Source: Bacteroidota bacterium
GTDB taxonomy: Bacteria; Bacteroidota; Ignavibacteria; UBA10030
Length of the DNA: 64,000 bases
Reading direction: 5' to 3'
NCBI GenBank assembly: GCA_021813905.1
Contig: JAKAJH010000005.1
Span: 26,788-90,787 of the forward strand
The position numbers and the translations under genes are program-made. The notes under the pieces were generated by a model. It ran no database searches and had not been told where the DNA came from. It was given only the letters and a program-made list of their open reading frames with translations. Of the stretch, positions 1 to 64,000 are shown in pieces. Every line of letters starts with the position of its first letter. The first letter of the stretch is position 1.

Positions 1-465
1 CGTTGTCGCCGCCGCTGCCGACCAGTCATAATGCAGCGTCGTTGAATCGGGAAGAAAGCCGCTGTGCGCCACGACGCCGCGGACCCGCCCCGGCGACGCC
101 AGCGCCGTCGCGAGAGCCAGCATGGCGCCCATGCTGAAGCCGAGCAGATAGATGCGGCCCGCATCCGCAGGATGGCGCGCGCACAGATCGTCCAGCGTGC
201 CGGTGAGTCGCGCCGCGGCAAGCGCGAACTGCTCGTCATTCAGCATCATGCGCTCGTCCAGATCACACCAGGTGTATCCGCCGAACGCGAACGGCAACGG
301 AGCCCGCACGCCGGCGATGAGAAAGCGCGGATCGAGCGCCGGGACCAGGCCCAGCAGATCCTGCTCATCGCTTCCCCGCCCGTGCAAAAGGACCAGAAGC
401 GGGTGCGGTTGCGGAAGTGCCGAGCTCAGCGGCGCGAGGCGGACGAAGAGCGGTTCAGGGGGCAT
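1..465 (-). CDS. alpha/beta hydrolase, phospholipase/carboxylesterase family (3' end runs off window)
   Basis: Not in ORF track; manual translation from ATG at 465: MPPEPLFVRL...LLVLLHGRGSDEQDLL...IYLLGFSMGAMLAL...VVAHSGFLP (HGxG and GFSxG nucleophile motifs). Confidence 0.85.
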   Translation of the reverse strand, partial: MPPEPLFVRLAPLSSALPQPHPLLVLLHGRGSDEQDLLGLVPALDPRFLIAGVRAPLPFAFGGYTWCDLDERMMLNDEQFALAAARLTGTLDDLCARHPADAGRIYLLGFSMGAMLALATALASPGRVRGVVAHSGFLPDSTTLHYDWSAAAATT

Positions 466-581
466 AGGCGCGGTCCATACTGGTAATCTCTCCGCGGTGG
501 CACGGGTCGCGGAACCGTCCGCCGGCTCGGACCGTTCATCCCACAGGCACCCAACCACCGGCAATCCGGAGGACATCGAAA

Positions 582-776
582 ATGTACAGCACGCCACGAG
601 GAATCGCAAGTGCACACCGCCGATACGCTGTCGCCGCGCTGATCGTCATTGCCCTGACAGCAACGGACGGATGCAAGCAGAGTCCGACGGAACCGGCCGC
701 CGTCGGTGACACGATTCGCATCATCGGCTCCGGCTTCGGCCGGTCGGATCAGTTGCCCGTGCAGTGGCGGTCGTAG
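582..776 (+). pseudogene. probable truncated lipoprotein remnant (lipobox plus start of IPT/TIG-like domain)
   Basis: Hydrophobic stretch, then TDGC-KQSPTEP, then 'VGDTIRIIGSGFG'; the frame runs into the convergent brx gene. Confidence 0.4.
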
Positions 777-1171
777 GCGTCCGTCAGCTCCCGCGCGACC
801 TGTTCGACGGAATGGTCCTTGATCTGCGACCGGTGGATCATCGTGACGAGCTTGCCGTCTTTCATCAGCGCGAATGACGGCGACGACGGGGGCTGACCGG
901 GGAAGTATTGCCGGACCCGGGCGGTCGCCTCGCGGTCGGTGGTGGCAAAAACGGTCACGAGTTTGTCGGGCTTGTTCGGGTGATGGAGGGACTCACGCAG
1001 TGCCGGACGCGCCGTGCCGCTGGCGCACCCGCAGGTCGAGTTCACGACCACCAGCATGGTCCCTTTGGCGTGCGGAATGACCGCATCGACATCGGCCGGC
1101 GTGCGCAGTTCCTGTGCGCCGAGCTGAATGATGTCGTTCTTCATCTGCTGAACCAGATCTTCGAACTTCAC
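749..1171 (-). CDS. BrxA/BrxB family bacilliredoxin (YphP/YqiW-like)
   Basis: VVNSTCGCASGTARP (CGC motif) and PPSSPSFALMKDG; GTG start at 1171 after GAGGAGG RBS. Confidence 0.9.
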   Translation of the reverse strand: MKFEDLVQQMKNDIIQLGAQELRTPADVDAVIPHAKGTMLVVVNSTCGCASGTARPALRESLHHPNKPDKLVTVFATTDREATARVRQYFPGQPPSSPSFALMKDGKLVTMIHRSQIKDHSVEQVARELTDAYDRHCTGN

Positions 1172-1219
1172 GGGATCCTCCTCTTCACAACTGGCTCTCA
1201 GCACTGAAAACGAGACGCG

Positions 1220-1486
1220 TCAGGATTTTGTTCCCCGCCGGTCGGGCGGGTGGAATCCGCGGTAGGTATCGTAGCGGGAATCGTAGAACAGCAGCTGGAA
1301 CGTGCTGTCGCGCATCGTGCCGCCGGACGGATACAGATAGAAGACGGCGATGCGGGCCGTGGTGCGCGAAGACGGACGGTTCAGGTCGTCGGCGTAGAAT
1401 TTCAGGACGTAGTAGCCGTTGCGGAATTCCGCCGTCTCCAGCTGGGCAAGGACGTTCTCGTGCGAGAAGATGTGGGGGTCGTTCAT
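1220..1486 (-). CDS. hypothetical protein (88 aa)
   Basis: Compact ORF with protein-like composition, co-oriented between the groES-like and brx genes. Confidence 0.65.
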   Translation of the reverse strand: MNDPHIFSHENVLAQLETAEFRNGYYVLKFYADDLNRPSSRTTARIAVFYLYPSGGTMRDSTFQLLFYDSRYDTYRGFHPPDRRGTKS

Positions 1487-1502
1487 CGACGGCGAACGGG
1501 TG

Positions 1503-1898
1503 TTACTGTTCCTTCAGCAGATCGGTGATGGCGCCGCTGGGCCGCAGGATCATGAGGATCGACGAGTGCGGGACGATCAGATACCTCTCGCCGTCGTATT
1601 CCACCTCAATGCCGGCATCGCGCATGAAGATCGCGTAGTCGCCCTCCTCCGCCTGCAGGGGCAGGTATTTGACGGGCTCGCGCGGCGTGGTGGACCATGA
1701 TTCCTGATCCATGTACTGCGGGTTCGGCACGGCGTATCCCGGCCCCACCCGGATCACGTACCCGCTTTGCACCTTGTCCTTTTCCTTCACTCCCGGCGGC
1801 AGGTACAGCCCGTGGGTCGTGCGATCCGCGTCCTTGTCGGGTGCGATCAGCACTTTATCCCCCACCAGAATGATCTTCTTCCGGGAATTCAGATCCAT
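1503..1898 (-). CDS. stand-alone co-chaperonin GroES family protein
   Basis: VGDKVLI...GLYLP...GYVIRVGPG...EGDYAIF...EVEYDGERYLIV; ATG at 1898 (ORF-track extension to 2492 is spurious). Confidence 0.88.
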   Translation of the reverse strand: MDLNSRKKIILVGDKVLIAPDKDADRTTHGLYLPPGVKEKDKVQSGYVIRVGPGYAVPNPQYMDQESWSTTPREPVKYLPLQAEEGDYAIFMRDAGIEVEYDGERYLIVPHSSILMILRPSGAITDLLKEQ

Positions 1899-2027
1899 CG
1901 TCAGCGCTCCTCGTCCTCGCATGCAAGATAGAGACATTTGCCGTGCGGTGCAACGCGAACGCATCCGCGCGTTGACGGTGCCGAGCTTTTTCCCTATGTT
2001 ATCGCACACTGTTGAAAGGATCCCTCG

Positions 2028-2939
2028 ATGCGCCGCGTCGTTTGCTCGCTGTTCGCCCTTTCCCTTCTTGCGCTGCCGTTGAGCGCTCAACGTCATGATC
2101 CGGATCTGCAGGCGGGTCTGGATTCGCTTGCGGCGGGGTTTCACGGCTCGGCCGGCATCTTTGTGCAGCATCTGAAACGTGATGTCGTTGCATCCGTCAA
2201 CGCCGATTCTCTGTTCCCGACCGCAAGCATGATCAAGGTCCCGATCATGCTGACGCTCTTCGACCGCATTGCGCGCGGCGAGCTGAAGTACGACGAGACG
2301 ATGGTCTTTCGCGACTCGCTCCGCTATGACGACGGGATCGTCGGCAGTTTCCGCGACAGCACGCGCATCCCGGTCAGCGAGCTCGTGACGCTCATGATCT
2401 GTTTCAGCGACAATACCGCGGCCCTCTGGCTGCAGCAGCTGGCGGGAACCGGCACGCGCATCAACGAGTGGCTGGAGACGAACGGCTTTCATCAGACGCG
2501 GATGAACTCCCGCACGCCGGGACGGCAGGCGATCTGGGAAGTGTACGGCTGGGGGATGACGACGCCGCGGGAAATGGCGACACTGCTGACACGGATCAAC
2601 GAAGGGACCGCCGTTTCACCCGCCGCGGGCCAGGAGATGCAACGCGTGCTGGGCACGATCTATTGGCGGGACGAAGCGCTCTCCCAAATCCCTCCCTGGG
2701 TCTCGACGATGTCCAAGCAGGGAGCGGTGGATGAATCGCGCTCCGAGGTGGTGCTGGTGCATGCGCCGTCGGGGGATTACGTCTTCAGCGTGATCACCGC
2801 GCATCAGCAGGACACGAGCTGGACGCCCGGAAACGAGGGATACCGGCTGATCCGGGGTGTTTCGCGCTACCTGTGGCAGACGTTCGAGCCGTCGGCCCCG
2901 TGGTCACCGGTCCCTGATCAGGGGATGTGGCTGAAGTGA
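2028..2939 (+). CDS. secreted serine hydrolase, class A beta-lactamase-like (Beta-lactamase2/PBP-A-like)
   Basis: Signal peptide; FPTASMIK (SxxK), SDN, SKQG in the KTG position; no ExxLN omega-loop motif seen. Confidence 0.85.
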   Translation: MRRVVCSLFALSLLALPLSAQRHDPDLQAGLDSLAAGFHGSAGIFVQHLKRDVVASVNADSLFPTASMIKVPIMLTLFDRIARGELKYDETMVFRDSLRYDDGIVGSFRDSTRIPVSELVTLMICFSDNTAALWLQQLAGTGTRINEWLETNGFHQTRMNSRTPGRQAIWEVYGWGMTTPREMATLLTRINEGTAVSPAAGQEMQRVLGTIYWRDEALSQIPPWVSTMSKQGAVDESRSEVVLVHAPSGDYVFSVITAHQQDTSWTPGNEGYRLIRGVSRYLWQTFEPSAPWSPVPDQGMWLK

Positions 2940-2975
2940 TGCGGCAGAGGGGACGGATCCTGCATTTGAGGGGCA

Positions 2976-3200
2976 ATTCAAAATTTGAGATGAGAAGGGC
3001 AAAAGGGAGTATCATGAGCGAAACCCTCACTCTTCTCATCTTTCCCTTCTCTCGTCTTGAATGAACAGTCCGCGGACGAAGAAACGTCACTTCCTCGGGG
3101 AACAGTTCAAACATCAATATGAAAGAGTCAACGGGGGTCGTTCCGGGAGACTCTCTCCCATGATTGACTGTTCCTTTTTCATTTCGACTATTGAACTGTT
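2976..3200. repeat. two adjacent imperfect inverted repeats with purine-rich/pyrimidine-rich arms
   Basis: ATTCAA... at 2976 pairs with ...TTGAAT at 3062; AACAGTTCAA (3101-3110) pairs with TTGAACTGTT (3191-3200); lies between convergent genes. Confidence 0.6.
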
Positions 3201-3202
3201 TC

Positions 3203-6200
3203 CTATCTTCCTTCCACCGCCTTGAAGGGATACTTCGGAGGCGGAGGAGTCTCGACCGGCTTCAGCTTGATCTGTTGCTGCAGATAGTCGATCGCCGCGT
3301 CCAGCTGAGCATCCGATCCGCCGTACGTCGCATGCGGCAGATTGTCCACAATGATGTCGGGATCGACGCCGTGGCCTTCGATGAGCCACTGTCCGTCCGG
3401 ACCGTAGACGCCGGTTTCCGCCGCTGAGGCGATTCCGCGGTCCACCAGGAAATTGCTGAAGGACAGCCAGATCTCGCCGCCCCATGTGCGCGTACCGATC
3501 ACCTTTCCGAGGCCCAGCCGTTTGAATCCTTCCGTGAAGGCCTCGCCGTCCGACGCCGTGAACGCATCGCACAGCACCACCACGTGGCCGCGGAAGGCGT
3601 ACTGCATGTTCCAGGTCGGATGGCCGACGCGTCCCTTCCAGTAGAACCACGCTTTGCGCAGCAGTTTCTCGAGGATCCAGCTGTCGATGTTCCCGCCGCG
3701 GTTGTGGCGCACATCCACGATCAGTCCCTGCCGGTTGAAGACCGGATAGAAATTCTCCACCCACGACGTGTAGTCGCCGCCGCCCATTGCGCGCAGGTGT
3801 ACATAGCCGATCTCGCCCTTGCCTTTCGACTCCACCTCCATCCGCCGCGAATACTCCCAGTCGTCGTAGCGCAGGTTCCGTGCCGTGCCGGCGCTGATCG
3901 GCTTCACGATCACTTCCGACGAGGCGGATGCACCCGATCGTCGCACCTTCAGCAGCACCTGCTCGTTCGTCTGATTGCGCAGGAGCAGATCGGCGGACGG
4001 GACGGAAAGCGTGGGTGTGCCGTTGATCGCTTCGATCACGTCTCCGTCGTGCAGGTTAATGCCCGGCCGCGCCAACGGGGAGCGTTCGTCGATGTTGTCG
4101 GGTTCGGACCGGTAGATGTGCACGATCCGGTAGCCGCCGGCCTTCTCATCGCGGGCAAGCATGGCTCCCAGCGAAGCGAGCTCGATCGGATCCTGGCCGC
4201 GGCGAACATCCCCGCCGACCACGAAGGTGTGCAGGGCGGAGAGTTCGCTCACCACATCCGCGATGAGGTCGTTCAGCTCATCCCGATCCGTCACCCGATC
4301 GACCAGCGGAAGGTGCCGGTTCAGGATCTCTTTATAGTCCACGCCGTGGAGGTGCGGATCGTAGAAGTAGTCGCGCTCCAACCGCCACGCTTCCTTGAAC
4401 ATCTGACGCCACTCAATGCGCGGGTCGACGGTGAACTTCCACGCGCTCAGGTTGACTTTTGCTCCGCCAAGGTCGGACGGCGCCGAGGCCCCGGCGTCGA
4501 AGACGTAGAAGTCCTGGCCTTTCTGGACCATCAGTTTCTTTCCATCCGGTGTCAGGCGGTACGTCCGCACATCCTCCATCACCGTTTTGGTTGTGATCTC
4601 CTTGTTCTTGATCTCGAGCGCGCCGAGCTTGACTTTCGAATCCGTCCCGACGGGCCGTTCGAGCCAGAAGAGGTACTTCTCGTTCATGGTCAGAGCGCGA
4701 TAGTTGCCCGCAGCCACCGGCACTTCATACACGCGCTCCCCGATGCGGTTGAGATCGATCGTCACGCTGACCGACTTGTTCTCGTTCTTCTTCTCCTTGT
4801 CCTCCCCTTTTCCTTTTTCCTTTTCACTCTTTCCCTGCTTTTCCGCCATCAGTTCATCATTCGGCGCGAACGGGAAGCGCAGATCGGGCGTCAGCGCCAT
4901 CGCGTAGATCTTCGTCGTCCGGTCGAAGAACGGCTCCGGCTGACGGGCTCCCCACGGTGAGCTAACGAGCGATTCGAACTGCCGGTCCGACAAAAAGTAC
5001 ATCCACTTCCCGTCCGGGCTCCAGACGGGGTTGTCGCTGTCGACCCGATCGTCCGTGACGTATGTATTCGTGTTGTCCTTGATGCTGTAGATCGCGATGC
5101 GGGAGAAGTCGTTGGCAACTCCGATGCTGTACGCGAGCCACTTGCTGTCCGGGGACCAGGCGAGGTTGTCCGGCGGACCCGATTCGGATGTCGCCACCAG
5201 CACGGCTTTGCCCGTCGCGACATTGTGGATCCAGAGTTTGTTGTTCTTGTCGTTCGAGGCGATCCAGGCGCCGTCCGGGGACGGAATGCCGTCGTAGCGG
5301 AAGATCGTGCCGTCTTTGCTGATTTGCGACGCCGACCCGATGCCGTTCGCGGGGATCTTCCAGAATTCCAGCTCGCCGCTTTCGTCGGACAGCGTCAGCA
5401 GTGATTTTCCGTCGGGCATGAATTGCGCGTTCCGGTAGCGCACGTTGTCGTCCGAGGTCGCGCGCACAAAGCGCCCCTGCTGTGCCGGCGCCACGAATAC
5501 CTGCCCGCGGGCGGTCAGCACGATCCGGTCGCCGTCGGGCGACACGTTCACCGACGTGAGATAGTCCATCGGCTTCGTCACCCACTTCTCACGCATCTGG
5601 TCGAAGTCGGACGAGAGCGTGATCGGCACGAGTTTGTCGGTGGATGCTGCGATGTCATACACGTGGATGTCCGCACCGATCTGGTACGCAATGCGCCCAT
5701 TGTCGAGCGACGGGGATTTGACGTCGAAGCCTTTGTGGAACGTCAGCTGGCGGAGGTCCTTGCCCTGCGGATCCATGGACCAGAGATTCATGGTGCTGTC
5801 GCGATCGGTCACAAAGTAGATGCGGCCGTTCCACCACATCGGATTCTTGCTTGTGCCCGGGAAGTCGGCGGTCAGCGGCACCGCTTCCGGCGCACCGGTG
5901 TCGTACATCCAGATGTTCTGCGCGGTGCCTCCCTGGTAGCGTTTCGTGTGACTTCCCTGGAACGGATAGCGCGTGAAGCACAACTGCTTTTGCGAGGGAT
6001 CATAGCTGCCGTCGCTGGCCTGACTGAGCGGAATGAGTTCGGAGGAATTCGTGGACAGATTGAAGGTCGCGAGCTGTGCGTCCGGAAGCGTCGAATAGTG
6101 CCCGGTCGCGTAGAGGATTCGTCCGTCCGGTGTCCATCCGACCACCGTGGTGTTCTCACCTTCGAACGTGCGGCGGACCGGGAGGCCGCCGTCGGACGGC

Positions 6201-6472
6201 ATGGTGTACACCTCCCGCGGGCCTTCGTACGATGCGGAGAACGCGATCGTTTTTCCGTCCGGAGATATCGCGGCATTCGATTCCACGCCGGGAGCCGACG
6301 TCAACCGACGCGCCACGCCCCCCTGGGCGTTGACGATCCACAGATCGCCTTCCGCCGTGAAGACGATCCGGTCACCGTGGATTGCCGGAAAGCGATAGTA
6401 GCCGGGCTCCGCGGCCAGAATGGTGCCGGTGATGAGCAAGAGCAGCGACGCGACAACGCGGATGGACTTCAT
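3203..6472 (-). CDS. tricorn protease homolog (peptidase S41, beta-propellers plus PDZ)
   Basis: YYRFPAIHGDRIVFTAEGDLW N-terminus, PD40 repeats, DVRHNRGG, TASDGE, GTRTWGG, IEGHGVDPD. Confidence 0.95.
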   Translation of the reverse strand: MKSIRVVASLLLLITGTILAAEPGYYRFPAIHGDRIVFTAEGDLWIVNAQGGVARRLTSAPGVESNAAISPDGKTIAFSASYEGPREVYTMPSDGGLPVRRTFEGENTTVVGWTPDGRILYATGHYSTLPDAQLATFNLSTNSSELIPLSQASDGSYDPSQKQLCFTRYPFQGSHTKRYQGGTAQNIWMYDTGAPEAVPLTADFPGTSKNPMWWNGRIYFVTDRDSTMNLWSMDPQGKDLRQLTFHKGFDVKSPSLDNGRIAYQIGADIHVYDIAASTDKLVPITLSSDFDQMREKWVTKPMDYLTSVNVSPDGDRIVLTARGQVFVAPAQQGRFVRATSDDNVRYRNAQFMPDGKSLLTLSDESGELEFWKIPANGIGSASQISKDGTIFRYDGIPSPDGAWIASNDKNNKLWIHNVATGKAVLVATSESGPPDNLAWSPDSKWLAYSIGVANDFSRIAIYSIKDNTNTYVTDDRVDSDNPVWSPDGKWMYFLSDRQFESLVSSPWGARQPEPFFDRTTKIYAMALTPDLRFPFAPNDELMAEKQGKSEKEKGKGEDKEKKNENKSVSVTIDLNRIGERVYEVPVAAGNYRALTMNEKYLFWLERPVGTDSKVKLGALEIKNKEITTKTVMEDVRTYRLTPDGKKLMVQKGQDFYVFDAGASAPSDLGGAKVNLSAWKFTVDPRIEWRQMFKEAWRLERDYFYDPHLHGVDYKEILNRHLPLVDRVTDRDELNDLIADVVSELSALHTFVVGGDVRRGQDPIELASLGAMLARDEKAGGYRIVHIYRSEPDNIDERSPLARPGINLHDGDVIEAINGTPTLSVPSADLLLRNQTNEQVLLKVRRSGASASSEVIVKPISAGTARNLRYDDWEYSRRMEVESKGKGEIGYVHLRAMGGGDYTSWVENFYPVFNRQGLIVDVRHNRGGNIDSWILEKLLRKAWFYWKGRVGHPTWNMQYAFRGHVVVLCDAFTASDGEAFTEGFKRLGLGKVIGTRTWGGEIWLSFSNFLVDRGIASAAETGVYGPDGQWLIEGHGVDPDIIVDNLPHATYGGSDAQLDAAIDYLQQQIKLKPVETPPPPKYPFKAVEGR

Positions 6473-6539
6473 GCGGATCTCCTTGGGCGCAATAGATGGG
6501 AGACAAGGTAGTAAGACGAGGGGCGAAGGGCAACTGCGG

Positions 6540-6640
6540 TGAAGTTCGAGGGACCAAATCCGACATCCGAAGGAATTGCGAAAGTCGAAGCACGAAACAT
6601 ACGATTCAGATGCGTTCTCCGTTTCGGATGTCGAGTCTAT
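6540..6640. repeat. REP-like degenerate heptamer (AAATCCG/AAGTCG) element
   Basis: Shares GGACCAAATCCGA (6551-6563) with 7928-7940. Confidence 0.5.
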
Positions 6641-6644
6641 TCTC

Positions 6645-7835
6645 TTACGCGATCTTCGCGATCTCCGTCGCCAGCGTGACCACCGTGATCTCGGACCGTG
6701 CCCCGACGCGGACGGGCGGACCCCAGTAGCCGGTTCCCTTGCTTACATAGATCCACGTGCCACGGTGGTTGTGCAAACCGCGAATGTACGGCTGTCCCAG
6801 TGTTGCCAGGAGGTTCCACGGAATGAACTGCCCGCCATGCGTGTGACCGGTGAGCATCACGTCCACGCCGAGGTCCGCGGTCTGCTCGAGCGTGCGCGGC
6901 TGGTGCGCCAACAGAATGCGCGGCATGTTGCCCGGAGCTCCCTCGAGCGCCTTTGCGGGATCGGAGCGGTGACTCGGGAGGAACTGTCCGCCCGTATAGT
7001 CGGTGACGCCGGCAAGGACGAATGCGTCGTCTCCGCGCTCGATCAGAACATGTTCGTTGAGCAGCACCGCGTACCCGAGCCGCCGAGCCTCCTCGACCCA
7101 TTGTTCCACGCCGGAGTAATATTCATGATTCCCCGTCACAAAGAACTTTCCATGCGGAGCGTCGAGTTGTCCGAGCGGCTCGACATCGTTGCGCAGTTGC
7201 GCGACCGATCCATCCACCATGTCGCCCGTGAACGCGATCAGATCGGCCTGGAGGCCTTTTGCTTCATCCACCACCGACTCGATCCAGTCACGGTGGATCG
7301 TCAACCCTGCATGCACGTCGGTGATTTGTACGATGCGAAATCCGTCGAATGCCGCGGGCAGATTCCGCACCGGGAGCGTCATGCGGACAACGTCCGGCCG
7401 CTTGCGCGCTTCATAAACGCCGTAGCCGGTCAGCGCGCCCGCCGCGCCCATCACGCCCAAATTCGCCGCCTGTATCAGAAATCGGCGGCGCGCCGGATCC
7501 GCGGGCGGATCAGCGGCCGGCCGGACACGCACCGGAAGGCGTTTCATCAGTCCGAATCCAAGCGCGAGTACATCCCGCACAACCAGCAGTGTTACGGTCA
7601 GCGACAGGAATCCGAGCGCAATAAAGGCGACCCACGCGAGCGGGATTGTCCACGCGCCCCCGCGTCGGATGAGCACCATTGCGACAATGGGGAGTATCAT
7701 CACCAGCGCCAAGGTGATTCGGGCGGCGATCCGGCCAACCTTTGGCAGTTGAAACGGTGTGATCAGCCGCCGGCTGACGTAGAAAATCCCGCCGCCGAGA
7801 AGGACGAGAGCGATCAATGGCCAGAGAAAAGTCAT
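6645..7835 (-). CDS. membrane-anchored metallophosphoesterase (YkuE/YaeI-like)
   Basis: N-terminal TM helices; motifs TDVH, GDMVD, GNHE, AHQP, GHTHGGQ. Confidence 0.92.
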   Translation of the reverse strand: MTFLWPLIALVLLGGGIFYVSRRLITPFQLPKVGRIAARITLALVMILPIVAMVLIRRGGAWTIPLAWVAFIALGFLSLTVTLLVVRDVLALGFGLMKRLPVRVRPAADPPADPARRRFLIQAANLGVMGAAGALTGYGVYEARKRPDVVRMTLPVRNLPAAFDGFRIVQITDVHAGLTIHRDWIESVVDEAKGLQADLIAFTGDMVDGSVAQLRNDVEPLGQLDAPHGKFFVTGNHEYYSGVEQWVEEARRLGYAVLLNEHVLIERGDDAFVLAGVTDYTGGQFLPSHRSDPAKALEGAPGNMPRILLAHQPRTLEQTADLGVDVMLTGHTHGGQFIPWNLLATLGQPYIRGLHNHRGTWIYVSKGTGYWGPPVRVGARSEITVVTLATEIAKIA

Positions 7836-7914
7836 ACGCTGTTCCAATACGATTGCACAGGGAGATCGGGCATCAGCGCTCCGATTTCATCTTCGCTCGC
7901 CTGACGCAATGGAA

Positions 7915-8025
7915 TGAGAAATCCGAAGGACCAAATCCGAAACTCGAACGAATCTCGAGGCACGAATTCCCAAACAGGCGCATCAATTGTCCCTCCGCGT
8001 GCGCGCTTCGTATTTCGATCTTCTT
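7915..8025. repeat. REP-like degenerate heptamer element
   Basis: GAAATCCGAAGGACCAAATCCGAAACTCGAA...TTCGTATTTCG; similar to the 6540-6640 and 8288-8340 tracts. Confidence 0.5.
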
Positions 8026-8035
8026 CGGCAAGACC

Positions 8036-8128
8036 GGGATAAGAGAACCGGGGAAGCCAGCCCACGACGGTACACGTGATAAAATACCATGATCCATCCT
8101 CGACGAATCGGTATCGATCTCGAGCCAT
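8036..8128 (-). pseudogene. N-terminal fragment of REP-associated tyrosine transposase (RAYT, Y1/IS200-like)
   Basis: MARDRYRFVEDGSWYFITCTVVGWLPRFSYP after GAAGGGGG RBS; similarity stops before the HUH motif. Confidence 0.7.
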
Positions 8129-8164
8129 GTCGTTCCCCCTTCTGCGGACATGTGGAACAGTGAA

Positions 8165-8189
8165 CGCTCCCAAACGGAGTTTGGGAGCG
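8165..8189. repeat. REP hairpin
   Basis: Perfect 10-bp stem CGCTCCCAAA-CGGAG-TTTGGGAGCG just upstream of the RAYT fragment. Confidence 0.7.
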
Positions 8190-8349
8190 AGATTACACGG
8201 TGACCATGGTAGCAGATTCGATTCAGAGATGCAACGGGGGGAACTTCGAATGACGGAAGAACCAATCTACCGGGCACTGCGTCCTTTAATTTCGATTTTC
8301 GCGCTTCCTTCGTGCTTCGAAATTCGAACTTCGAATTTCCTCCCCGGCC

Positions 8350-9252
8350 TTACTTGCGCAAAAACGTTCCTTTCTCGAGCTCATCGAACGCCTGCCGCAG
8401 CTGTTCCGGCGTGTTCATTACGATCGGTCCGTACCATGCCACCGGTTCTTTCAGCGGCTGGCCGGAGACCAGGAGAAACCGGATGCCTTCCTCGCCCGCC
8501 TGCACCGTCACTTCGTCGCCGCTGTCAAACAGGATGAGCGACCGGTTGTCCGCCTCCGGAGAATTGTAGATCGTCGCGCCATCCATCTGCTCGGTCGCCA
8601 CCGGTCGCGGACCCGAGGCATTCGAGAAGCGTCCCGAACCCGCGAAAACGTACGCAAAGGCATGCCGGGTGGTCTCTACCGCCAGTGCTTTCTTCTTGTG
8701 CGGCGGAACGGAGACGTCCAGATATATCGGATCGGCGGCAATGCCGTCCACCGGGCCGCGCGTCCCCCGGAAGTTGCCGCACACAATCCGCACGCTCGTG
8801 CCGTCATCATCCGTCACCACCGGAACGTCCTTCGCCTTCACTTCCTGGTACCGCGGATCGGTCATCTTGAGAGACGCGGGAAGGTTCGCCCAGAGCTGAA
8901 AGCCGTGCATCTTCCCCTGCGCGTCGCCCTTCGGCATTTCCTGATGGATGATGCCGCTTCCCGCCGTCATCCATTGCACGTCGCCGGCGGAAATGACACC
9001 GCTGTTGCCGATGCTGTCGCCGTGCGCCACCTCTCCCGCCAGCACGTACGTGATCGTTTCGATTCCGCGGTGCGGATGCCAGGGAAATCCGGCCAGGTAG
9101 TCCGCCGGAACATCATTCCGAAAGTCGTCGAGCAACAGGAACGGATCAAAGTCGGACGTATTCCCGAAGCCGAACGCCCGGCGCAGATGCACGCCGGCCC
9201 CCTCGAGCGTGGGCTTTGCCTGAATGATAGACTTCACGGGACGGAGAGACAT
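8350..9252 (-). CDS. pirin family protein
   Basis: DPFLLLD, GFPWHPHRGIETITY, HGDSIG, QWMTAGSGIIHQE, GPIVMN. Confidence 0.95.
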   Translation of the reverse strand: MSLRPVKSIIQAKPTLEGAGVHLRRAFGFGNTSDFDPFLLLDDFRNDVPADYLAGFPWHPHRGIETITYVLAGEVAHGDSIGNSGVISAGDVQWMTAGSGIIHQEMPKGDAQGKMHGFQLWANLPASLKMTDPRYQEVKAKDVPVVTDDDGTSVRIVCGNFRGTRGPVDGIAADPIYLDVSVPPHKKKALAVETTRHAFAYVFAGSGRFSNASGPRPVATEQMDGATIYNSPEADNRSLILFDSGDEVTVQAGEEGIRFLLVSGQPLKEPVAWYGPIVMNTPEQLRQAFDELEKGTFLRK

Positions 9253-9807
9253 GGCGATTCCTTTGGGGTTCTTCCGGAATGTTCCTTGCCAGCCGTCGCC
9301 TGGTTCGGGACGGTTGGAGACCGGTTCTCATTCTTTAACGCCGGAACACTGCCGCGGGTTCTCAACAGTACGCAGGCGTCAAAATCAGGCGAGAATCGGC
9401 CCGTTTGTGAGCAGGAGGACCCCTGCGTCGCAGGCAACGGCCGGCCGATGGGCACAGCGCGCCCGGGCTGAGGAATCAGTGTTCCGCCTGATTAATTTGA
9501 GTTTTTCCTTTTTCATTTTACATTGCGTTCGCTTCCCGGTCAACGCCCCATCCCCCGGACTTGCCGAGGTGCACGACAGACATTCGATCACACCGGGATG
9601 CCGCAGGTTTCAGTACCAAGCAAGCCTTTTCGTTCCTGCAGTACCACATCGTGATTTCATTGGTCGCGCGTGCCGACAGCGGCACGACGAATCGACGGGT
9701 GGACATGTGAATCACGAGCCATTGATCCTGACGATCCGACCGGAGACCTCCCCGCTCCGGCGTTCCGCTCCCGCCCCTCACCACATACTTTCCATCAGGA
9801 GGATATC

Positions 9808-10389
9808 ATGACTATCACACGCGGTTTCCTGGCCGTCGTGCTCCTCGTGGCCCTCGTCTGTTCCATCTCCCCCGGCCAGACCACAAACATCATGTCGCGA
9901 ACGGGCGATTTCAGCATCACCGGCGCCGTATGGCTCAGCGGCGATGTGTATCTCAAGTACTACGATGTCGACATCACGAAGAACACAGGATTTCTGCTGC
10001 GGGCGTTCTACGATTATTACGTCGTCGAGAAACTGTCGGTCGGTCTGTATGGCAACCTGGCGCCCACATCGTGGGAGGGCGGGGATCAGACGGCAACGAT
10101 CTACGAGATCGGGTTCAGCATCAAGCCGCGGTTTCCGGTGGCCGACGGTGCGGTGGCGATCAAGCCGGGGTTGAACGTCGGGTACCGGACCATCTCGTCC
10201 GACTTCGAGCAGGCAAGCAAGGTCAATGCAATGGGGCTGAATGCCAGCGTCGAGATTCAGTTCTCGCCCTCCGGTGTCATCCTGCCGTACATGGAGATCG
10301 GCTTTCTGGCGCAGCCGGTCGGCGGCAACAAGTACACTGATGTGACATTCCCGCCGATTTTCTATTTCGGCGCGGGTGTATCGTTCTGA
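9808..10389 (+). CDS. outer-membrane beta-barrel protein
   Basis: AGGAGG RBS, signal peptide, amphipathic beta strands, terminal YFGAGVSF. Confidence 0.75.
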   Translation: MTITRGFLAVVLLVALVCSISPGQTTNIMSRTGDFSITGAVWLSGDVYLKYYDVDITKNTGFLLRAFYDYYVVEKLSVGLYGNLAPTSWEGGDQTATIYEIGFSIKPRFPVADGAVAIKPGLNVGYRTISSDFEQASKVNAMGLNASVEIQFSPSGVILPYMEIGFLAQPVGGNKYTDVTFPPIFYFGAGVSF

Positions 10390-10414
10390 CGCAGTTTGCG
10401 TTTCTGCCTTCTGC

Positions 10415-10560
10415 GTGCTGGTAATCCGTGCGCCGGGTACGGGAAGATATGAGACCTTACCCACGACTATTGTTCCTCTGTCGCCGCGTCCGGCCTGTAC
10501 CAGTACCGCATTCAAGAAGGAGGTTTCGTCCAAGCGAAGAAACTCCTGATCATGAAGCAG
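10415..10560 (+). pseudogene. orphan degenerate C-terminal sorting-domain (T9SS type A-like) fragment
   Basis: ..APGTGRYE.. then, in a shifted frame, AASGLYQYRIQEGGFVQAKKLLIMK, matching the CTD tails of other genes in this window. Confidence 0.6.
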
Positions 10561-10584
10561 GCGGTACCCTGTGTGGGATGCACG

Positions 10585-10617
10585 AAGGCCCGGTGTTTGA
10601 GTGACCGGGGCTTTTTG
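10585..10617 (+). terminator. rho-independent terminator-like hairpin
   Basis: AAGGCCCGGT...ACCGGGGCTTTTT. Confidence 0.55.
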
Positions 10618-10760
10618 TTCGAGCAGTCTCCGGTCCGCAGCCGCGGCGGGAAGCGTACGACGCGGCATCAGGAAGGCGGTACGGAAGATCCGACAATTCG
10701 TCGACGCTTGTCAGTTTGGGGAGATTGTGATTTGCCCCCTTGCGGTTCGGATTGTCTCCC

Positions 10761-11759
10761 CTACGGTCTCACATACGTATACACTTCCCCCCTGAACGTC
10801 AGCGCCCACCCGTGCGATGCATCGACCATGGAAAGATCGATCATGTGGTATGTGGGAGTCTCACACTCGTATTCCCAGTTGCTGCCTCCGTCGGTCGTGC
10901 GCATGATCCCTCGTCCGGCCGCCGCCCAGCCGAGCGACCGGTTCGCGAACCAGATGGCGTTGACCTGAGCATCGGGCGTCGGCAGACAGCCCCACGTGCT
11001 TCCCGCATCCGCGGTGTACGGCATGGCTGCCAGCGGATCCATGGTGCTGCTCATGGACATGTCCGTGGCGATCCAGCCGGTCGATTGATCAGAGAAGAAG
11101 ATGTCGCGAGGCATCCCGATGTGAGCGCTTCCGCAGTCGAGTCCGCGAAGATCCGTCGACGCCCAGTGGGCGCCGCCATCCAGCGTGTGAAGCACGCTTC
11201 CGCCAACGGAGAGGGCCCATCCTTCCGACGCATCAAGGAACTGCATCGCCCCGATCGCGAAGTTCGTGCCCGTCGCCTGCTCGATCCACGTCTGACCGCC
11301 GTCCTGCGTGTGCAGGATGCCGCCCATGTTGTCGCCGATCCACCCGGACAACTCATCCGCAAAGAACAGGCAAAGAAATCCCCGCAGTGAGTCGCCTGCC
11401 GGATACTGCCATGCCCAGGAGAATCCCCCGTCCCTTGTCATGCCGATCGTGTTCCTGCCGCATGCCCATCCGTTATGGATACCTCTGAACCGAACGCTCC
11501 AAAGCGAAGCGGTGGTGCCGGATTGCTGCGTTTCCCACGACGTCCCGCCGTTGCTTGTGTGAAGAATTGTGCCCGAGTCGCCCACGATCCAACCGTTCCC
11601 GGCGTCAACGAATTGGATCGCATGGTAGAATCGTGTCGAGTCGGCGGCTCGCGAAAACACCCAGGTTCCGGGCGTTTGCCATTCCGGCTCGCCGGTGTGT
11701 TCGCAGGAGAATACGAGGACCAGGAACGGCAGGAATATGATCGCGGTCGGGATCTTCAT
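10761..11759 (-). CDS. YCF48/BNR-repeat beta-propeller lipoprotein
   Basis: Lipobox VFSC; repeated F-x-D...GW...G-I-L-H-T-x-D-G-G-x-x-W units. Confidence 0.88.
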   Translation of the reverse strand: MKIPTAIIFLPFLVLVFSCEHTGEPEWQTPGTWVFSRAADSTRFYHAIQFVDAGNGWIVGDSGTILHTSNGGTSWETQQSGTTASLWSVRFRGIHNGWACGRNTIGMTRDGGFSWAWQYPAGDSLRGFLCLFFADELSGWIGDNMGGILHTQDGGQTWIEQATGTNFAIGAMQFLDASEGWALSVGGSVLHTLDGGAHWASTDLRGLDCGSAHIGMPRDIFFSDQSTGWIATDMSMSSTMDPLAAMPYTADAGSTWGCLPTPDAQVNAIWFANRSLGWAAAGRGIMRTTDGGSNWEYECETPTYHMIDLSMVDASHGWALTFRGEVYTYVRP

Positions 11760-11867
11760 AACGTGCCTCCCATCGTTCGGCACCCGCCCCATCACACGCG
11801 TTCCACCGCTCGCGGTCCGGAAGAATCGAAACGCCGGAACTGTCACATCATTCTGCCGGAGCAACCT

Positions 11868-13604
11868 CTAATCGAACGAGACGTGATACGCCCGATAAAC
11901 GAGATAGCCTGCGTACGTGTCAGGATCACGGTCGCTGATCCTGATTTCCAGGAGTCTCTCCGCCGGCAGGTCCGACGTCGTTTCATCGATGACCGCGGAG
12001 CTTTTCACGCTGCGGTTTCGGTACTGACCGAGCTGCGGGCCCTGCTCGATCCATCGGACCACCCGGCCCTGAAGATCCCGCGCCAGCGCGCCGAAGCAGA
12101 TCAGCCGGTTCCCGTTGGAAAGGTACCGCGCACTTCCGACGATCGGCGTGAACCGTTGGCTCCCGAATTTCTTTCCGTACTCCCAGGTTTGCCGCACCGT
12201 CATGCCGCGATCGTCGATCTCATATTCCACCGCCCGGGAATAGCTGGAATCCGCCGGGAGCGGACGCTCGTAACTGCGCATGTTCCCGTTGTCGTACACC
12301 AGGATCCGCCGCGGGTCTTTCGGAGAGTGCATCGGCGCATGCTGTCCCCATTGCCACTGGAACGGCTCGCCGACCGGCCGCAGCAACAGCCGCCGGAACG
12401 GCTCCTTCCAGTGTTCGTGATTGCCCAGGATCCAGCGGATATGCAGAGAGTCGAGGGTGAGCTTGACGACGGCGCTCTGATTGCGCGCGGAGACCACGAT
12501 GGTACTGTCGCGCCCGTCGAAGTACAGCGCGTTCGCATGAAGCCAGTCCGGCTCATGAATGTGCCGCGGCATCATCGGTCGGTTCGCATCCAGGATCTCC
12601 TTGAACCGGATCTCGCGCTCGATCGCGTGCGACTTCTTCCCCATCTCAATGATCAGATCCTCGTCGGAGTCGAGCGTGCTGGCCAGCGCCAGGAGGTTTC
12701 CGTTCGGCAGGAAGATGAAATCGTGATGAATGGAATAGCCGGCAGCGCGCCAGGAGGTCACCTCCCGCCCGAAGAGATCGATCTCCGCGAGCGCATTGTG
12801 ATTCACCATCGTCCGGGGAAGCCACTCGGCCATCCGCGCGGGAAGACTCCGCACGGGATTCTTCCGCTGTTCATTCATCACGGACGGAATGTAGGTGTTC
12901 GGCATCTCCCAGTAGAGATCGCGATACAGGAATTGCCAGCCGGTCTTCGCGTACGCGTACACGATGCACTGGTTGTACGCCTCCTGGAGCCGCTCAAGGG
13001 GGCTGGAGCGCTGGACCACGAGGTTTCCGTTCGGCAGGATCTTGCCGAGGAACCAGTGGTCTCCCATGTACACCCAGCGGATCTTTCCAAAGTGATCCGC
13101 CACGAGAAACATTCCCTTTTCCGTTGATCCGCCGTATTCCCGGTTCAGCAGGAGCAGATACATGCCGGGCGCCAGCGGCTTGCTGCCGATTCGATCGGCC
13201 TGCAGCGACAGGTGCCGGTACTGGCGGGGAAGCGGCCTCGTCGTGATCCGGAGGGAATCCACCGTCGATCGACCGTCACGCGTCGTGAGCCGAAGGATGA
13301 CCGTGTTCCGAAAATCCGGATAGAGCCCAAGGAGGGGAATATCATGATCCGTCCGGAAGTCCTCAACGGTTTTGGAGAGGTCCTCCCCATCCTGACCGAG
13401 GATGGTAACGGTCACCTGCGATGGAACATCCGTGTTGAAATGCGCGATCGCCGCGAGGGGAGATTCGGGGAATCGCTCCACGGTGAGATTCTTGAGATCT
13501 CCTCCGCGGAGGAGGACATCGTCGGCCGAACCGCGACTTCGGCATCCGGCGGCGGCCAGCAGTGCGGTCACAAGGATCAGTGCAATCTTTGCGGAAGCGG
13601 TCAT
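11868..13604 (-). CDS. aryl-sulfate sulfotransferase (AssT-like) lipoprotein
   Basis: Lipobox AAGC; Ig-like N-domain (SPLAA...HDIPLLGLYP); IHHD, DWLHANA...SARNQS, WQWGQH, YDNG, YSRAVEY. Confidence 0.88.
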   Translation of the reverse strand: MTASAKIALILVTALLAAAGCRSRGSADDVLLRGGDLKNLTVERFPESPLAAIAHFNTDVPSQVTVTILGQDGEDLSKTVEDFRTDHDIPLLGLYPDFRNTVILRLTTRDGRSTVDSLRITTRPLPRQYRHLSLQADRIGSKPLAPGMYLLLLNREYGGSTEKGMFLVADHFGKIRWVYMGDHWFLGKILPNGNLVVQRSSPLERLQEAYNQCIVYAYAKTGWQFLYRDLYWEMPNTYIPSVMNEQRKNPVRSLPARMAEWLPRTMVNHNALAEIDLFGREVTSWRAAGYSIHHDFIFLPNGNLLALASTLDSDEDLIIEMGKKSHAIEREIRFKEILDANRPMMPRHIHEPDWLHANALYFDGRDSTIVVSARNQSAVVKLTLDSLHIRWILGNHEHWKEPFRRLLLRPVGEPFQWQWGQHAPMHSPKDPRRILVYDNGNMRSYERPLPADSSYSRAVEYEIDDRGMTVRQTWEYGKKFGSQRFTPIVGSARYLSNGNRLICFGALARDLQGRVVRWIEQGPQLGQYRNRSVKSSAVIDETTSDLPAERLLEIRISDRDPDTYAGYLVYRAYHVSFD

Positions 13605-13734
13605 GCGTTCTCCGGTTTGAGACCGGTCACTCCGGCCGTGCGGGGATTTTACCGTTGCAAGCGACAGACGCCATGATTCGTACTCAGGATCGCATCCTTC
13701 CGATGACCCCACCCAAGAGGAGTCGCAGAGATCG

Positions 13735-14178
13735 CTAAGGAATATTGGCTTCAACAAGCTGCGCCAGCAGCGTCAGCGATTCCTGCCAGCCCAGATAGCA
13801 TCCATCCAACGGAATGGCTTCGGGGATCCCTTCCTGCGTAATGCTCACGTCCGTGCCCACCGCGACCTTCTTCAACACGACGGTGGTCTTCATGATCCCC
13901 GGCAGGTTCGGGTCGTCGAACGTATCGGTGTTGACGATGCGCTCGTTCGGCACCAGCTCGACGTAGGTGCCGCCGAAGGTGTGGCTTTGGCCCGTGCCGA
14001 AGTTCGTGAACGTCATGCGATATGATCCCCCGACGCGGGCATCACTGTGAAGCACCCGTCCCGTGAAGCCGTGCGGCGGCAGCCATTTGCCCATCGCATC
14101 CGCATCGAGAAAAGCCCGATAGACCCGCTCCGGCGTGGTCCTCAGCACCCGATGCAGCTTCACCGTATTTCCGCTCAT
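13735..14178 (-). CDS. SRPBCC/AHSA1 family protein
   Basis: LHRVLRTTPERVYRAFLD...KWLPP...VGGSYRM...CYLGWQESL. Confidence 0.9.
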   Translation of the reverse strand: MSGNTVKLHRVLRTTPERVYRAFLDADAMGKWLPPHGFTGRVLHSDARVGGSYRMTFTNFGTGQSHTFGGTYVELVPNERIVNTDTFDDPNLPGIMKTTVVLKKVAVGTDVSITQEGIPEAIPLDGCYLGWQESLTLLAQLVEANIP

Positions 14179-14303
14179 GTTCCGTCCCTCCTGCCCTGGT
14201 GACGTGTGGATGTGAGATGAGCGCTGCGAGCGCCGTGTCGCCGGTGCGTGCGTCGCCCTTCCGGAGACAACGCTGCGTACGGGTCCACGCGTTCCACGAT
14301 TTC

Positions 14304-14816
14304 TCAAAAAGTCGCTTTGTACGTGATGTTGATGTCCAGACGGGTGAGAGAATCCTGAACAACCGTGACCGGGAGCAGGAAGCCCAGGCCGTCCCCGCCG
14401 TTGGCGTAGAACAGGGAATCCTCCACGACGAAGAAGCTGTACCGGCCCGGGGCGAGCGGGATCTGGAAGAATCCGGCGCTGTTCGAGGCCGTGGTTCCGA
14501 TCCGTTGGGTGAGGATTCTCCGATAGAACGCCGAGTAATTCACTTGTTCCACCGAATCAAACCGTGTCGGCGTGTGGACCACGAGCGTTCGCTGCACGGG
14601 AGTGATCGTTCCCCGCGGTGGCGCCGGGGGCACGACCGGCATGAAGTCGCCCTCCCAGAAGTACACCCTGCCGTAAACGCCCTGCTGAATAGTAGGGATC
14701 GTGTCGGTGCCGGTCGGTGGTGGAAGCGTTTCGGTGACCTTGTCGCAACCCGAAAGCGCGAGCATTGCGATGGCGGCAACGGCGGTCGATGGAATGATCC
14801 GAGCAAACGGGTTCAT
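14304..14816 (-). CDS. lipoprotein with carboxypeptidase-regulatory-like beta-sandwich
   Basis: Lipobox LSGC; QGVYGRV...SNSAGFFQIPLAPGRYSFFV. Confidence 0.7.
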   Translation of the reverse strand: MNPFARIIPSTAVAAIAMLALSGCDKVTETLPPPTGTDTIPTIQQGVYGRVYFWEGDFMPVVPPAPPRGTITPVQRTLVVHTPTRFDSVEQVNYSAFYRRILTQRIGTTASNSAGFFQIPLAPGRYSFFVVEDSLFYANGGDGLGFLLPVTVVQDSLTRLDINITYKATF

Positions 14817-15046
14817 AGGACTGCCCCCGGAGAAATGTCCGACACTGCAGGCACTTTGGGAGGATGTGTGAACGATCCATCCCCAGACATCAGAAATCTA
14901 GCATATCCCGCCGGGAAACACAAGGTGCGGGCGTTGGCGGGTGCGAATGGAGATCGAAACGGTGCGGGGTGGATTTGCGCATCATGCGCGCAAACGCGGG
15001 TCGCGTGCGCGTTTCGAAAGAACCGGGGGCACCTCGGGGCGGCTTC

Positions 15047-15859
15047 TTACGCCGGCTTCTTCGCGTAAACCGTGATCGAGTAGATCCCGACCTTGCGTCG
15101 TTTGTATTCGCGGAGCTCTTCGAGCGAGATGTGCTTGAGAAGGATCTCGTTGGGGATGTCGATCTCCCGCTCTTTCTGGATCGTACCATCGGCGAACCCT
15201 GCCTCCGCGATCGTGCGCAGGTACTCGTCGATCTGCTGGGCACCGGCAATGCAGCCGGCGTAGAGCGCGGCGCTGGTCCGGACGTTCTCCGGGAGCTCTC
15301 CCCGCAGGACGATATCGGAGATGCTGAAATGACCGCCCGGCTTCAGAATGCGGAATGTTTCGGCGAAGGCTCGCTTCTTGTTTGGTACGAGGTTCATCAC
15401 GCAGTTGCTGACCACCACGTCGACCGTTCCGGTTTCGACCGGCATCTCCTCGATGTCGCCGAGCCGGAACTCGACGTTCGCGAATCCGAGCTTTGCCGCG
15501 TTCGCGCGTGCTTTCCCGATCATCGCCTCCGTCATGTCGATGCCGATGACCTTCCCGGTCTCTCCGACGATTGACCGGGCCACGAACGCGTCATTTCCTG
15601 CGCCGGAGCCGAGGTCCACGACGGTGTTGCCGGATTTGATCTGCGCGAACTCCGTCGGCAATCCGCAGCCAAGTCCCAGATCGGCGTCCGCCACATACCC
15701 GTTCAGCTTCGTGTAGTCTTCCGCCATCACGGAGAACTCGACGGAAGAGCAGCAATCCGTTCCGCCGCAGCAGGACGATTGGTTCTGCTGTTTTGACTGA
15801 CCGGCGATAGCGCCGTACTTCTCTTTCACCATTTCCTTGACTTCGGAATCGGTCGGCAT
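15047..15859 (-). CDS. arsM: arsenite S-adenosylmethyltransferase
   Basis: N-terminal SSCC..CC, LGLGCGLP, VDLGSGAG, VVSNCV, GCIAGA; directly downstream of arsR. Confidence 0.92.
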   Translation of the reverse strand: MPTDSEVKEMVKEKYGAIAGQSKQQNQSSCCGGTDCCSSVEFSVMAEDYTKLNGYVADADLGLGCGLPTEFAQIKSGNTVVDLGSGAGNDAFVARSIVGETGKVIGIDMTEAMIGKARANAAKLGFANVEFRLGDIEEMPVETGTVDVVVSNCVMNLVPNKKRAFAETFRILKPGGHFSISDIVLRGELPENVRTSAALYAGCIAGAQQIDEYLRTIAEAGFADGTIQKEREIDIPNEILLKHISLEELREYKRRKVGIYSITVYAKKPA

Positions 15860-15901
15860 GGCGGTATCCTTCGGATGTCGTGCGTGTTTCAGAAGATGTG
15901 G

Positions 15902-16222
15902 TCAGCAGCACTTTTGGATGGTTGTAAGGAAGCCGGACATCATTTCCCTCGCTTCTGTCCATCCTTTCTCATCGATGCAGTAGCAGACACTCGTCCCCTC
16001 GATCTCCCCATTGATCAATCCCGCATTCTTCAGCGCGCGGAGATGTTGCGACACCGTCGCCTGCGACAGCGGCAGCACGTCGACAATGTCACCGCATACG
16101 CACGCGTTGGTCTTGGCAAGATATTCGAGGATCGCGACGCGGGCGGGGTGGCCGAGCGCTTTGGCGACGGCCGCCAGGCGATTTTGCTTCGTGCTGAACT
16201 GATCTGTTTTCGTAAGGCCCAT
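15902..16222 (-). CDS. arsR: ArsR/SmtB family repressor
   Basis: KALGHPAR, CVCGDIV, LSQATVSQHL, VCYC, terminal CC. Confidence 0.92.
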   Translation of the reverse strand: MGLTKTDQFSTKQNRLAAVAKALGHPARVAILEYLAKTNACVCGDIVDVLPLSQATVSQHLRALKNAGLINGEIEGTSVCYCIDEKGWTEAREMMSGFLTTIQKCC

Positions 16223-16229
16223 ACTTGTA

Positions 16230-16247
16230 TATCGTAATATTACGATA
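16230..16247. promoter_or_regulatory. putative ArsR operator
   Basis: Perfect 18-bp palindrome TATCGTAATATTACGATA ending 7 bp upstream of the arsR start. Confidence 0.75.
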
Positions 16248-16310
16248 AATGTTTCGGAGGGGCAAGTGGGAATTTCTGGCAGTTGCGGGCACCTCGGGCG
16301 TCATCAGGGG

Positions 16311-16350
16311 GGTACGAGCGTACGTGGGTACGAGAGAGTGTGTGTACTTG
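16311..16350 (+). repeat. degenerate octamer tandem array (SGTACGDG)
   Basis: GGTACGAG CGTACGTG GGTACGAG AGAGTGTG TGTACTTG. Confidence 0.6.
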
Positions 16351-16440
16351 GTAAGTCTGAGGGCGGCAGGTTGGATGTTGAGGTTGGCTGGGATGTCTGC
16401 GGGATGGTGTCCGCCTGCGCTGCGCTCTGGCGAGACTCTC

Positions 16441-16500
16441 AAAACGACGATGGAGTTAGCTTCGCCACGCCTCACGTGGCTCGCTAACTCCAGTCGTTTT
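16441..16500. terminator. long nested hairpin immediately 3' of tRNA-Pro
   Basis: AAAACGAC..TGGAGTTAGC..GCCACG-loop-CGTGGC..GCTAACTCCA GTCGTTTT. Confidence 0.6.
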
Positions 16501-16504
16501 GGAG

Positions 16505-16578
16505 TCGGGACGGCGGGATTTGAACCCGCGACCCCTTGCACCCCAAGCAAGTGCGCTACCGGGCTGCGCTACGTCCCG
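16505..16578 (-). tRNA. tRNA-Pro (GGG), CCA not encoded
   Basis: CGGGACGTAGCGCAGCCCGGTAGCGC...CTTGC-TTGGGGT-GCAAG...GGTTCAAATCC...CGTCCCGA; cloverleaf folds. Confidence 0.97.
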
Positions 16579-16693
16579 AAAGACAGGTAAAAAGTATAAA
16601 TGAAAAATCAAAAAGGAAAATGGAATCTGCCCGTTCCTTGATTCAAGATACGCAAATTCGGGTGCGGGCGCAACCGCACGAACCCGGCGCATG

Positions 16694-16900
16694 TCAGCGG
16701 ATCCCCCGCTTCTTCTTCTCGATCAATACTTGCGCATCGACGGGTGTGGAGCAGATGGGACACACGTAGCGGCGCGTAGTCTCGTTGTAGTCCGGCTCGT
16801 GCACCTGCTTACAGTTCGGGCAACGAACCGTGATCGGTCTTTCTTCTTTCCGTGCGATGGCGCAATCCTCCGTGTTCTTCCCCAATATACCGAATTCCAT
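16694..16900 (-). CDS. small zinc-ribbon protein
   Basis: CPNC...CPIC pair in 68 aa. Confidence 0.6.
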   Translation of the reverse strand: MEFGILGKNTEDCAIARKEERPITVRCPNCKQVHEPDYNETTRRYVCPICSTPVDAQVLIEKKKRGIR

Positions 16901-16969
16901 CTTGTTCTTCCGCGCCGTATATTGATTCGCACCCGATCGTCTTTCTTACTCACCAAAAGGTTGTCATCC

Positions 16970-18790
16970 GTGTTCCGTCCCGGCCACTTCGCTCGTTCAT
17001 TCCTGTTCTGCCTGACCCTCGTCTCCCCATCAATTAACGCACAGTCATACACCGTCCGCTCCCCTTATCTGCTCGATCCGGATCTTGCCATCGGCTATGT
17101 CGATTCGTGCGCCCGACTGTGGATCCATGCAGCCGACACCATTCAGGGTGGATTCTTCACCAACGTGAACCGCCAGGGCTACGCCCTGACCGCGTGGGGT
17201 ACGAACAAGGATGTGCTGAGCCAGAGCCGCGACGCGTACGGATTCACGCGGGCGTTCATGCTCACCGGCAACGAAACCTACCTGACGATGGCCCGCCACG
17301 CGCTGACTTTTCAGTACGCACACGGCTGGGATACGCTCGACGGCGGATGGCTGAACAACCTGGACATCAGCGGGACTCCAACGAATCCCAACGGAACCAA
17401 GACGGCGTTCTACCAGCATTATGCCCTCCTCGGCCCCGCCGCGTCATTCGAGGCGACACGCGACACGACCGACTGGTTCTGGCTCATGCGCGGCTACGCC
17501 AGTAACGAGGCCCATCTGTGGGATACGCGTCCGGACGACATCGGCTACTACGATATGTCGAACCGGGACTGGACCGCCCGCACCAACAAGAGCTTCAACG
17601 CCACCGTCGATGCGGTGACCACCACGCTCGTGCCGCTTTATCTGCTCACCGGCGATTCGACGTACGCCACGCGCCTCCGCGAACTCGCCTCCGACATGCG
17701 TGACGTCATCCTGCCGACGATGTACTCGCACGCGATCGGATTCGTGGAGATGTACGATTCCAATTGGGGCTGGACCGATGCGACGGGCGGAGATCAGTAC
17801 CACAACCGCACGATCATGGGACATGTGCTGAAGACCGCGTGGTGCTTCGGGCGCATCAACCAGCTGCTTCCCGATCCCACCTACATCCCCGCGGCGGAGA
17901 GCCTCATCACCAACGTCTGGCAGAAAGGATACGACCATGTGTATGGCGGTCCGTACAAGGATTACGACCGCACGAACGGCACCATGTTCATGTACGGTCA
18001 GGATACCGCCAAGGCGTGGTGGCAGATGGAGCAGGCCGTCGTGGCGGGACTGATGCTCCACCGGCTGACCGGCCGGTCTGAATATCTTCAGATGGCGGAC
18101 GAGACACTGCAGTTCTACATGAAGCATTTCGTCGACCATACATACGGTGACGTGTATTCCGACGTCGCCCACGATGGGGCCGGCTGGCTGTGGAATGACG
18201 CGAAAGGAAACAGCGGCAAAGCGGCGTATCATTCCATCGAAACGGGTTACTATGTCTATCTCTACGGCAAGCTGCTCCTGCGCGGAGAGCCCGCAACGCT
18301 GCACTATATGATCGCCCCATCCACCGCGGCACGCGATATCCCGCTGAATCCGATTGAGCTTCCGTCATCCGCGTACCGCATCACGTCTGTGCAGCTTAAC
18401 GGCGCGAGCTTCGCCGACTACGACGGTACCGGCCGGACACTTCACCTGAATGCGGGTGCGGGTGGACATTTCATCGTCACGTTCGCACCGACCGTGACCT
18501 CCGTGGTTACGCACAACGACCGACCGACGGAATTCGGCCTGGCACAGAACTATCCGAATCCGTTCAATCCATCGACTACGATTCAGTACGCGCTCCCACG
18601 CCGGTCACATGTCACCCTTGCGGTGTTCAACACACTTGGCCAGAAGGTCGCCGAGCTGGTGAACGAGGAGAAGAGTGCCGGATCTTATGAAGTCAGATTC
18701 GACGCCGGCGAACTGGCTTCGGGTATGTATCTGTGTCGGCTGCAGGCGGGGAGTCTTGTGCAGACAAGGAAATTGCTGTTGGTACGATAA
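16970..18790 (+). CDS. AGE/cellobiose 2-epimerase-like (alpha/alpha)6 protein with signal peptide and C-terminal sorting domain
   Basis: DTIQGGFF, QSRDAYGF, GHVLKTAW, YDHVYGG, WWQMEQA, KAAYH; tail AQNYPNPFNPST...TRKLLLVR; start (GTG 16970) approximate. Confidence 0.8.
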   Translation: MFRPGHFARSFLFCLTLVSPSINAQSYTVRSPYLLDPDLAIGYVDSCARLWIHAADTIQGGFFTNVNRQGYALTAWGTNKDVLSQSRDAYGFTRAFMLTGNETYLTMARHALTFQYAHGWDTLDGGWLNNLDISGTPTNPNGTKTAFYQHYALLGPAASFEATRDTTDWFWLMRGYASNEAHLWDTRPDDIGYYDMSNRDWTARTNKSFNATVDAVTTTLVPLYLLTGDSTYATRLRELASDMRDVILPTMYSHAIGFVEMYDSNWGWTDATGGDQYHNRTIMGHVLKTAWCFGRINQLLPDPTYIPAAESLITNVWQKGYDHVYGGPYKDYDRTNGTMFMYGQDTAKAWWQMEQAVVAGLMLHRLTGRSEYLQMADETLQFYMKHFVDHTYGDVYSDVAHDGAGWLWNDAKGNSGKAAYHSIETGYYVYLYGKLLLRGEPATLHYMIAPSTAARDIPLNPIELPSSAYRITSVQLNGASFADYDGTGRTLHLNAGAGGHFIVTFAPTVTSVVTHNDRPTEFGLAQNYPNPFNPSTTIQYALPRRSHVTLAVFNTLGQKVAELVNEEKSAGSYEVRFDAGELASGMYLCRLQAGSLVQTRKLLLVR

Positions 18791-18816
18791 TGTCAGCGTT
18801 ACCGCCCGCTTACTCT

Positions 18817-18854
18817 GAGCCCTGGACATTCATCATCCGGGGCTCGTTCATTTT
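18817..18854 (+). terminator. terminator-like hairpin
   Basis: GAGCCCTGGA...TCCGGGGCTC followed by GTTCATTTT. Confidence 0.45.
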
Positions 18855-18994
18855 CGCATCAGATTGATATTCCGTACGAATTGCATTACCATCTTCACGA
18901 GCGTACAGATATGTCCGGGGGTGGTTGCGGCTGTCGTGGACGCGGGATGTGGATGGTGTCGCTCGATGCTCCCCTGGAAAGGAAGCGTGGTCGT

Positions 18995-21007
18995 ATGAGC
19001 CTTCGAATATTCACTGCATTCTGCTTTTCTGCTCTTGTCACTTCAGTGCTTCACTCGCAACCAACACTTCAAACACCCTCCTCGAGTGTCCCGCGCTGGG
19101 AGGTCTACGAGATGACGGTCGTGGACAGCGCAAAGTATGCAAATCCATTTTGGGATGTCCGTATTGATGCACAGTTTACGGGGCCCAACCTGGTTCAACA
19201 CACAGTCCACGGTTTCTTCTACGATTCCACGCTTTGGAAAGTGCGGTTTGCCCCCGACGCGGAGGGATCATGGGGGTTCTCACTGAAAGTGATCCGTCCA
19301 AAGGATACGACGACATTCTCCGGAACGTTCACGTGCGGCCCCCCCGCGAGTCACGGTTTTCTCCACATCGATCCTTCCAACGCTCACATGTTCTCTTTCA
19401 CGGATGGGACACTGTTCATGCCGCACGGCAACGTCGGCCACACACCCGCGGTGACGGCTGCCCTGCTCGGGATCCCGACCGGGACAAACCAGGTGCCCGC
19501 GATGTGGGATTCCCTCCAATCAGATGGAGTGAATACCTACCGGATCACGATGTTCGAACAGAACGCGTTCCAGGATTCGCTTTCGTGGAACACGGACGAG
19601 GGCCTCGCAAACCTCGTCTACCAGACACCCGCGCTGGATCAGTACAATCTCCGTGTCGGAAAGCTGATGGATCGATGGCTCGCCCAGGCGGCGCAGCACG
19701 ATATCAACATCTACCTTTGCATGTTCACTCTGTTCGATATCCCGGCGTACCCGTTCACATCATCGCCCTGGGCGCAATCGAACGGCGGTCCATTTGCCAC
19801 GGTGGATGCCCCGTATAGCACCACGACCGGCGTGGGGGCCGATCTCCTCCGAAAATACTACACGTATGTCACAGACCGTTGGGGGGCGTACCGAAACCTC
19901 TTCGCGTGGGAATACAACAATGAGTACGGCGTTCGGTGTTCGTCGGGATATATTGCCATGCTGGACAGCGTGATCCGCGCCAACGATCCGTACGGTCATC
20001 CCCACTCGGTTTCGTTCTGGAATGCATCATGGAGCAATACGAGCGCCGTCAACGGTCTCCCCGGAATCAACATCACAGACTCTCATCTCTATGCGAACAA
20101 CGAGTGGACGGAATTCAACATCGATTCGGCGGCAAATACCCAGGCCGTGTACCGCTACTCGACGTATGCGAAACCGGTGTTGTTTGGAGAATTTGGGAGC
20201 GGTCCGGGATTGTATACGCCCGGGTGGGTTGTCTTCCAAAGGATTGGATACTGGGCCGCGTTCGTCGGCGGAGGATACCCCGTCTTCTGGCTCTCGGGGG
20301 ACAACAATGCTTCCGGCTGGGATTTCAATCGGCAGACAATCCGATTTGTGAGGACGGTCAAGAATGTGGAGAACCGTCTCTCTGCCCCCCTGAGTCTTCA
20401 TCCGTCGAACAGCGCCGGTTCGATCGACCACCCGGCCGCCGTACGGTGTTATGTCATGACGGGTGATTCCGATCTGGTTGTGTACCTCCAGCATTTTACA
20501 AGGCATGATACCGTGATCACCGGCGTCCACGTCACGCTGACAATCCCGGCTCCGGGGTCGAACGTGTGGTCGGCGGCGTGGCTCGATCCATCGACAGGAG
20601 ATTCACTCGCGGGATCTGCCGGAGTAACCTCGAATGGTCAGATCACGCTCCTGGCGCCGAATTTCGCTGTCGATGCATTGCTCGATCTGAAGTTCTCGGC
20701 CGCACCGGCAGGAGTCATCGCCGACAGCGCAGTTGTGCCTTCAGCGTGGGAACTTGCCCAGAACTATCCAAATCCGTTCAATCCGGTAACGACGATCCGG
20801 TTCGCCGTGCCGACGAACGAGCGTACGAGGGTACGGGTGTATGATGTGATGGGACGCGAGGTCCGGACACTCTTCGATGGACCCGCGGAGCACGGACGAA
20901 CATACGAGGTCCCGTTCGACGCGTCGGGCCTGGCCAGTGGCATCTACTTCTGCCGGCTGGAGGCGGGATCGCTGGTGCAGACGAGGAAGATGGCTTTGCT
21001 ACGGTAG
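18995..21007 (+). CDS. secreted DUF5060/DUF4038-type putative glycoside hydrolase (clan GH-A-like) with C-terminal sorting domain
   Basis: VPRWEVYE..NPF..GFFYD..WKVRFAP N-domain; WEYNNE acid/base and KPVLFGEFG nucleophile motifs; CTD tail. Confidence 0.8.
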   Translation: MSLRIFTAFCFSALVTSVLHSQPTLQTPSSSVPRWEVYEMTVVDSAKYANPFWDVRIDAQFTGPNLVQHTVHGFFYDSTLWKVRFAPDAEGSWGFSLKVIRPKDTTTFSGTFTCGPPASHGFLHIDPSNAHMFSFTDGTLFMPHGNVGHTPAVTAALLGIPTGTNQVPAMWDSLQSDGVNTYRITMFEQNAFQDSLSWNTDEGLANLVYQTPALDQYNLRVGKLMDRWLAQAAQHDINIYLCMFTLFDIPAYPFTSSPWAQSNGGPFATVDAPYSTTTGVGADLLRKYYTYVTDRWGAYRNLFAWEYNNEYGVRCSSGYIAMLDSVIRANDPYGHPHSVSFWNASWSNTSAVNGLPGINITDSHLYANNEWTEFNIDSAANTQAVYRYSTYAKPVLFGEFGSGPGLYTPGWVVFQRIGYWAAFVGGGYPVFWLSGDNNASGWDFNRQTIRFVRTVKNVENRLSAPLSLHPSNSAGSIDHPAAVRCYVMTGDSDLVVYLQHFTRHDTVITGVHVTLTIPAPGSNVWSAAWLDPSTGDSLAGSAGVTSNGQITLLAPNFAVDALLDLKFSAAPAGVIADSAVVPSAWELAQNYPNPFNPVTTIRFAVPTNERTRVRVYDVMGREVRTLFDGPAEHGRTYEVPFDASGLASGIYFCRLEAGSLVQTRKMALLR

Positions 21008-21015
21008 GTTCGGTG

Positions 21016-21055
21016 GGTACGTGTGTCCGAGCGTACGATGGTACGAGGGTACATC
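21016..21055 (+). repeat. degenerate octamer tandem array
   Basis: GGTACGTG TGTCCGAG CGTACGAT GGTACGAG GGTACATC. Confidence 0.65.
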
Positions 21056-22214
21056 AGGGGGCGGGGGTATGAAAGCTCAGGCCCAGGGGAAGCATGGAGA
21101 GCGTGAAGCCAGCCGTGTATCCTCCGCCGCCTGTGACGGTCAGAAACAATCCCGGTGAGGCGCCGCCACACTCAATGATTCCGGGATAGACGTTCACGCG
21201 TAAACGCTGGTTGTACGCCTCGGAGTAGACGACCGATCCGAGCAGGGAATTCCTCCGATCATAATAGACACCGGCCATCATACCGGTGTTGATTGTGTTG
21301 GACGGAACACCGTTCTGCCAGGGAAGTGACCGAACGCCCGTGGAGGCCTGACCGACACCGAGCGAGATCGCATCCTGCGCTCCCCGCCGGAACGACAGCC
21401 CGCCGATCACAAAATTCCCGAAATGCACAAAGAGACTCGTCGAGCGCGATTCCGTCAGCGCATATTTCATCACGAAATTCTGTCCCGCATTGCGGAATGC
21501 CAGCGGCGCAAACGAGATCGCCGCGGGCTGCGACCAGTCGTTGAGGCTCAAGGTGCTTGAGAAGTACTCCGCAACGCCGTCGAAGCTGAACAGCACGATG
21601 CCCAGCGGCTGAAAGATCAGCAGGTCGGGAATGCAGTCCTCATTCGGATAGATGTTCACCCCGTTCTCGACCACCTCGTTGAAATACTCCGCCGCCATCG
21701 ATGTGACCGCGCCGAACACCGCCGGCACCGGATAGCCGTGCGCGTCATACCATTCCGTCAGCTTGCGTGAGACCATCCCGCCGCCGAGAACATGCAGCCC
21801 GTAGTTCGGCACCCACTGGAGTTCCTCCATCTTCAGGCTGCCCGGGAACACCTCCTGCCGCAGGAACCGGTTCCACCCGAAATCACTGATCACCGGCAGC
21901 GGCGACGTGATGCTGCGCCAGACACTGGTCGATCCGTTCCGCCACGGGATGTCGCCAAAGGCGCTCGAGCGCTCGAGCTGCTGAAAGGAATCGCATCCGC
22001 CGTTCACAATCACCGAGATCGGATTGAAGAGGGATTCAGAGCCGTACGGATCGCCGTGGTAGAAGTAGCGGGGACGCTCCTGGCAGAGCAGAACGAGAGG
22101 AACCAGGGTAAAGAGGAACGCGCGTACGAGGGTACGGGGGTACGAGGGTACGGGCGTACGTGGGTGCGCCGGTACGTGGGCACGAAAGATCGGGAATCGC
22201 AGGGCGACGCTCAT
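21054..22214 (-). CDS. hypothetical exported/outer-membrane protein
   Basis: Long ORF with coding-like composition and signal-like hydrophobic segment; 5' end overlaps an octamer array, so the start is uncertain. Confidence 0.7.
   Translation of the reverse strand: MSVALRFPIFRAHVPAHPRTPVPSYPRTLVRAFLFTLVPLVLLCQERPRYFYHGDPYGSESLFNPISVIVNGGCDSFQQLERSSAFGDIPWRNGSTSVWRSITSPLPVISDFGWNRFLRQEVFPGSLKMEELQWVPNYGLHVLGGGMVSRKLTEWYDAHGYPVPAVFGAVTSMAAEYFNEVVENGVNIYPNEDCIPDLLIFQPLGIVLFSFDGVAEYFSSTLSLNDWSQPAAISFAPLAFRNAGQNFVMKYALTESRSTSLFVHFGNFVIGGLSFRRGAQDAISLGVGQASTGVRSLPWQNGVPSNTINTGMMAGVYYDRRNSLLGSVVYSEAYNQRLRVNVYPGIIECGGASPGLFLTVTGGGGYTAGFTLSMLPLGLSFHTPAP
22123..22186 (+). repeat. octamer tandem array, 8 units
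   Basis: CGTACGAG GGTACGGG GGTACGAG GGTACGGG CGTACGTG GGTGCGCC GGTACGTG GGCACGAA. Confidence 0.8.
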
Positions 22215-22223
22215 TGTGCTCCC

Positions 22224-23240
22224 CTACACCTTCTTCGATCCGACCACGAGCGTTGCGCCGAAGGGCGTCGGCGTGATTCCCACGCGCGCGAGTCCCGCCT
22301 CGTGCATCCAGCCGCGCACTTCATCCAGCGTATATGTGTCCCCTTCCGCCGTGCCGACGAGCATGTTCAGCGCGAACAGCGCTCCCGCCAACGGTTCGGT
22401 CCGATCCTTGTTCATGACGTGGTCCAGGATCACCACACGACCGCCGGGATTCAGCGCGTCAGCCGCTTTTCGGATGAGCTGCCGGTTCGCCGCAGTGCCG
22501 TTACTGTGGATGATGGCCGAGAGAAACACGAGATCATATCCCTTCCCCAATGTATCGGCCGTGTAATCGCCCGCCATGGTCGTCACGCGATCCGTGAGTC
22601 CCTCCTGCGCCACGTACTGCTGCGTCAGCGGAACGACGTTCGGAAGGTCGAAGACGGTCGAGGTCAATTGCTTCTTCCGCCGCGCGAATGACATCGCGAA
22701 CGCCCCGGATCCGCCGCCAACGTCCAGCATGCGTGTCACGCCGCGCAGATCAATCAGCCCGGCGATGACGGGCGCCTGCTGACGGGCCCGCATGTGCATC
22801 GCGGCGATAAAGTACTCCAGCCAATCCGGTCCACGATCGTTCGTCGGTCTCCGCCGTGCGACCGACGTTCCCGCCCGCACTGCCTCCGTCAGCGTGCTCC
22901 AGGTGTCCCACAGTCCGAGCGAATGTCCGATCCCCGCCAGATACCCCGGCTTTCCGCGAACGAGAGAGCGCGCTGTGAGCGGCGTATTGCGGAACGAGGT
23001 TCCGCGCTTCCTCAGAAACCCCATGGCGCACAGAGCGTTCAGCAGCCGGTCGGTGGCGCGGACGTTGGCGTGGATCAGTTCGGCGATCTCCACGGACGTT
23101 CCCGCGCCTCCGGCGATAGCCGAGAAGACATCCATCTCGAACGCGGTGAGCAGCACGCGCGCCGGTCGGAATGCATAGATGGTGTCGAGAATGGCGGCAG
23201 GACTCCCGGTTTTCGGGGATGACCGACGGGATCTTTTCAT
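22224..23240 (-). CDS. SAM-dependent O-methyltransferase (Methyltransf_2 with dimerisation domain)
   Basis: LDVGGGSG, FDLP, AGDY, LSAIIH, LNPGGRVVILD; ATGA overlap with the upstream gene. Confidence 0.9.
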   Translation of the reverse strand: MKRSRRSSPKTGSPAAILDTIYAFRPARVLLTAFEMDVFSAIAGGAGTSVEIAELIHANVRATDRLLNALCAMGFLRKRGTSFRNTPLTARSLVRGKPGYLAGIGHSLGLWDTWSTLTEAVRAGTSVARRRPTNDRGPDWLEYFIAAMHMRARQQAPVIAGLIDLRGVTRMLDVGGGSGAFAMSFARRKKQLTSTVFDLPNVVPLTQQYVAQEGLTDRVTTMAGDYTADTLGKGYDLVFLSAIIHSNGTAANRQLIRKAADALNPGGRVVILDHVMNKDRTEPLAGALFALNMLVGTAEGDTYTLDEVRGWMHEAGLARVGITPTPFGATLVVGSKKV

Positions 23241-23719
23241 GACGCCGCGCCTTTCTCCCCCGGCGAATCGCCAATGCGGAACCGGATCCGCAGCAGTCCG
23301 TTCTGTCGATCGGTCGAAATGATGCGGAATGATCCGATCGTGCCGCTGGAGGCGGCATGTTCTCCGCTGCACGGGCACGCGTCGTAATCTCCCACGGTCA
23401 CAATCCGGACCGTTTCCCCGGCGTCCGCGGGCAGGCGGGTCAGGTCGATCTCCTGCGCGGCTTCGGCGCGAGGCTTCAGCACGGCACGGATCGGCAAATC
23501 GGCCCGGATGACCTCATTGACGCGCTGTTCGATCTCTGCGATCTCGGCCGGCGTCAGGTCCCGGTCGATCCGGTAGTCGCACTTTGATTTCTTCGGTTCG
23601 ATGTGCGCGCTGACGGCCCGTCCGCAGTTGAACATCCGCACCATCGTCTGGTTGAGGATGTGCTCGGCGGAGTGCATCCGCGGATCGTAGCGCTTGGCGT
23701 TGGGTGTGTACTCGTTCAT
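23237..23719 (-). CDS. stand-alone AlaX-like aminoacyl-tRNA editing protein (tRNA_SAD)
   Basis: HSAEH (HxxxH) and CPCSGEH (CxxxH) zinc-binding editing motifs. Confidence 0.85.
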   Translation of the reverse strand: MNEYTPNAKRYDPRMHSAEHILNQTMVRMFNCGRAVSAHIEPKKSKCDYRIDRDLTPAEIAEIEQRVNEVIRADLPIRAVLKPRAEAAQEIDLTRLPADAGETVRIVTVGDYDACPCSGEHAASSGTIGSFRIISTDRQNGLLRIRFRIGDSPGEKGAAS

Positions 23720-23953
23720 GCAGCGATCTCCGGAGCCGGCGTTCCTCCAGCCGCGCTCCGGACTATGATACCGGTTTTCCGCCGCGGATTCAATCCGACG
23801 ATGACCCGCTCGACGTGCCGGATTCGTCGGCGCGCAGATCGTCGAGCGTCTGCCCGATGCGTCGGTACAATTCCCGGCGATCATTGGATGCCGATGGAGG
23901 GAGGAGTGTTCCAGCCGAACCGGGAAATCGTGCGGCGCCGGTCCGCGGTCGCG

Positions 23954-24751
23954 TCAGTGCGTACCGGTCGCGAGGCGCTGCAGCATCCGTTCAGCGTCGT
24001 CACGCTGCAGCTGCTCGCGCTGGCAGGTGGGCGGGATGGTGAGGACTATCTGCAGTTCGGCCTTCGCGTCGTCCATCCTGCCCGTGGCCCGATAGACCCA
24101 CGAGAGTTCGAAATGGGCGTACGGATTGTCCGGGTCCAGCACGAGGGCCCGTCGAAGATGCTGCTCGGCTTCTTCATAGGTCCCGCCAAGATTCTTTCCG
24201 AGAATGCCGTTGACGATCGTCCGCTCGAACCATCCGAGGCGTGCCACGCCGCGATAGTAGACCCCGAGGATGACATGCGCCATGGCGAACGAGGAATCGA
24301 TGGCAAGCGCCCGTTCGGCGTTCGCCCGGACGTCGTGGCTCAACTCGAGCTTTTCGCCCAGCGATTTGAAGGGGACAAGACTGCCGTGACAGAGGGCGAG
24401 ATAGAACCAGGTTTCCGCGCTGTCCGGATACTGCGAACGGAGACGCTCCGCGTATGCGATCGCGCTGCGATAGTACGACTCGGCGTCGGGGGATTTACGC
24501 AGGAGCAGGCGGCCCATGTCGTTGTTCACGCGCGATAGCCGGACCAGCACCGCGTAGTCGGTCGGCGCGAGCTTCTCCGCCTCGAGATACGCCTGCAGCG
24601 CCCCGGCATTGTTCATCGACCGGAACAGCCGGTCGCCGCGGTTGAGAAGGATGGCCACAGAACTGTTCCCGCTCTCTGCGGCGCGGGCGAGCGAGCCGGC
24701 AAAGAGCAGGCCGGTGATGAGCACAACGATGCGCATTCGACGGAACTTCAT
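23954..24751 (-). CDS. exported tetratricopeptide-repeat protein
   Basis: Signal peptide; repeated A-L-x-L-D-P helical TPR patterns. Confidence 0.8.
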   Translation of the reverse strand: MKFRRMRIVVLITGLLFAGSLARAAESGNSSVAILLNRGDRLFRSMNNAGALQAYLEAEKLAPTDYAVLVRLSRVNNDMGRLLLRKSPDAESYYRSAIAYAERLRSQYPDSAETWFYLALCHGSLVPFKSLGEKLELSHDVRANAERALAIDSSFAMAHVILGVYYRGVARLGWFERTIVNGILGKNLGGTYEEAEQHLRRALVLDPDNPYAHFELSWVYRATGRMDDAKAELQIVLTIPPTCQREQLQRDDAERMLQRLATGTH

Positions 24752-24817
24752 CGCGGGAGCCTCCTCCCGGAACGTACGTCAAAGTCCGCTGAAGCTCAAC
24801 GGGGAAGCGTATCGCTC

Positions 24818-25651
24818 CTAGCGGAGCACGATGTGCACTGAATCGGCGGTCAGCGCGGCGAAGTATCCGAGCGAGCCGTTGGAGAGATTGGTGTTCGGAT
24901 TTGCGGGGGCGAGCGCGGTGGGGCTCCGGTCGAACGAAAGAATGTTCCGGAGCGTCGAGTAGTATTCGTAGGTCGCCCGGTCGACCGAGAACAGCGCAAC
25001 GGTCAGGGTGTCGCCCGGATCAATGTTCCGACTGGCGCGGATCTGGTAGGTTGCCTCGTTGCCGTTCAGCAGCTTGTCTGAGACGAGCAGATAGCGCTGC
25101 CCCGTGATCGAATCCGGCGGCATCATGTTCGTATGGACGATGACGCGGTAGTAATTCTCCTGCGTCGGCGGGTCTTTGAACTTCACGAAGATGTTATAGC
25201 CCCGGTCCCCGTCGGGGGCCCGCAGGACGGTGGTGTACACCGAATCGATCCGGATCTTCTGCGGCATGACGGAGGTGCCGTCGTACTCCTTCCCTTCCGC
25301 CACGACGGAAAGCTGATACGTCCGTCCCTCCACGCCGCTCAGGCGGGAAGAGACATATTTCCCGGGTGCCGCCTCGCGCAGCGTATCGATCGTTCCGGCG
25401 TTATCGCGCAGCACCACGGTGGCGCCCGACACGGTCGGGAAGACCAGCGACGGCTCGAAGTAGCTGCCGGTCTTCGTGATCGACACCGTGTACGGGCCGG
25501 GCCCGTCCGTCACCACGCCCTCGATGACGATGTGCGGATCCGCTTTGTTCAGGTCGATCGATACCACGCGCTGGCAGGCGCCAAGGCCGAGGGTCAGCAG
25601 GATCACGGCCGCCGGCAGGATCCATCGTTGCGGGAGCATTGTTGAGTTCAT
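24818..25651 (-). CDS. DUF4249 family lipoprotein
   Basis: Lipobox LGAC; IVIEG...GATV...F-x-D-P...NYY...NP.TN.SNG.LGYF; follows a TonB receptor. Confidence 0.85.
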   Translation of the reverse strand: MNSTMLPQRWILPAAVILLTLGLGACQRVVSIDLNKADPHIVIEGVVTDGPGPYTVSITKTGSYFEPSLVFPTVSGATVVLRDNAGTIDTLREAAPGKYVSSRLSGVEGRTYQLSVVAEGKEYDGTSVMPQKIRIDSVYTTVLRAPDGDRGYNIFVKFKDPPTQENYYRVIVHTNMMPPDSITGQRYLLVSDKLLNGNEATYQIRASRNIDPGDTLTVALFSVDRATYEYYSTLRNILSFDRSPTALAPANPNTNLSNGSLGYFAALTADSVHIVLR

Positions 25652-25657
25652 GACGCG

Positions 25658-27997
25658 TCAGAAGTTGAAGTTGTACGTGAGTGACGGAATGATCGGAAAG
25701 AGCGTGAACTGCACCGCTTCCGTTTTCTGCGGATCGTTCCGGTTCTGGCGGAACGAGATCGCATACGCGTTCGCGCGGTTGTACGCGTTATACAGCGAGA
25801 AGTTGAGATTTGAGCGCGTGCTGAAATTGTACGTCACCGACAGATCCAGCCGGTGATAGGCCGGCATCCGATAGCCGTTGCGCTCCGTGTAGTACGGCAC
25901 GAGGCGCCCGTCCACCCAGTAATTGCCGCTCGGGAAGGTCACCGCATTGCCGGTGTTGTAGACCCACGTCGCGCCGAAGTTCCACGTCGGGCTGAAGTCG
26001 TACATCACCACCAGCGAGATGTCGTGTGTCCGGTCCTGTCGCGCCGGGAAAGCGTTGCCGTTGTTCACCTCCGCGAACTGCTCCTGCGTCTTCGAGAGCG
26101 TGTAACCCAGCCAGCCATGTACCGGGCCGGCATTCTTGCGCACCAGCAGTTCGACGCCGTAGCTCCATCCTTTTCCGTATTGCAGCTGCGACTCGACATC
26201 CGGATTCAGCTGCAAATCGGCGCCGTTCTTGTAGTCGATGAGGTCGCTCATGCTCTTGTAGTAGACCTCTACCGACGTCTCATAGGCGTCATCCGCGAAG
26301 TTCCGGTAGTAGCCGGTCGAGTACTGGTCAGCGTGCTGCGGCGGCACATTGTTGCTGCTCGGGACCCACAGGTCGCTCGGATTCGTGGTCGTAGAGTTGG
26401 ACAGAAGATGCAGGTACTGCGCCGTGCGCGTGTACGCGGCCTTGATCGAGCTGTTCTCGTCCAGCAGGAACGTGCCCGCGATGCGCGGCTCGAGACTCGC
26501 GTATGTCCGGATCGGCGACCCGGAGCCGTAGTACTGCGTGCTCACAAGATCGCCCGTTGCATCGTACGTGCGCGCCGTACCGGGGCCGAGCAGCGTGAAC
26601 GACGATGCCCGGAGGCCGTAGTCCACTTTGAGTGTCGGGAGGATCTGCAGCTCGTGCGAGATGTACGCGGCGCTCTCGAGTGCGTACCGGTGCTCCAGCG
26701 TCAGATCGTTCGCCTGGCTCGTCGGTCCGGACGTGACCGCTCCCGGACGGAACGTATGGTAGATGGCGTTGGCGCCGAACTTGACCGTGCTGCGTGGAGA
26801 CGGAAAGTACTCGAAGTCCAGCTTCGCGTTGAGATCCTGGATACCCGATGTGATCTCATACTGGCTGGTCCCTGCTCCCACCGTGTTCGTGTACCGATAA
26901 TCGCTGAAGATGAGCGACGTATTGGCGAAAAGCTGGTCACCGAAGAGATGGTTCCACCGCAGCGTCGCGGTAGCGTTGCCCCAGTCGAACCCGAACAAAT
27001 CCGGATAATTGAAGTTGTCCCGCCCGAAGTAACCCGAGAGAAAGACGCGGTCGTGATCGCCCAGCCGGTAGCTCGCCTTGGCGTTGAGATCATAGAAATA
27101 CAGGCTGGCCCGGTTGATGGTCGTGTCGCTGGAGAGTTTCAGGAACAGGTCGGCGTACGTGCGCCGGCCCGAGATGAGGAATGATCCGCGGTCCTTGACG
27201 ATCGGCCCTTCCAGCGTCAGCCGCGATGCGAGCAGTCCGATGCCGCCTGTGCCGCCGAATTCCTTCTCGTTCCCGTCGTTCGTCCGAATATCCAGCACGG
27301 AGGAGAGACGCCCGCCGTATTCCGCCGGGATGTCGCCCGTCATGACGCTTACGTCCTTGATCGCGTCCGAATTGAAGACCGAGAGGAATCCCAGCAGATG
27401 CGAGGAATTGTAGACCGGCGCTTCGTCCAGAAGGATGAGGTTCTGATCGATGTTCCCTCCGCGTGCGTAGTAGCCGGTGTTCCCCTCGCCCGCCGATTCG
27501 ATGCCGGGCAGAAGCTGGATGGTTTTGAGAATGTCCCGTTCCCCCAGCAGCACCGGCACGGACTTCACCTCGCTGATCGCCAGCTTTTTCACTCCCATGT
27601 CGGTGGAGGTGACGTTCGTCCTGAGCCGTTCGCCCGACACGACTACCTCGCTCACCCGGATCGGTTCGGGAGAAAGCGCTAAGTCGAAATGCCGGTTCTC
27701 GGTGAGACGAACGGTGTCCACGGTCGGGTGGAAACCCAGATACTGGGCAACGACGGTGTACGTGCTCTCCGGCAGCGTCAGGGAGAAGAATCCGTACGCG
27801 TTCGTCAGCGTGCCCACGGACCGCAGTTCCTGTACCACCACCGTGGCGCCGATGAGCGCTTCGCCCGTCTCGGCATTCTTCACCGTACCGCTGATGGTGA
27901 ACGTGCGTTGCGAACGCGCCGGTGCCGGCAGCAGCAGCGCGACCAGCAGCGCCGCGGGCAACCAACGCGTCTGTCCCGGCATGTGTACGCTCCTCAT
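25658..27997 (-). CDS. TonB-dependent receptor (CarboxypepD_reg N-domain, plug, barrel)
   Basis: ISGTVKNAETGEALIGA, LLPG, RGG..DQN.ILLD, YGGRLSSV, YHRLDLS, terminal YNFNF. Confidence 0.93.
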   Translation of the reverse strand: MRSVHMPGQTRWLPAALLVALLLPAPARSQRTFTISGTVKNAETGEALIGATVVVQELRSVGTLTNAYGFFSLTLPESTYTVVAQYLGFHPTVDTVRLTENRHFDLALSPEPIRVSEVVVSGERLRTNVTSTDMGVKKLAISEVKSVPVLLGERDILKTIQLLPGIESAGEGNTGYYARGGNIDQNLILLDEAPVYNSSHLLGFLSVFNSDAIKDVSVMTGDIPAEYGGRLSSVLDIRTNDGNEKEFGGTGGIGLLASRLTLEGPIVKDRGSFLISGRRTYADLFLKLSSDTTINRASLYFYDLNAKASYRLGDHDRVFLSGYFGRDNFNYPDLFGFDWGNATATLRWNHLFGDQLFANTSLIFSDYRYTNTVGAGTSQYEITSGIQDLNAKLDFEYFPSPRSTVKFGANAIYHTFRPGAVTSGPTSQANDLTLEHRYALESAAYISHELQILPTLKVDYGLRASSFTLLGPGTARTYDATGDLVSTQYYGSGSPIRTYASLEPRIAGTFLLDENSSIKAAYTRTAQYLHLLSNSTTTNPSDLWVPSSNNVPPQHADQYSTGYYRNFADDAYETSVEVYYKSMSDLIDYKNGADLQLNPDVESQLQYGKGWSYGVELLVRKNAGPVHGWLGYTLSKTQEQFAEVNNGNAFPARQDRTHDISLVVMYDFSPTWNFGATWVYNTGNAVTFPSGNYWVDGRLVPYYTERNGYRMPAYHRLDLSVTYNFSTRSNLNFSLYNAYNRANAYAISFRQNRNDPQKTEAVQFTLFPIIPSLTYNFNF

Positions 27998-28072
27998 ACG
28001 CGGATCACGAGCTCATCGTTCGTCAGTGTGGTCTGGTGCATGGCGAGGGGACTCGGGGCGCGGGTCCCGCGG

Positions 28073-28282
28073 TCACCTGTCCGCTGGTGCTGAAGCGCGA
28101 GCCGTGACAGGAACGGACGAATTCGCCGCCGCTGAAATCGGAGACGAGACATCCCTGGTGCGTGCGGATCCCGGGTCAAGCCCGGCGAAGAGCGGCAGCG
28201 TCCCGGCCATCGTCAGCACTGCGATGAGCATCGGGAGACCGATCCGCGTGAACGGCTGTTGAAGCGTGAATGGACCCGTCAT
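28073..28282 (-). CDS. small putative exported protein, possibly frameshifted
   Basis: RBS-like AGAAGGGATAGG; signal-like LPMLIAVLTMAGTLPLFA; a second frame ends overlapping the TonB receptor ATG (27994-27997). Confidence 0.35.
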   Translation of the reverse strand: MTGPFTLQQPFTRIGLPMLIAVLTMAGTLPLFAGLDPGSARTRDVSSPISAAANSSVPVTARASAPADR

Positions 28283-28691
28283 TCCTATCCCTTCTGCGAC
28301 TGTAAACTGTGAAAACAACCGACGGCAGACCGCGACTCCGGCACTGAAGCGGCGGACGATCAGCAATAACGACGAACCACGATGTCGGTGTCAATCGCAA
28401 AGGATAGGGTCCTGTCGGGGGATGAACAGCGGCGCGGGTGTGCACCAGCGGAGAAATGTATCGCACGGCACTCCCCGCCGTCCGGCAGTGATTTGCCGCG
28501 AGGAGCCTGCACAGGGTCGATGACATGGACAGATCTTCATTTTGAATTTGTAACATACCGCCTCCGGAACCGGTTCCCGCGCGGTCCGCATGCCTGCCAT
28601 GCCGACTCCTGGCGGATCGGCGCGTGTGGCGATTTTCAGCAATCAGGGGTCGATTGACTGGAACGGCAGGAAGGGCTTTCCGCACGGAGAA

Positions 28692-30266
28692 TCAGAAATC
28701 CAGCACGCCGGCCAGCAGGTGGCCGAACAGATAGATCACGGCGACCGTCGCGAACCATCCGATGACCTCCAGCACCAGGCCGGATCGCACCATCTGGCGC
28801 ACGGTGACATAGCCGGTGCCGTGCACGAGTGCGTTCGGCGGTGTCGCCACCGGGAGCATGAATGCCATCGATGCGGCGACGGCGGCTCCGACCGCAAGCG
28901 TCACCGGCTGTCCGCCGGTGGAGCGTGCAAGAGCGATGATGATCGGCACCATCATGGTGGTCACCGCGGTATTCGACGTCACCTCCGTCAACAGTCCCAT
29001 GAACACCACAACCGCAAACAGAAGGACCATCGTGGACGGGGCACTCATGGCACCGATAAGCGACGCGGCGATCCACGATGCCACGCCTGTGCGGAACATC
29101 GCATCCGACAACGCGATGCCGCCGCCGAAGAGCAGCAGCGTTCCCCAATCCACGAAGCGTGTGTCTTCCCACGACAGTACGAAGCGCCCGGCGCGCCAGT
29201 CGACCGGAAGCAGGAACAGCAGCACCCCCGCCGCCAGACCGATGTAGTACTCGTCCACCCATGACAGACGCACCGCAAGAGCGTGCGGAACGATGTGCTC
29301 CCAAAACGGATTGCTGATCCAGAGCAACGCTGCCGTCAGGAACACGCCGACCGTCATCCATTCTCCCCGGGTCATCGGTCCCAGCGACGCGCGCTCGCGC
29401 AGAAATCCGTCCCGGATCTCCGGCCCGGCCGACACCACGTCCGATGGATTCGTCAGTCGCAGCACCATCCACGCGAGAGGAACGAACAGAATAACGTACG
29501 GCACGCCGATCGACATCCAGTCAAGGAAGCTGATGCCGCGAAACGACGGATCGCCCGCGAAGGCATCGTTCAGGATTCCGAGCGCAATGCCGTTCGGCGG
29601 AGTTCCAATGATCGTGCCGACACCTCCGATCGACGCCGCCCAGGCGATTCCCAGCATGATGTTGGTGCCGAAGCCGGAGGACCCCGGTTCGAGTTTCATC
29701 GACCGCAGCACGCCGAGTCCCAGCGGCAGCATCATGGCGGTGCACGCCGTGTTGGAGATCCACATGGACAAGAAAGCCGTTACCGCCATCATGGCCAGGA
29801 GAATGCGGGAGGGACTTTGTGCCAGCCGGCCGCGGGTGAGGAGCCAAAGAGTGATCCGCCGGTCGAGGCGCCACTTCTGCATCGCCGCCGCCAGCAAGAA
29901 TCCGCCGAGGAAGAGATAGATGACCGGATTGGCATACGGGAGGAGCGCGTTCTTCAGGGTGAACGCGTACGACGATCCGCCATTCGCGCCCGTCACCTGA
30001 AAGAGCGGAAGAACGACCGCCGGGAGCAGCGCGGTCACCGGCAACGGGACCGCATCCGAAATCCACCACACCACCATCCAGACGAGGAGCGCCAGCACGA
30101 CGGTCATCGAGAAAGCGACTCCGGCGACGTCCATCGCTGAAGGCCCTGCGCCGAGCCGGGCCTGCGCCGCCGCGAGAAGCGAGGGAATCGGCGGCAACAA
30201 CACGATCAGCGCGAAGAGCGCCGGTCCGACGGGAAGAGAGATGCGCCGCAGAAGCGAGGGAGGCAT
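28692..30266 (-). CDS. SLC13/DASS family sodium:dicarboxylate/sulfate symporter
   Basis: VWWISDAVP, FLGGF, SMWISNTA, GTIIGTPPN, TSNTA, FMLPVATPPNA. Confidence 0.95.
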   Translation of the reverse strand: MPPSLLRRISLPVGPALFALIVLLPPIPSLLAAAQARLGAGPSAMDVAGVAFSMTVVLALLVWMVVWWISDAVPLPVTALLPAVVLPLFQVTGANGGSSYAFTLKNALLPYANPVIYLFLGGFLLAAAMQKWRLDRRITLWLLTRGRLAQSPSRILLAMMAVTAFLSMWISNTACTAMMLPLGLGVLRSMKLEPGSSGFGTNIMLGIAWAASIGGVGTIIGTPPNGIALGILNDAFAGDPSFRGISFLDWMSIGVPYVILFVPLAWMVLRLTNPSDVVSAGPEIRDGFLRERASLGPMTRGEWMTVGVFLTAALLWISNPFWEHIVPHALAVRLSWVDEYYIGLAAGVLLFLLPVDWRAGRFVLSWEDTRFVDWGTLLLFGGGIALSDAMFRTGVASWIAASLIGAMSAPSTMVLLFAVVVFMGLLTEVTSNTAVTTMMVPIIIALARSTGGQPVTLAVGAAVAASMAFMLPVATPPNALVHGTGYVTVRQMVRSGLVLEVIGWFATVAVIYLFGHLLAGVLDF

Positions 30267-30376
30267 GGCTTAAACGTATGAAACGGGAGCGATAAACTCA
30301 AAGGAAACCTCGACACCTTCATTGCGCTTGCCGTATCTCCTTTGCACATTGTTCCGCCGGAGAAGGAGCCGTGACC

Positions 30377-30964
30377 ATGCCGCATTCCCGCACCATTGTC
30401 CGTTGCACCTGGGCCGGAAGCGATCCGCTGATGGTTCGCTACCACGACCGCGAGTGGGGCGTGCCGGTCCACAACGATCGCACGCTGTTCGAGTTTCTGC
30501 TGCTCGAGGGTGCGCAGGCGGGACTCAGCTGGAGCACGATCCTGCGGAAGCGGGAGGACTACCGGAAGGCGTTCGACGGATTCGATCCGGAGCGCATTGC
30601 GCGCTACTCGGCCCGGACGGTGGAACGCCTGCTGAAGGATGAAGGGATCGTCCGGAACCGGTTGAAGATCGCGTCGGCGGTGAGCAATGCGCAGGCGTTT
30701 CTGGCCGTGCAGAAGGAATTTGGATCGTTCGACGCATACATCTGGCGATTCGTCGGAGGGAAAGCGTCGCGGAATCGTCGGTGCACGCTGCGGGACGTTC
30801 CCGCCCGGACGCCGGAGTCGGATGCGATGAGCAAGGATCTGAAGCGAAGGGGATTTCGGTTCGTCGGATCGACGATCTGCTATGCCTTCATGCAGGCGGT
30901 AGGGATGGCGAATGATCACACCGCGGATTGTTTTCGGTATCGGCGTGTGATGAAGGCGCGGTGA
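30377..30964 (+). CDS. tag: DNA-3-methyladenine glycosylase I
   Basis: RCTWA, YHDREWG, LEGAQAGLSW, IVRNRLKI, FVGSTICY, NDH...C. Confidence 0.95.
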   Translation: MPHSRTIVRCTWAGSDPLMVRYHDREWGVPVHNDRTLFEFLLLEGAQAGLSWSTILRKREDYRKAFDGFDPERIARYSARTVERLLKDEGIVRNRLKIASAVSNAQAFLAVQKEFGSFDAYIWRFVGGKASRNRRCTLRDVPARTPESDAMSKDLKRRGFRFVGSTICYAFMQAVGMANDHTADCFRYRRVMKAR

Positions 30965-31044
30965 TCCGGACAATTTCTTCCTCCCGATGGCATTTCTGCT
31001 CTGCGCGTATGATATTGAAGGGATTTTCAATCTACTCATCTGAC

Positions 31045-33687
31045 ATGCTTTTCCGACGCGTAATTCTCATTCTCTCCGTTCTTGCGATTGTACCGCCATG
31101 CGTCACTGCGCAAGCGCTCGGATCCCTCACCATCCTGACCACCACTCCCTCCACCGTCACCGTCGCGGTCGACACCGACATCGTTGTCTTCCGCGCCTGC
31201 TCGGACCATGCTGTGATGGTGAACTTCCGCCCCGGCGGGATCAAGGATCCCGACACGCTGGTGGTGGGACCGACCACGTGGCCGGAGGTCACCGCTTCCA
31301 TCGATACGTCGGGCGATCCGATCCGCATTCAAACGTCCGGCTTTCGACTCGAGATCGACCGCACGCCGTTTCGCATCCACTTTCGCCGGAGCGACGGATC
31401 GTTGCTCTGCGAGGAACCGGCCGGCGGCGGGATCACGCCCAATATTATTTCCTTTTCAACCACCGGCGGGACGTTTTACGGCGTACATAACCGGAGTCAG
31501 GGAGTGCTCTCGGCCGGAACGGGCGGACCCGTATTCGCCGGGAAGCAGGGACAGGCCGGCGGACCTTTTGCCTGGACCACGGCTGGATGGGGATTTCTTG
31601 CCGACGCCGACGGAGGGAACATCACGATCGGCGCGTCGACATTCACGTTCGATCGTCCTTCCAACCCGTTGAAGCGCGACATCGAGTTCTTCCTCATCGC
31701 CGGAACACCGCGGGAGATCATGCGCGGCCTGTGCGAGGTTTCCGGCATGCCGCCGCTTCCGCCACGGTGGGCACTCGGATTCATGAACACGGAATGGGGC
31801 ATCGACCAGACGGAGTTGTTCAACGACATCCAGACGTACCGGAGCAAGTCCATTCCAATCGACGGCTACATCCTCGACTTCGACTGGATGGACTGGGGTG
31901 CGGACAATTACGGCGAATTCCGGTGGGGACCGAAATTCCCCGGCGGGCCGACGGGCGTGATCACCGACAGTCTCGCGCGTTGGGGCATGCACCTGATGGG
32001 CATCCGCAAGCCGCGCGTGCACGTGGCAACGACGCAGGGTGCGTACGCGCAGGGGCACAATTTCTTCCTGGGATACAGCACCGACTATTTCAGCAGGCAG
32101 CAGGTGGGATTGCTGAACTTCCATGATCCGGCCGTGCGGGAGTGGTACTGGTCCAGCTTCGCCGTGCGGAGCAATTCGTACGGGACCGGCATCACCGGCT
32201 ACTGGAACGACGAGGCGGACGAGTACGGCGGCAGTCTGATGTTCCTGCAGATGCAGCGGGCGCAGTATGAAGGGCAGCGCGCTTTCAACGATCAGCGCGT
32301 CTGGTCCATCAACCGGAATTTCTACACCGGCGCGCAGCGCTATGCGTACGGTCTGTGGTCGGGCGATATCGGCACCGGATTCAGCTCGATGGCGAATCAG
32401 CGGCTCTTCATGCTGTCGAGCGTGGCGCTCGGTGCCGCGTGGTGGAGCATGGATGTCGGCGGTTTTCACGGCACGCCGACGCCGGAGAACTATTACCGGT
32501 GGATCCAGTTCGGTGCGTTCGTGCCGGTGTTTCGCGTTCACGGAACCTTCAACGAAGAGCGAGAGCCCTGGTACTACGGCGCCGAAGCTGAGTCCCTGGC
32601 AACAACCGCGATCCGCCTCCGCTATCGTCTGCTTCCGTACATCTACGCGGCCGCGTGGGAGAATCACCTGACCGGACTTCCGATTGCGCGTCCGCTTGTG
32701 ATGGATTATCCCGACGACCCCGCGGTGGCCGAGATGTCCGCAGAGTGGTTGTTCGGACCCGATCTGCTCGTATCGCCGGTGGTCGCTTCCGGCGCGACGT
32801 CACAAAGCATCTACCTGCCCGTGGGCACGTGGTACGAGTACCGGTCCGGCCGCCGTTTCGTCGGACCGACGTCCGTTGCGCTTCCCGTCACACCGTCGGA
32901 TATTCCGATTTTCGTTCGCGCCGGCGCCATCCTTCCCCTTGCGCCGTCGATGCAATCCACGGCCGACTCCTGCCGGCTCGCGGAGTTCATCCTCGCCAGT
33001 TATCCGGATGGCGCAGGTTCGACCATCGTCCGCCTCGACGACGGGACAACGTATGCGTACGAACGCGGCGAAAGCGGTCAGATCGCGGTGACGCAAACGC
33101 GAAGCGACCGACAGGCAACCATCGCCGTGGGGGCGACGACGGGAATGTACCGGGAGAACTACCGGCGAACCGTCGCAGAGCTGGAATGGATCCCGGCGAC
33201 TCCGGATTCTGTAGTGCTCGACGGTGTTCGCGTCTTCCGGCAGGAGCAGGCACCGGCCGGCGAATCGCAATCGCCCTTCTGGACGGCGGATACCATCTCC
33301 CACTCCTGTCGTGTGCAGTGGCTTTTCGACAATGCTGCGCACACGCTGTGTGTGTATTTTCCCGTGGTCCCGACGGCCACTCCGCGCGATCGGTCGGACA
33401 TTCCGCGCGGATACCGGCTGTACCCGAACTATCCCAATCCGTTCAATCCGTCGACGCGCATCGCGTTCGACGTGCCGGAACGCAGCCGCGTTCACTTGTG
33501 GGTAAGCGATCTGCTCGGACGCACGGTGGACGAACTGATTGAAGGAATCGTTGAAGCGGGCGTTCGAACTGTGGAATGGCGGCCTGACACGTCGACGGGA
33601 ACATATTTTTGTCAGTTTCAGGCGCGCTCGGAAACCACGCCGGGGCGGGTATTTCGGGACATGCGCAAAATGGTCCTGGTGCGCTAA
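31045..33687 (+). CDS. secreted glycoside hydrolase family 31 with C-terminal sorting domain
   Basis: ILDFDW, GYWNDEAD (nucleophile), WSGDI, DVGGF, RWIQFGAF.P.FRVH, LRYRLLPYIY; CTD tail. Confidence 0.92.
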   Translation: MLFRRVILILSVLAIVPPCVTAQALGSLTILTTTPSTVTVAVDTDIVVFRACSDHAVMVNFRPGGIKDPDTLVVGPTTWPEVTASIDTSGDPIRIQTSGFRLEIDRTPFRIHFRRSDGSLLCEEPAGGGITPNIISFSTTGGTFYGVHNRSQGVLSAGTGGPVFAGKQGQAGGPFAWTTAGWGFLADADGGNITIGASTFTFDRPSNPLKRDIEFFLIAGTPREIMRGLCEVSGMPPLPPRWALGFMNTEWGIDQTELFNDIQTYRSKSIPIDGYILDFDWMDWGADNYGEFRWGPKFPGGPTGVITDSLARWGMHLMGIRKPRVHVATTQGAYAQGHNFFLGYSTDYFSRQQVGLLNFHDPAVREWYWSSFAVRSNSYGTGITGYWNDEADEYGGSLMFLQMQRAQYEGQRAFNDQRVWSINRNFYTGAQRYAYGLWSGDIGTGFSSMANQRLFMLSSVALGAAWWSMDVGGFHGTPTPENYYRWIQFGAFVPVFRVHGTFNEEREPWYYGAEAESLATTAIRLRYRLLPYIYAAAWENHLTGLPIARPLVMDYPDDPAVAEMSAEWLFGPDLLVSPVVASGATSQSIYLPVGTWYEYRSGRRFVGPTSVALPVTPSDIPIFVRAGAILPLAPSMQSTADSCRLAEFILASYPDGAGSTIVRLDDGTTYAYERGESGQIAVTQTRSDRQATIAVGATTGMYRENYRRTVAELEWIPATPDSVVLDGVRVFRQEQAPAGESQSPFWTADTISHSCRVQWLFDNAAHTLCVYFPVVPTATPRDRSDIPRGYRLYPNYPNPFNPSTRIAFDVPERSRVHLWVSDLLGRTVDELIEGIVEAGVRTVEWRPDTSTGTYFCQFQARSETTPGRVFRDMRKMVLVR

Positions 33688-33861
33688 CAGACCGTTATCC
33701 CAAATATTACCGGGATAACACGGCAGCCGCCGTGTATTGCGCTCACGAAACGTGCGACGCACCTAAGGTGCGTGGCACCGCGGGGGGGATGCTCCTGCAC
33801 TCAGGAAAGTCGAACCGCACCCGATTTCACTAACAGTACCCCCATCATCAGGAGACTCTTC

Positions 33862-35424
33862 ATGCTCAATCGCATCGTCGTCACCCTCGGGTGTTGGCTG
33901 TTGCTGGCCCTCCGCGCAAGCGCGCAGACGCTTGCCGTGGACGATCCCGTCCTTCGCAATATCTGGCATGAGGCGATGGATTCTTCAAGGCTCGAATTGC
34001 TCGGCCACCAGCTGCTCGATGTCATTGGTCCACGTCTCACCGGCTCGCCGCAGATGGAACAGGCGCACGAGTGGGCTGTCCGCACGTACGCGGCGTGGGG
34101 GATTGAAGCGAAGAAGGAGCCCTGGGGTCGCTGGCGCCGCTGGGAACGCGGTATTACGCATGTCGACCTGCTGGAGCCGCGCGTCCGCTCGCTCGAAGCG
34201 ACCATGCTCGCCTGGAGTCCCGCGACAAAGAAGAACGGCATAACTGCAGAACTCGTCATTCTCCCCGACGTCGACGATTCACTCGCCTTCCAGCGCTGGC
34301 TTCCGTCCGTGAAGGGGAAATTCGTGCTGATCTCCATGCCCCAACCGACCGGCCGGCCGGATAAGGACTGGGAAGAGTTCGCACTGAAGGATTCATTCGA
34401 CAGTCTCAAAGCGCTTCGCAGCCGGACGACCGATGCGTGGGCCGCCCGCCTCCGCAAGACCGGCTTCAAGGCCGACACGCTTCCGGACATCCTGGAGCAG
34501 GCCGGCGCGGCCGGTACACTGACGAACCGCTGGTCCTTCGGCTGGGGAGTGGACAAAGTGTTCGGCACCACCGCGCACAAGACGCCGGTGATCGACGTCA
34601 GCCTCGAAGACTACACGCTGCTCTACCGCCTGACCGAGTACGGCGACAAACCGTTGATCCGGGTGGTCACCGAATCGAAGACCGGGGACGAAGTCCCGAC
34701 ATTCAACACAGTGGCCACGATCCGCGGCACCGAGAAGCCGGACGAATACGTCATTCTCTCCGCGCATCTTGATTCGTGGGATGCCGGCTCCGGCGCGACA
34801 GACAACGGCACCGGAACCATCACCATGATGGAGGCGATGCGGATCCTGGAGAAGTACTATCCGCACCCGAAACGGACGATCATCGCCGGACACTGGGAAA
34901 GTGAAGAGCAGGGCCTGAACGGTTCGCGGGCGTTCGTGATCGATCACCCGGACATCGTGGCGAAGGCGCAGGCGGTCTTCAATCAGGACAACGGCACGGG
35001 GCGCGTGATCGGCATCGGCGCGCAGGGGCTCATCCATGCCGGCGAATTCCTCGCCCGCTGGCTGACGGAAGTCCCGTCGGAGGTCACGAAGAACATCCGT
35101 CTTGACGTGCCCGGCATGCCGATGGGCGGCGGAAGCGACAACGCCTCCTTCACTGCGGCCGGGGCGCCCGGATTCGGTCTGTTTTCGAATACATGGGATT
35201 ACTTCCTCTACACCTGGCACACCAATCGCGACACGTACGACAAGCTGGTGTTCGACGATCTGAAGAACAATGCCGTGCTCGTGGCATCGCTTGCGTACCT
35301 GGCATCGGAGGATCCGCAGTTCCTGCCGCGCGATCGCCGCGTGATGCCGGTCGATCTGAAGACCGGACAGCCGCGCCCGTGGCCGGAATTGCACGAGCCT
35401 AACCGGACCGGCGCACCCCACTGA
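33862..35424 (+). CDS. M28 family peptidase (carboxypeptidase Q-like)
   Basis: IGPRLTGSP, SAHLDSWD, GATDNGTG, SEEQGL, GSDN, WHTNRD. Confidence 0.93.
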   Translation: MLNRIVVTLGCWLLLALRASAQTLAVDDPVLRNIWHEAMDSSRLELLGHQLLDVIGPRLTGSPQMEQAHEWAVRTYAAWGIEAKKEPWGRWRRWERGITHVDLLEPRVRSLEATMLAWSPATKKNGITAELVILPDVDDSLAFQRWLPSVKGKFVLISMPQPTGRPDKDWEEFALKDSFDSLKALRSRTTDAWAARLRKTGFKADTLPDILEQAGAAGTLTNRWSFGWGVDKVFGTTAHKTPVIDVSLEDYTLLYRLTEYGDKPLIRVVTESKTGDEVPTFNTVATIRGTEKPDEYVILSAHLDSWDAGSGATDNGTGTITMMEAMRILEKYYPHPKRTIIAGHWESEEQGLNGSRAFVIDHPDIVAKAQAVFNQDNGTGRVIGIGAQGLIHAGEFLARWLTEVPSEVTKNIRLDVPGMPMGGGSDNASFTAAGAPGFGLFSNTWDYFLYTWHTNRDTYDKLVFDDLKNNAVLVASLAYLASEDPQFLPRDRRVMPVDLKTGQPRPWPELHEPNRTGAPH

Positions 35425-35435
35425 CGTGTTCAAGG

Positions 35436-35474
35436 AAAAGAAGGGCGGATCTTCCACGGGTCCGCCCTCTTTTT
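35436..35474 (+). terminator. rho-independent terminator
   Basis: AAAAGAAGGGCGGA...TCCGCCCTCTTTTT. Confidence 0.75.
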
Positions 35475-35559
35475 GTGCCCGAAACCGTGCATCACACGCA
35501 CGCTGAAACTCTGTCCCGACGCCGCGTGTTCTTCAATGCAGACACCATTCGGGACCACG

Positions 35560-36621
35560 ATGTCAACGCAACAGCAGGCTCTTCAGCGTTCTCCTCTTCA
35601 CCGCTCAGACACATCCGATCCACTGGAACACCGCAATCCGCCATCCATCTACTTTTGCGACGGCGATGACCGGAGCGAACCTCGTTCGCGTCACTCTCTT
35701 CCGCCGGAAACAAAGCTCGCGGTACGCGCACTCCACGTGCTCGACCCGCGCTGGAACTGGGTAATCGTTCTCTATTACACGCTCTGGCTGGTCAGTGCTT
35801 GGATTGCCGTCCATTCCGGATCATTTCTCGTACGGTTGGCCATGGCGCTGACGGGGGGACTTGTGCTTTCCACGCTCTCCGTACTCGCGCATGAGGCATC
35901 CCACAATCTCTTCACGCACCGTGCTTCCGTCGACCAGTGGTTCGGATTCTTTGCCGGCCTGCCGGTGCTGTTCTCGTCCGCCGGGTACCGCGTGATGCAT
36001 CCGCTGCACCACAAGTATCTGCGCTCGGAGCGCGATCCGGACGACATCGAAAACATCACGCGTAACTCCCGTCTGCTCCGGGTCGTGTACATCTTCGTCT
36101 TCGTCGCTGCGGTCTATTTGTATCTCGTGACGGTGCCGGTCAACGGATACCGGAACGGGACCCGGGAAGAGCGCCGCGCGATCCTTCTTGAACTTGGGGG
36201 GATGGTGCTGGTCCTGGGGGCGGCATGGACGCTGCTGCCGGTGACGGTCCTGGTGGTCGGGTGGGTCCTGCCCCTGCTCGTCGCCGGACAGATCGCCAAC
36301 ATCCGGGGACTGGCCGAACACGGATTGACAGCCACCGGCAATGAGCTGATCAACGCGCGGACGGTGACCAGCACTCCCGTGCTCTCATTCCTGATGTGCA
36401 ACATCAACTACCACCTTGAACACCATCTGTATCCCGGCGTGCCGTGGTACAATCTCCCGCGTTTGCACGAACTTCTTCAGAGAGAGGAAGAGCGGGCCGG
36501 TGCATCCGTGTATCGGGGGTACGGAGCGTTCCTGCGCGATGTGGCCCGCGTGCTCCTCCATGGCGTGACGCCGGGGCGCCGGCTGATCCCTGCGCACATC
36601 CGCGAACATGTTTGCGTCTGA
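35560..36621 (+). CDS. membrane fatty acid desaturase family protein
   Basis: Three His boxes HEASH, HPLHH, YHLEHH and TM helices. Confidence 0.9.
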   Translation: MSTQQQALQRSPLHRSDTSDPLEHRNPPSIYFCDGDDRSEPRSRHSLPPETKLAVRALHVLDPRWNWVIVLYYTLWLVSAWIAVHSGSFLVRLAMALTGGLVLSTLSVLAHEASHNLFTHRASVDQWFGFFAGLPVLFSSAGYRVMHPLHHKYLRSERDPDDIENITRNSRLLRVVYIFVFVAAVYLYLVTVPVNGYRNGTREERRAILLELGGMVLVLGAAWTLLPVTVLVVGWVLPLLVAGQIANIRGLAEHGLTATGNELINARTVTSTPVLSFLMCNINYHLEHHLYPGVPWYNLPRLHELLQREEERAGASVYRGYGAFLRDVARVLLHGVTPGRRLIPAHIREHVCV

Positions 36622-36684
36622 ATCCTGTATTCGCGATCATGCTCTCGTTCCCCTGAGGCGTTCACCGCAACCAAGGAGCGTGTC

Positions 36685-38118
36685 ATCGATCGTCTTCCCC
36701 GAATCCTTCTTGCCTGTCTGCTGCCGCTCCTGCCGGCACTGACGGCACAACCGGTCTGCACTCATCCGTACGATCTTGTCATCCGCAACGGCCGCGTCAT
36801 CGACCCCGAGCGCCGGCTTGACAGCGTGCTCACGGTTGGCATTCGCGGAGGAACCATCACGGCACTCACGACCGACTCGCTTCAGGCTCTGCGGACCATC
36901 GACGCCCGCGGACGTGTGGTTGCGCCGGGGTTTATCGATATCCTGTCGTATGATGCCGGCGAGATCGGCGCATGGAACAAGATCGCCGACGGTGTCACAA
37001 CCAACCTCTCCATGCACGGTGGCACGACCTCGCCCAAGGCCTGGTTCACCGACATGGCACGGCGACGCCTTCCGCTGAACTACGGCGCGTCGTTCTTTTA
37101 CATGCTTGCCCGCATGAAATTCATCGGCAACCGCTACGCGCACGCGTCGCCGGCGGTGATCGCAAACCTCACGACGATGGCGGAGACGGCGCTCAAGGAA
37201 GGGGCCCTCGGGATCTCATTCAGTCCCGAGTACGTCCCCGGCATCACGCCCGAAGAGGTACGCCCGCTCATGACGCTGGCACACCGTTACAACGTCCCGG
37301 TCTTCTTCCATGCGCGGTATTCGGATATGGAAGAGCCGGGAACGAACATCGACGCGCTGAACGAGATCATCGGCTATGCCCGCGAATCCGGAGCGGCCGT
37401 GCACATCGACCACATCAACAGCACCGGCGGCACGTTCTCAATGAAGCGCTCGCTCGCGATGATCGATTCCGCCCGTGCCCAAGGATTGGATGTCACCGCC
37501 TGCGTGTATCCGTACGATTTTTGGGGGACATATCTCAATTCCGCCCGTTTCGATCGCGGATGGCAGCAGCGGTTCCACATCACGTATCACGATCTTCAGC
37601 TCGGAGGATCGTCGGAGCGGCTGACGGAACAGAGCTTCAAGAAGTACCAGGCGCTCGGCAAGCTGGCCGTCGCATACGCGATCCCCGACGAAGACGTGCA
37701 GGATGCTCTTCGTGCGCCGTATGTCATGATCGGAAGCGACGCCTTGCTTCAGCCGGGTTACAACAATCATCCCCGCGCTTCGGGGACTTTCTCACGAACG
37801 ATTGGGGTCTACGTGCGCGAGAAGCACACGATCTCCCTGATGGATGCGCTCGCGAAGATGACGATCCTTCCCGCACGACGGCTGGAGCAGGCGTGCGATG
37901 CAATGAAACGGAAGGGACGCCTCCAGGTCGGCGCCGATGCGGACATCGTGATCTTCGATCCGGACCACATCCGCGACCGGTCGACTGTGGAACATCCGGA
38001 GCTGCGCTCTGCGGGGATCGACTACGTGCTGGTCGGCGGCAGGGTCGTGCTCGATCCGCACGGATTACACAAGACAGTCCGGATGGGGAAGGCGCTCGTC
38101 GGGAACGCCCGCCGGTGA
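36685..38118 (+). CDS. exported amidohydrolase (N-acyl-D-amino-acid deacylase-like); probable non-canonical ATC start
   Basis: YDLVIRNGRVIDP lies upstream of the first GTG (36826); VVAPGFIDI, IGSD, HPR..G, KGRL.VGADADIVIFD. Confidence 0.85.
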   Translation: MDRLPRILLACLLPLLPALTAQPVCTHPYDLVIRNGRVIDPERRLDSVLTVGIRGGTITALTTDSLQALRTIDARGRVVAPGFIDILSYDAGEIGAWNKIADGVTTNLSMHGGTTSPKAWFTDMARRRLPLNYGASFFYMLARMKFIGNRYAHASPAVIANLTTMAETALKEGALGISFSPEYVPGITPEEVRPLMTLAHRYNVPVFFHARYSDMEEPGTNIDALNEIIGYARESGAAVHIDHINSTGGTFSMKRSLAMIDSARAQGLDVTACVYPYDFWGTYLNSARFDRGWQQRFHITYHDLQLGGSSERLTEQSFKKYQALGKLAVAYAIPDEDVQDALRAPYVMIGSDALLQPGYNNHPRASGTFSRTIGVYVREKHTISLMDALAKMTILPARRLEQACDAMKRKGRLQVGADADIVIFDPDHIRDRSTVEHPELRSAGIDYVLVGGRVVLDPHGLHKTVRMGKALVGNARR

Positions 38119-38269
38119 AGGATGCGACTGCCGACCGCGTCGGCCCTCGCTTCCGCAGCGCTTCCCGCCATGGGTGAAATTTCCGGAAAATCGGTGTTCA
38201 TCGGAAGAATTTTCCGACCGGTTGACAGTCTCTGCTTCAATTCCCACATTGAATCGACATGTTTTTTCA

Positions 38270-38284
38270 TGGCATCGCGATTGC
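38270..38284 (+). promoter_or_regulatory. putative sigma-54 (-24/-12) promoter
   Basis: TGGCATCGCGATTGC (GG-N10-GC), about 50 bp upstream of ATG 38333. Confidence 0.55.
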
Positions 38285-38332
38285 GCCTCAGGGGATGGCA
38301 ATTTCTCTTCTTTCGAATACCGGGAGGCAACA

Positions 38333-39562
38333 ATGAAACGAATACTCTTCTCTTTCCTGGCGCTGGCAGCCGGGATCGTCTTGAGCGGGTGCGAGAAGTC
38401 CTCGGGCCCGACCGACACGACCTCCGTGCCGGACCAGACGGATGGACGGATCACGATCATCAACGATGAGACACGGTTAGCGGCACGCGTGACGGTGAGC
38501 GATGCAACCATCAGCATCGACACGACCCTGCGCAAGACCGGACGCACGGCCCGCTTCTCCATGAAGCTCACGGCAACGATCGCACCGCCGACCGTCGGCG
38601 GTCAGACCCTCCAGGCCACTTCGGTGGTGTTCGACGGTAACTACGCGTACGTCAGTTATAATATGCAGGGCAGTTCCGCGATCGGCGCGATCGACGTCAT
38701 CCAGATCAAGTCCGTCAAGAATGCGACGCTCCGCTCCGAGGCGACATTCACCGACACGGACGTCAGCTCCGTCTTCTACTCCAACAACACCATGTATCTC
38801 GCCGAGGCAACGAGCAATCCGGCCTACACCTCCCCCGCCGTCATCGAGGCGATTGCGATCAAGAGCGGCAAGCTCGACCTCACGAGCAACTTCCGCCGAA
38901 TGCTGAGCAGCTATGCGGCAACATCCGTGCGTGTCGCCAGCGGGAAGGTCTATGTCACCACCGGCAACAACGGCGGACTTTACACGCTTACCCAGAACGA
39001 TACGCTGACGGTCGAAGCATTCACGCCGCTCACCGATGCCCGATGGGTGGACGGCGACGCCACACACGTCGTGGTCGCGCAGGGCGGGAATCCCGGCCAG
39101 CTGGCGGTTCTCAATCCGGCCACGGGCGCGGTCATCAGCACATTCTCCGTGTCCGGCATGACGATCCCGGAATCCAAATCCACCGTGCGCGTGATCGGCG
39201 GGAAGGCCCTCGTCGCCGCGGGCGATGGCGGCATCCAACTGCTGGACCTCGCAAGCGGCACTGTGGTGGGCTCCATCCCGCGGACGACCGTTGCTGGTCT
39301 GGATCCATCGGTGACCGTGACGAACGCCGCAGACGCGACCGGTCCGTTCATCTACATCTCGAACGGTGAGGCCGGAGTCTACGTGGCTGAAGCATCACAG
39401 AATCTCGAGGACATGAGCGGCACCGCACTGATCAGCCTGAACGTGCTCGGGAAACTGCAGTTCTCGAACCTCCAGTCCGTCAACCATGTTGCGTATGACG
39501 GATCCACTCTTGCCGTCGCTGCGGGCTTGGGCGGAACGAAGTTCGTCACCGTCAGTTTCTGA
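38333..39562 (+). CDS. beta-propeller (LVIVD-like repeat) lipoprotein
   Basis: GGAGG RBS, lipobox LSGC; GNYAYVSY, KVYVTTG, ALVAAGDGG, YISNGEAGVYV repeats. Confidence 0.8.
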   Translation: MKRILFSFLALAAGIVLSGCEKSSGPTDTTSVPDQTDGRITIINDETRLAARVTVSDATISIDTTLRKTGRTARFSMKLTATIAPPTVGGQTLQATSVVFDGNYAYVSYNMQGSSAIGAIDVIQIKSVKNATLRSEATFTDTDVSSVFYSNNTMYLAEATSNPAYTSPAVIEAIAIKSGKLDLTSNFRRMLSSYAATSVRVASGKVYVTTGNNGGLYTLTQNDTLTVEAFTPLTDARWVDGDATHVVVAQGGNPGQLAVLNPATGAVISTFSVSGMTIPESKSTVRVIGGKALVAAGDGGIQLLDLASGTVVGSIPRTTVAGLDPSVTVTNAADATGPFIYISNGEAGVYVAEASQNLEDMSGTALISLNVLGKLQFSNLQSVNHVAYDGSTLAVAAGLGGTKFVTVSF

Positions 39563-39581
39563 ACCTACGCGCTTTCTCATC

Positions 39582-39607
39582 AAAAGCCCTCTTCGGAGGG
39601 CTTTTTT
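39582..39607 (+). terminator. rho-independent terminator
   Basis: AAAAGCCCTC-TTCG-GAGGGCTTTTTT. Confidence 0.85.
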
Positions 39608-39685
39608 GTTTCTTCCGCTCCGGAACCTCCACCGTGCCGCACGCTGTTGTGAATCAACACGGACGACACTGAAGGAGATCACGCG

Positions 39686-40336
39686 ATGAAGATGGGAATT
39701 CTCGGCACCGGCATGGTCGGCGCCACAATCGGCACAAAACTGGTTCAGCTTGGTCATGATGTAAAGATGGGCTCGCGGTCCGCGGGAAACGAGAAGGCGA
39801 CCGCGTGGGCCAAATCCGCCGGACCGAAGGCCTCGACCGGCACGTTCGGCGAAACAGCGGCATACGGAACCATCCTCTTCAACTGCACAAAGGGAGCGGC
39901 ATCGCTGGACGCCCTGCGCCTCGCCGGCGAGAACAACCTCAGCGGGAAGGTGCTCGTCGACATCTCTAATCCGCTCGATTTCTCCAAAGGCATGCCTCCC
40001 TCATTGCTGGTCTGCAACACCGATTCGCTCGCGGAGCAGATCCAGCGGGAGTTCCCCCGGACGCACGTGGTCAAGGCGCTCAACACGGTCAACTGCGATC
40101 TGATGGTGAATCCAGCCATGGTTGGCGGCGGGAACCACGATCTGTTCATCTGCGGCAACGACGCCGAAGCGAAGAAGACCGTGACCGGCATCCTCCGCGA
40201 CGGGTTCGGGTGGAAGTCGGTCATCGATCTCGGCGACATCACTGGCGCCCGCACGATCGAGATGCTCCTGCCGCTCTGGGTCCGGCTGATGGGACTGTAT
40301 CAGTCGCCGAATTTCAACTTCCGGGTCGTCCGGTAA
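39686..40336 (+). CDS. NADPH-dependent F420 reductase-like oxidoreductase (F420_oxidored family)
   Basis: GILGTGMVG, GSR, VDISNP, VVKALNT, ICGND, IDLG. Confidence 0.88.
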   Translation: MKMGILGTGMVGATIGTKLVQLGHDVKMGSRSAGNEKATAWAKSAGPKASTGTFGETAAYGTILFNCTKGAASLDALRLAGENNLSGKVLVDISNPLDFSKGMPPSLLVCNTDSLAEQIQREFPRTHVVKALNTVNCDLMVNPAMVGGGNHDLFICGNDAEAKKTVTGILRDGFGWKSVIDLGDITGARTIEMLLPLWVRLMGLYQSPNFNFRVVR

Positions 40337-40468
40337 CCGGCAGGCGTCCGACCGCCCGCTCGTCGTTTTACCCCGCCGGATGTCGATACGCTCTTGGTTT
40401 TCCAGAGGGTCTTCCGTACGTTTGGAAAGCACCCGCGTTTCTTTCCTTTCAGATCGGAGACCCGAGTC

Positions 40469-42685
40469 ATGAGCATTCAAAAGCGGCTGACAGCTGCGGT
40501 CCTGTTCCTCTGCATCGTCGTCCCCGTTTCCGCGCAGGAGCATCAGCGCCTGAGCCTTGAAACGATGCACGACCCCACCCTGTACGAGGCATTTTCCGTG
40601 CCCCGTGTCTGGTGGCTGGAAGACAATTCGGCGGTCATGTACGACACCCGCCTTCCGGATTCCGTCCGCACGCTCGAACGGCTTGACCCGGTCACCGGCA
40701 AGCGGACGCCCTTCGTGGACCGTGAGAAAGCCGCGGCGAGCTTCCGGGCCCTGTTCACCAACGGCAATCCGCCCCGCTTCAATCCTGTCCCCCAGGCGAT
40801 CTCGTCCGACGGACGCTACGGCTTGTACCTGATCAACGGCGATATCTTTGTCCTCTCCTTCCCGACCGCGACGTTCAAACGTCTCACCAACACGCCGGAA
40901 AAGGAAAAATCCGCGCTTTTCTCACCCGACGGAACAAAGATCGCCTTCGTACGCGGGACCGATCTCTATGTCGTCGACATCGCCTCCGGCACGGAGCAGC
41001 GCCTGACGACTGACGGCACCGAGACGCGACTGAACGGCACACTCTCATGGGTCTACTGGGAGGAGATCTTCGGCCGCCGGGACATTGGCTACTGGTGGTC
41101 GCCCGACTCGAAGGCCATCGCCTATTTGCAGTCGGATGAGTCGCAGGTCAGCGTGCAGCACTACGTGGACATCTCCCCCTGGACGCCGACCGTCACGACG
41201 CAGCGCTATCCGAAGGTTGGCGAGAAGAATCCCGACGTGCGCGTCGGTATCGTTGAGCTCGGCTCGGCAAAGACTACATGGGCGGACATCGCCCCGTCAT
41301 CGTACGAATACGTCATCCGCGTCGACTGGCTCCCGGACAACAAGAGCGTCTGCGTGCGCACGCTGAACCGCCTCCAGACCGACCTCGCATTCCGCTTCGT
41401 GGACCGCGCTACCGGCGCCTCCCGCCTGATCACCACCGATTCGGATTCGGGGTGGGTGAACATGAGCGACGACCTGTATTTCCTGAATGACGGCAAGCAT
41501 TTCGTGATGTGGTCCGAGCGCGACGGATACGGTCATCTCTACCGCTTCCGCATGGACGGAACGCTGGAGAACCAGATCACCAAAGGCCCGTGGGGCACGT
41601 GCTCCGTCGGTGGAGGGGCCTATTGGACTTCGCAGGTCGTGGCCGGTATTGACGAGAAGAATGACTGGATCTACTTTGCAGCACGCGAGAAGTCGCCGAT
41701 CGAGAAGCAATTGTACCGCATTCACCTGAACGGGAACGGGATGCAGCGCCTGACGAAGGAGGACGGGACGCATTCGATCACGATGAGTCCGAACGCCCGG
41801 TACTACTTCGACCGCTTTTCCTCCGTCACCACGCCTCCCTCACTAGCCCTGTACGCGGCCTCTGGCAAGCGCATGCAAACACTGGCCGAGCCGCGCTGGG
41901 GCGGATACAAGACCTACGACGTGCAGACGCCCGAGCTGATGTGGGTGCCGGCGCGGGATGGCTTCCAGCTTCCGGCCTCGCTCACCAAGCCGCACGATTT
42001 CGATCCGTCGAAGAAATATCCGGTGATCGTGGAAGTGTACGGCGGCCCCTCCGCGCCGACCGTGGCAAATTCCTTCTCGTACTCGGCGATCTCGGAGAAT
42101 GTGCTGGCGAATGAGGGATATCTCACGTTCAAGGTGGACAACCGCGCCTCCACCGGCATCAGCAAGAAGCTTGAGAACCTGCTGCTGTACCGGGCGCTGG
42201 GCGAGGTTGAGCTGAACGACCTCGTCGATGCGGTCCGCTGGCTCAAGAAGCAGCCGTTCATCGATTCGACCCGTTTCGGCATCACCGGATGGAGCGGCGG
42301 CGGGTCGAACACCCTGTTAGGCATGACCCGGTCGACAGAATTCAAGGCGGGCGTTGACGGGGCCGGCGTGACTGATTTTCGGTTCTACGACTCCAAGTGG
42401 GGGGAAGCAATGATGAAGACGGAGAAGGAGAATCTCAAAGGCTATGAGGAATACTCGCTGCTGCGCTACGCGAAGGACCTGCACGGAAAGCTGATGATCA
42501 TTCACGGAACGCACGACGACAACGTGCACATCCAGAATTCGTGGCGATTCATCAACGAGCTGATCAAGGCCGACAAGCTGTTCGAGCTGATGATCTATCC
42601 GATGCGCAAGCACGGCGTCGGCGATCCGGCTGGCGCGGAGCATCTGAACCACGTAATGCTCGATTTCTGGAAACGCAATCTCTGA
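40469..42685 (+). CDS. S9B dipeptidyl peptidase IV family protein
   Basis: WVYWEE, YPKVG, YGGP, GWSGGG, HGTHDDNV, YPMRKH. Confidence 0.93.
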   Translation: MSIQKRLTAAVLFLCIVVPVSAQEHQRLSLETMHDPTLYEAFSVPRVWWLEDNSAVMYDTRLPDSVRTLERLDPVTGKRTPFVDREKAAASFRALFTNGNPPRFNPVPQAISSDGRYGLYLINGDIFVLSFPTATFKRLTNTPEKEKSALFSPDGTKIAFVRGTDLYVVDIASGTEQRLTTDGTETRLNGTLSWVYWEEIFGRRDIGYWWSPDSKAIAYLQSDESQVSVQHYVDISPWTPTVTTQRYPKVGEKNPDVRVGIVELGSAKTTWADIAPSSYEYVIRVDWLPDNKSVCVRTLNRLQTDLAFRFVDRATGASRLITTDSDSGWVNMSDDLYFLNDGKHFVMWSERDGYGHLYRFRMDGTLENQITKGPWGTCSVGGGAYWTSQVVAGIDEKNDWIYFAAREKSPIEKQLYRIHLNGNGMQRLTKEDGTHSITMSPNARYYFDRFSSVTTPPSLALYAASGKRMQTLAEPRWGGYKTYDVQTPELMWVPARDGFQLPASLTKPHDFDPSKKYPVIVEVYGGPSAPTVANSFSYSAISENVLANEGYLTFKVDNRASTGISKKLENLLLYRALGEVELNDLVDAVRWLKKQPFIDSTRFGITGWSGGGSNTLLGMTRSTEFKAGVDGAGVTDFRFYDSKWGEAMMKTEKENLKGYEEYSLLRYAKDLHGKLMIIHGTHDDNVHIQNSWRFINELIKADKLFELMIYPMRKHGVGDPAGAEHLNHVMLDFWKRNL

Positions 42686-42720
42686 TGATCCCTGAACGAG
42701 TGGAGAGAGGATAGATCCCC

Positions 42721-43533
42721 ATGAAGATCCGCGCGGTGCTGTGTCTGTTTCTGCTTGCCACGATTGCCCCGACATTCGCCCAACACGCCAAACGCACTCC
42801 CGTGAAGCCCGTCACCGTATCCGTCCGAACGACGAAGGTAACGCACGGAAAGCCGGTCACGGTCGCGATCCGACTAGCCATTCGTACCGGCTGGCACATC
42901 TTCTGGAAGAGCGCCGGCGACGGCGGCGCACCGACGACCGTTCGCCTCACGGCACCGTCCGGATGGAAGGTGGGCGACCTTCGGTTCCCCGTACCGGAGA
43001 AGGTTGTCGACAGCAGTCGTGTCGAGTTCCGCTACACACGCGAAGCCACGGTGCTTTGCGAGTTGATCCCGTCCGATTCGGCCAAGCTTCCGCTAACGCT
43101 CACGGTGGCGGCCGAATGGCTGGCGTGCGGAAAGGATACGCTCCCCGGAAAGGTCACGATCAACACCCGGGCGGGCCGATCGCTGCTCACTCCGCGTGAG
43201 CTGGATCGCGCACGAAAGCAACTTCCCGACCTCTATCCCGGACGTTACGCGCTCAACCAGATCATTCCGGAGATCCCGATGCAGGCAGGTCCCGTGATGA
43301 TAATCTTCCCGATCGACGGACGTGACGCCGGCGACGTGACAGACATTTACGTTGAGCCGATCCCGGGTTACCCCATCGTGTACGGAAAGGTTTCCGTGTT
43401 CAACGCAGTGGCGCAGATTCCCGTGATCCGCTCGTCGGCATCCGGGCTTCCTTCGGGGCTGCGCGGGATCATGATCGTGGGGGACCGGAAACATGCGCTC
43501 GAATTCAACGCCGAGCACGTCGTCCCGCAATGA
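42721..43533 (+). CDS. DsbD N-terminal (Ig-like) domain protein, periplasmic
   Basis: GWHIFWKSAGDGGAPT, FPVP, WLAC..; second active-site Cys appears absent. Confidence 0.75.
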   Translation: MKIRAVLCLFLLATIAPTFAQHAKRTPVKPVTVSVRTTKVTHGKPVTVAIRLAIRTGWHIFWKSAGDGGAPTTVRLTAPSGWKVGDLRFPVPEKVVDSSRVEFRYTREATVLCELIPSDSAKLPLTLTVAAEWLACGKDTLPGKVTINTRAGRSLLTPRELDRARKQLPDLYPGRYALNQIIPEIPMQAGPVMIIFPIDGRDAGDVTDIYVEPIPGYPIVYGKVSVFNAVAQIPVIRSSASGLPSGLRGIMIVGDRKHALEFNAEHVVPQ

Positions 43534-43619
43534 TCGGACCCCATCGATCACTCGGCGTGTGCGAGCTTGTGAGGACTTGAGAGAGGGGTTTGAAGTGATG
43601 TGATCCGGCGAAGACCGGG

Positions 43620-46600
43620 TCAGCCGTTCTCGCCCGTGAGGCGGGCGATCTGCAGAAGATGATACCGCAGCAGGTCCTGGCGTTCCGGCGTCAGGGCCTG
43701 CTCTTCGATCGCCGCGAGCCGCTCGACATCGTTCATCGCCCGGACGATCGTCACCGGCACTTCGACGCTTCCTTCCGACGCTGCCGACAGATACTCCACC
43801 GCCGCCGCAAGAAACTGACGCATCTCGTCTTCCGTGCTCGACACGCGGAAGAAGTGCGTCAGCGCCGTCGGCACGCGGAGCGGCCGCAGCGCGGCACCGG
43901 AGGCATCCGCCGGACGCGCCGAGGCGAGCGTATACAGGGCGCCTGCCAGCTCGACAAAACTCTGCACCCGCTGGAACACCGGATCGCGCAGCAACTCCCA
44001 CGCCCGCGACCGCCACTGCCGGATCGCTCCGGGAATGCCCAGCAGCCGGCTCACCTCCGCTTTCCATGCCGCCGGAACGGAACCTTTCACCGGCGCGAGC
44101 ATCGCATCCATCTCTCCGTTGAACAGGTCGCGCTGGAACAGCACCGCAAGATCGGGACGCACGGCAGGAAGCAGGTTCTGTACGAACCCGTTCTCGTCGA
44201 AGAATTCCTCCACGTCCAGCCCGTGGCGCCGGAGCAGCTCCTGCTGGAAGAGCGGCACATACTGCGCGATGGCATCGTTGTCCTCCCGTAATGCGAGGAA
44301 TGCGAACGAGCCCGCCGGGAACGCCGTTTCCATCTGCCGCACGTGCGTGAGGCCCGGATCGTGGTACAGGCGCAGCGTATGCAGGATCTCGTACACCGGC
44401 AGCTGCGGCAGCACCCGGTCCGCGAGCAGCGTCACCGCATCCCCTTCCGCGAATTCCCGCTGCGCGAAGAGATCGAGCGCGCGGAACACCCCGGTCGTAA
44501 GCTGATTGACACCGAGCAGCATCGTCTGCGCCTGATTGTGGGCGATCGCCCGGAGCAGGCTGCCGTACCGCGACAGCGGGATGGTGCGGGCGATATGCTC
44601 GAGGATCTGCTGTCCCCGGTCGGCCGATCGCTCTCCGCCGGGCCGGACGGTCGGACGGTCCCGCAGCTGCGGCATCGTGCGGGCGATGAAGTACGAGATC
44701 ACGTGAATGCCCACGAGGTCCGCTTCGCGTCCGTACAGGATGGTGCGGAAGTTTTCGGTGGCCGACGTGAGAAATTCCTCGTACAGCGACTCCCGTGTGC
44801 CGAGGGTGAGCCGCTCCATTTCCTGGGCGCCGCGGGTCTTCTTCTGCAGCCGGCTGTCGGTCAGCGTTTCCGCTGCGCGCACCAGGTCGCCCCGGTGGGT
44901 CCGCTGCGCGACGGATACATGATGCAGCACGTCGGCCCGCTCTCCGGTGGACAGCAGCCGCAGCTGCTCCGAGAGCGCACTCTGGAATGTCCGCAGGTCT
45001 CCGCCGGTGAACAATCCCATGAGCGGCGTGGTCGCGTACCGCGCGCTGGTGATCGCCGAGGCCGGAAGCGACGTCGAAAGCCGCTTCACCGCGTCCGACG
45101 TCACAGAAAATGCCCGCTCGCCGGCGTGCGCCGCGTAGTACCCGCCCTGGCGCTGCATCGGCTCGCCGCTGCCCATCTTGATCCGCACGCGGTCGGCCAG
45201 TCCGTGATTCGCCAGCCACAGCATCAGCGCGTGCTTGGCCTGACGATACAGCGCCGCCCCGGCCGGCTGCCCTACCTGCTGGCTCAGATCCGATCCGGCG
45301 ATGAACACCTCCGACACGATCTCTGCAAACCGGTCCGCGGTCTCCTGATGCACGCGACGTCCCTGGCGCGCGTGATCCCACACTTTGTCCAGATAGCCGG
45401 TGATCCCCTGCACCGAGTCCATTTCCTCGAACAGCGGAATAAGCCAGATCGGCGGCAGATCGGCATCCGGTGCACGACGCAGCACCTCCTCGCGCCGCGC
45501 CTGCATCTTGCGGTCAAGCGTGATGAGCGCCTCGGCCTTCGTGGCCATGCTCACCTGCAGGCCAAGCACGAGGCCGGGATTGCCGTACGCACCGGCGATC
45601 TCGTTGATCTCGTGAATGTTGAAGACGGTCGTGTCGACGGCGAACGGATCCTGCGCCGTGATCATCTTCTGATGAATGCGCGGGGTGATCACCATCCGCT
45701 GCAGCAGGTCGCGGTACATCGCCGCGTCGGTCAGCAGGCGGTCGTTGCCGCGATTCTCCCGGATGGCCGGGATGAGCGCATGCAGCTGCTTGCGCAGCTG
45801 TTTGTTCAGCGCAAAGTAGTGCTGCAGAGCATCACGACGCTGCCGGCGCAGATCCAGCATGCGGCGCTCCAGCCGGTCATTGTGCCGCCACAGCCGGGTA
45901 AGCGGATCGCGCGCCACATGCACCGCCATGCCCAGCCGTCGCCATGCGCCCGGCGTGACATGGATCGGCAGGACGCCGCGGTAGCGTCGCTCGAGCTGAT
46001 GCGTGAGCCGGGTGATCTCTCCCAGCACTTCCGCGAACCGCCGGTTGGCCTGCGGCAGCGACTCCAGCGCCGCGAGCAATCCCGGATCGACGCGGACGCC
46101 GCCATCGCCCCGCCGCAGCAGCGACAGGATGCGCGACAGGCGATTGACGTTCTCCATGACCGCAGCCGCCGCCAGGCGGTGTCCCTGCCCGGACGGACGA
46201 TTGCTGCCGTCCCAATCCCCCCAGAACGACAGGAATGTCGACGGGCCGGTGCCCGCCCGCAGCTCTGCGCTGATTTCGGCATCGATGTGCGCGTCCAGAT
46301 CCAGCACGAGTTCCACTCCCTCCTGCTCGGAGGTAATCGCCACGGAGCGTCCCAGATACTCCTCGATCAGCTGACTTGCGGCCGCCGTGCACATCGTATC
46401 ATCGATCCGCTCACCGCGAAGAATCGTCGTGATGATCCGGTCGAACGCCTGCTCCGCGCGAATGGAGTACATCTGGGTCGGATGGACGGTGCGGTCGAAC
46501 AGCCGGGTGCTGAATGTGTCCCGCCGCCGGTCCAGAGAATCCTTGTAGAGCTCCCGCTCGAGCATCTCACCGAGCGATCGCCCCGCATCGGCCCGCGCAG

Positions 46601-49229
46601 TCCGGCGCGCTCCGAACAGAAGCAGGCCCCGGTCGGACAACCGTCCCGCAAAGGCCGACAGCCGGCTGGAGAGATAGTCGTCCGCAAATTGCGCGATCTG
46701 GTCGCGCTCGGAGATTTCGCGGCCCAGCGCACCGCGCACGTCGCCCAGCAGACGAACACTCCGCTGCCGGATTTCCTTCTCTACGTCCCCCCAGTGCCGG
46801 CGAAGATCCCGTTCGAAATCCCGCGCCGCATCCGTCCAGGTTCGCAGCGGCATCCGGTGGCGATTGTATTGCGCCGATTCCTCGGCGATGAGACGATTCA
46901 GATCGATCAGCACGCGACGCGTTTTCGTGTGCAGCACCTCCGCGCCGTCGGAACCGCCCAGCGTCAGGCGGAATGTCCGCCGGCCGGATTCGAACCCCTC
47001 TTCCGTCCGCGCAAAGGTCGACAGCGGCAACAGGCCGATGCCCTGCCGCGCCAGTCCCGAGGCCAGCCAGTCGAGCGACAATCCCGCCGGCAGGTCGCCG
47101 ATCGTCATCAGCGGATACATGCTGCCGGCCGGAGGAAGGATGTCGATCCCGAACGGATTGCGCTCTTCCGGCAGCTGCGCCCGCGCATCGAGCAGCGCCC
47201 GCGTCCGTTCTTCGAAGATGCTGTTGCGCAAATGCCAGTAGCCGCGCGTCGTGTCCTCGTCCCGGCGGTAGAAGAGATATGTCAGGAGCATCGCGCCCAG
47301 GTTCGGACGGATGGCGCTGTTCAGCCGCCGGAATCGCTCCCGCAGCTCCGCATCCCGGATCTCCGCGACGGCCAGCCGCGCTCCCGCCAGACAATCGGTC
47401 TTCGACATCGAGTGGATCGTGACCACGCGATCGGCCGCGTCCGCCGGGACCGCTCCGTCGGCGACAAGCGCATCCACGGCCTGCCGCAACGTGGGGATCT
47501 GCGGGAAGACCAGCGCGGGCGCGACATTCTGGTACGAGAGGTCGTCGATCACCAGCACGTGCCGGGCCAGGAGTTGGCGAAGCAGCGACCGCACTTCCGC
47601 CGCGTCAAACACCCGTCCCGTGGCGTTGTGGGGATTGTTGATCACGACGGCGCCGGAGGAGGCCCATGCCGGATCCGCCGCCAGGCGCCGGTCCACCGCC
47701 GCAACGATGGCGTCGGCATCCAGCCCGAAGTCCGGACGCAGCGGCACGGCGTGCACGTTCGGGAAGCAATGCTCGTACGACCAGCTCAGGTCGGGAATGA
47801 TGACCTCGCGGATGCCGCAGTGGAACCCGAGGATGCCGAGCGCCGTGCGCGAAGAGCCGCTGACCACCTCGCAGTCGGTCCGGCGGTACTCCGGATGATG
47901 CCGGACGAACGCGCTCAGAAAGCTTTCGATCAAATCGCTTCCCGGCTGCCCGGACCACAGTTCGGTGCAGAGATGCTCGAGCACTGCACGGCCGTCCATG
48001 CCGGCGTGCGCATCATTCGCCTCCAGCGGCAGGCGTCGCTGTGCGCGCTCCGCAACATCCACCGCGAGGGCCGCCAGATGCTCCACGTGCCGTCCGATGG
48101 CCTCGGACCGTCGTTCCACCAGCGTTTGCAGACGGGCTTCCGCCCGGCCGGCAAGCGCCGGGATCACCTGCTCCGCCCCGCCGTGTCCTATCAATCCTTC
48201 AAAGGCTGCAGCCGCCGGCGGTGTCGTGACCGGCTCCTGCGCCGGCCGCCGGGTCAGCAGGAACGCGAGCAGTTCCATCTCCGACGCGGAGGGCGTGCCC
48301 TTCAGCTGAAAATGCATCGTATCGATGACGCTCAGGAACGCCGCGTTGCCCGCAAGGAACATCGTCGACAGTCCGCGCAGCGACGCGTCAAAGATGGCGG
48401 GCGACATGATCCGCAGCACCCGGTCGGTCAGTCCCGCTTCGCGCGCCATCGAGAACTGATTCGGCGCATCGTTGACCTCGATCAGCATCAGCGGATGATC
48501 GATGGCGAGATGGCGAAGCGTGCGGCGCGTCTCCTCGTCCGGCACGGCGCCGAGGACGAGCATATGCGGATGGTCTGCGTCCGCTTCGAGCTGCGCGAGC
48601 AGTTCGCTCCGCGCGGCCGACTCGTCATCCGGCAGCGTGTGAAAGCGGAGTCCGGGGAAATCAGATTCGGGGAGCGCGTTCGCGAACCGGAAGAAGTGCA
48701 CCGGCGCGGGACGGTTCTCGAGGTAGGCCGACAGGGCGTGCAGGACGATCCGCATCACTTCGGCCGGACCGCCGGAGCCCAGGATCACTTCCCGCGTCCC
48801 CGACGACTGGCCGAGGTCGTAGGTCAGCGGATCGTGCTGATGCAGGAGCCAGTCGGAAAACGTCTGGACCAGGGGATGCGGCGACTTGCGCTGGTAGCCG
48901 CCGCGGGGCGTGTACGGCGCGCTGGCGCGGATAAGCCGGCGGGTAAATTCAATGAGCGGCTGATCCTCCGGCGGCGCATCGAGCTCGACGAGGATCCGCT
49001 CGACGGTCGCGCCGGCGGCATCGCGCGTCACGGGCTCGAGGCCGACGACCGCTCGCAGCAGGTACGCGTCGAGACGTTCGTCCTGGACCGGATTCCCGAT
49101 ATGGAAATTGACGCGGTCCTCCGGGGCGGCGCCGGACGACGCGGTCGCTTCACTGATCTCCGACACGCGCGCAGCGCGGACGGGTTTCAGGCGGAAGCGT
49201 TCGTTCCATAACTGGGCAGAGACGCGCAT
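43620..49229 (-). CDS. 1869-aa fusion: degenerate aminotransferase + PLP aminotransferase class I/II + divergent PEP carboxylase
   Basis: Aminotransferase: NNPHNATG, IDDLSY, SMSK(K610)..GAR, FRLTLG. PEPC-like: TVHPTQ, FWGDWDG, IPLFEE, FIAGSD, GEPMQRQGG, DRP, LRAI, terminal IARLTGENG. Confidence 0.8.
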   Translation of the reverse strand: MRVSAQLWNERFRLKPVRAARVSEISEATASSGAAPEDRVNFHIGNPVQDERLDAYLLRAVVGLEPVTRDAAGATVERILVELDAPPEDQPLIEFTRRLIRASAPYTPRGGYQRKSPHPLVQTFSDWLLHQHDPLTYDLGQSSGTREVILGSGGPAEVMRIVLHALSAYLENRPAPVHFFRFANALPESDFPGLRFHTLPDDESAARSELLAQLEADADHPHMLVLGAVPDEETRRTLRHLAIDHPLMLIEVNDAPNQFSMAREAGLTDRVLRIMSPAIFDASLRGLSTMFLAGNAAFLSVIDTMHFQLKGTPSASEMELLAFLLTRRPAQEPVTTPPAAAAFEGLIGHGGAEQVIPALAGRAEARLQTLVERRSEAIGRHVEHLAALAVDVAERAQRRLPLEANDAHAGMDGRAVLEHLCTELWSGQPGSDLIESFLSAFVRHHPEYRRTDCEVVSGSSRTALGILGFHCGIREVIIPDLSWSYEHCFPNVHAVPLRPDFGLDADAIVAAVDRRLAADPAWASSGAVVINNPHNATGRVFDAAEVRSLLRQLLARHVLVIDDLSYQNVAPALVFPQIPTLRQAVDALVADGAVPADAADRVVTIHSMSKTDCLAGARLAVAEIRDAELRERFRRLNSAIRPNLGAMLLTYLFYRRDEDTTRGYWHLRNSIFEERTRALLDARAQLPEERNPFGIDILPPAGSMYPLMTIGDLPAGLSLDWLASGLARQGIGLLPLSTFARTEEGFESGRRTFRLTLGGSDGAEVLHTKTRRVLIDLNRLIAEESAQYNRHRMPLRTWTDAARDFERDLRRHWGDVEKEIRQRSVRLLGDVRGALGREISERDQIAQFADDYLSSRLSAFAGRLSDRGLLLFGARRTARADAGRSLGEMLERELYKDSLDRRRDTFSTRLFDRTVHPTQMYSIRAEQAFDRIITTILRGERIDDTMCTAAASQLIEEYLGRSVAITSEQEGVELVLDLDAHIDAEISAELRAGTGPSTFLSFWGDWDGSNRPSGQGHRLAAAAVMENVNRLSRILSLLRRGDGGVRVDPGLLAALESLPQANRRFAEVLGEITRLTHQLERRYRGVLPIHVTPGAWRRLGMAVHVARDPLTRLWRHNDRLERRMLDLRRQRRDALQHYFALNKQLRKQLHALIPAIRENRGNDRLLTDAAMYRDLLQRMVITPRIHQKMITAQDPFAVDTTVFNIHEINEIAGAYGNPGLVLGLQVSMATKAEALITLDRKMQARREEVLRRAPDADLPPIWLIPLFEEMDSVQGITGYLDKVWDHARQGRRVHQETADRFAEIVSEVFIAGSDLSQQVGQPAGAALYRQAKHALMLWLANHGLADRVRIKMGSGEPMQRQGGYYAAHAGERAFSVTSDAVKRLSTSLPASAITSARYATTPLMGLFTGGDLRTFQSALSEQLRLLSTGERADVLHHVSVAQRTHRGDLVRAAETLTDSRLQKKTRGAQEMERLTLGTRESLYEEFLTSATENFRTILYGREADLVGIHVISYFIARTMPQLRDRPTVRPGGERSADRGQQILEHIARTIPLSRYGSLLRAIAHNQAQTMLLGVNQLTTGVFRALDLFAQREFAEGDAVTLLADRVLPQLPVYEILHTLRLYHDPGLTHVRQMETAFPAGSFAFLALREDNDAIAQYVPLFQQELLRRHGLDVEEFFDENGFVQNLLPAVRPDLAVLFQRDLFNGEMDAMLAPVKGSVPAAWKAEVSRLLGIPGAIRQWRSRAWELLRDPVFQRVQSFVELAGALYTLASARPADASGAALRPLRVPTALTHFFRVSSTEDEMRQFLAAAVEYLSAASEGSVEVPVTIVRAMNDVERLAAIEEQALTPERQDLLRYHLLQIARLTGENG

Positions 49230-49282
49230 GGATGGGCAGTGACCCTCCGGTCCTCGTCACAGGGATCGTCGCGGACGGACGA

Positions 49283-50260
49283 TCACTTCTCTTTCGCGGC
49301 GCTCTTCTTCTCTTTGCCGCCGTTCAGCGCGCCATGCAGAAGCCGCTGGAAGAGGCCGAGCAGTTCCGACCCCTGCGCCAGGTCCTGCGGAGAGAGGGAG
49401 ACGACGGTGCGGGCGTTCTTGAGTCCCTGGCTGGCTTCCGCCAGGCGGGCGGCCTGAGGCGTCAGCATGAGCAGTTCCGGATTGTTCTTCAGCAGTTCCA
49501 GCTCGTCGCGCTCGAATTCCAGTCGCTTCCGGCTGCGCTTCAGCTCGTCGTTCACCTGCTGATCGGCGAGGGAGGATTCCTTCGCGGCATGTTCGGCCCG
49601 GAGGTCGAGGGCCCGCAGGTCGACGGCGTGCTGCAACCGGGCGATCTCTTCGTCGGCCTGCAGCCTGGCGCGGGCCGCAGCAATGCGGGCTTTCTGGCTG
49701 AGCGATTCCGTCTGCTCCATGATGCGGGCGTGTTCCTGCTGACGCAGCGCCTCGGCGATCTGCGGGTCGGCTGTTTCGAACGACTGGATCGCGAGCGTCA
49801 CCAGGTCGAGGCCGAGCGTCGCCTTGACGCCGGCGGTCTTCTGCTCGAGCCACGCGTGGATCTTCTCGGAGGAGAGCTGCTCGATGGAGACCTGCTCGGT
49901 GAACTCCTTCACGTATCCGTGGAGGAGCACTTCCAGCTCTTTGGCGGCGCGGGCGACCGCATCGGCGTGCCAGCCGCCGACGCGCATGAGCACGGGGAGA
50001 TGGTCCATGGCGGCGGCCACGGTGACCGCGAGTTTCACCCGGATGTCGAGATTGCCTTTCGCGGTCGCATCGACGGTGGACTGGAACGCATGGGTCGTGC
50101 GGGCGACCGGGAAGCTGAAGTGGCGCGGATAGAACCGGCCGGTGCGGGTTCTCATGCCGGTTCGTGTTTCGACGAGGATGACCTCATCCGGCTTCCGCAC
50201 GCGGTACTCCACGATCAGCGCGATGACCACGACCACACCGATCCCGATCAAGACCTCCAT
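49283..50260 (-). CDS. SPFH/Band-7/flotillin-like membrane protein
   Basis: GAGGAGG RBS, N-terminal TM, VRKPDE, 'LGLDLVTLAIQSF..D' SPFH-type end, then Ala/Glu-rich coiled coil. Confidence 0.7.
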   Translation of the reverse strand: MEVLIGIGVVVVIALIVEYRVRKPDEVILVETRTGMRTRTGRFYPRHFSFPVARTTHAFQSTVDATAKGNLDIRVKLAVTVAAAMDHLPVLMRVGGWHADAVARAAKELEVLLHGYVKEFTEQVSIEQLSSEKIHAWLEQKTAGVKATLGLDLVTLAIQSFETADPQIAEALRQQEHARIMEQTESLSQKARIAAARARLQADEEIARLQHAVDLRALDLRAEHAAKESSLADQQVNDELKRSRKRLEFERDELELLKNNPELLMLTPQAARLAEASQGLKNARTVVSLSPQDLAQGSELLGLFQRLLHGALNGGKEKKSAAKEK

Positions 50261-50441
50261 GGTTTCCTCCTCAAGAATGGAATTCCGAGCCGTCGACGGG
50301 GGCACTTCTGGTTGAACCTACGGAAGAATCGCTCCCCTGTCAAGCAACGCTCCGGAGGCGGCAGGCGTTCCGTTTCACGGCACTTTTCGCTACCTTGGAT
50401 GCGTTCAACTTGTCGATCCCTGTGTCTCCGCGTGATCTCTC

Positions 50442-51332
50442 ATGCCCTTCATCGGTGAACTGAGCGCCCTCGGCACCGCCGTCTGCTGGACCGGCAGCTC
50501 CATCGCGTTCGCCGCCGCCACCATGCGGGTCGGGTCCGTGTACGTCAACGTCACGCGCCTGATCGCCGCCGCGGTGATCCTGCTGCTGATCGTCCTCGCA
50601 TTCGGCATTCCGGTGAACGTCTCCACGACACAGGCTGCGTACTTGTTCGTCAGCGGACTCGTCGGACTCGTCTTCGGCGACACATTCCTCTTCAAGTCGT
50701 ACGAGTACAACGGCGCACGCATCAGTTCTCTCATCATGTCCACAGCTCCCGCCGTCACGGCATTGCTCGGCTACTTCTTCCTCGGCGAAACGCTCTCATT
50801 TCTGGGAATCTTCGGAATGGCTGTGACATTGGGGGGAATTGCGCTGGTGGTGCTGGAGCGGCAGGATCATTCCTCTTCGGCGATGCCCCTGACGAGCATC
50901 GGCATGTTCTATGCATTTCTCGGAGCCGTGGGACAGGCCGGAGGTTTAGTGCTGGCCAAGGGAGCTTTTGTGGAAGGACCGATCGACGGGTTTGTCGCAA
51001 CGCTCATCCGGATGCTGGCCGCCGTCTCGGTCATCGTACCGTTGACCGTCGCCGCACGCCGGTATTCCGCGCCCGTCGCCGTCTTCTCCCGCGACCGTAC
51101 TGCTCTGCTCGGCACATTGACCGGTACGGTGTTCGGACCGGTTCTCGGAGTCACCGGCAGCCTCATCGCCATCGCGCACACGAAGACGGCCATCGCGGCC
51201 ACGCTGATGGCTACGGTCCCCATCATCATGCTGCCTGCGGCGCGGTATGTTCAGAAGGAAACGCTCTCGTGGCGGGCCATTGCCGGCGCGGTGATCACGG
51301 TCGCCGGCGTGGTGATCCTGTTCCTGCGCTGA
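50442..51332 (+). CDS. DMT/EamA family transporter
   Basis: About 10 TM helices in two repeats; FLGETLS, KETLSWRAIAG. Confidence 0.9.
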   Translation: MPFIGELSALGTAVCWTGSSIAFAAATMRVGSVYVNVTRLIAAAVILLLIVLAFGIPVNVSTTQAAYLFVSGLVGLVFGDTFLFKSYEYNGARISSLIMSTAPAVTALLGYFFLGETLSFLGIFGMAVTLGGIALVVLERQDHSSSAMPLTSIGMFYAFLGAVGQAGGLVLAKGAFVEGPIDGFVATLIRMLAAVSVIVPLTVAARRYSAPVAVFSRDRTALLGTLTGTVFGPVLGVTGSLIAIAHTKTAIAATLMATVPIIMLPAARYVQKETLSWRAIAGAVITVAGVVILFLR

Positions 51333-51338
51333 TCGCGG

Positions 51339-52871
51339 TCAGTCGGTCAACCGGAACTCGGCGTCCGGCGGCCGCAGCTCGTCGTGCATCCGCCGCAACG
51401 CCCGGTACGCGGTCTCGCTCCCCCGCCGCATCGACCGGTGATAGATCCGGTACGCCTCTCCGCGATTCTGCGCCACCCCCACCCCTTTTTCATAGCAGTA
51501 GCCGATGGTCACGTCCGCCAGCAGGCACCCCTGATCCGATGCGTCGCGCAGGATCGTCAATGCCTCCGTCGTATCCTTCAGCGCCGGCTCGCCGAACACC
51601 TCCGCCATCGCCAGCCGGATGCCCGCCTCGACGCTCCCCCGCGCCCGCGCGTCGCTCCAGAGCTGCACGGCCGTTCCCGCATCCTTCTCCGTCCACCGGC
51701 CGGTGAAATAGCACAGGCCCAGTTCCACCATCGCCGGGAGATGTCCCGCCGTCGCCGCGCGCCGCAGCAGATCCAGCGCCTGCGTGCCGTTCAGCAGCTG
51801 GTTGAAGCCCGTCGACGTCAGCCCGGCCCAGACGTACAGCGCGTCGGGATCGTTGCGCGACGACCGCGTCTCCAGCTCGCGTCCGAACGTCTCCGTCTGC
51901 GTCAGCTTCCACAGCAGCCCCGGCGCCCGGTACGATTCCATCCGCCATGCGCGCAGATAGTACGTCCCCGCCCGCATCAGTTCTTTCGGCAGATCGGTCC
52001 CGCGTTCATACATTCTCCCGACGACGCAGAGCGCCTCGGGATTTCCCGATTCCGCCGCCCGAAAGAGCATCGCCCGGGCGGTACTGTCGATGACCGGCTT
52101 TGCCGGCGCGGTGGTATCGGCGACGGACCGCGTGACGTTCAGCTCCTGGAACGCTTCGCGCACCAGCGTCGTGTCCGGCACGCTCGTGCTCGTGTCCGCC
52201 TGAAAATCGAGGAATACCAGGCTGAACGAGGTATCGCGCGGCTGCTTGTGGAGTGCCGTTTCCTTCGGCGCCGCCGCCGTGTCGCTTTGCACCCTGTTCA
52301 GTCCGCGACGCTCCATCTCCACCTGCGTGCGTTTCGCGTCATCCGACCCCAGAGAGGCTGCCTTCTTGATGAACGCGTACGCCTTCGACCAGCTCCGCGG
52401 GACAACGAAATCCTCCGAATACATCAGTCCGGTGACATACAGCGCCTCCGGCATGTCCTGTGCCGCGGCCGCGCTGAATTCCCGGAACGCCTCGAACGGA
52501 TTCCACTTCACCCCCCATCCGTTGATGTACAGGATGCCCAGGTTGAATTCCGCGATCGACAGCTTCTGCGCCGCCGCTCTCGCGATCCAGAAGAACGCCT
52601 TCTGCGTGTCCGCCGGAAATCCCTTGCCGAGCAGATAGCGCAGTCCCAGCTCGTGCTGCGCGAGCGGCTTGCCGGCATTCGCCTCCTGCACGAGCGCGAA
52701 CGCCTCCACGAGCTGCGCGTCGAGATTGTACGGCATCACGAGCGATTGCGCCGGAGGACGGCTCGTCTTGAACGCGGACCCTTTCTTCTGCTGCGCATGC
52801 GCCGGGCTGATCAGCAGAAGGAGCACAACGGAAAGAAGAAGCGGTCGGAGGATCGGATGAGAATGGGTCAT
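51339..52871 (-). CDS. exported Sel1-repeat protein
   Basis: Signal peptide; AQHELGLRYLLGKG, AEFNLGILYINGWG, YCYEKGVGV repeats. Confidence 0.9.
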   Translation of the reverse strand: MTHSHPILRPLLLSVVLLLLISPAHAQQKKGSAFKTSRPPAQSLVMPYNLDAQLVEAFALVQEANAGKPLAQHELGLRYLLGKGFPADTQKAFFWIARAAAQKLSIAEFNLGILYINGWGVKWNPFEAFREFSAAAAQDMPEALYVTGLMYSEDFVVPRSWSKAYAFIKKAASLGSDDAKRTQVEMERRGLNRVQSDTAAAPKETALHKQPRDTSFSLVFLDFQADTSTSVPDTTLVREAFQELNVTRSVADTTAPAKPVIDSTARAMLFRAAESGNPEALCVVGRMYERGTDLPKELMRAGTYYLRAWRMESYRAPGLLWKLTQTETFGRELETRSSRNDPDALYVWAGLTSTGFNQLLNGTQALDLLRRAATAGHLPAMVELGLCYFTGRWTEKDAGTAVQLWSDARARGSVEAGIRLAMAEVFGEPALKDTTEALTILRDASDQGCLLADVTIGYCYEKGVGVAQNRGEAYRIYHRSMRRGSETAYRALRRMHDELRPPDAEFRLTD

Positions 52872-52938
52872 GGGCGGCTTATTTCCGTGCACAATTTCGT
52901 ATATTGTCCACGCAATTGCCATCATGCGAAGAGGTGGT

Positions 52939-53613
52939 GTGACGGGTTCCGCGCGCATCCGATTCAAGATCTGCTGCATCCAGTCGCCGGACGAGGCCCG
53001 ACGGGCCATCGCCGCGGGAGCGAACGCCGTGGGACTGGTGTCCGCCATGCCGAGCGGCCCCGGACCTATTCCGGACGACCGCATCGCCGCCATCGCGCGG
53101 GAGATTCCGCCGGGTGTCGAGAGCGTGCTGCTCACCAGCCGCCCGACCGCCGACGAAGTCATCCGTCAGCACCGTCAGGCGCGGACGACCGCCCTGCAGC
53201 TGGTCGACGCCTTTCCGATGGCGGACTACCGGGCGCTCCGGTCGGCCCTGCCGGGCATCCGGATCATTCAGGTGATCCACGTGCGCGATGCCGCGTCGGT
53301 CGCCGAAGCGGAGCGTGTGGCACCGGAGGTCGACGCGATCCTGCTGGATTCGGGGGATCCGTCGTTGCCGGTGAAGGTGCTGGGCGGGACGGGGCATGTG
53401 CATGACTGGAGCGTCAGCCGGCAGATCTGCGAGCGCGTGCCGGTGCCGGTGTTCCTGGCCGGCGGACTGACGCCCGCCAACGTGGCGGAAGCGGTCGAGC
53501 GGGTGCGGCCGTATGCCGTGGATGTGTGCAGCGGGGTCCGCACCGGCGGTCTTCTCGATGACACGAAACTGGCCGCCTTTGTCGCGGCGCTGGAGAGAGT
53601 TCGGAGCGTATGA
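52939..53613 (+). CDS. trpF: phosphoribosylanthranilate isomerase
   Basis: KICCI, ALQL, ILLDS, GGTG..HDW, FLAGGL.P.NV, VDVCSGV; start 52924 or 52939. Confidence 0.9.
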   Translation: MTGSARIRFKICCIQSPDEARRAIAAGANAVGLVSAMPSGPGPIPDDRIAAIAREIPPGVESVLLTSRPTADEVIRQHRQARTTALQLVDAFPMADYRALRSALPGIRIIQVIHVRDAASVAEAERVAPEVDAILLDSGDPSLPVKVLGGTGHVHDWSVSRQICERVPVPVFLAGGLTPANVAEAVERVRPYAVDVCSGVRTGGLLDDTKLAAFVAALERVRSV

Positions 53614-55280
53614 GCGAGAACAAGATCATCTTTTCCATGGTCGGCGTCGGCAAGGTCGTCAAGCCGAACCGCCAGATCCTCAAGGATATTTACCTGTCGT
53701 TCTTCTACGGCGCCAAGATCGGCGTCCTGGGCCTCAACGGCGCCGGCAAGAGCACGCTGCTGCGCATCATCGCCGGCGAGGACACCGACTATCTCGGCCA
53801 GATCACCGCGCAGAAGGGCATCACGTTCGGCTACCTGCCGCAGGAGCCGGTCCTCGATCCGTCCAAAACCGTCCGCGAGATCGTCGAGGAAGGCGTCCAC
53901 GAGGTCATGGGGCTCATGAAGGAGTACGAGCGCATCAACCAGCAGCTCTCCGAGCCGGACGCCGACTACGAATCGCTCCTCGAGAAGCAGAGCAAGCTCC
54001 AGGAGCGGATCGACCATCTCAACGCCTGGGACATCGACAGCAAGCTCGAGCAGGCCATGGACGCGCTCCGCTGTCCGCCGGGCGACACTTCCGTCACCGT
54101 GCTGTCGGGAGGCGAGCGCCGCCGCGTGGCCCTGTGCCGCCTGCTGCTCAAGGAGCCCGACGTTCTTCTGTTAGACGAGCCGACGAACCATTTGGACGCC
54201 GAATCGGTGGCGTGGCTGGAGCACCATCTGAGCCGCTACCAGGGCACCGTCATCGCGGTGACGCACGACCGGTACTTCCTGGACAATGTGGCGGGATGGA
54301 TCCTGGAGCTCGACCGGGGCGAAGGCATTCCGTTCGAGGGGAACTACTCGTCCTGGCTGGACCAGAAGAAGCGCCGGCTGGAGGTGGAGGAAAAGCAGGA
54401 ATCGAAGCGCCAGCGGGTGCTGCAGCGCGAGCTGGAATGGGTGCGCCTGAACCCGAAAGGACGCCACGCCAAGAGCAAGGCCCGCATCGCGGCGTACGAG
54501 AAGCTGCTCAGCGAGCAGTCGGAAAAGCGGGACGAGGAGATGGAGATCTACATTCCGCCCGGTCCGCGCCTCGGCGATCTGGTCATCGAAGCGCAGGGCG
54601 TCGCAAAGGCGTACGGCGACAACCTGCTGTTCGAAAGCATGAATTTTTCTCTCCCTCCCGGCGGCATCATCGGCGTCATCGGGCCGAACGGCGCGGGCAA
54701 GACGACGCTCTTCCGCATGATCACGGGGCAGGTGCAGCCGGACGCCGGCACCATCCGCATCGGCGAGACGGTGAAGCTGGCCTATGTCGATCAGATGCGC
54801 CCGCTCGATCCGGAGAAGTCGATCTGGCAGGAGATCTCCGGCGGCGAGGATCTGATCCGGCTCGGAGCGCGCGAGGTCAACTCACGCGGCTACGTCGCCC
54901 GGTTCAACTTCAGCGGGACCGACCAGCAGAAGAAGGTCGGCGTGCTCTCGGGCGGCGAACGCAACCGCGTGCACCTGGCGAAGGTCCTGCGCGAAGGCGC
55001 GAACGTGCTGCTGCTCGACGAGCCGACCAACGATCTGGACGTCAACACGCTCCGGGCGCTGGAAGAAGCCCTCGGCGAGTTCGGCGGCTGTGCCGTCATC
55101 ATCTCCCACGACCGCTGGTTCCTGGACCGTGTGGCCACGCACATCCTGGCGTTCGAGGGGGACAGTTCCGTGCTGTGGTTCGACGGGAATTATTCGGAGT
55201 ACGAGGAGCACCGCCGTCAGCAGCTGGGCGTGGCCGCGGACCAGCCGCACCGCATCAAGTACAAGCGGATGACGCGCTGA
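53610..55280 (+). CDS. ettA: energy-dependent translational throttle protein (ABC-F)
   Basis: LSFFYGAKIGVLGLNGAGKS, two ABC cassettes, ELEWVR..PKGR linker, terminal PHRIKYK. Confidence 0.96.
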   Translation: MSENKIIFSMVGVGKVVKPNRQILKDIYLSFFYGAKIGVLGLNGAGKSTLLRIIAGEDTDYLGQITAQKGITFGYLPQEPVLDPSKTVREIVEEGVHEVMGLMKEYERINQQLSEPDADYESLLEKQSKLQERIDHLNAWDIDSKLEQAMDALRCPPGDTSVTVLSGGERRRVALCRLLLKEPDVLLLDEPTNHLDAESVAWLEHHLSRYQGTVIAVTHDRYFLDNVAGWILELDRGEGIPFEGNYSSWLDQKKRRLEVEEKQESKRQRVLQRELEWVRLNPKGRHAKSKARIAAYEKLLSEQSEKRDEEMEIYIPPGPRLGDLVIEAQGVAKAYGDNLLFESMNFSLPPGGIIGVIGPNGAGKTTLFRMITGQVQPDAGTIRIGETVKLAYVDQMRPLDPEKSIWQEISGGEDLIRLGAREVNSRGYVARFNFSGTDQQKKVGVLSGGERNRVHLAKVLREGANVLLLDEPTNDLDVNTLRALEEALGEFGGCAVIISHDRWFLDRVATHILAFEGDSSVLWFDGNYSEYEEHRRQQLGVAADQPHRIKYKRMTR

Positions 55281-55310
55281 GCGCCGCGGACGGAGGGGGG
55301 GAGAAAACGA

Positions 55311-55335
55311 AAAAGCGGACCGGGGGTCCGCTTTC
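55311..55335. terminator. bidirectional terminator between convergent genes
   Basis: AAAGCGGACC-GGG-GGTCCGCTTT. Confidence 0.65.
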
Positions 55336-55360
55336 GTGAGATCCGACCGTTGAACGGCCG

Positions 55361-55747
55361 TCAGTTCTTGTCGAGCTTCTTCAGCAGGTCCTCGAGGAAT
55401 TCCTTTACTTCCGTCATCTCCGACTTGATCTCTTCGTCGTTGATCTTCTTCTTCGCCGGGACGGACAGCAGCTCAAGCTGCTCGTTGGAATCCGGCTCCG
55501 GCACATAATCCTTCAGTACCTGCTTCGCCCCCTCGATCGTGTACTTCTCATCCCGCAGCAGATGCTTGATGTGGAGGATGAGCTTGATATCCTTGTTGGT
55601 GTAGATCCGGTTGCCGGCGCGGTTCTTGGCGGGCCGAAGTTCCGGGAATTCCGTTTCCCAGTACCGCAGCACGTACTGCTCCAGCGCGGTGATCTTGCTG
55701 ACCTCGCTGATGGAGTAATACAATTTCTTGATGCCGGTGTGCTTCAT
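55361..55747 (-). CDS. MerR-family HTH protein
   Basis: KLYYSISEVS...VLRYWETEF..L.P.K...G.R.Y...YTIEGAK. Confidence 0.9.
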   Translation of the reverse strand: MKHTGIKKLYYSISEVSKITALEQYVLRYWETEFPELRPAKNRAGNRIYTNKDIKLILHIKHLLRDEKYTIEGAKQVLKDYVPEPDSNEQLELLSVPAKKKINDEEIKSEMTEVKEFLEDLLKKLDKN

Positions 55748-55880
55748 GGGAACGCCTCCCGGTGTCGTGAGCCGCTGATACAAACTTAGCAAAGTACGCG
55801 CTGACTTGCAATGAAGCGGGATTTTGAAATATATTGATGCGACACGCCGGCGCACCCCGCGCCGGAGATCCGCTCCCGCC

Positions 55881-56204
55881 ATGTGGCTGATGACGACATA
55901 CGGCTTCTTCAGCATCGTCCGGAAGGGCGAGCAGGAATTCCACGTTCGCGCCCGCGTGAAAGCGGACCTCGAGCGGCTGCGTGCCGCCGCGGGGCTCACC
56001 GAGCCGGTCATCACGACCCGGCCGGCCGACTATCGCTATCGCCTCGTCGTCGGGCAGGACGGCATCCGCCGCATCATGGCCATCCTGGCCCGCAGCATCA
56101 CCTATCCCAACTTCAAGGAGCAGGTCGGCCGCCAGCCGGACCAGAAGGACAAGCTTCCCGCCTACCACCGGATCTGGGAGATCATGGACCGGCTGCAATC
56201 ATGA
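55881..56204 (+). CDS. conserved hypothetical protein (MWLMTxxGFFS type)
   Basis: MWLMTTYGFFSIV..VRAR..DL..DYRYR..YPNFK; ATGA overlap with the next gene. Confidence 0.75.
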   Translation: MWLMTTYGFFSIVRKGEQEFHVRARVKADLERLRAAAGLTEPVITTRPADYRYRLVVGQDGIRRIMAILARSITYPNFKEQVGRQPDQKDKLPAYHRIWEIMDRLQS

Positions 56205-57109
56205 CCGCGGCCCAGCGTTCGCTCCTCACCACGCTTCCCAATACGCCCGGCGTGTACCTCTTCTACGGCACGCTCGGCGAGCTGCTGTACGTCGGCAAGA
56301 GCAAGACCATCCGGACACGGGTGCGGTCGCACTTTACGGCGCGGGACGAGGCGTGGCTCCGTCGGCGCGTCAAGCGCGTCGACACTCGCGAAACGGCCGG
56401 AGAGCTCGGTGCCCTTCTGCTCGAATCGAAGCTCATCAAGGAGCTGCACCCGATGTTCAACGTGGCCTCCCGTCAGCGTCGACGGATCATCGTGGCGCGG
56501 GGGACGGTCAACGCCGCCGGCTATCTCGTCGTGTCGCTCGAAGCCATCGACATTCTGGAGCTTCGTCCCGGCGCACCGGTGCTCGGCATCTTCAAGCATC
56601 GGACGCAGGCGCGGGAGTTCCTCACGCAGGCGGCCCGGGAGTTCCGGCTTTGCCCGAAGCTGCTCCGCCTCGAAACCGGCCGCGGCTACTGCTTCTCGTA
56701 TCATCTCGGCCATTGCGACGGCGCTTGCAACGGCGAGGAAGATCCCGGCGCGTACAACGCCCGCGTCGAGAAGGCGTTCGACGAGCGCCGCATCCGGGCG
56801 TGGCCGTACCGCGGCCCCATCGTCATCGAGGAAGAATCCGCCGCCGGGCTGAAAGAATCGTTCGTGGTGGATAACTGGTGCCTACTGGAAAGCCGGCGGG
56901 TCGGCTCCGGAGGTTCGGACTCCGTGGAGACCGCGCCGCACCGGTTCGACTACGACAGCTACAAGATCCTGTATTCGTTCGTCTCCGACCCCGCCAACGC
57001 CGGACGGATCCGCGGCCAGTCGCACGAGTCGGCCCCACAGCCACCGCGGCGAACGTTTTCGCGGAGACCCCATCGGCGGGTCGATGCATCTCATAGAAAG
57101 AACGTCTGA
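56201..57109 (+). CDS. UvrC/Cho-like GIY-YIG excinuclease domain protein
   Basis: LP..PGVYLF...LLYVGKS..IR.RV.SHF, ALLLE..LIK...P.FN, CFSYHLGHCDGAC. Confidence 0.88.
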   Translation: MTAAQRSLLTTLPNTPGVYLFYGTLGELLYVGKSKTIRTRVRSHFTARDEAWLRRRVKRVDTRETAGELGALLLESKLIKELHPMFNVASRQRRRIIVARGTVNAAGYLVVSLEAIDILELRPGAPVLGIFKHRTQAREFLTQAAREFRLCPKLLRLETGRGYCFSYHLGHCDGACNGEEDPGAYNARVEKAFDERRIRAWPYRGPIVIEEESAAGLKESFVVDNWCLLESRRVGSGGSDSVETAPHRFDYDSYKILYSFVSDPANAGRIRGQSHESAPQPPRRTFSRRPHRRVDASHRKNV

Positions 57110-57149
57110 AGCATTCTGCGTGTTTTAGAAAGAGGAAATGAAGGAGTCG

Positions 57150-57962
57150 ATGATGAAGTACGATGTCTCAGATTTTCAATCGCAAGTGATCGAGCGGAGC
57201 TTTACGGTGCCCGTGCTGGTCGATTTCTGGGCGGAATGGTGCGGTCCGTGCCGCATCCTCGGACCGACGCTGGAGCGATTGGCCGATGGCGCCAACGGCG
57301 ACTGGGAGCTCGCGAAAGTTGACACGGAGCGCATGCCCGACGTGGCGGCGCGGTACGGCATCCAGAGCATTCCGAACGTGAAGCTGTTTGTGGACGGCAA
57401 GCCGGCCAACGAGTTTGTCGGCGCGCTGCCCGAACCGCAGATCCGGGCCTGGCTGAGCAAGGCGCTTCCGAGCAGGAACCGCCAGCTGGTCGAGCACGCG
57501 GAAGTCCTGCTCGCGCAGGGAAGCACCGCCGAGGCGACCGCGATCCTGAAGGACGTTGTGGCCAAGGAGCCGGCCAACGGACACGCCCACGCCCTGCTCG
57601 CCCGGACGCTTGTCTTCACCGATCCCGCCGCGGCGCTTGTCCACGCGGACGGCGTGAACGACCCGCAATTCTACGAGATCGCGGAAGCGGTGCGGACCAT
57701 GGCGCATTTGGGAGAGATGATGAAGGATGGCGCCGATCTGCCCGACGGCGACGCCACGCGGCTCTACCGTGAGGCGATCGGACTGACCCTGCGCGGGAAT
57801 TTTGACGCGGCGCTTGAGAAGTTCATCGAGGTTATTCGGCTGGACCGGAAGCTGGACGACGACGGCGCCCGCAAGGCGTGCATCGCCATCTTCAAGTTCC
57901 TCGCGGAAGAGCACGAGGTCACGCGGTCATGGCGGAGGGAGTTCAGCAGCGCGTTGTACTGA
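57150..57962 (+). CDS. thioredoxin-TPR co-chaperone (CnoX/YbbN-like)
   Basis: VLVDFWAEWCGPC, IQSIP, C-terminal DDGARK...RREFSSALY. Confidence 0.9.
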   Translation: MMKYDVSDFQSQVIERSFTVPVLVDFWAEWCGPCRILGPTLERLADGANGDWELAKVDTERMPDVAARYGIQSIPNVKLFVDGKPANEFVGALPEPQIRAWLSKALPSRNRQLVEHAEVLLAQGSTAEATAILKDVVAKEPANGHAHALLARTLVFTDPAAALVHADGVNDPQFYEIAEAVRTMAHLGEMMKDGADLPDGDATRLYREAIGLTLRGNFDAALEKFIEVIRLDRKLDDDGARKACIAIFKFLAEEHEVTRSWRREFSSALY

Positions 57963-57997
57963 GATACAGCCCTGCGCGTCGGTAGAACGTACATAAG

Positions 57998-58033
57998 AAA
58001 CGCCGGAAAGACTCTCCGTCCTTCCGGCGTTTT
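57998..58033. terminator. bidirectional terminator
   Basis: AAACGCCGGAA...TTCCGGCGTTTT. Confidence 0.65.
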
Positions 58034-58054
58034 CGGGTACACAAACTGCAGCGA

Positions 58055-59329
58055 TCAGACCATCAAACACACCGTGAACGCCAGCCCGAAGAGCATCGCC
58101 AGGTAGATCGTGTTGACGTTCGCCGTGACCAGATCCCGGCTGTAAAGATGCTTTCGGAAGTACCGGATAATGAAGAATCCGTACACCGCCAGGATCACCA
58201 CCGGCAGAATGAGCCACATGCGCTGGAGCTGGAACGCGAGCGTCATCGACACGCCGACCGCGATCGCGATCGTGAGCGCGTAGATCGTCACCGCATTCTC
58301 CTTGCCGAAGGTCACCACCAGGTGGTTCTTCCCGGTGGAGGCGTCCGCCTCCGCGTCGGGCACCTGATTGATCAGCAGGATGTTCGACGTCAGCAGTCCG
58401 ACCGGCAGCCCGATCAGGAGGCTGACCCAGGAGAACATCCCCGTCACCGTGTAGAAGATCCCGCCGGTCACCAGCGGTCCGAACGTCACTCCGATGGCGA
58501 ATTCGCCCAGTCCGTGCCGGGCCACCAGACGCAGCGGCGGCGCGGTGTAGAAGTATCCGGCGAACGCCCCGGCCAGTCCGAACGCCAGGACGCCCCAGCC
58601 GACGCGGGCCGTCAAAAACACGCCGATGGCCGCGGAAACCGCCAGCAGCGTGGTCGCTACAACCGCCGTTCCGCGCTGGGAGATGAGGCCGAGCTCGATG
58701 GCCCGGCTCCCGCCGCTGTACTTCTGGAAGTAGCTCGCGTTGGCCTGATCCGTGCCGTCCCGCCAGTCAAAGTAGTCGTTGAACACGTTGGCGGACAGAT
58801 GCAGGAGCGCCACGCCGATGGTGGCGAGGATGAAATTGAGCGTCGAAAAGACCGGTCCGGTGATGATCGTTGACGCATAGGCTCCGGCGATGAACGCCGG
58901 GATGACCGAGGCGCTCAGGAACGGCGCCCGCGTGATCACCAGGGCTTCCACGAGGGAGATCCACCACTTCTTTTCCGGCGCGATGCTGTCCTCGATCTCC
59001 GTCGTCACCCCGCAATAGCCGATCTGCTTGCCATCCTTGAAGGTCGGGGTAATGCGGACCTCGGCGTTGAACCGGCCGCCGTCCTTCCGGACGAACACCG
59101 TCCGGCCCCGGAATTCCCCTTCTTCCCGCGCTTTCGTCAGCCACATGCCGACGTTCTGCAGCACGACCCAGCCCGGAGAGAAGAGCGAGACGCGCTTCTT
59201 GCCGATGACCTCGTCCGGGGCGTAGCCGAACAGCTGGACCGCGCCGTCATTGTACGTTTCGATGACCCCTTCCATGTCGCAGGTCACGGTGCTTTTGGCC
59301 TTCCGTGTTCCCGTGCCATTCGCTTGCAT
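58055..59329 (-). CDS. PAS domain fused to MenA/UBIAD1-type UbiA prenyltransferase
   Basis: PAS: CDMEG.I..YN.GA..LFGY..DEVIGK...RKDG..F...V.ITP. Prenyltransferase: TRAPFL, NVFNDYFD...GTD, YTAPP, GLGE, NQVPD..AD...GK. Confidence 0.85.
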   Translation of the reverse strand: MQANGTGTRKAKSTVTCDMEGVIETYNDGAVQLFGYAPDEVIGKKRVSLFSPGWVVLQNVGMWLTKAREEGEFRGRTVFVRKDGGRFNAEVRITPTFKDGKQIGYCGVTTEIEDSIAPEKKWWISLVEALVITRAPFLSASVIPAFIAGAYASTIITGPVFSTLNFILATIGVALLHLSANVFNDYFDWRDGTDQANASYFQKYSGGSRAIELGLISQRGTAVVATTLLAVSAAIGVFLTARVGWGVLAFGLAGAFAGYFYTAPPLRLVARHGLGEFAIGVTFGPLVTGGIFYTVTGMFSWVSLLIGLPVGLLTSNILLINQVPDAEADASTGKNHLVVTFGKENAVTIYALTIAIAVGVSMTLAFQLQRMWLILPVVILAVYGFFIIRYFRKHLYSRDLVTANVNTIYLAMLFGLAFTVCLMV

Positions 59330-59505
59330 ATGCGATCCCTCGTTTGTATATCTGGTGTGAGCTACACAAGTATAACGAATTTTCCGCCGGGAAAATTCCG
59401 GCCAACCAGGCGATTCCGCCCCGTCACCAGCGTTGTTCCGGGGCGGCTACCGGGGTCCCGCCCGGACAGCCTTCGGAACCAAATGCGCCCGCGGGGGGTT
59501 GAACA

Positions 59506-59519
59506 GTTCAAATTCGAAC
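59506..59519. promoter_or_regulatory. candidate MarR operator
   Basis: Near-palindrome GTTCAAATTCGAAC just before the marR ATG; related CTTTAAATTTGAAA at 60006-60019. Confidence 0.45.
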
Positions 59520-59524
59520 ATCCT

Positions 59525-59983
59525 ATGAAGACCACCAAACGCTACGGCCGCAAGGCCGATCTGGCTCTGAGCATGTGGGTCAAGCTGGCCCGCGCGCATG
59601 ACACCTTCGAGCACCGCACGGCCGAGAACATCCGGTCGTTCGGCCTCACGCCGCCCCAATTCGGCGCTCTGGAGTGCCTCGGCCATCTGGGCCCCATGAA
59701 GATCGGCGAGCTGACAAAGAAACAGCTCGTCAGCGGCGGCAACATGACCGTCGTGATCGACAACCTGGAGAAGGACGGCCTCGTGCAGCGCACGGTCAAG
59801 TCCACCGACCGCCGCTCCGTCCAGGTGTCGCTGACCGCCAAGGGCCGGCGCCTGTTCGAGCGCATTTTTGCCGAGCACGCAGCCTATGTTGCACAGCTGG
59901 CTTCCGCACTCACGGAGCAGGAGCAGACCGCGCTCGCGGACCTTCTCCGGAAACTCGGCTGCGCTCTCGCGAAATCCGCCTGA
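59525..59983 (+). CDS. MarR family transcriptional regulator
   Basis: GLTPPQF..L, GNMT.VIDNLEK.GLV.R...DRRS..V.LT.KG. Confidence 0.93.
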   Translation: MKTTKRYGRKADLALSMWVKLARAHDTFEHRTAENIRSFGLTPPQFGALECLGHLGPMKIGELTKKQLVSGGNMTVVIDNLEKDGLVQRTVKSTDRRSVQVSLTAKGRRLFERIFAEHAAYVAQLASALTEQEQTALADLLRKLGCALAKSA

Positions 59984-60058
59984 TTTCGCCCCTTCACCCC
60001 ACTTACTTTAAATTTGAAACTTTCCGGCTGGCCGGGGTGTTCTGATTCCTGAACGCCT

Positions 60059-60685
60059 ATGGAATCGACACACCGACCGCTGCAAGTACTGGGAATTTCC
60101 GGAAGCCTCCGGACCGGCTCCTACAACCGCCTGCTGCTGCGTTCGGCACTGCGCAGTGCCGCAGACGCCGGCGCCCGTGTCCGCGAAGCGGACCTGAAGA
60201 TACTCGATCTCCCCGCGTACGATGAGGACCTCCGCACCGACGGCGAACCGCCGTCCGTGACCATGTTCCGCCGCCTGGTCGCCGATGCGGACGTCATCTT
60301 CATCGCGATGCCCGAATACAACTACTCCGTACCCGGCACGCTCAAGAACGCCATCGACTGGGCATCGCGCAAACCGAATGTGTTTGACGGAAAGACCGCC
60401 GCGATCTTCGGCGCATCGACCGGCCCGTACGGCACCGTCCGCGGTCAGGCGCATCTCCGCCTCATTCTGGGCGCCATGAACGTCTATCTCGTGCCGCAAC
60501 CCCAGGTGCTGGTGCGTTCCGCCGAGCACGCCTTCACACCGGACGGGACGCTCGCCGATGAACGAGCGGCGGAACAGCTGCGCATGCTGATCCAACGCAC
60601 ACTGCAACTCGCACGGGCACTCGACTTCACCCGATCCGCATCCGAATCAGCGCTCATGACGTCCAATACACGGAGGGTTGTATGA
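60059..60685 (+). CDS. NADPH-dependent FMN/quinone reductase (FMN_red, ChrR/YieF-like)
   Basis: GISGSLRTGSYN, PEYNYSVPGTLKNAIDW, GASTG..G..R.Q. Confidence 0.93.
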   Translation: MESTHRPLQVLGISGSLRTGSYNRLLLRSALRSAADAGARVREADLKILDLPAYDEDLRTDGEPPSVTMFRRLVADADVIFIAMPEYNYSVPGTLKNAIDWASRKPNVFDGKTAAIFGASTGPYGTVRGQAHLRLILGAMNVYLVPQPQVLVRSAEHAFTPDGTLADERAAEQLRMLIQRTLQLARALDFTRSASESALMTSNTRRVV

Positions 60686-60978
60686 ACGAATTCATGGTCA
60701 CGATCAACCTCCCGGACGATCCGACGCCGGAATTTTTCTCCATCGTCCCCAGCCACCGGGCCCGCGTCAATGAGCTGATGCAGCAGGGCGTCGTCACCGG
60801 CTACAGCCTCTCCGCCGACCGCCGCATCCTCTGGATGACGATGATGGCAACGGACCAGGAGGAGATCGTAAAAACGCTCGTCACGCTTCCGCTGTACCAC
60901 TGCATGCGGTACACCGTGCAGGAGCTGATGTTCCATAACAGTCCCGTATTCTCCACGCCCCGGTTCTCGGTCAATTGA
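60682..60978 (+). CDS. muconolactone isomerase/YciI-like dimeric alpha-beta barrel protein
   Basis: FMV.I.LP...HRA.VN.L..G....YSLS.DR..LW.....LPL; ATGA overlap with the reductase gene. Confidence 0.65.
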   Translation: MNEFMVTINLPDDPTPEFFSIVPSHRARVNELMQQGVVTGYSLSADRRILWMTMMATDQEEIVKTLVTLPLYHCMRYTVQELMFHNSPVFSTPRFSVN

Positions 60979-61041
60979 CCGCGACGGACGGGCATCACGA
61001 GTTCTTTCACCATCAACCGATCAATCATACAGGAGTTTTCC

Positions 61042-61623
61042 GTGAAACGTATTGCACTGCTTGCGCTGGTCCTTGCGGCGGGATTGTCGTCCCTTCGCGC
61101 CGGCGAATCCCAATGGTCCATGGACCGTTCCCATTCATCCATCACCTTCAGCATCCGCCACATGGTCGTCTCGGAAGTGGTGGGATCGTTCAAGAACTTC
61201 ACCGTTTCGCTCGACGCTACGAAAGACGACTTCTCCGATGCCCGCGTCGCCGGGACCATCGAGGTCGGAAGTATCAGCACGGATAACGACCGGCGGGACA
61301 CTCACCTCAAGTCGGATGATTTCTTCAACGCCGCGAAGTATCCGGAGATCCGGTTCACGAGCACGGAATTCCGCAAGGTGGGCGAGAATAAGTACCAGAT
61401 CGCCGGCAACCTGACCATCCGCGATGTGACGAAGCCGGTGGTGTTCGACGCGGTATATGGAGGATCCGTCAAGGCGTGGGGCAAGACGGTCGCCGCCTGG
61501 AAGGCCACAACCACGATCGACCGGTTCGACTACAACCTGAAGTGGGACAAAGCCCTCGAGACGGGCGGTCTGATCGCCGGGCGCGACGTCACGATCACGC
61601 TGACCCTCGAATTCGACAAGTAA
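61042..61623 (+). CDS. YceI family polyisoprenoid-binding protein
   Basis: Signal peptide; W.MD..HS.I.F.IRH, SI.T....RD.HL.S.DFF, G.LTIR.VT, IDR.DY. Confidence 0.93.
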   Translation: MKRIALLALVLAAGLSSLRAGESQWSMDRSHSSITFSIRHMVVSEVVGSFKNFTVSLDATKDDFSDARVAGTIEVGSISTDNDRRDTHLKSDDFFNAAKYPEIRFTSTEFRKVGENKYQIAGNLTIRDVTKPVVFDAVYGGSVKAWGKTVAAWKATTTIDRFDYNLKWDKALETGGLIAGRDVTITLTLEFDK

Positions 61624-61640
61624 TCCCCCCGCAAACGCAC

Positions 61641-61674
61641 AAAGTCCCGCTCCGGTGACCCCGGGCGGGACTTT
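61641..61674. terminator. bidirectional terminator
   Basis: AAAGTCCCGC.CCGG...CCGGGCGGGACTTT. Confidence 0.65.
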
Positions 61675-61696
61675 GCCGTGTACAGCCGCAGATTCG

Positions 61697-62992
61697 TCAG
61701 ACCTTGATGATCCAGTTCCGCTTATACATGATGTACGCGATGAGGAACAGGAAGAGCATGAACGCGATGGAGTGCGCGAACGATGCGACGTACGGATCAC
61801 CCAGCGGAACGAAGAACCGTTCGTAGTACCACGTCTTCACCGAGACGGTCATGTCCCCGAATTTCATCGACGTGAGCCGGCCGATGATGCCGGAGAGGAA
61901 GAACATGGTGATTGCATTCTGTCCGTAAATGGCGAATGGCTTCTCCCAGCCCCGGTACCCTTTTACATCCAGAATCCAGTAGCAGCACGCCAGCACGTTC
62001 AACGCTAATCCCGCCATGAAGACGCTGTAGGTGCTCGTCCAGAGGTTCTTGTTGATCGGCAGCCAGTTGTCCATGATCAGTCCGATCAGCAGCATCACGT
62101 TCCCCGCCACGAACATCCATGCGGCCTTCTCTTCCTTTGACCGATTGGTGCGCAGGAAGCTTCCCGTGAACACGCCGAACATCGCGGTCGCGATCGCCGG
62201 GATCGTGCTGAAGATGCCTTCCGGATCGAACCCCGGCGCGGGTGCGCCACTCCATGTGTGTCCCTTCAGCAGCGTTGAGTCGATGTACCACCCCAGATTT
62301 CCCATCGGCGCCCAGACGCCCACGCCGAAGCCCGGCACGCTCACGGTCTTGATGATGATCCAGTAGAACGCCAGCAGGCCGAACGTCACTCCGATCTGCA
62401 CGCGGGTGGATGTGTAGAGCACCAGCAGTCCGGAGATCAGATAGCACACCGCGATGCGCTGCAGCACGCCGGGGATGCGGATCCAGTGAAATCCTTCCGT
62501 GGCGAACACGTTCGGCAGCACGATCGGCAGCAACACGAGCACCACGCCGCCGGCACCGAGCAGAAACAGCCGGTTCCGTCCGGCGGGCATTCCCGCCTCC
62601 GATCCTTTGAGCGTGCGCGTCATCAGCAGCAGAAGATAGACGAGACCGGCGATCCAGAGGAAGAACATCGAGACCGCCGGGAATCCGCCCAGGAACAGTC
62701 CGAGATAGAAGATCACGCCGGCCCGCCAGACCACGTGCCGTGCCAGCTCATGCTTGCTCTCCCCTCGTTCCACGCGCTTGGCGAACGACAGCATCATCGC
62801 CACGCCGACGATCCACAGAAAGAACGGAAAGATCGTATCCGTGTACGTCCATCCGTCCCACGGCTTGTGCCCCCACGGGGCGTAGATCTTGCTCCAGCTC
62901 CCGGGATTGTTGACGAGCATCATACCGGCGATCGTTGCTCCCCGAAAGACATCGAGGGAGAGCAGCCGGCCGGAGGAGGATTGGTCTGCCAT
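61697..62992 (-). CDS. heparan-alpha-glucosaminide N-acetyltransferase-like membrane protein (NagX/DUF5009)
   Basis: RLLSLDVFRG, MLVNNPG, DTIFPFFL, RIPGVLQRIA, DPEG, PINKNLWT, G.NAI. Confidence 0.92.
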   Translation of the reverse strand: MADQSSSGRLLSLDVFRGATIAGMMLVNNPGSWSKIYAPWGHKPWDGWTYTDTIFPFFLWIVGVAMMLSFAKRVERGESKHELARHVVWRAGVIFYLGLFLGGFPAVSMFFLWIAGLVYLLLLMTRTLKGSEAGMPAGRNRLFLLGAGGVVLVLLPIVLPNVFATEGFHWIRIPGVLQRIAVCYLISGLLVLYTSTRVQIGVTFGLLAFYWIIIKTVSVPGFGVGVWAPMGNLGWYIDSTLLKGHTWSGAPAPGFDPEGIFSTIPAIATAMFGVFTGSFLRTNRSKEEKAAWMFVAGNVMLLIGLIMDNWLPINKNLWTSTYSVFMAGLALNVLACCYWILDVKGYRGWEKPFAIYGQNAITMFFLSGIIGRLTSMKFGDMTVSVKTWYYERFFVPLGDPYVASFAHSIAFMLFLFLIAYIMYKRNWIIKV

Positions 62993-63140
62993 GGGAGAGT
63001 CCTTCCGTGAGATGTGTCTGATCGTTGTGCGAACGCTCCGCGGCATGCGGAGTGTCCGCCGAAGGTTCGGTGTCAGGGATGCGGAGGAGCGTCGGGTCGT
63101 TGGACGGCGGCGGGTGTGTCCCTGCGCATCGGGTTGCGGA

Positions 63141-63245
63141 TCATCCCCACGCCGTGCCCGACCGGAAGAACACGACGACCACCCATCCGACGAGGAGGGC
63201 GAGCGCGATCAGGATGCGTGTTTTCTGGTTTGGCGTCAGCGGCAT
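63141..63245 (-). CDS. putative 34-aa single-TM small protein
   Basis: GGGGG RBS-like; MPLTPNQKTRILIALALLVGWVVVVFFRSGTAWG. Confidence 0.35.
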   Translation of the reverse strand: MPLTPNQKTRILIALALLVGWVVVVFFRSGTAWG

Positions 63246-63443
63246 AGGTTTGACCCCCGTGAAAATAGGAACAAACGCTCAGAGAGTCAACGCGGTCAGA
63301 GAGGATGACTTTTCAGGATTGCCGACGTATCCCGATTCATGCCGGACCAGGTCATTGAGTGACGCGTGGAGCATGCAAAGAGACGGGCGGGGCGAAGGTG
63401 AAGGGGCTCCAGTGGATTGGAGCCCCCTCGGCGTCGTGAGTCC

Positions 63444-64000
63444 CTATTTTGCGAGGATCATCTTCCGTGTAGCCACGAATGGATTCTGGCTCCCGTCAAG
63501 AGGCGCTGCTGTGACCTTGTAGATGTACATCCCACTCGGCAATTGTGTTCCGTCGAAAGTTACGGAATGATACCCCGCAGACCTCACGCCTTCAAGCAAG
63601 GCCGCGACCTTCCGCCCGAGCATGTCGTAAACTGCTAACGACACTCTACTTGTCGTAGGAAGGGCGACGGTCAGATTCGTAGTGGGATTGAAGGGATTGG
63701 GAAAGTTCTGACTCAGACTGAACAATTCCGGTGCAACCGATTGCAGCAAAACAGTTGAGCCAGAGGTTTCGGCCATGTCATTCGATTCATCGCCGGTTGT
63801 TGAAGCAGTGCTGCTGTAACTCGACAAGAGTCCGGCCGCGTCCTTCGCTCGGACTTTGTACTGAAGTGATTGATTACCCCAGGTACCCATCCACAGAAAG
63901 GCGTTATCTGTGTATGAGTTCGTGGTCGACGAGCCAATCTGGAGTTTACCCCAAATTGTGGACACGAAGTTAAGCCAGGATCGCCTGGTGTAGTTCGTAT
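63444..64000 (-). CDS. C-terminal part of a secreted protein: FN3-like domain plus C-terminal sorting domain (5' end outside window)
   Basis: SYTD...YKVRAKD..G..S.YS; SQNFPNPFNP...TRKMILAK; frame open to the window edge. Confidence 0.8.
   Translation of the reverse strand, partial: TNYTRRSWLNFVSTIWGKLQIGSSTTNSYTDNAFLWMGTWGNQSLQYKVRAKDAAGLLSSYSSTASTTGDESNDMAETSGSTVLLQSVAPELFSLSQNFPNPFNPTTNLTVALPTTSRVSLAVYDMLGRKVAALLEGVRSAGYHSVTFDGTQLPSGMYIYKVTAAPLDGSQNPFVATRKMILAK

Follow-up and report, generated by a model that had tools for sequence, protein, structure and literature searches.

The gene at 58055..59329 of the window (the whole 64,000-nucleotide stretch of DNA that was analysed) encodes a PAS domain joined in frame to a MenA/UBIAD1-like membrane prenyltransferase, and this PAS-UbiA fusion seems to be an uncharacterised design that is real and widely conserved in bacteria. 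Literature searches returned no paper on such a fusion, in agreement with the original prediction, which had known of no characterised example. The preferred reading, to which we assign a probability of about 45%, is that the protein prenylates a naphthoquinol-type acceptor and carries its own ligand-binding PAS domain; the acceptor, the ligand of the PAS domain and the choice between a regulating and an assisting role are all matters that we infer.

A single reading frame encodes the fusion

The predicted in-frame fusion is real, and corresponds to one open reading frame at exactly the predicted position. The frame lies on the minus strand, an assignment that the original prediction had not given.

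58055..59329, minus strand: PAS-UbiA fusion coding sequence, 424 amino acids, ATG start, stop codon at 58055-58057 (open reading frame list)

The GC3 of this frame is 0.88, within a surrounding window of 62% GC, and its translation contains all of the motifs that had been quoted for it (QLFGYAPDEVIGKK, VRKDGGRFNAEVRITP, TCD, YCG, NVFNDYFDWRDGTD and NQVPDAEADASTGKN). PAS and UbiA are the sole domains matched in the 424-residue protein by the Pfam and NCBIfam profiles, and no kinase, GGDEF, EAL, HAMP, cyclase or DNA-binding output domain was found with either set, as had been proposed for kinase and cyclase outputs.

The same architecture recurs in relatives of the protein. Among the top 120 listed homologues, 116 combine PF13426 with PF01040 at a length of about 420 amino acids, and relatives are encoded in 297 species genomes. 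The four remaining homologues on this list lack the PAS part; they are 270–301 amino acids long, lie on contigs of 923–3959 bp, in three cases have no Met start, and look like truncated gene calls rather than split forms. Contigs from all four DNA runs cover positions 57900-59500 with 0 differing letters, 0 gaps and an identical open reading frame, although these per-run assemblies come from one study, may represent the source sample and hence are not independent. The full-length AlphaFold model forms one confident body (pLDDT 90.4, pTM 0.86), and a pTM of this value would imply a fixed arrangement of the PAS domain with respect to the membrane domain.

The fusion could conceivably have arisen as an artefact, with an adjacent PAS gene and MenA-like gene run together through a recent frameshift or through an error in sequencing or assembly. 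Beyond the four database relatives without a PAS part, nothing was found in favour of this explanation, whose probability is practically nil; the fused relatives, the identical per-run reading frames and the single compact body of the model refute it for practical purposes. Where the original prediction had allowed for separately encoded homologues and a stop in the reads, fused homologues and identical contigs from four of four runs were found. A search for longer fused forms of the Rosetta-stone kind, which is a weak type of evidence, returned none, the only hit being an unrelated multi-PAS kinase that matches the PAS part.

The membrane domain is MenA-like

The PAS domain is connected to the membrane-embedded enzyme through a linker with a mean column conservation of 0.61. 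The segments and motifs of this part of the protein are as follows.

58928..58993, minus strand: linker and pre-membrane helix, residues 113-134 (helix 122-133), joining PAS I-beta to TM1 (AF2)
58058..58927, minus strand: UbiA-fold prenyltransferase, residues 135-424, with nine predicted TM helices (Pfam, AF2, Foldseek)
58748..58789, minus strand: first Asp-rich motif, at the end of TM2, N181-V-F-N184-D185-Y-F-D188-...-G192-T193-D194 (alignment)
58328..58369, minus strand: second Asp-rich motif, after TM6, N321-Q-V-P324-D325-...-D329-...-G333-K334 (alignment)

The Pfam UbiA profile (PF01040) matches residues 143-395 with 106 bits against a cutoff of 34.2, and nine long helices beyond residue 135 of the AF2 model correspond to the UbiA fold. 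Structural matches from Foldseek include AfUbiA (4tq4), UBIAD1 (8djk, TM 0.78) and ApUbiA (4od4/4od5), with target-normalised TM scores of 0.70-0.78 to 4tq4, 8djk, 4od4 and 6m31. Both Asp-rich motifs lie on cytoplasmic loops, could be aligned to those of UBIAD1 and are intact, with N181, N184, D185, D188, G192, T193 and D194 of the first and N321, P324, D325, D329 and K334 of the second invariant in 98 sequences; the assignment as a UbiA-type enzyme carrying both motifs is thereby borne out.

An identity as canonical MenA did not hold up. The best NCBIfam matches are all DHNA polyprenyltransferase models, and all fall below cutoff (TIGR00751, 68.7 versus 102.15; NF004751, 119.6 versus 264; NF004749, 115.3 versus 277). 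The MqnP models score far below theirs (NF041584, 22.2 versus 420; TIGR01475, 23.3 versus 180.8). Because every MenA equivalog is below cutoff, the protein is, as judged from these profile scores, MenA-like and not a canonical MenA. The likeness to MenA consists in its being the best-scoring named family, in the NDxxD-type first motif and DxxxD second motif, in the nine-helix UbiA fold and in the co-occurrence with MenG. The differences, besides the scores, are the N-terminal PAS domain, an 8-residue insertion in the cap loop, an identity of just 28-32% to canonical MenA proteins from other carriers, and hosts without MenB and so without DHNA synthesis.

UBIAD1 is the eukaryotic menadiol prenyltransferase, which builds MK-4 on a head group obtained by salvage. 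Its structure (8djk) is the nearest solved one by sequence, as the best PDB match of PAS-UbiA (E 1.7e-12), and among the best by fold. It acts on a head group that is not self-synthesised, which is the situation suggested for the genome of the window. UBIAD1 differs, however, in its identity of only ~19%, in the lack of a PAS domain, in a first motif without the ND pair and in being eukaryotic; relative to it, the cap-loop insertion is specific to the PAS-UbiA family, with Y200-F201 and G206-G207-S208-R209 invariant. MqnP (TIGR01475, NF041584-6) is likewise a member of the UbiA superfamily and is co-present in 14 of 50 carriers of the fusion, but belongs to another clade (22 bits versus 420, 25% identity at E 3e-5, and outgroup position in the tree).

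Conservation and family tree

Mean pairwise identity amounts to 67% in the PAS domain and 64% in the catalytic core, and falls to 38% in the C-terminal helices. By this measure the PAS domain is conserved as tightly as the catalytic core and is probably integral to the enzyme. The PAS type proper to the family is kept in 27 of the 28 full-length cluster representatives, down to identities of ~31%.

In a tree of the UbiA domain, PAS-UbiA stands apart from the canonical MenA of the carriers, with MqnP as the outgroup. Twenty-one of the 28 fused rows fall within one 26-row clade (SH-aLRT 90) and 7 are scattered among unfused rows, a pattern that, in what is a quick tree and not a careful search, is compatible with either a single or a multiple origin of the fusion. 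Related MenA-like enzymes bear other small-molecule-binding domains at their N-termini, including weak PNPOx-like matches, a sign that enzymes of this kind may have needed a ligand-binding module more than once.

The PAS domain and its putative ligand

58994..59296, minus strand: PAS domain, residues 12-112, from A-beta STVTCD to I-beta IGYCGVTTEI (Pfam, NCBIfam, AF2, Foldseek)

The domain is matched by PAS_9 over residues 14-105 (39.9 bits, cutoff 27), PAS_4 (30.3 versus 23.1) and PAS (25.9 versus 22.6) from Pfam, and by the PAS S-box model TIGR00229 from NCBIfam (41.2, cutoff 22.9). Five PAS strands are modelled by AF2 (residues 12-18, 22-26, 73-80, 86-98 and 101-111), with pLDDT >88 throughout strands and helices. 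The closest structural match from Foldseek is 3lyx (rmsd 1.3 Å, TM 0.81), which is listed simply as a structural-genomics PAS domain; Aer, NifL and LOV domains were also returned. Across the 98 homologues, Cys106 (59012-59014) and the block R46-V47-S48-x-F50-S51-P52-G53 are invariant, together with W63, and Cys17 (59279-59281) is nearly so. From the strand register, C17 would point toward the pocket and C106 toward the outer surface of the sheet, and an intramolecular C17-C106 disulfide is unlikely because the two face different sides.

In haem-binding PAS domains such as FixL and EcDOS the proximal His is located on the F-alpha helix, and LOV domains form their flavin adduct through a Cys. 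PAS-UbiA contains no His in residues 1-135, and the LOV Cys of the E-alpha position is absent. The fold is shared with the PAS domains of Aer, NifL and LOV proteins (8dik, 2gj3), as are a Trp at W63 and a Gly at G21, and Aer is the best sequence match of the PAS part (E 7.7e-6 over 96 residues). The side chains of Aer that touch the isoalloxazine ring of FAD (H53, N85 and R115; PMC9668731) align with R46, F79 and T109, which are invariant in the 98 homologues. The redox and O2 cofactors envisaged in the original prediction are therefore not favoured: flavin was rejected on account of the replaced contact residues, and haem on account of the missing His. A putative ligand would probably be of neither the flavin nor the haem type.

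The output of the Aer, NifL and LOV domains is a HAMP, kinase or transcription module, whereas in PAS-UbiA it is the fused membrane enzyme. The quinone-responsive PAS domain of the ArcB type, with its redox-active Cys, is similar in being a cytoplasmic PAS on a membrane protein, and PAS-UbiA likewise has two conserved Cys residues (C17 and C106); ArcB differs in its kinase output, of which PAS-UbiA has none.

Alternatively, the protein might be a quinone prenyltransferase whose PAS domain is ligand-free, a structural cap or dimerisation module kept for stability with no part in sensing or allostery. The lack of a haem His and of the flavin contacts of Aer would agree with this, as would the bare listing of 3lyx, and the strong conservation could mirror a protein-protein interface instead of a pocket. 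We nevertheless regard this explanation as unlikely, given that the positions lining the Aer pocket (R46, F79, T109, W63 and G21) are invariant, which is unexpected under selection on an interface only, and that related enzymes have ligand-binding domains in the corresponding N-terminal place.

Gene neighbourhood

59330..59524, no strand assigned: divergent intergenic region, 195 bp, between the PAS-UbiA start and a MarR-family gene (sequence)

The MarR-family gene is identified by a Pfam MarR match, with a probable ATG at 59525 read from the sequence, and the 195-bp region is presumed to be the promoter region of both genes. No sigma-70-type site was found within 59330..59524 by a consensus scan, which is uninformative for this phylum. 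Only two metatranscriptome runs contained 4-6% of the sampled words.

For comparison of the neighbourhoods, 839 neighbouring open reading frames from 80 loci and the window were clustered. The commonest neighbours are PurH (28 loci), Mur-ligase/FolC-like (26), S1 (24), Lon-like (21), HgmA (19) and Dxr (16), housekeeping genes that all track lineage synteny, and an EamA transporter (6 loci) is the only common neighbour that also lies beside the gene of the window. Neither a conserved operon nor a quinone-gene neighbourhood was observed across the 80 loci and the window; a reading of the locus as a conserved operon was rejected, the neighbours being lineage-syntenic housekeeping genes.

Quinone genes in the carrier genomes

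Six UbiA-superfamily matches were found in the genome of the window (G000, 100% complete). They correspond to PAS-UbiA, a paralogue that is MenA-like but has no PAS domain, a DPPR synthase, an unassigned match, and a GGGP-type enzyme that is split over two contig ends and accounts for two of the six. As to whether the genome has another menA, the paralogue is MenA-like, but no canonical MenA or MqnP is found among the six. MenG is present (254 bits, cutoff 158); MenB over cutoff is absent and MqnC was likewise not found. The predicted link to quinone synthesis thus stays plausible: here and in several near-complete carriers, MenG is accompanied by PAS-UbiA and at most one further MenA-like enzyme. 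DHNA, the substrate of MenA, fares less well. Of 50 carriers a single one has a MenB match that passes the cutoff, the genome of the window has none, and the hosts are therefore unlikely to make this compound.

Fourteen of the 50 carriers have strong MqnA/MqnD matches and an MqnP-type enzyme that scores over cutoff, among them the cultured Phaeodactylibacter xiamenensis and P. luteus and also G040, in which PAS-UbiA shares 76% identity with the protein of the window. Canonical MenA is present in another 11, bringing carriers with MqnP or MenA to 25 of 50, and G091 and G140 have a menG-menA pair in addition to the fusion. Since about half of the carriers hold another candidate menaquinone prenyltransferase, the fusion is not simply 'the' MenA. 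An identity as the prenyltransferase of the futalosine route was also rejected, as futalosine-bearing carriers have their own MqnP and the window's genome is without MqnC. In G121 (one contig) and G149, only heme O synthase, PAS-UbiA and a PRK08238-type enzyme were found, with one weak match in addition; no other MenA/MqnP-type enzyme was found in these two genomes or in G143, though MenG is present in all three.

Among 121 genomes sampled evenly from the class, 8 carry PAS-UbiA, and it occurs in 1 of 7 other genomes of the window's family, a patchy distribution that fits an accessory function. A MenB or MqnC/E-type match is seen in 0 of the 8 carriers (gene absences are provisional, many carrier genomes being MAGs) versus 88 of the 113 non-carriers. 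The naive Fisher p of 1.5e-5 for this association is overstated by kinship, the carriers in the sample falling in two families only. Within the family of the window, such a match is missing from the two carriers and present in 5 of 6 non-carriers. Of the 121 genomes, 33 (roughly one in four) have a MenA-type prenyltransferase without either known naphthoquinone head-group route. Six of these 33 were checked for MenG, namely G000, G143 and four f21 genomes, and all six keep it.

With MenA or MqnP present in half of the carriers as well, a distinct acceptor has to be considered a serious rival. PAS-UbiA would then be no menaquinone enzyme but the source of a second, more specialised lipid, either a prenylated quinone or a phenolic one, and its PAS domain would recognise or deliver the acceptor concerned. 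The patchy distribution inside the class speaks for this, together with the below-cutoff scores of all MenA and MqnP equivalogs, the family's own cap-loop insertion and the separation from canonical MenA in the tree. It appears somewhat unlikely, however, since it would leave G000, G143, G121 and G149 with a MenG methyltransferase but no quinone prenyltransferase, and biosynthetic genes for another acceptor were found near none of the 80 loci.

Proposed mechanism and significance

In the preferred reading, a naphthoquinol-type prenyltransferase with a ligand-binding PAS domain, PAS-UbiA would be a single-polypeptide intramembrane aromatic prenyltransferase of the MenA clade, with a dedicated cytoplasmic PAS domain at its N-terminus packed on the enzyme. 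The two Asp-rich motifs would bind Mg2+ and the polyprenyl diphosphate, and transfer of the polyprenyl chain to a naphthoquinol-type head group would yield a (demethyl)menaquinone-like lipoquinone, which MenG may then methylate. In the window's genome the head group would come from neither known route, and may be taken up or supplied by an unknown route. The PAS domain would be located on the cytoplasmic side, the same side as the active-site opening, and could bind a small hydrophobic or aromatic ligand, for which the quinone/quinol head group or the product is the most plausible candidate. Binding of this ligand may gate or assist catalysis.

A bacterial 're-tailing' of the UBIAD1 type is also conceivable, if unlikely. 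In lineages that have lost the classical and futalosine routes alike, menaquinone would be completed from head groups scavenged from the community or supplied by a third, hitherto undescribed route, and the PAS pocket (C17, R46, F79, T109 and W63) would capture or sense free quinone/quinol and gate prenyl transfer. PAS-UbiA would, if this were true, be a one-component system in which a biosynthetic membrane enzyme is gated by its substrate or by redox state.

PAS domains normally signal to kinases, cyclases or transcription factors. Here, the partner is instead a biosynthetic enzyme inside the membrane, to which the PAS domain is joined without any intermediary, and the domain is under conservation as tight as that of the active site. 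Should a quinone or redox signal bind to it, the fusion would provide direct control of the respiratory quinone supply at the protein level, with no signalling pathway in between. The retention of a prenyltransferase and MenG without the head-group routes points to widespread sharing of quinone precursors or to an undiscovered pathway, and the question is testable because two carriers, Phaeodactylibacter xiamenensis KD52 and P. luteus KCTC 42180, are in culture. PAS-UbiA may thus reveal how some bacteria control or salvage vitamin-K2-like electron carriers.

A PAS domain and a UbiA-type enzyme in one reading frame

The fusion gene, the domains of its product and the adjacent divergent gene set are as follows.

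58055..59329, minus strand: PAS-UbiA fusion, 424 amino acids, ATG start (ORF list)
Residues 14–113: PAS models PAS_9 (39.9 bits, cutoff 27), PAS_4 (30.3, cutoff 23.1) and PAS (25.9, cutoff 22.6) (Pfam)
Residues 143–395: UbiA, 106 bits, cutoff 34.2 (Pfam)
59324–61623, plus strand: upstream set of MarR, NADPH-dependent FMN reductase, muconolactone-isomerase-like and YceI genes

The original prediction of a PAS domain and a UbiA-type enzyme in one frame is confirmed by the Pfam matches within this single ORF, and all of the motifs that it quoted are present in the translation. Pfam identifies no domain beyond PAS and UbiA, in agreement with the predicted lack of a kinase or cyclase output. NCBIfam returns TIGR00229 (PAS S-box; 41.2 versus a cutoff of 22.9) and several DHNA polyprenyltransferase models. 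The GC3 of 0.88, in a window of 62% GC, resembles that of real genes nearby. Both flanks carry opposite-strand genes, the downstream neighbour being a thioredoxin-TPR gene, so the fusion appears to form its own transcript. The divergent set, a combination resembling quinone or aromatic stress-response operons, is not conserved beside the fusion in other loci. At seven loci (L043:7441-7920:+ and six others of Phaeodactylibacter type), a gene of the TspO/MBR family of tetrapyrrole-binding membrane proteins lies directly upstream of the fusion on the same strand. Elsewhere, the window encodes an arsenite methyltransferase (15050-15859, minus strand; NF008823, 356.5 bits versus a cutoff of 263) and a BrxA/BrxB-family bacilliredoxin (752-1204, minus strand); the DNA runs containing the entire stretch carry the label mine drainage metagenome.

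The fusion is both genuine and old. PF13426 and PF01040 occur together, in about 420 residues, in 116 of the 120 best relatives listed from a database of 5.8 billion proteins. The prediction had raised separately encoded homologues and a stop in the reads as grounds for doubt. The four PAS-less relatives are pieces of 270–301 residues on contigs of 923–3959 bp, three of them without an initial Met, and contigs from all four DNA runs cover positions 57900-59500 with 0 differences and 0 gaps, these runs being from one study that may be the source sample and thus not independent. An artefactual fusion was rejected on this evidence and on the 297 genomes found to encode relatives when prokaryotic species were scanned at one genome each. 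The best 80 of these are labelled mostly Ignavibacteria, Kapaibacteria, Chlorobiota, Saprospiraceae, Phaeodactylibacter or Lewinellaceae, with cultured Phaeodactylibacter xiamenensis KD52 and P. luteus KCTC 42180 among them.

Among 1.84 billion cluster representatives, 17196 match at E<=1e-3 and 269 do so at E<=1e-30. From the best 150, 28 representatives aligning over the full length were chosen, with identities down to 30–31%, and an HMM built from the PAS region of the window family matches 27 of them. Existing database names are automatic ('UbiA family prenyltransferase', 'PAS domain S-box protein'), as are those of several ESM Atlas clusters named PAS/UbiA proteins. The prediction knew of no characterised example, and none was found by a full-text literature search, most subscription journals being outside its scope; a Melioribacter paper (PMC5492636) yielded nothing relevant. 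PAS-UbiA is a widespread, uncharacterised form of a known kind of enzyme.

Conservation and predicted structure

In an alignment of 98 homologues, both Asp-rich motifs have invariant residues (N181, N184, D185, D188, G192, T193 and D194 in the first; N321, P324, D325, D329 and K334 in the second), as does a family-specific cap-loop block, Y200-F201...G206-G207-S208-R209. Invariant in the PAS are E20, G21, F34, Y36, E40, R46-V47-S48, F50-S51-P52-G53, L57, W63, L64, F79, G84, A89, T96, G104, C106, G107 and T109, with C17 conserved at 90% or more. The PAS has a mean pairwise identity of 67%, against 64% in the catalytic core and 38% in the C-terminal helices; conservation of this degree is uncommon for a sensor PAS.

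In the AlphaFold2 model calculated from the homologue alignment (mean pLDDT 90.4, pTM 0.86), a five-stranded PAS is followed by a helix at 122-133 and then by nine long helices; certainty is low only in the N-terminal tail and in the cap loop (191-208). By Foldseek, the membrane part resembles AfUbiA (4tq4), DGGGP synthase (6m31, 7bpu), UBIAD1 (8djk, TM 0.78) and ApUbiA (4od4, 4od5), and the N-terminal part resembles 3lyx at 1.3 Å rmsd, followed by Aer, NifL, EcDOS and LOV; no solved chain among the matches has both parts. Among UbiA enzymes of solved structure, the Asp-rich loops that follow TM2 and TM6 lie on the cytoplasmic side. The start of TM1 would therefore also be cytoplasmic, which probably places the PAS beside the active-site entrance in the cytoplasm. 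Judged from the alignment and the model, the two halves look functional and coupled, and the membrane part is predicted to be a competent aromatic prenyltransferase of the MenA clade.

The PAS pocket

Among solved structures, the PAS matches the FAD-binding domain of Aer best by sequence (8dik; E 7.7e-6 over 96 residues), ahead of 3lyx, a plant MAP3K PAS, LOV domains, FixL and NifL. According to the report of the Aer structure (PMC9668731), H53 stacks on the isoalloxazine ring, N85 hydrogen-bonds O4 and N3, R115 lies over N5, and L20 pairs with R115. H53, N85 and R115 align with R46, F79 and T109 of the window protein, on the assumption that chain index and native numbering differ by 7 residues; these residues are invariant in the PAS-UbiA family but differ in chemistry, and a flavin-type pocket was rejected. 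With no His in residues 1-135, a haem site of the FixL or DOS type is excluded. The haem or flavin cofactor originally suggested is thus disfavoured on both counts. The pocket positions thus appear to be fixed but re-specified, since the Aer-contact positions are invariant yet chemically different and His is lacking. Aromatic and hydrophobic side chains are abundant there (F34, F50, W63, F79, F87). From the L20–R115 strand register, C17 would point toward the pocket and C106 toward the outer sheet face. The putative ligand may be a quinone, a quinol or an isoprenoid. On sequence grounds, the PAS belongs obligatorily to the enzyme, and its conserved predicted pocket is of neither flavin nor haem type.

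Relation to MenA and MqnP

The nearest named NCBIfam family is MenA, as originally proposed, but every MenA equivalog model falls far under its cutoff (TIGR00751, 68.7 versus 102.15; NF004751, 119.6 versus 264); the MqnP model is remote (22 versus 420). Identity to the window protein is 28–32% for the canonical MenA of fellow carriers (genomes encoding the fusion), 25% for MqnP and, over the UbiA domain, 37% for a PAS-less MenA-like paralogue in the window's own genome, G000. A quick tree of 80 UbiA domains places the window protein, with full support, in a clade of 10 fused representatives that is nested in a larger one of mostly fused rows (21 of 26; SH-aLRT 90), and seven fused rows are scattered among unfused ones. 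The paralogue groups with two PAS-fused representatives (SH-aLRT 98), and its type occurs, among 121 genomes of the class, in G000 and G143 only, the two carriers of their family. At its locus (L001, contig C49:18163-21870), a degenerate UbiA-like gene (L001:509-1411:+; no Pfam match at E<=0.001) precedes the paralogue (L001:1432-2331:+), with an FAD-dependent desaturase-like ORF opposite the latter.

Close relatives of the UbiA domain bear other soluble N-terminal domains of about 150–210 residues, in at least three unrelated groups: nine representatives (P0153, P0158, P0173, P0182, P0187, P0193, P0221, P0243, P0264), a second set (P0188, P0213, P0240, P0260) and a third (P0199, P0211, P0235, P0248). 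P0158 and P0173 match a PNPOx-like model weakly (E 1e-4), and the other alternative domains have no Pfam match. In P0124 (551 residues, 45% identical to the window protein) an EF-hand pair precedes PAS and UbiA, and would add a calcium-binding module ahead of the fusion. An added cytoplasmic small-molecule-binding module is a recurring theme in the MenA-like clade.

Quinone genes in carrier genomes

G000 (3.08 Mb, 90 contigs, 100% complete) has six UbiA-superfamily matches: the fusion, the PAS-less paralogue adjoining the degenerate gene, two halves of one GGGP-type enzyme split over two contig ends, an unassigned UbiA and a DPPR synthase. None is a canonical MenA, MqnP or heme O synthase; the check for another menA thus yields only the MenA-like paralogue. 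Heme O synthase (CyoE/CtaB), not found in G000, is present in carriers G143, G121, G091, G140 and G149. G000 has no MenB over cutoff, no MqnC and one PF02621 match (100 bits); its MenG scores 254 bits versus a cutoff of 158. The MenG/UbiE gene (L120:2203-3123:+; contig C76:39977-43645) precedes an Amidohydro_2 (PF04909) gene of the same orientation. Non-oxidative aromatic-acid decarboxylases belong to that family, and the gene could bear on an unconventional route to quinones.

Fifty carriers were picked from 80 loci with long contigs favoured, and many are MAGs, so absences are provisional. MenB exceeds its cutoff in one of the 50. An MqnP-type enzyme does so in 14, with one more in fragments, and the same 15 genomes have strong MqnA/MqnD matches. 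Canonical MenA is over cutoff in 11, with no overlap with the MqnP set, and 24 have neither, including one just below the MenA cutoff at 100.6 bits. The cultured P. luteus (L103) and P. xiamenensis (L105) genomes both encode a homogentisate phytyltransferase-type enzyme (341 and 347 bits versus 226), a tocopherol or plastoquinone-type prenyltransferase, here in a genus of Bacteroidota.

In an even sample of 121 class genomes, the fusion occurs in eight: G000, one of the seven others of its family and all six of family f21. MenB is found in 31 and a MqnC/MqnE-type match (E<=1e-60) in 57, without overlap; canonical MenA is in 60. MenB or MqnC/E occurs in 0 of 8 carriers versus 88 of 113 non-carriers (naive Fisher p 1.5e-5, overstated because the carriers lie in two families only). 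In f21, the only UbiA-type enzymes of G121 (a single contig) and G149 are the fusion, a heme O synthase and one of PRK08238 type (plus one weak match), and G091 and G140 have a menG-menA pair in addition. MenG is present in all five genomes examined (these four and G143), and MqnC in none. Across the class, 33 of 121 genomes have neither MenB nor a MqnC/MqnE-type gene. Canonical MenA is kept by at least 20 of the 25 non-carriers among them (f7, 8/8; f10, 4/4; f18, 4/4; f11, f15, f19 and f24, 1/1 each).

Proposed role and implications

Several near-complete genomes, including G000, keep MenG with no other MenA or MqnP-type enzyme, and PAS-UbiA is therefore the obvious candidate there for the prenyltransferase that would attach a polyprenyl tail to a naphthoquinol-type head group. 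These same genomes argue against a distinct acceptor in place of the menaquinone head group, which we consider unlikely and still a serious rival because the MenA and MqnP model scores are below threshold, MqnP or MenA coexists in half of the carriers (G040 among them, with a copy 76% identical to that of the window) and the distribution of the fusion is patchy. The original interpretation is supported in part: a quinone-prenyltransferase candidate stands where MenG is kept with no other enzyme of MenA or MqnP type, and the simple MenA label does not. If PAS-UbiA acts on a naphthoquinol-type head group there, neither known pathway can supply it, and it would therefore be salvaged or made by an unknown route. 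The PAS may sense, deliver substrate or only stabilise. Lactiplantibacillus plantarum is reported to use exogenous quinones because it is unable to make its own (10.1101/2023.03.13.532228), and feedback inhibition of MenD by DHNA is also reported (PMC9835592).

Retention of MenA without head-group genes suggests that salvage of head groups is widespread in the class or that its members have an unknown menaquinone pathway. Both a hyper-conserved PAS joined directly to a membrane biosynthetic enzyme and the presence of this fusion in genomes without any known head-group pathway would surprise specialists, and the question is testable in cultured Phaeodactylibacter.
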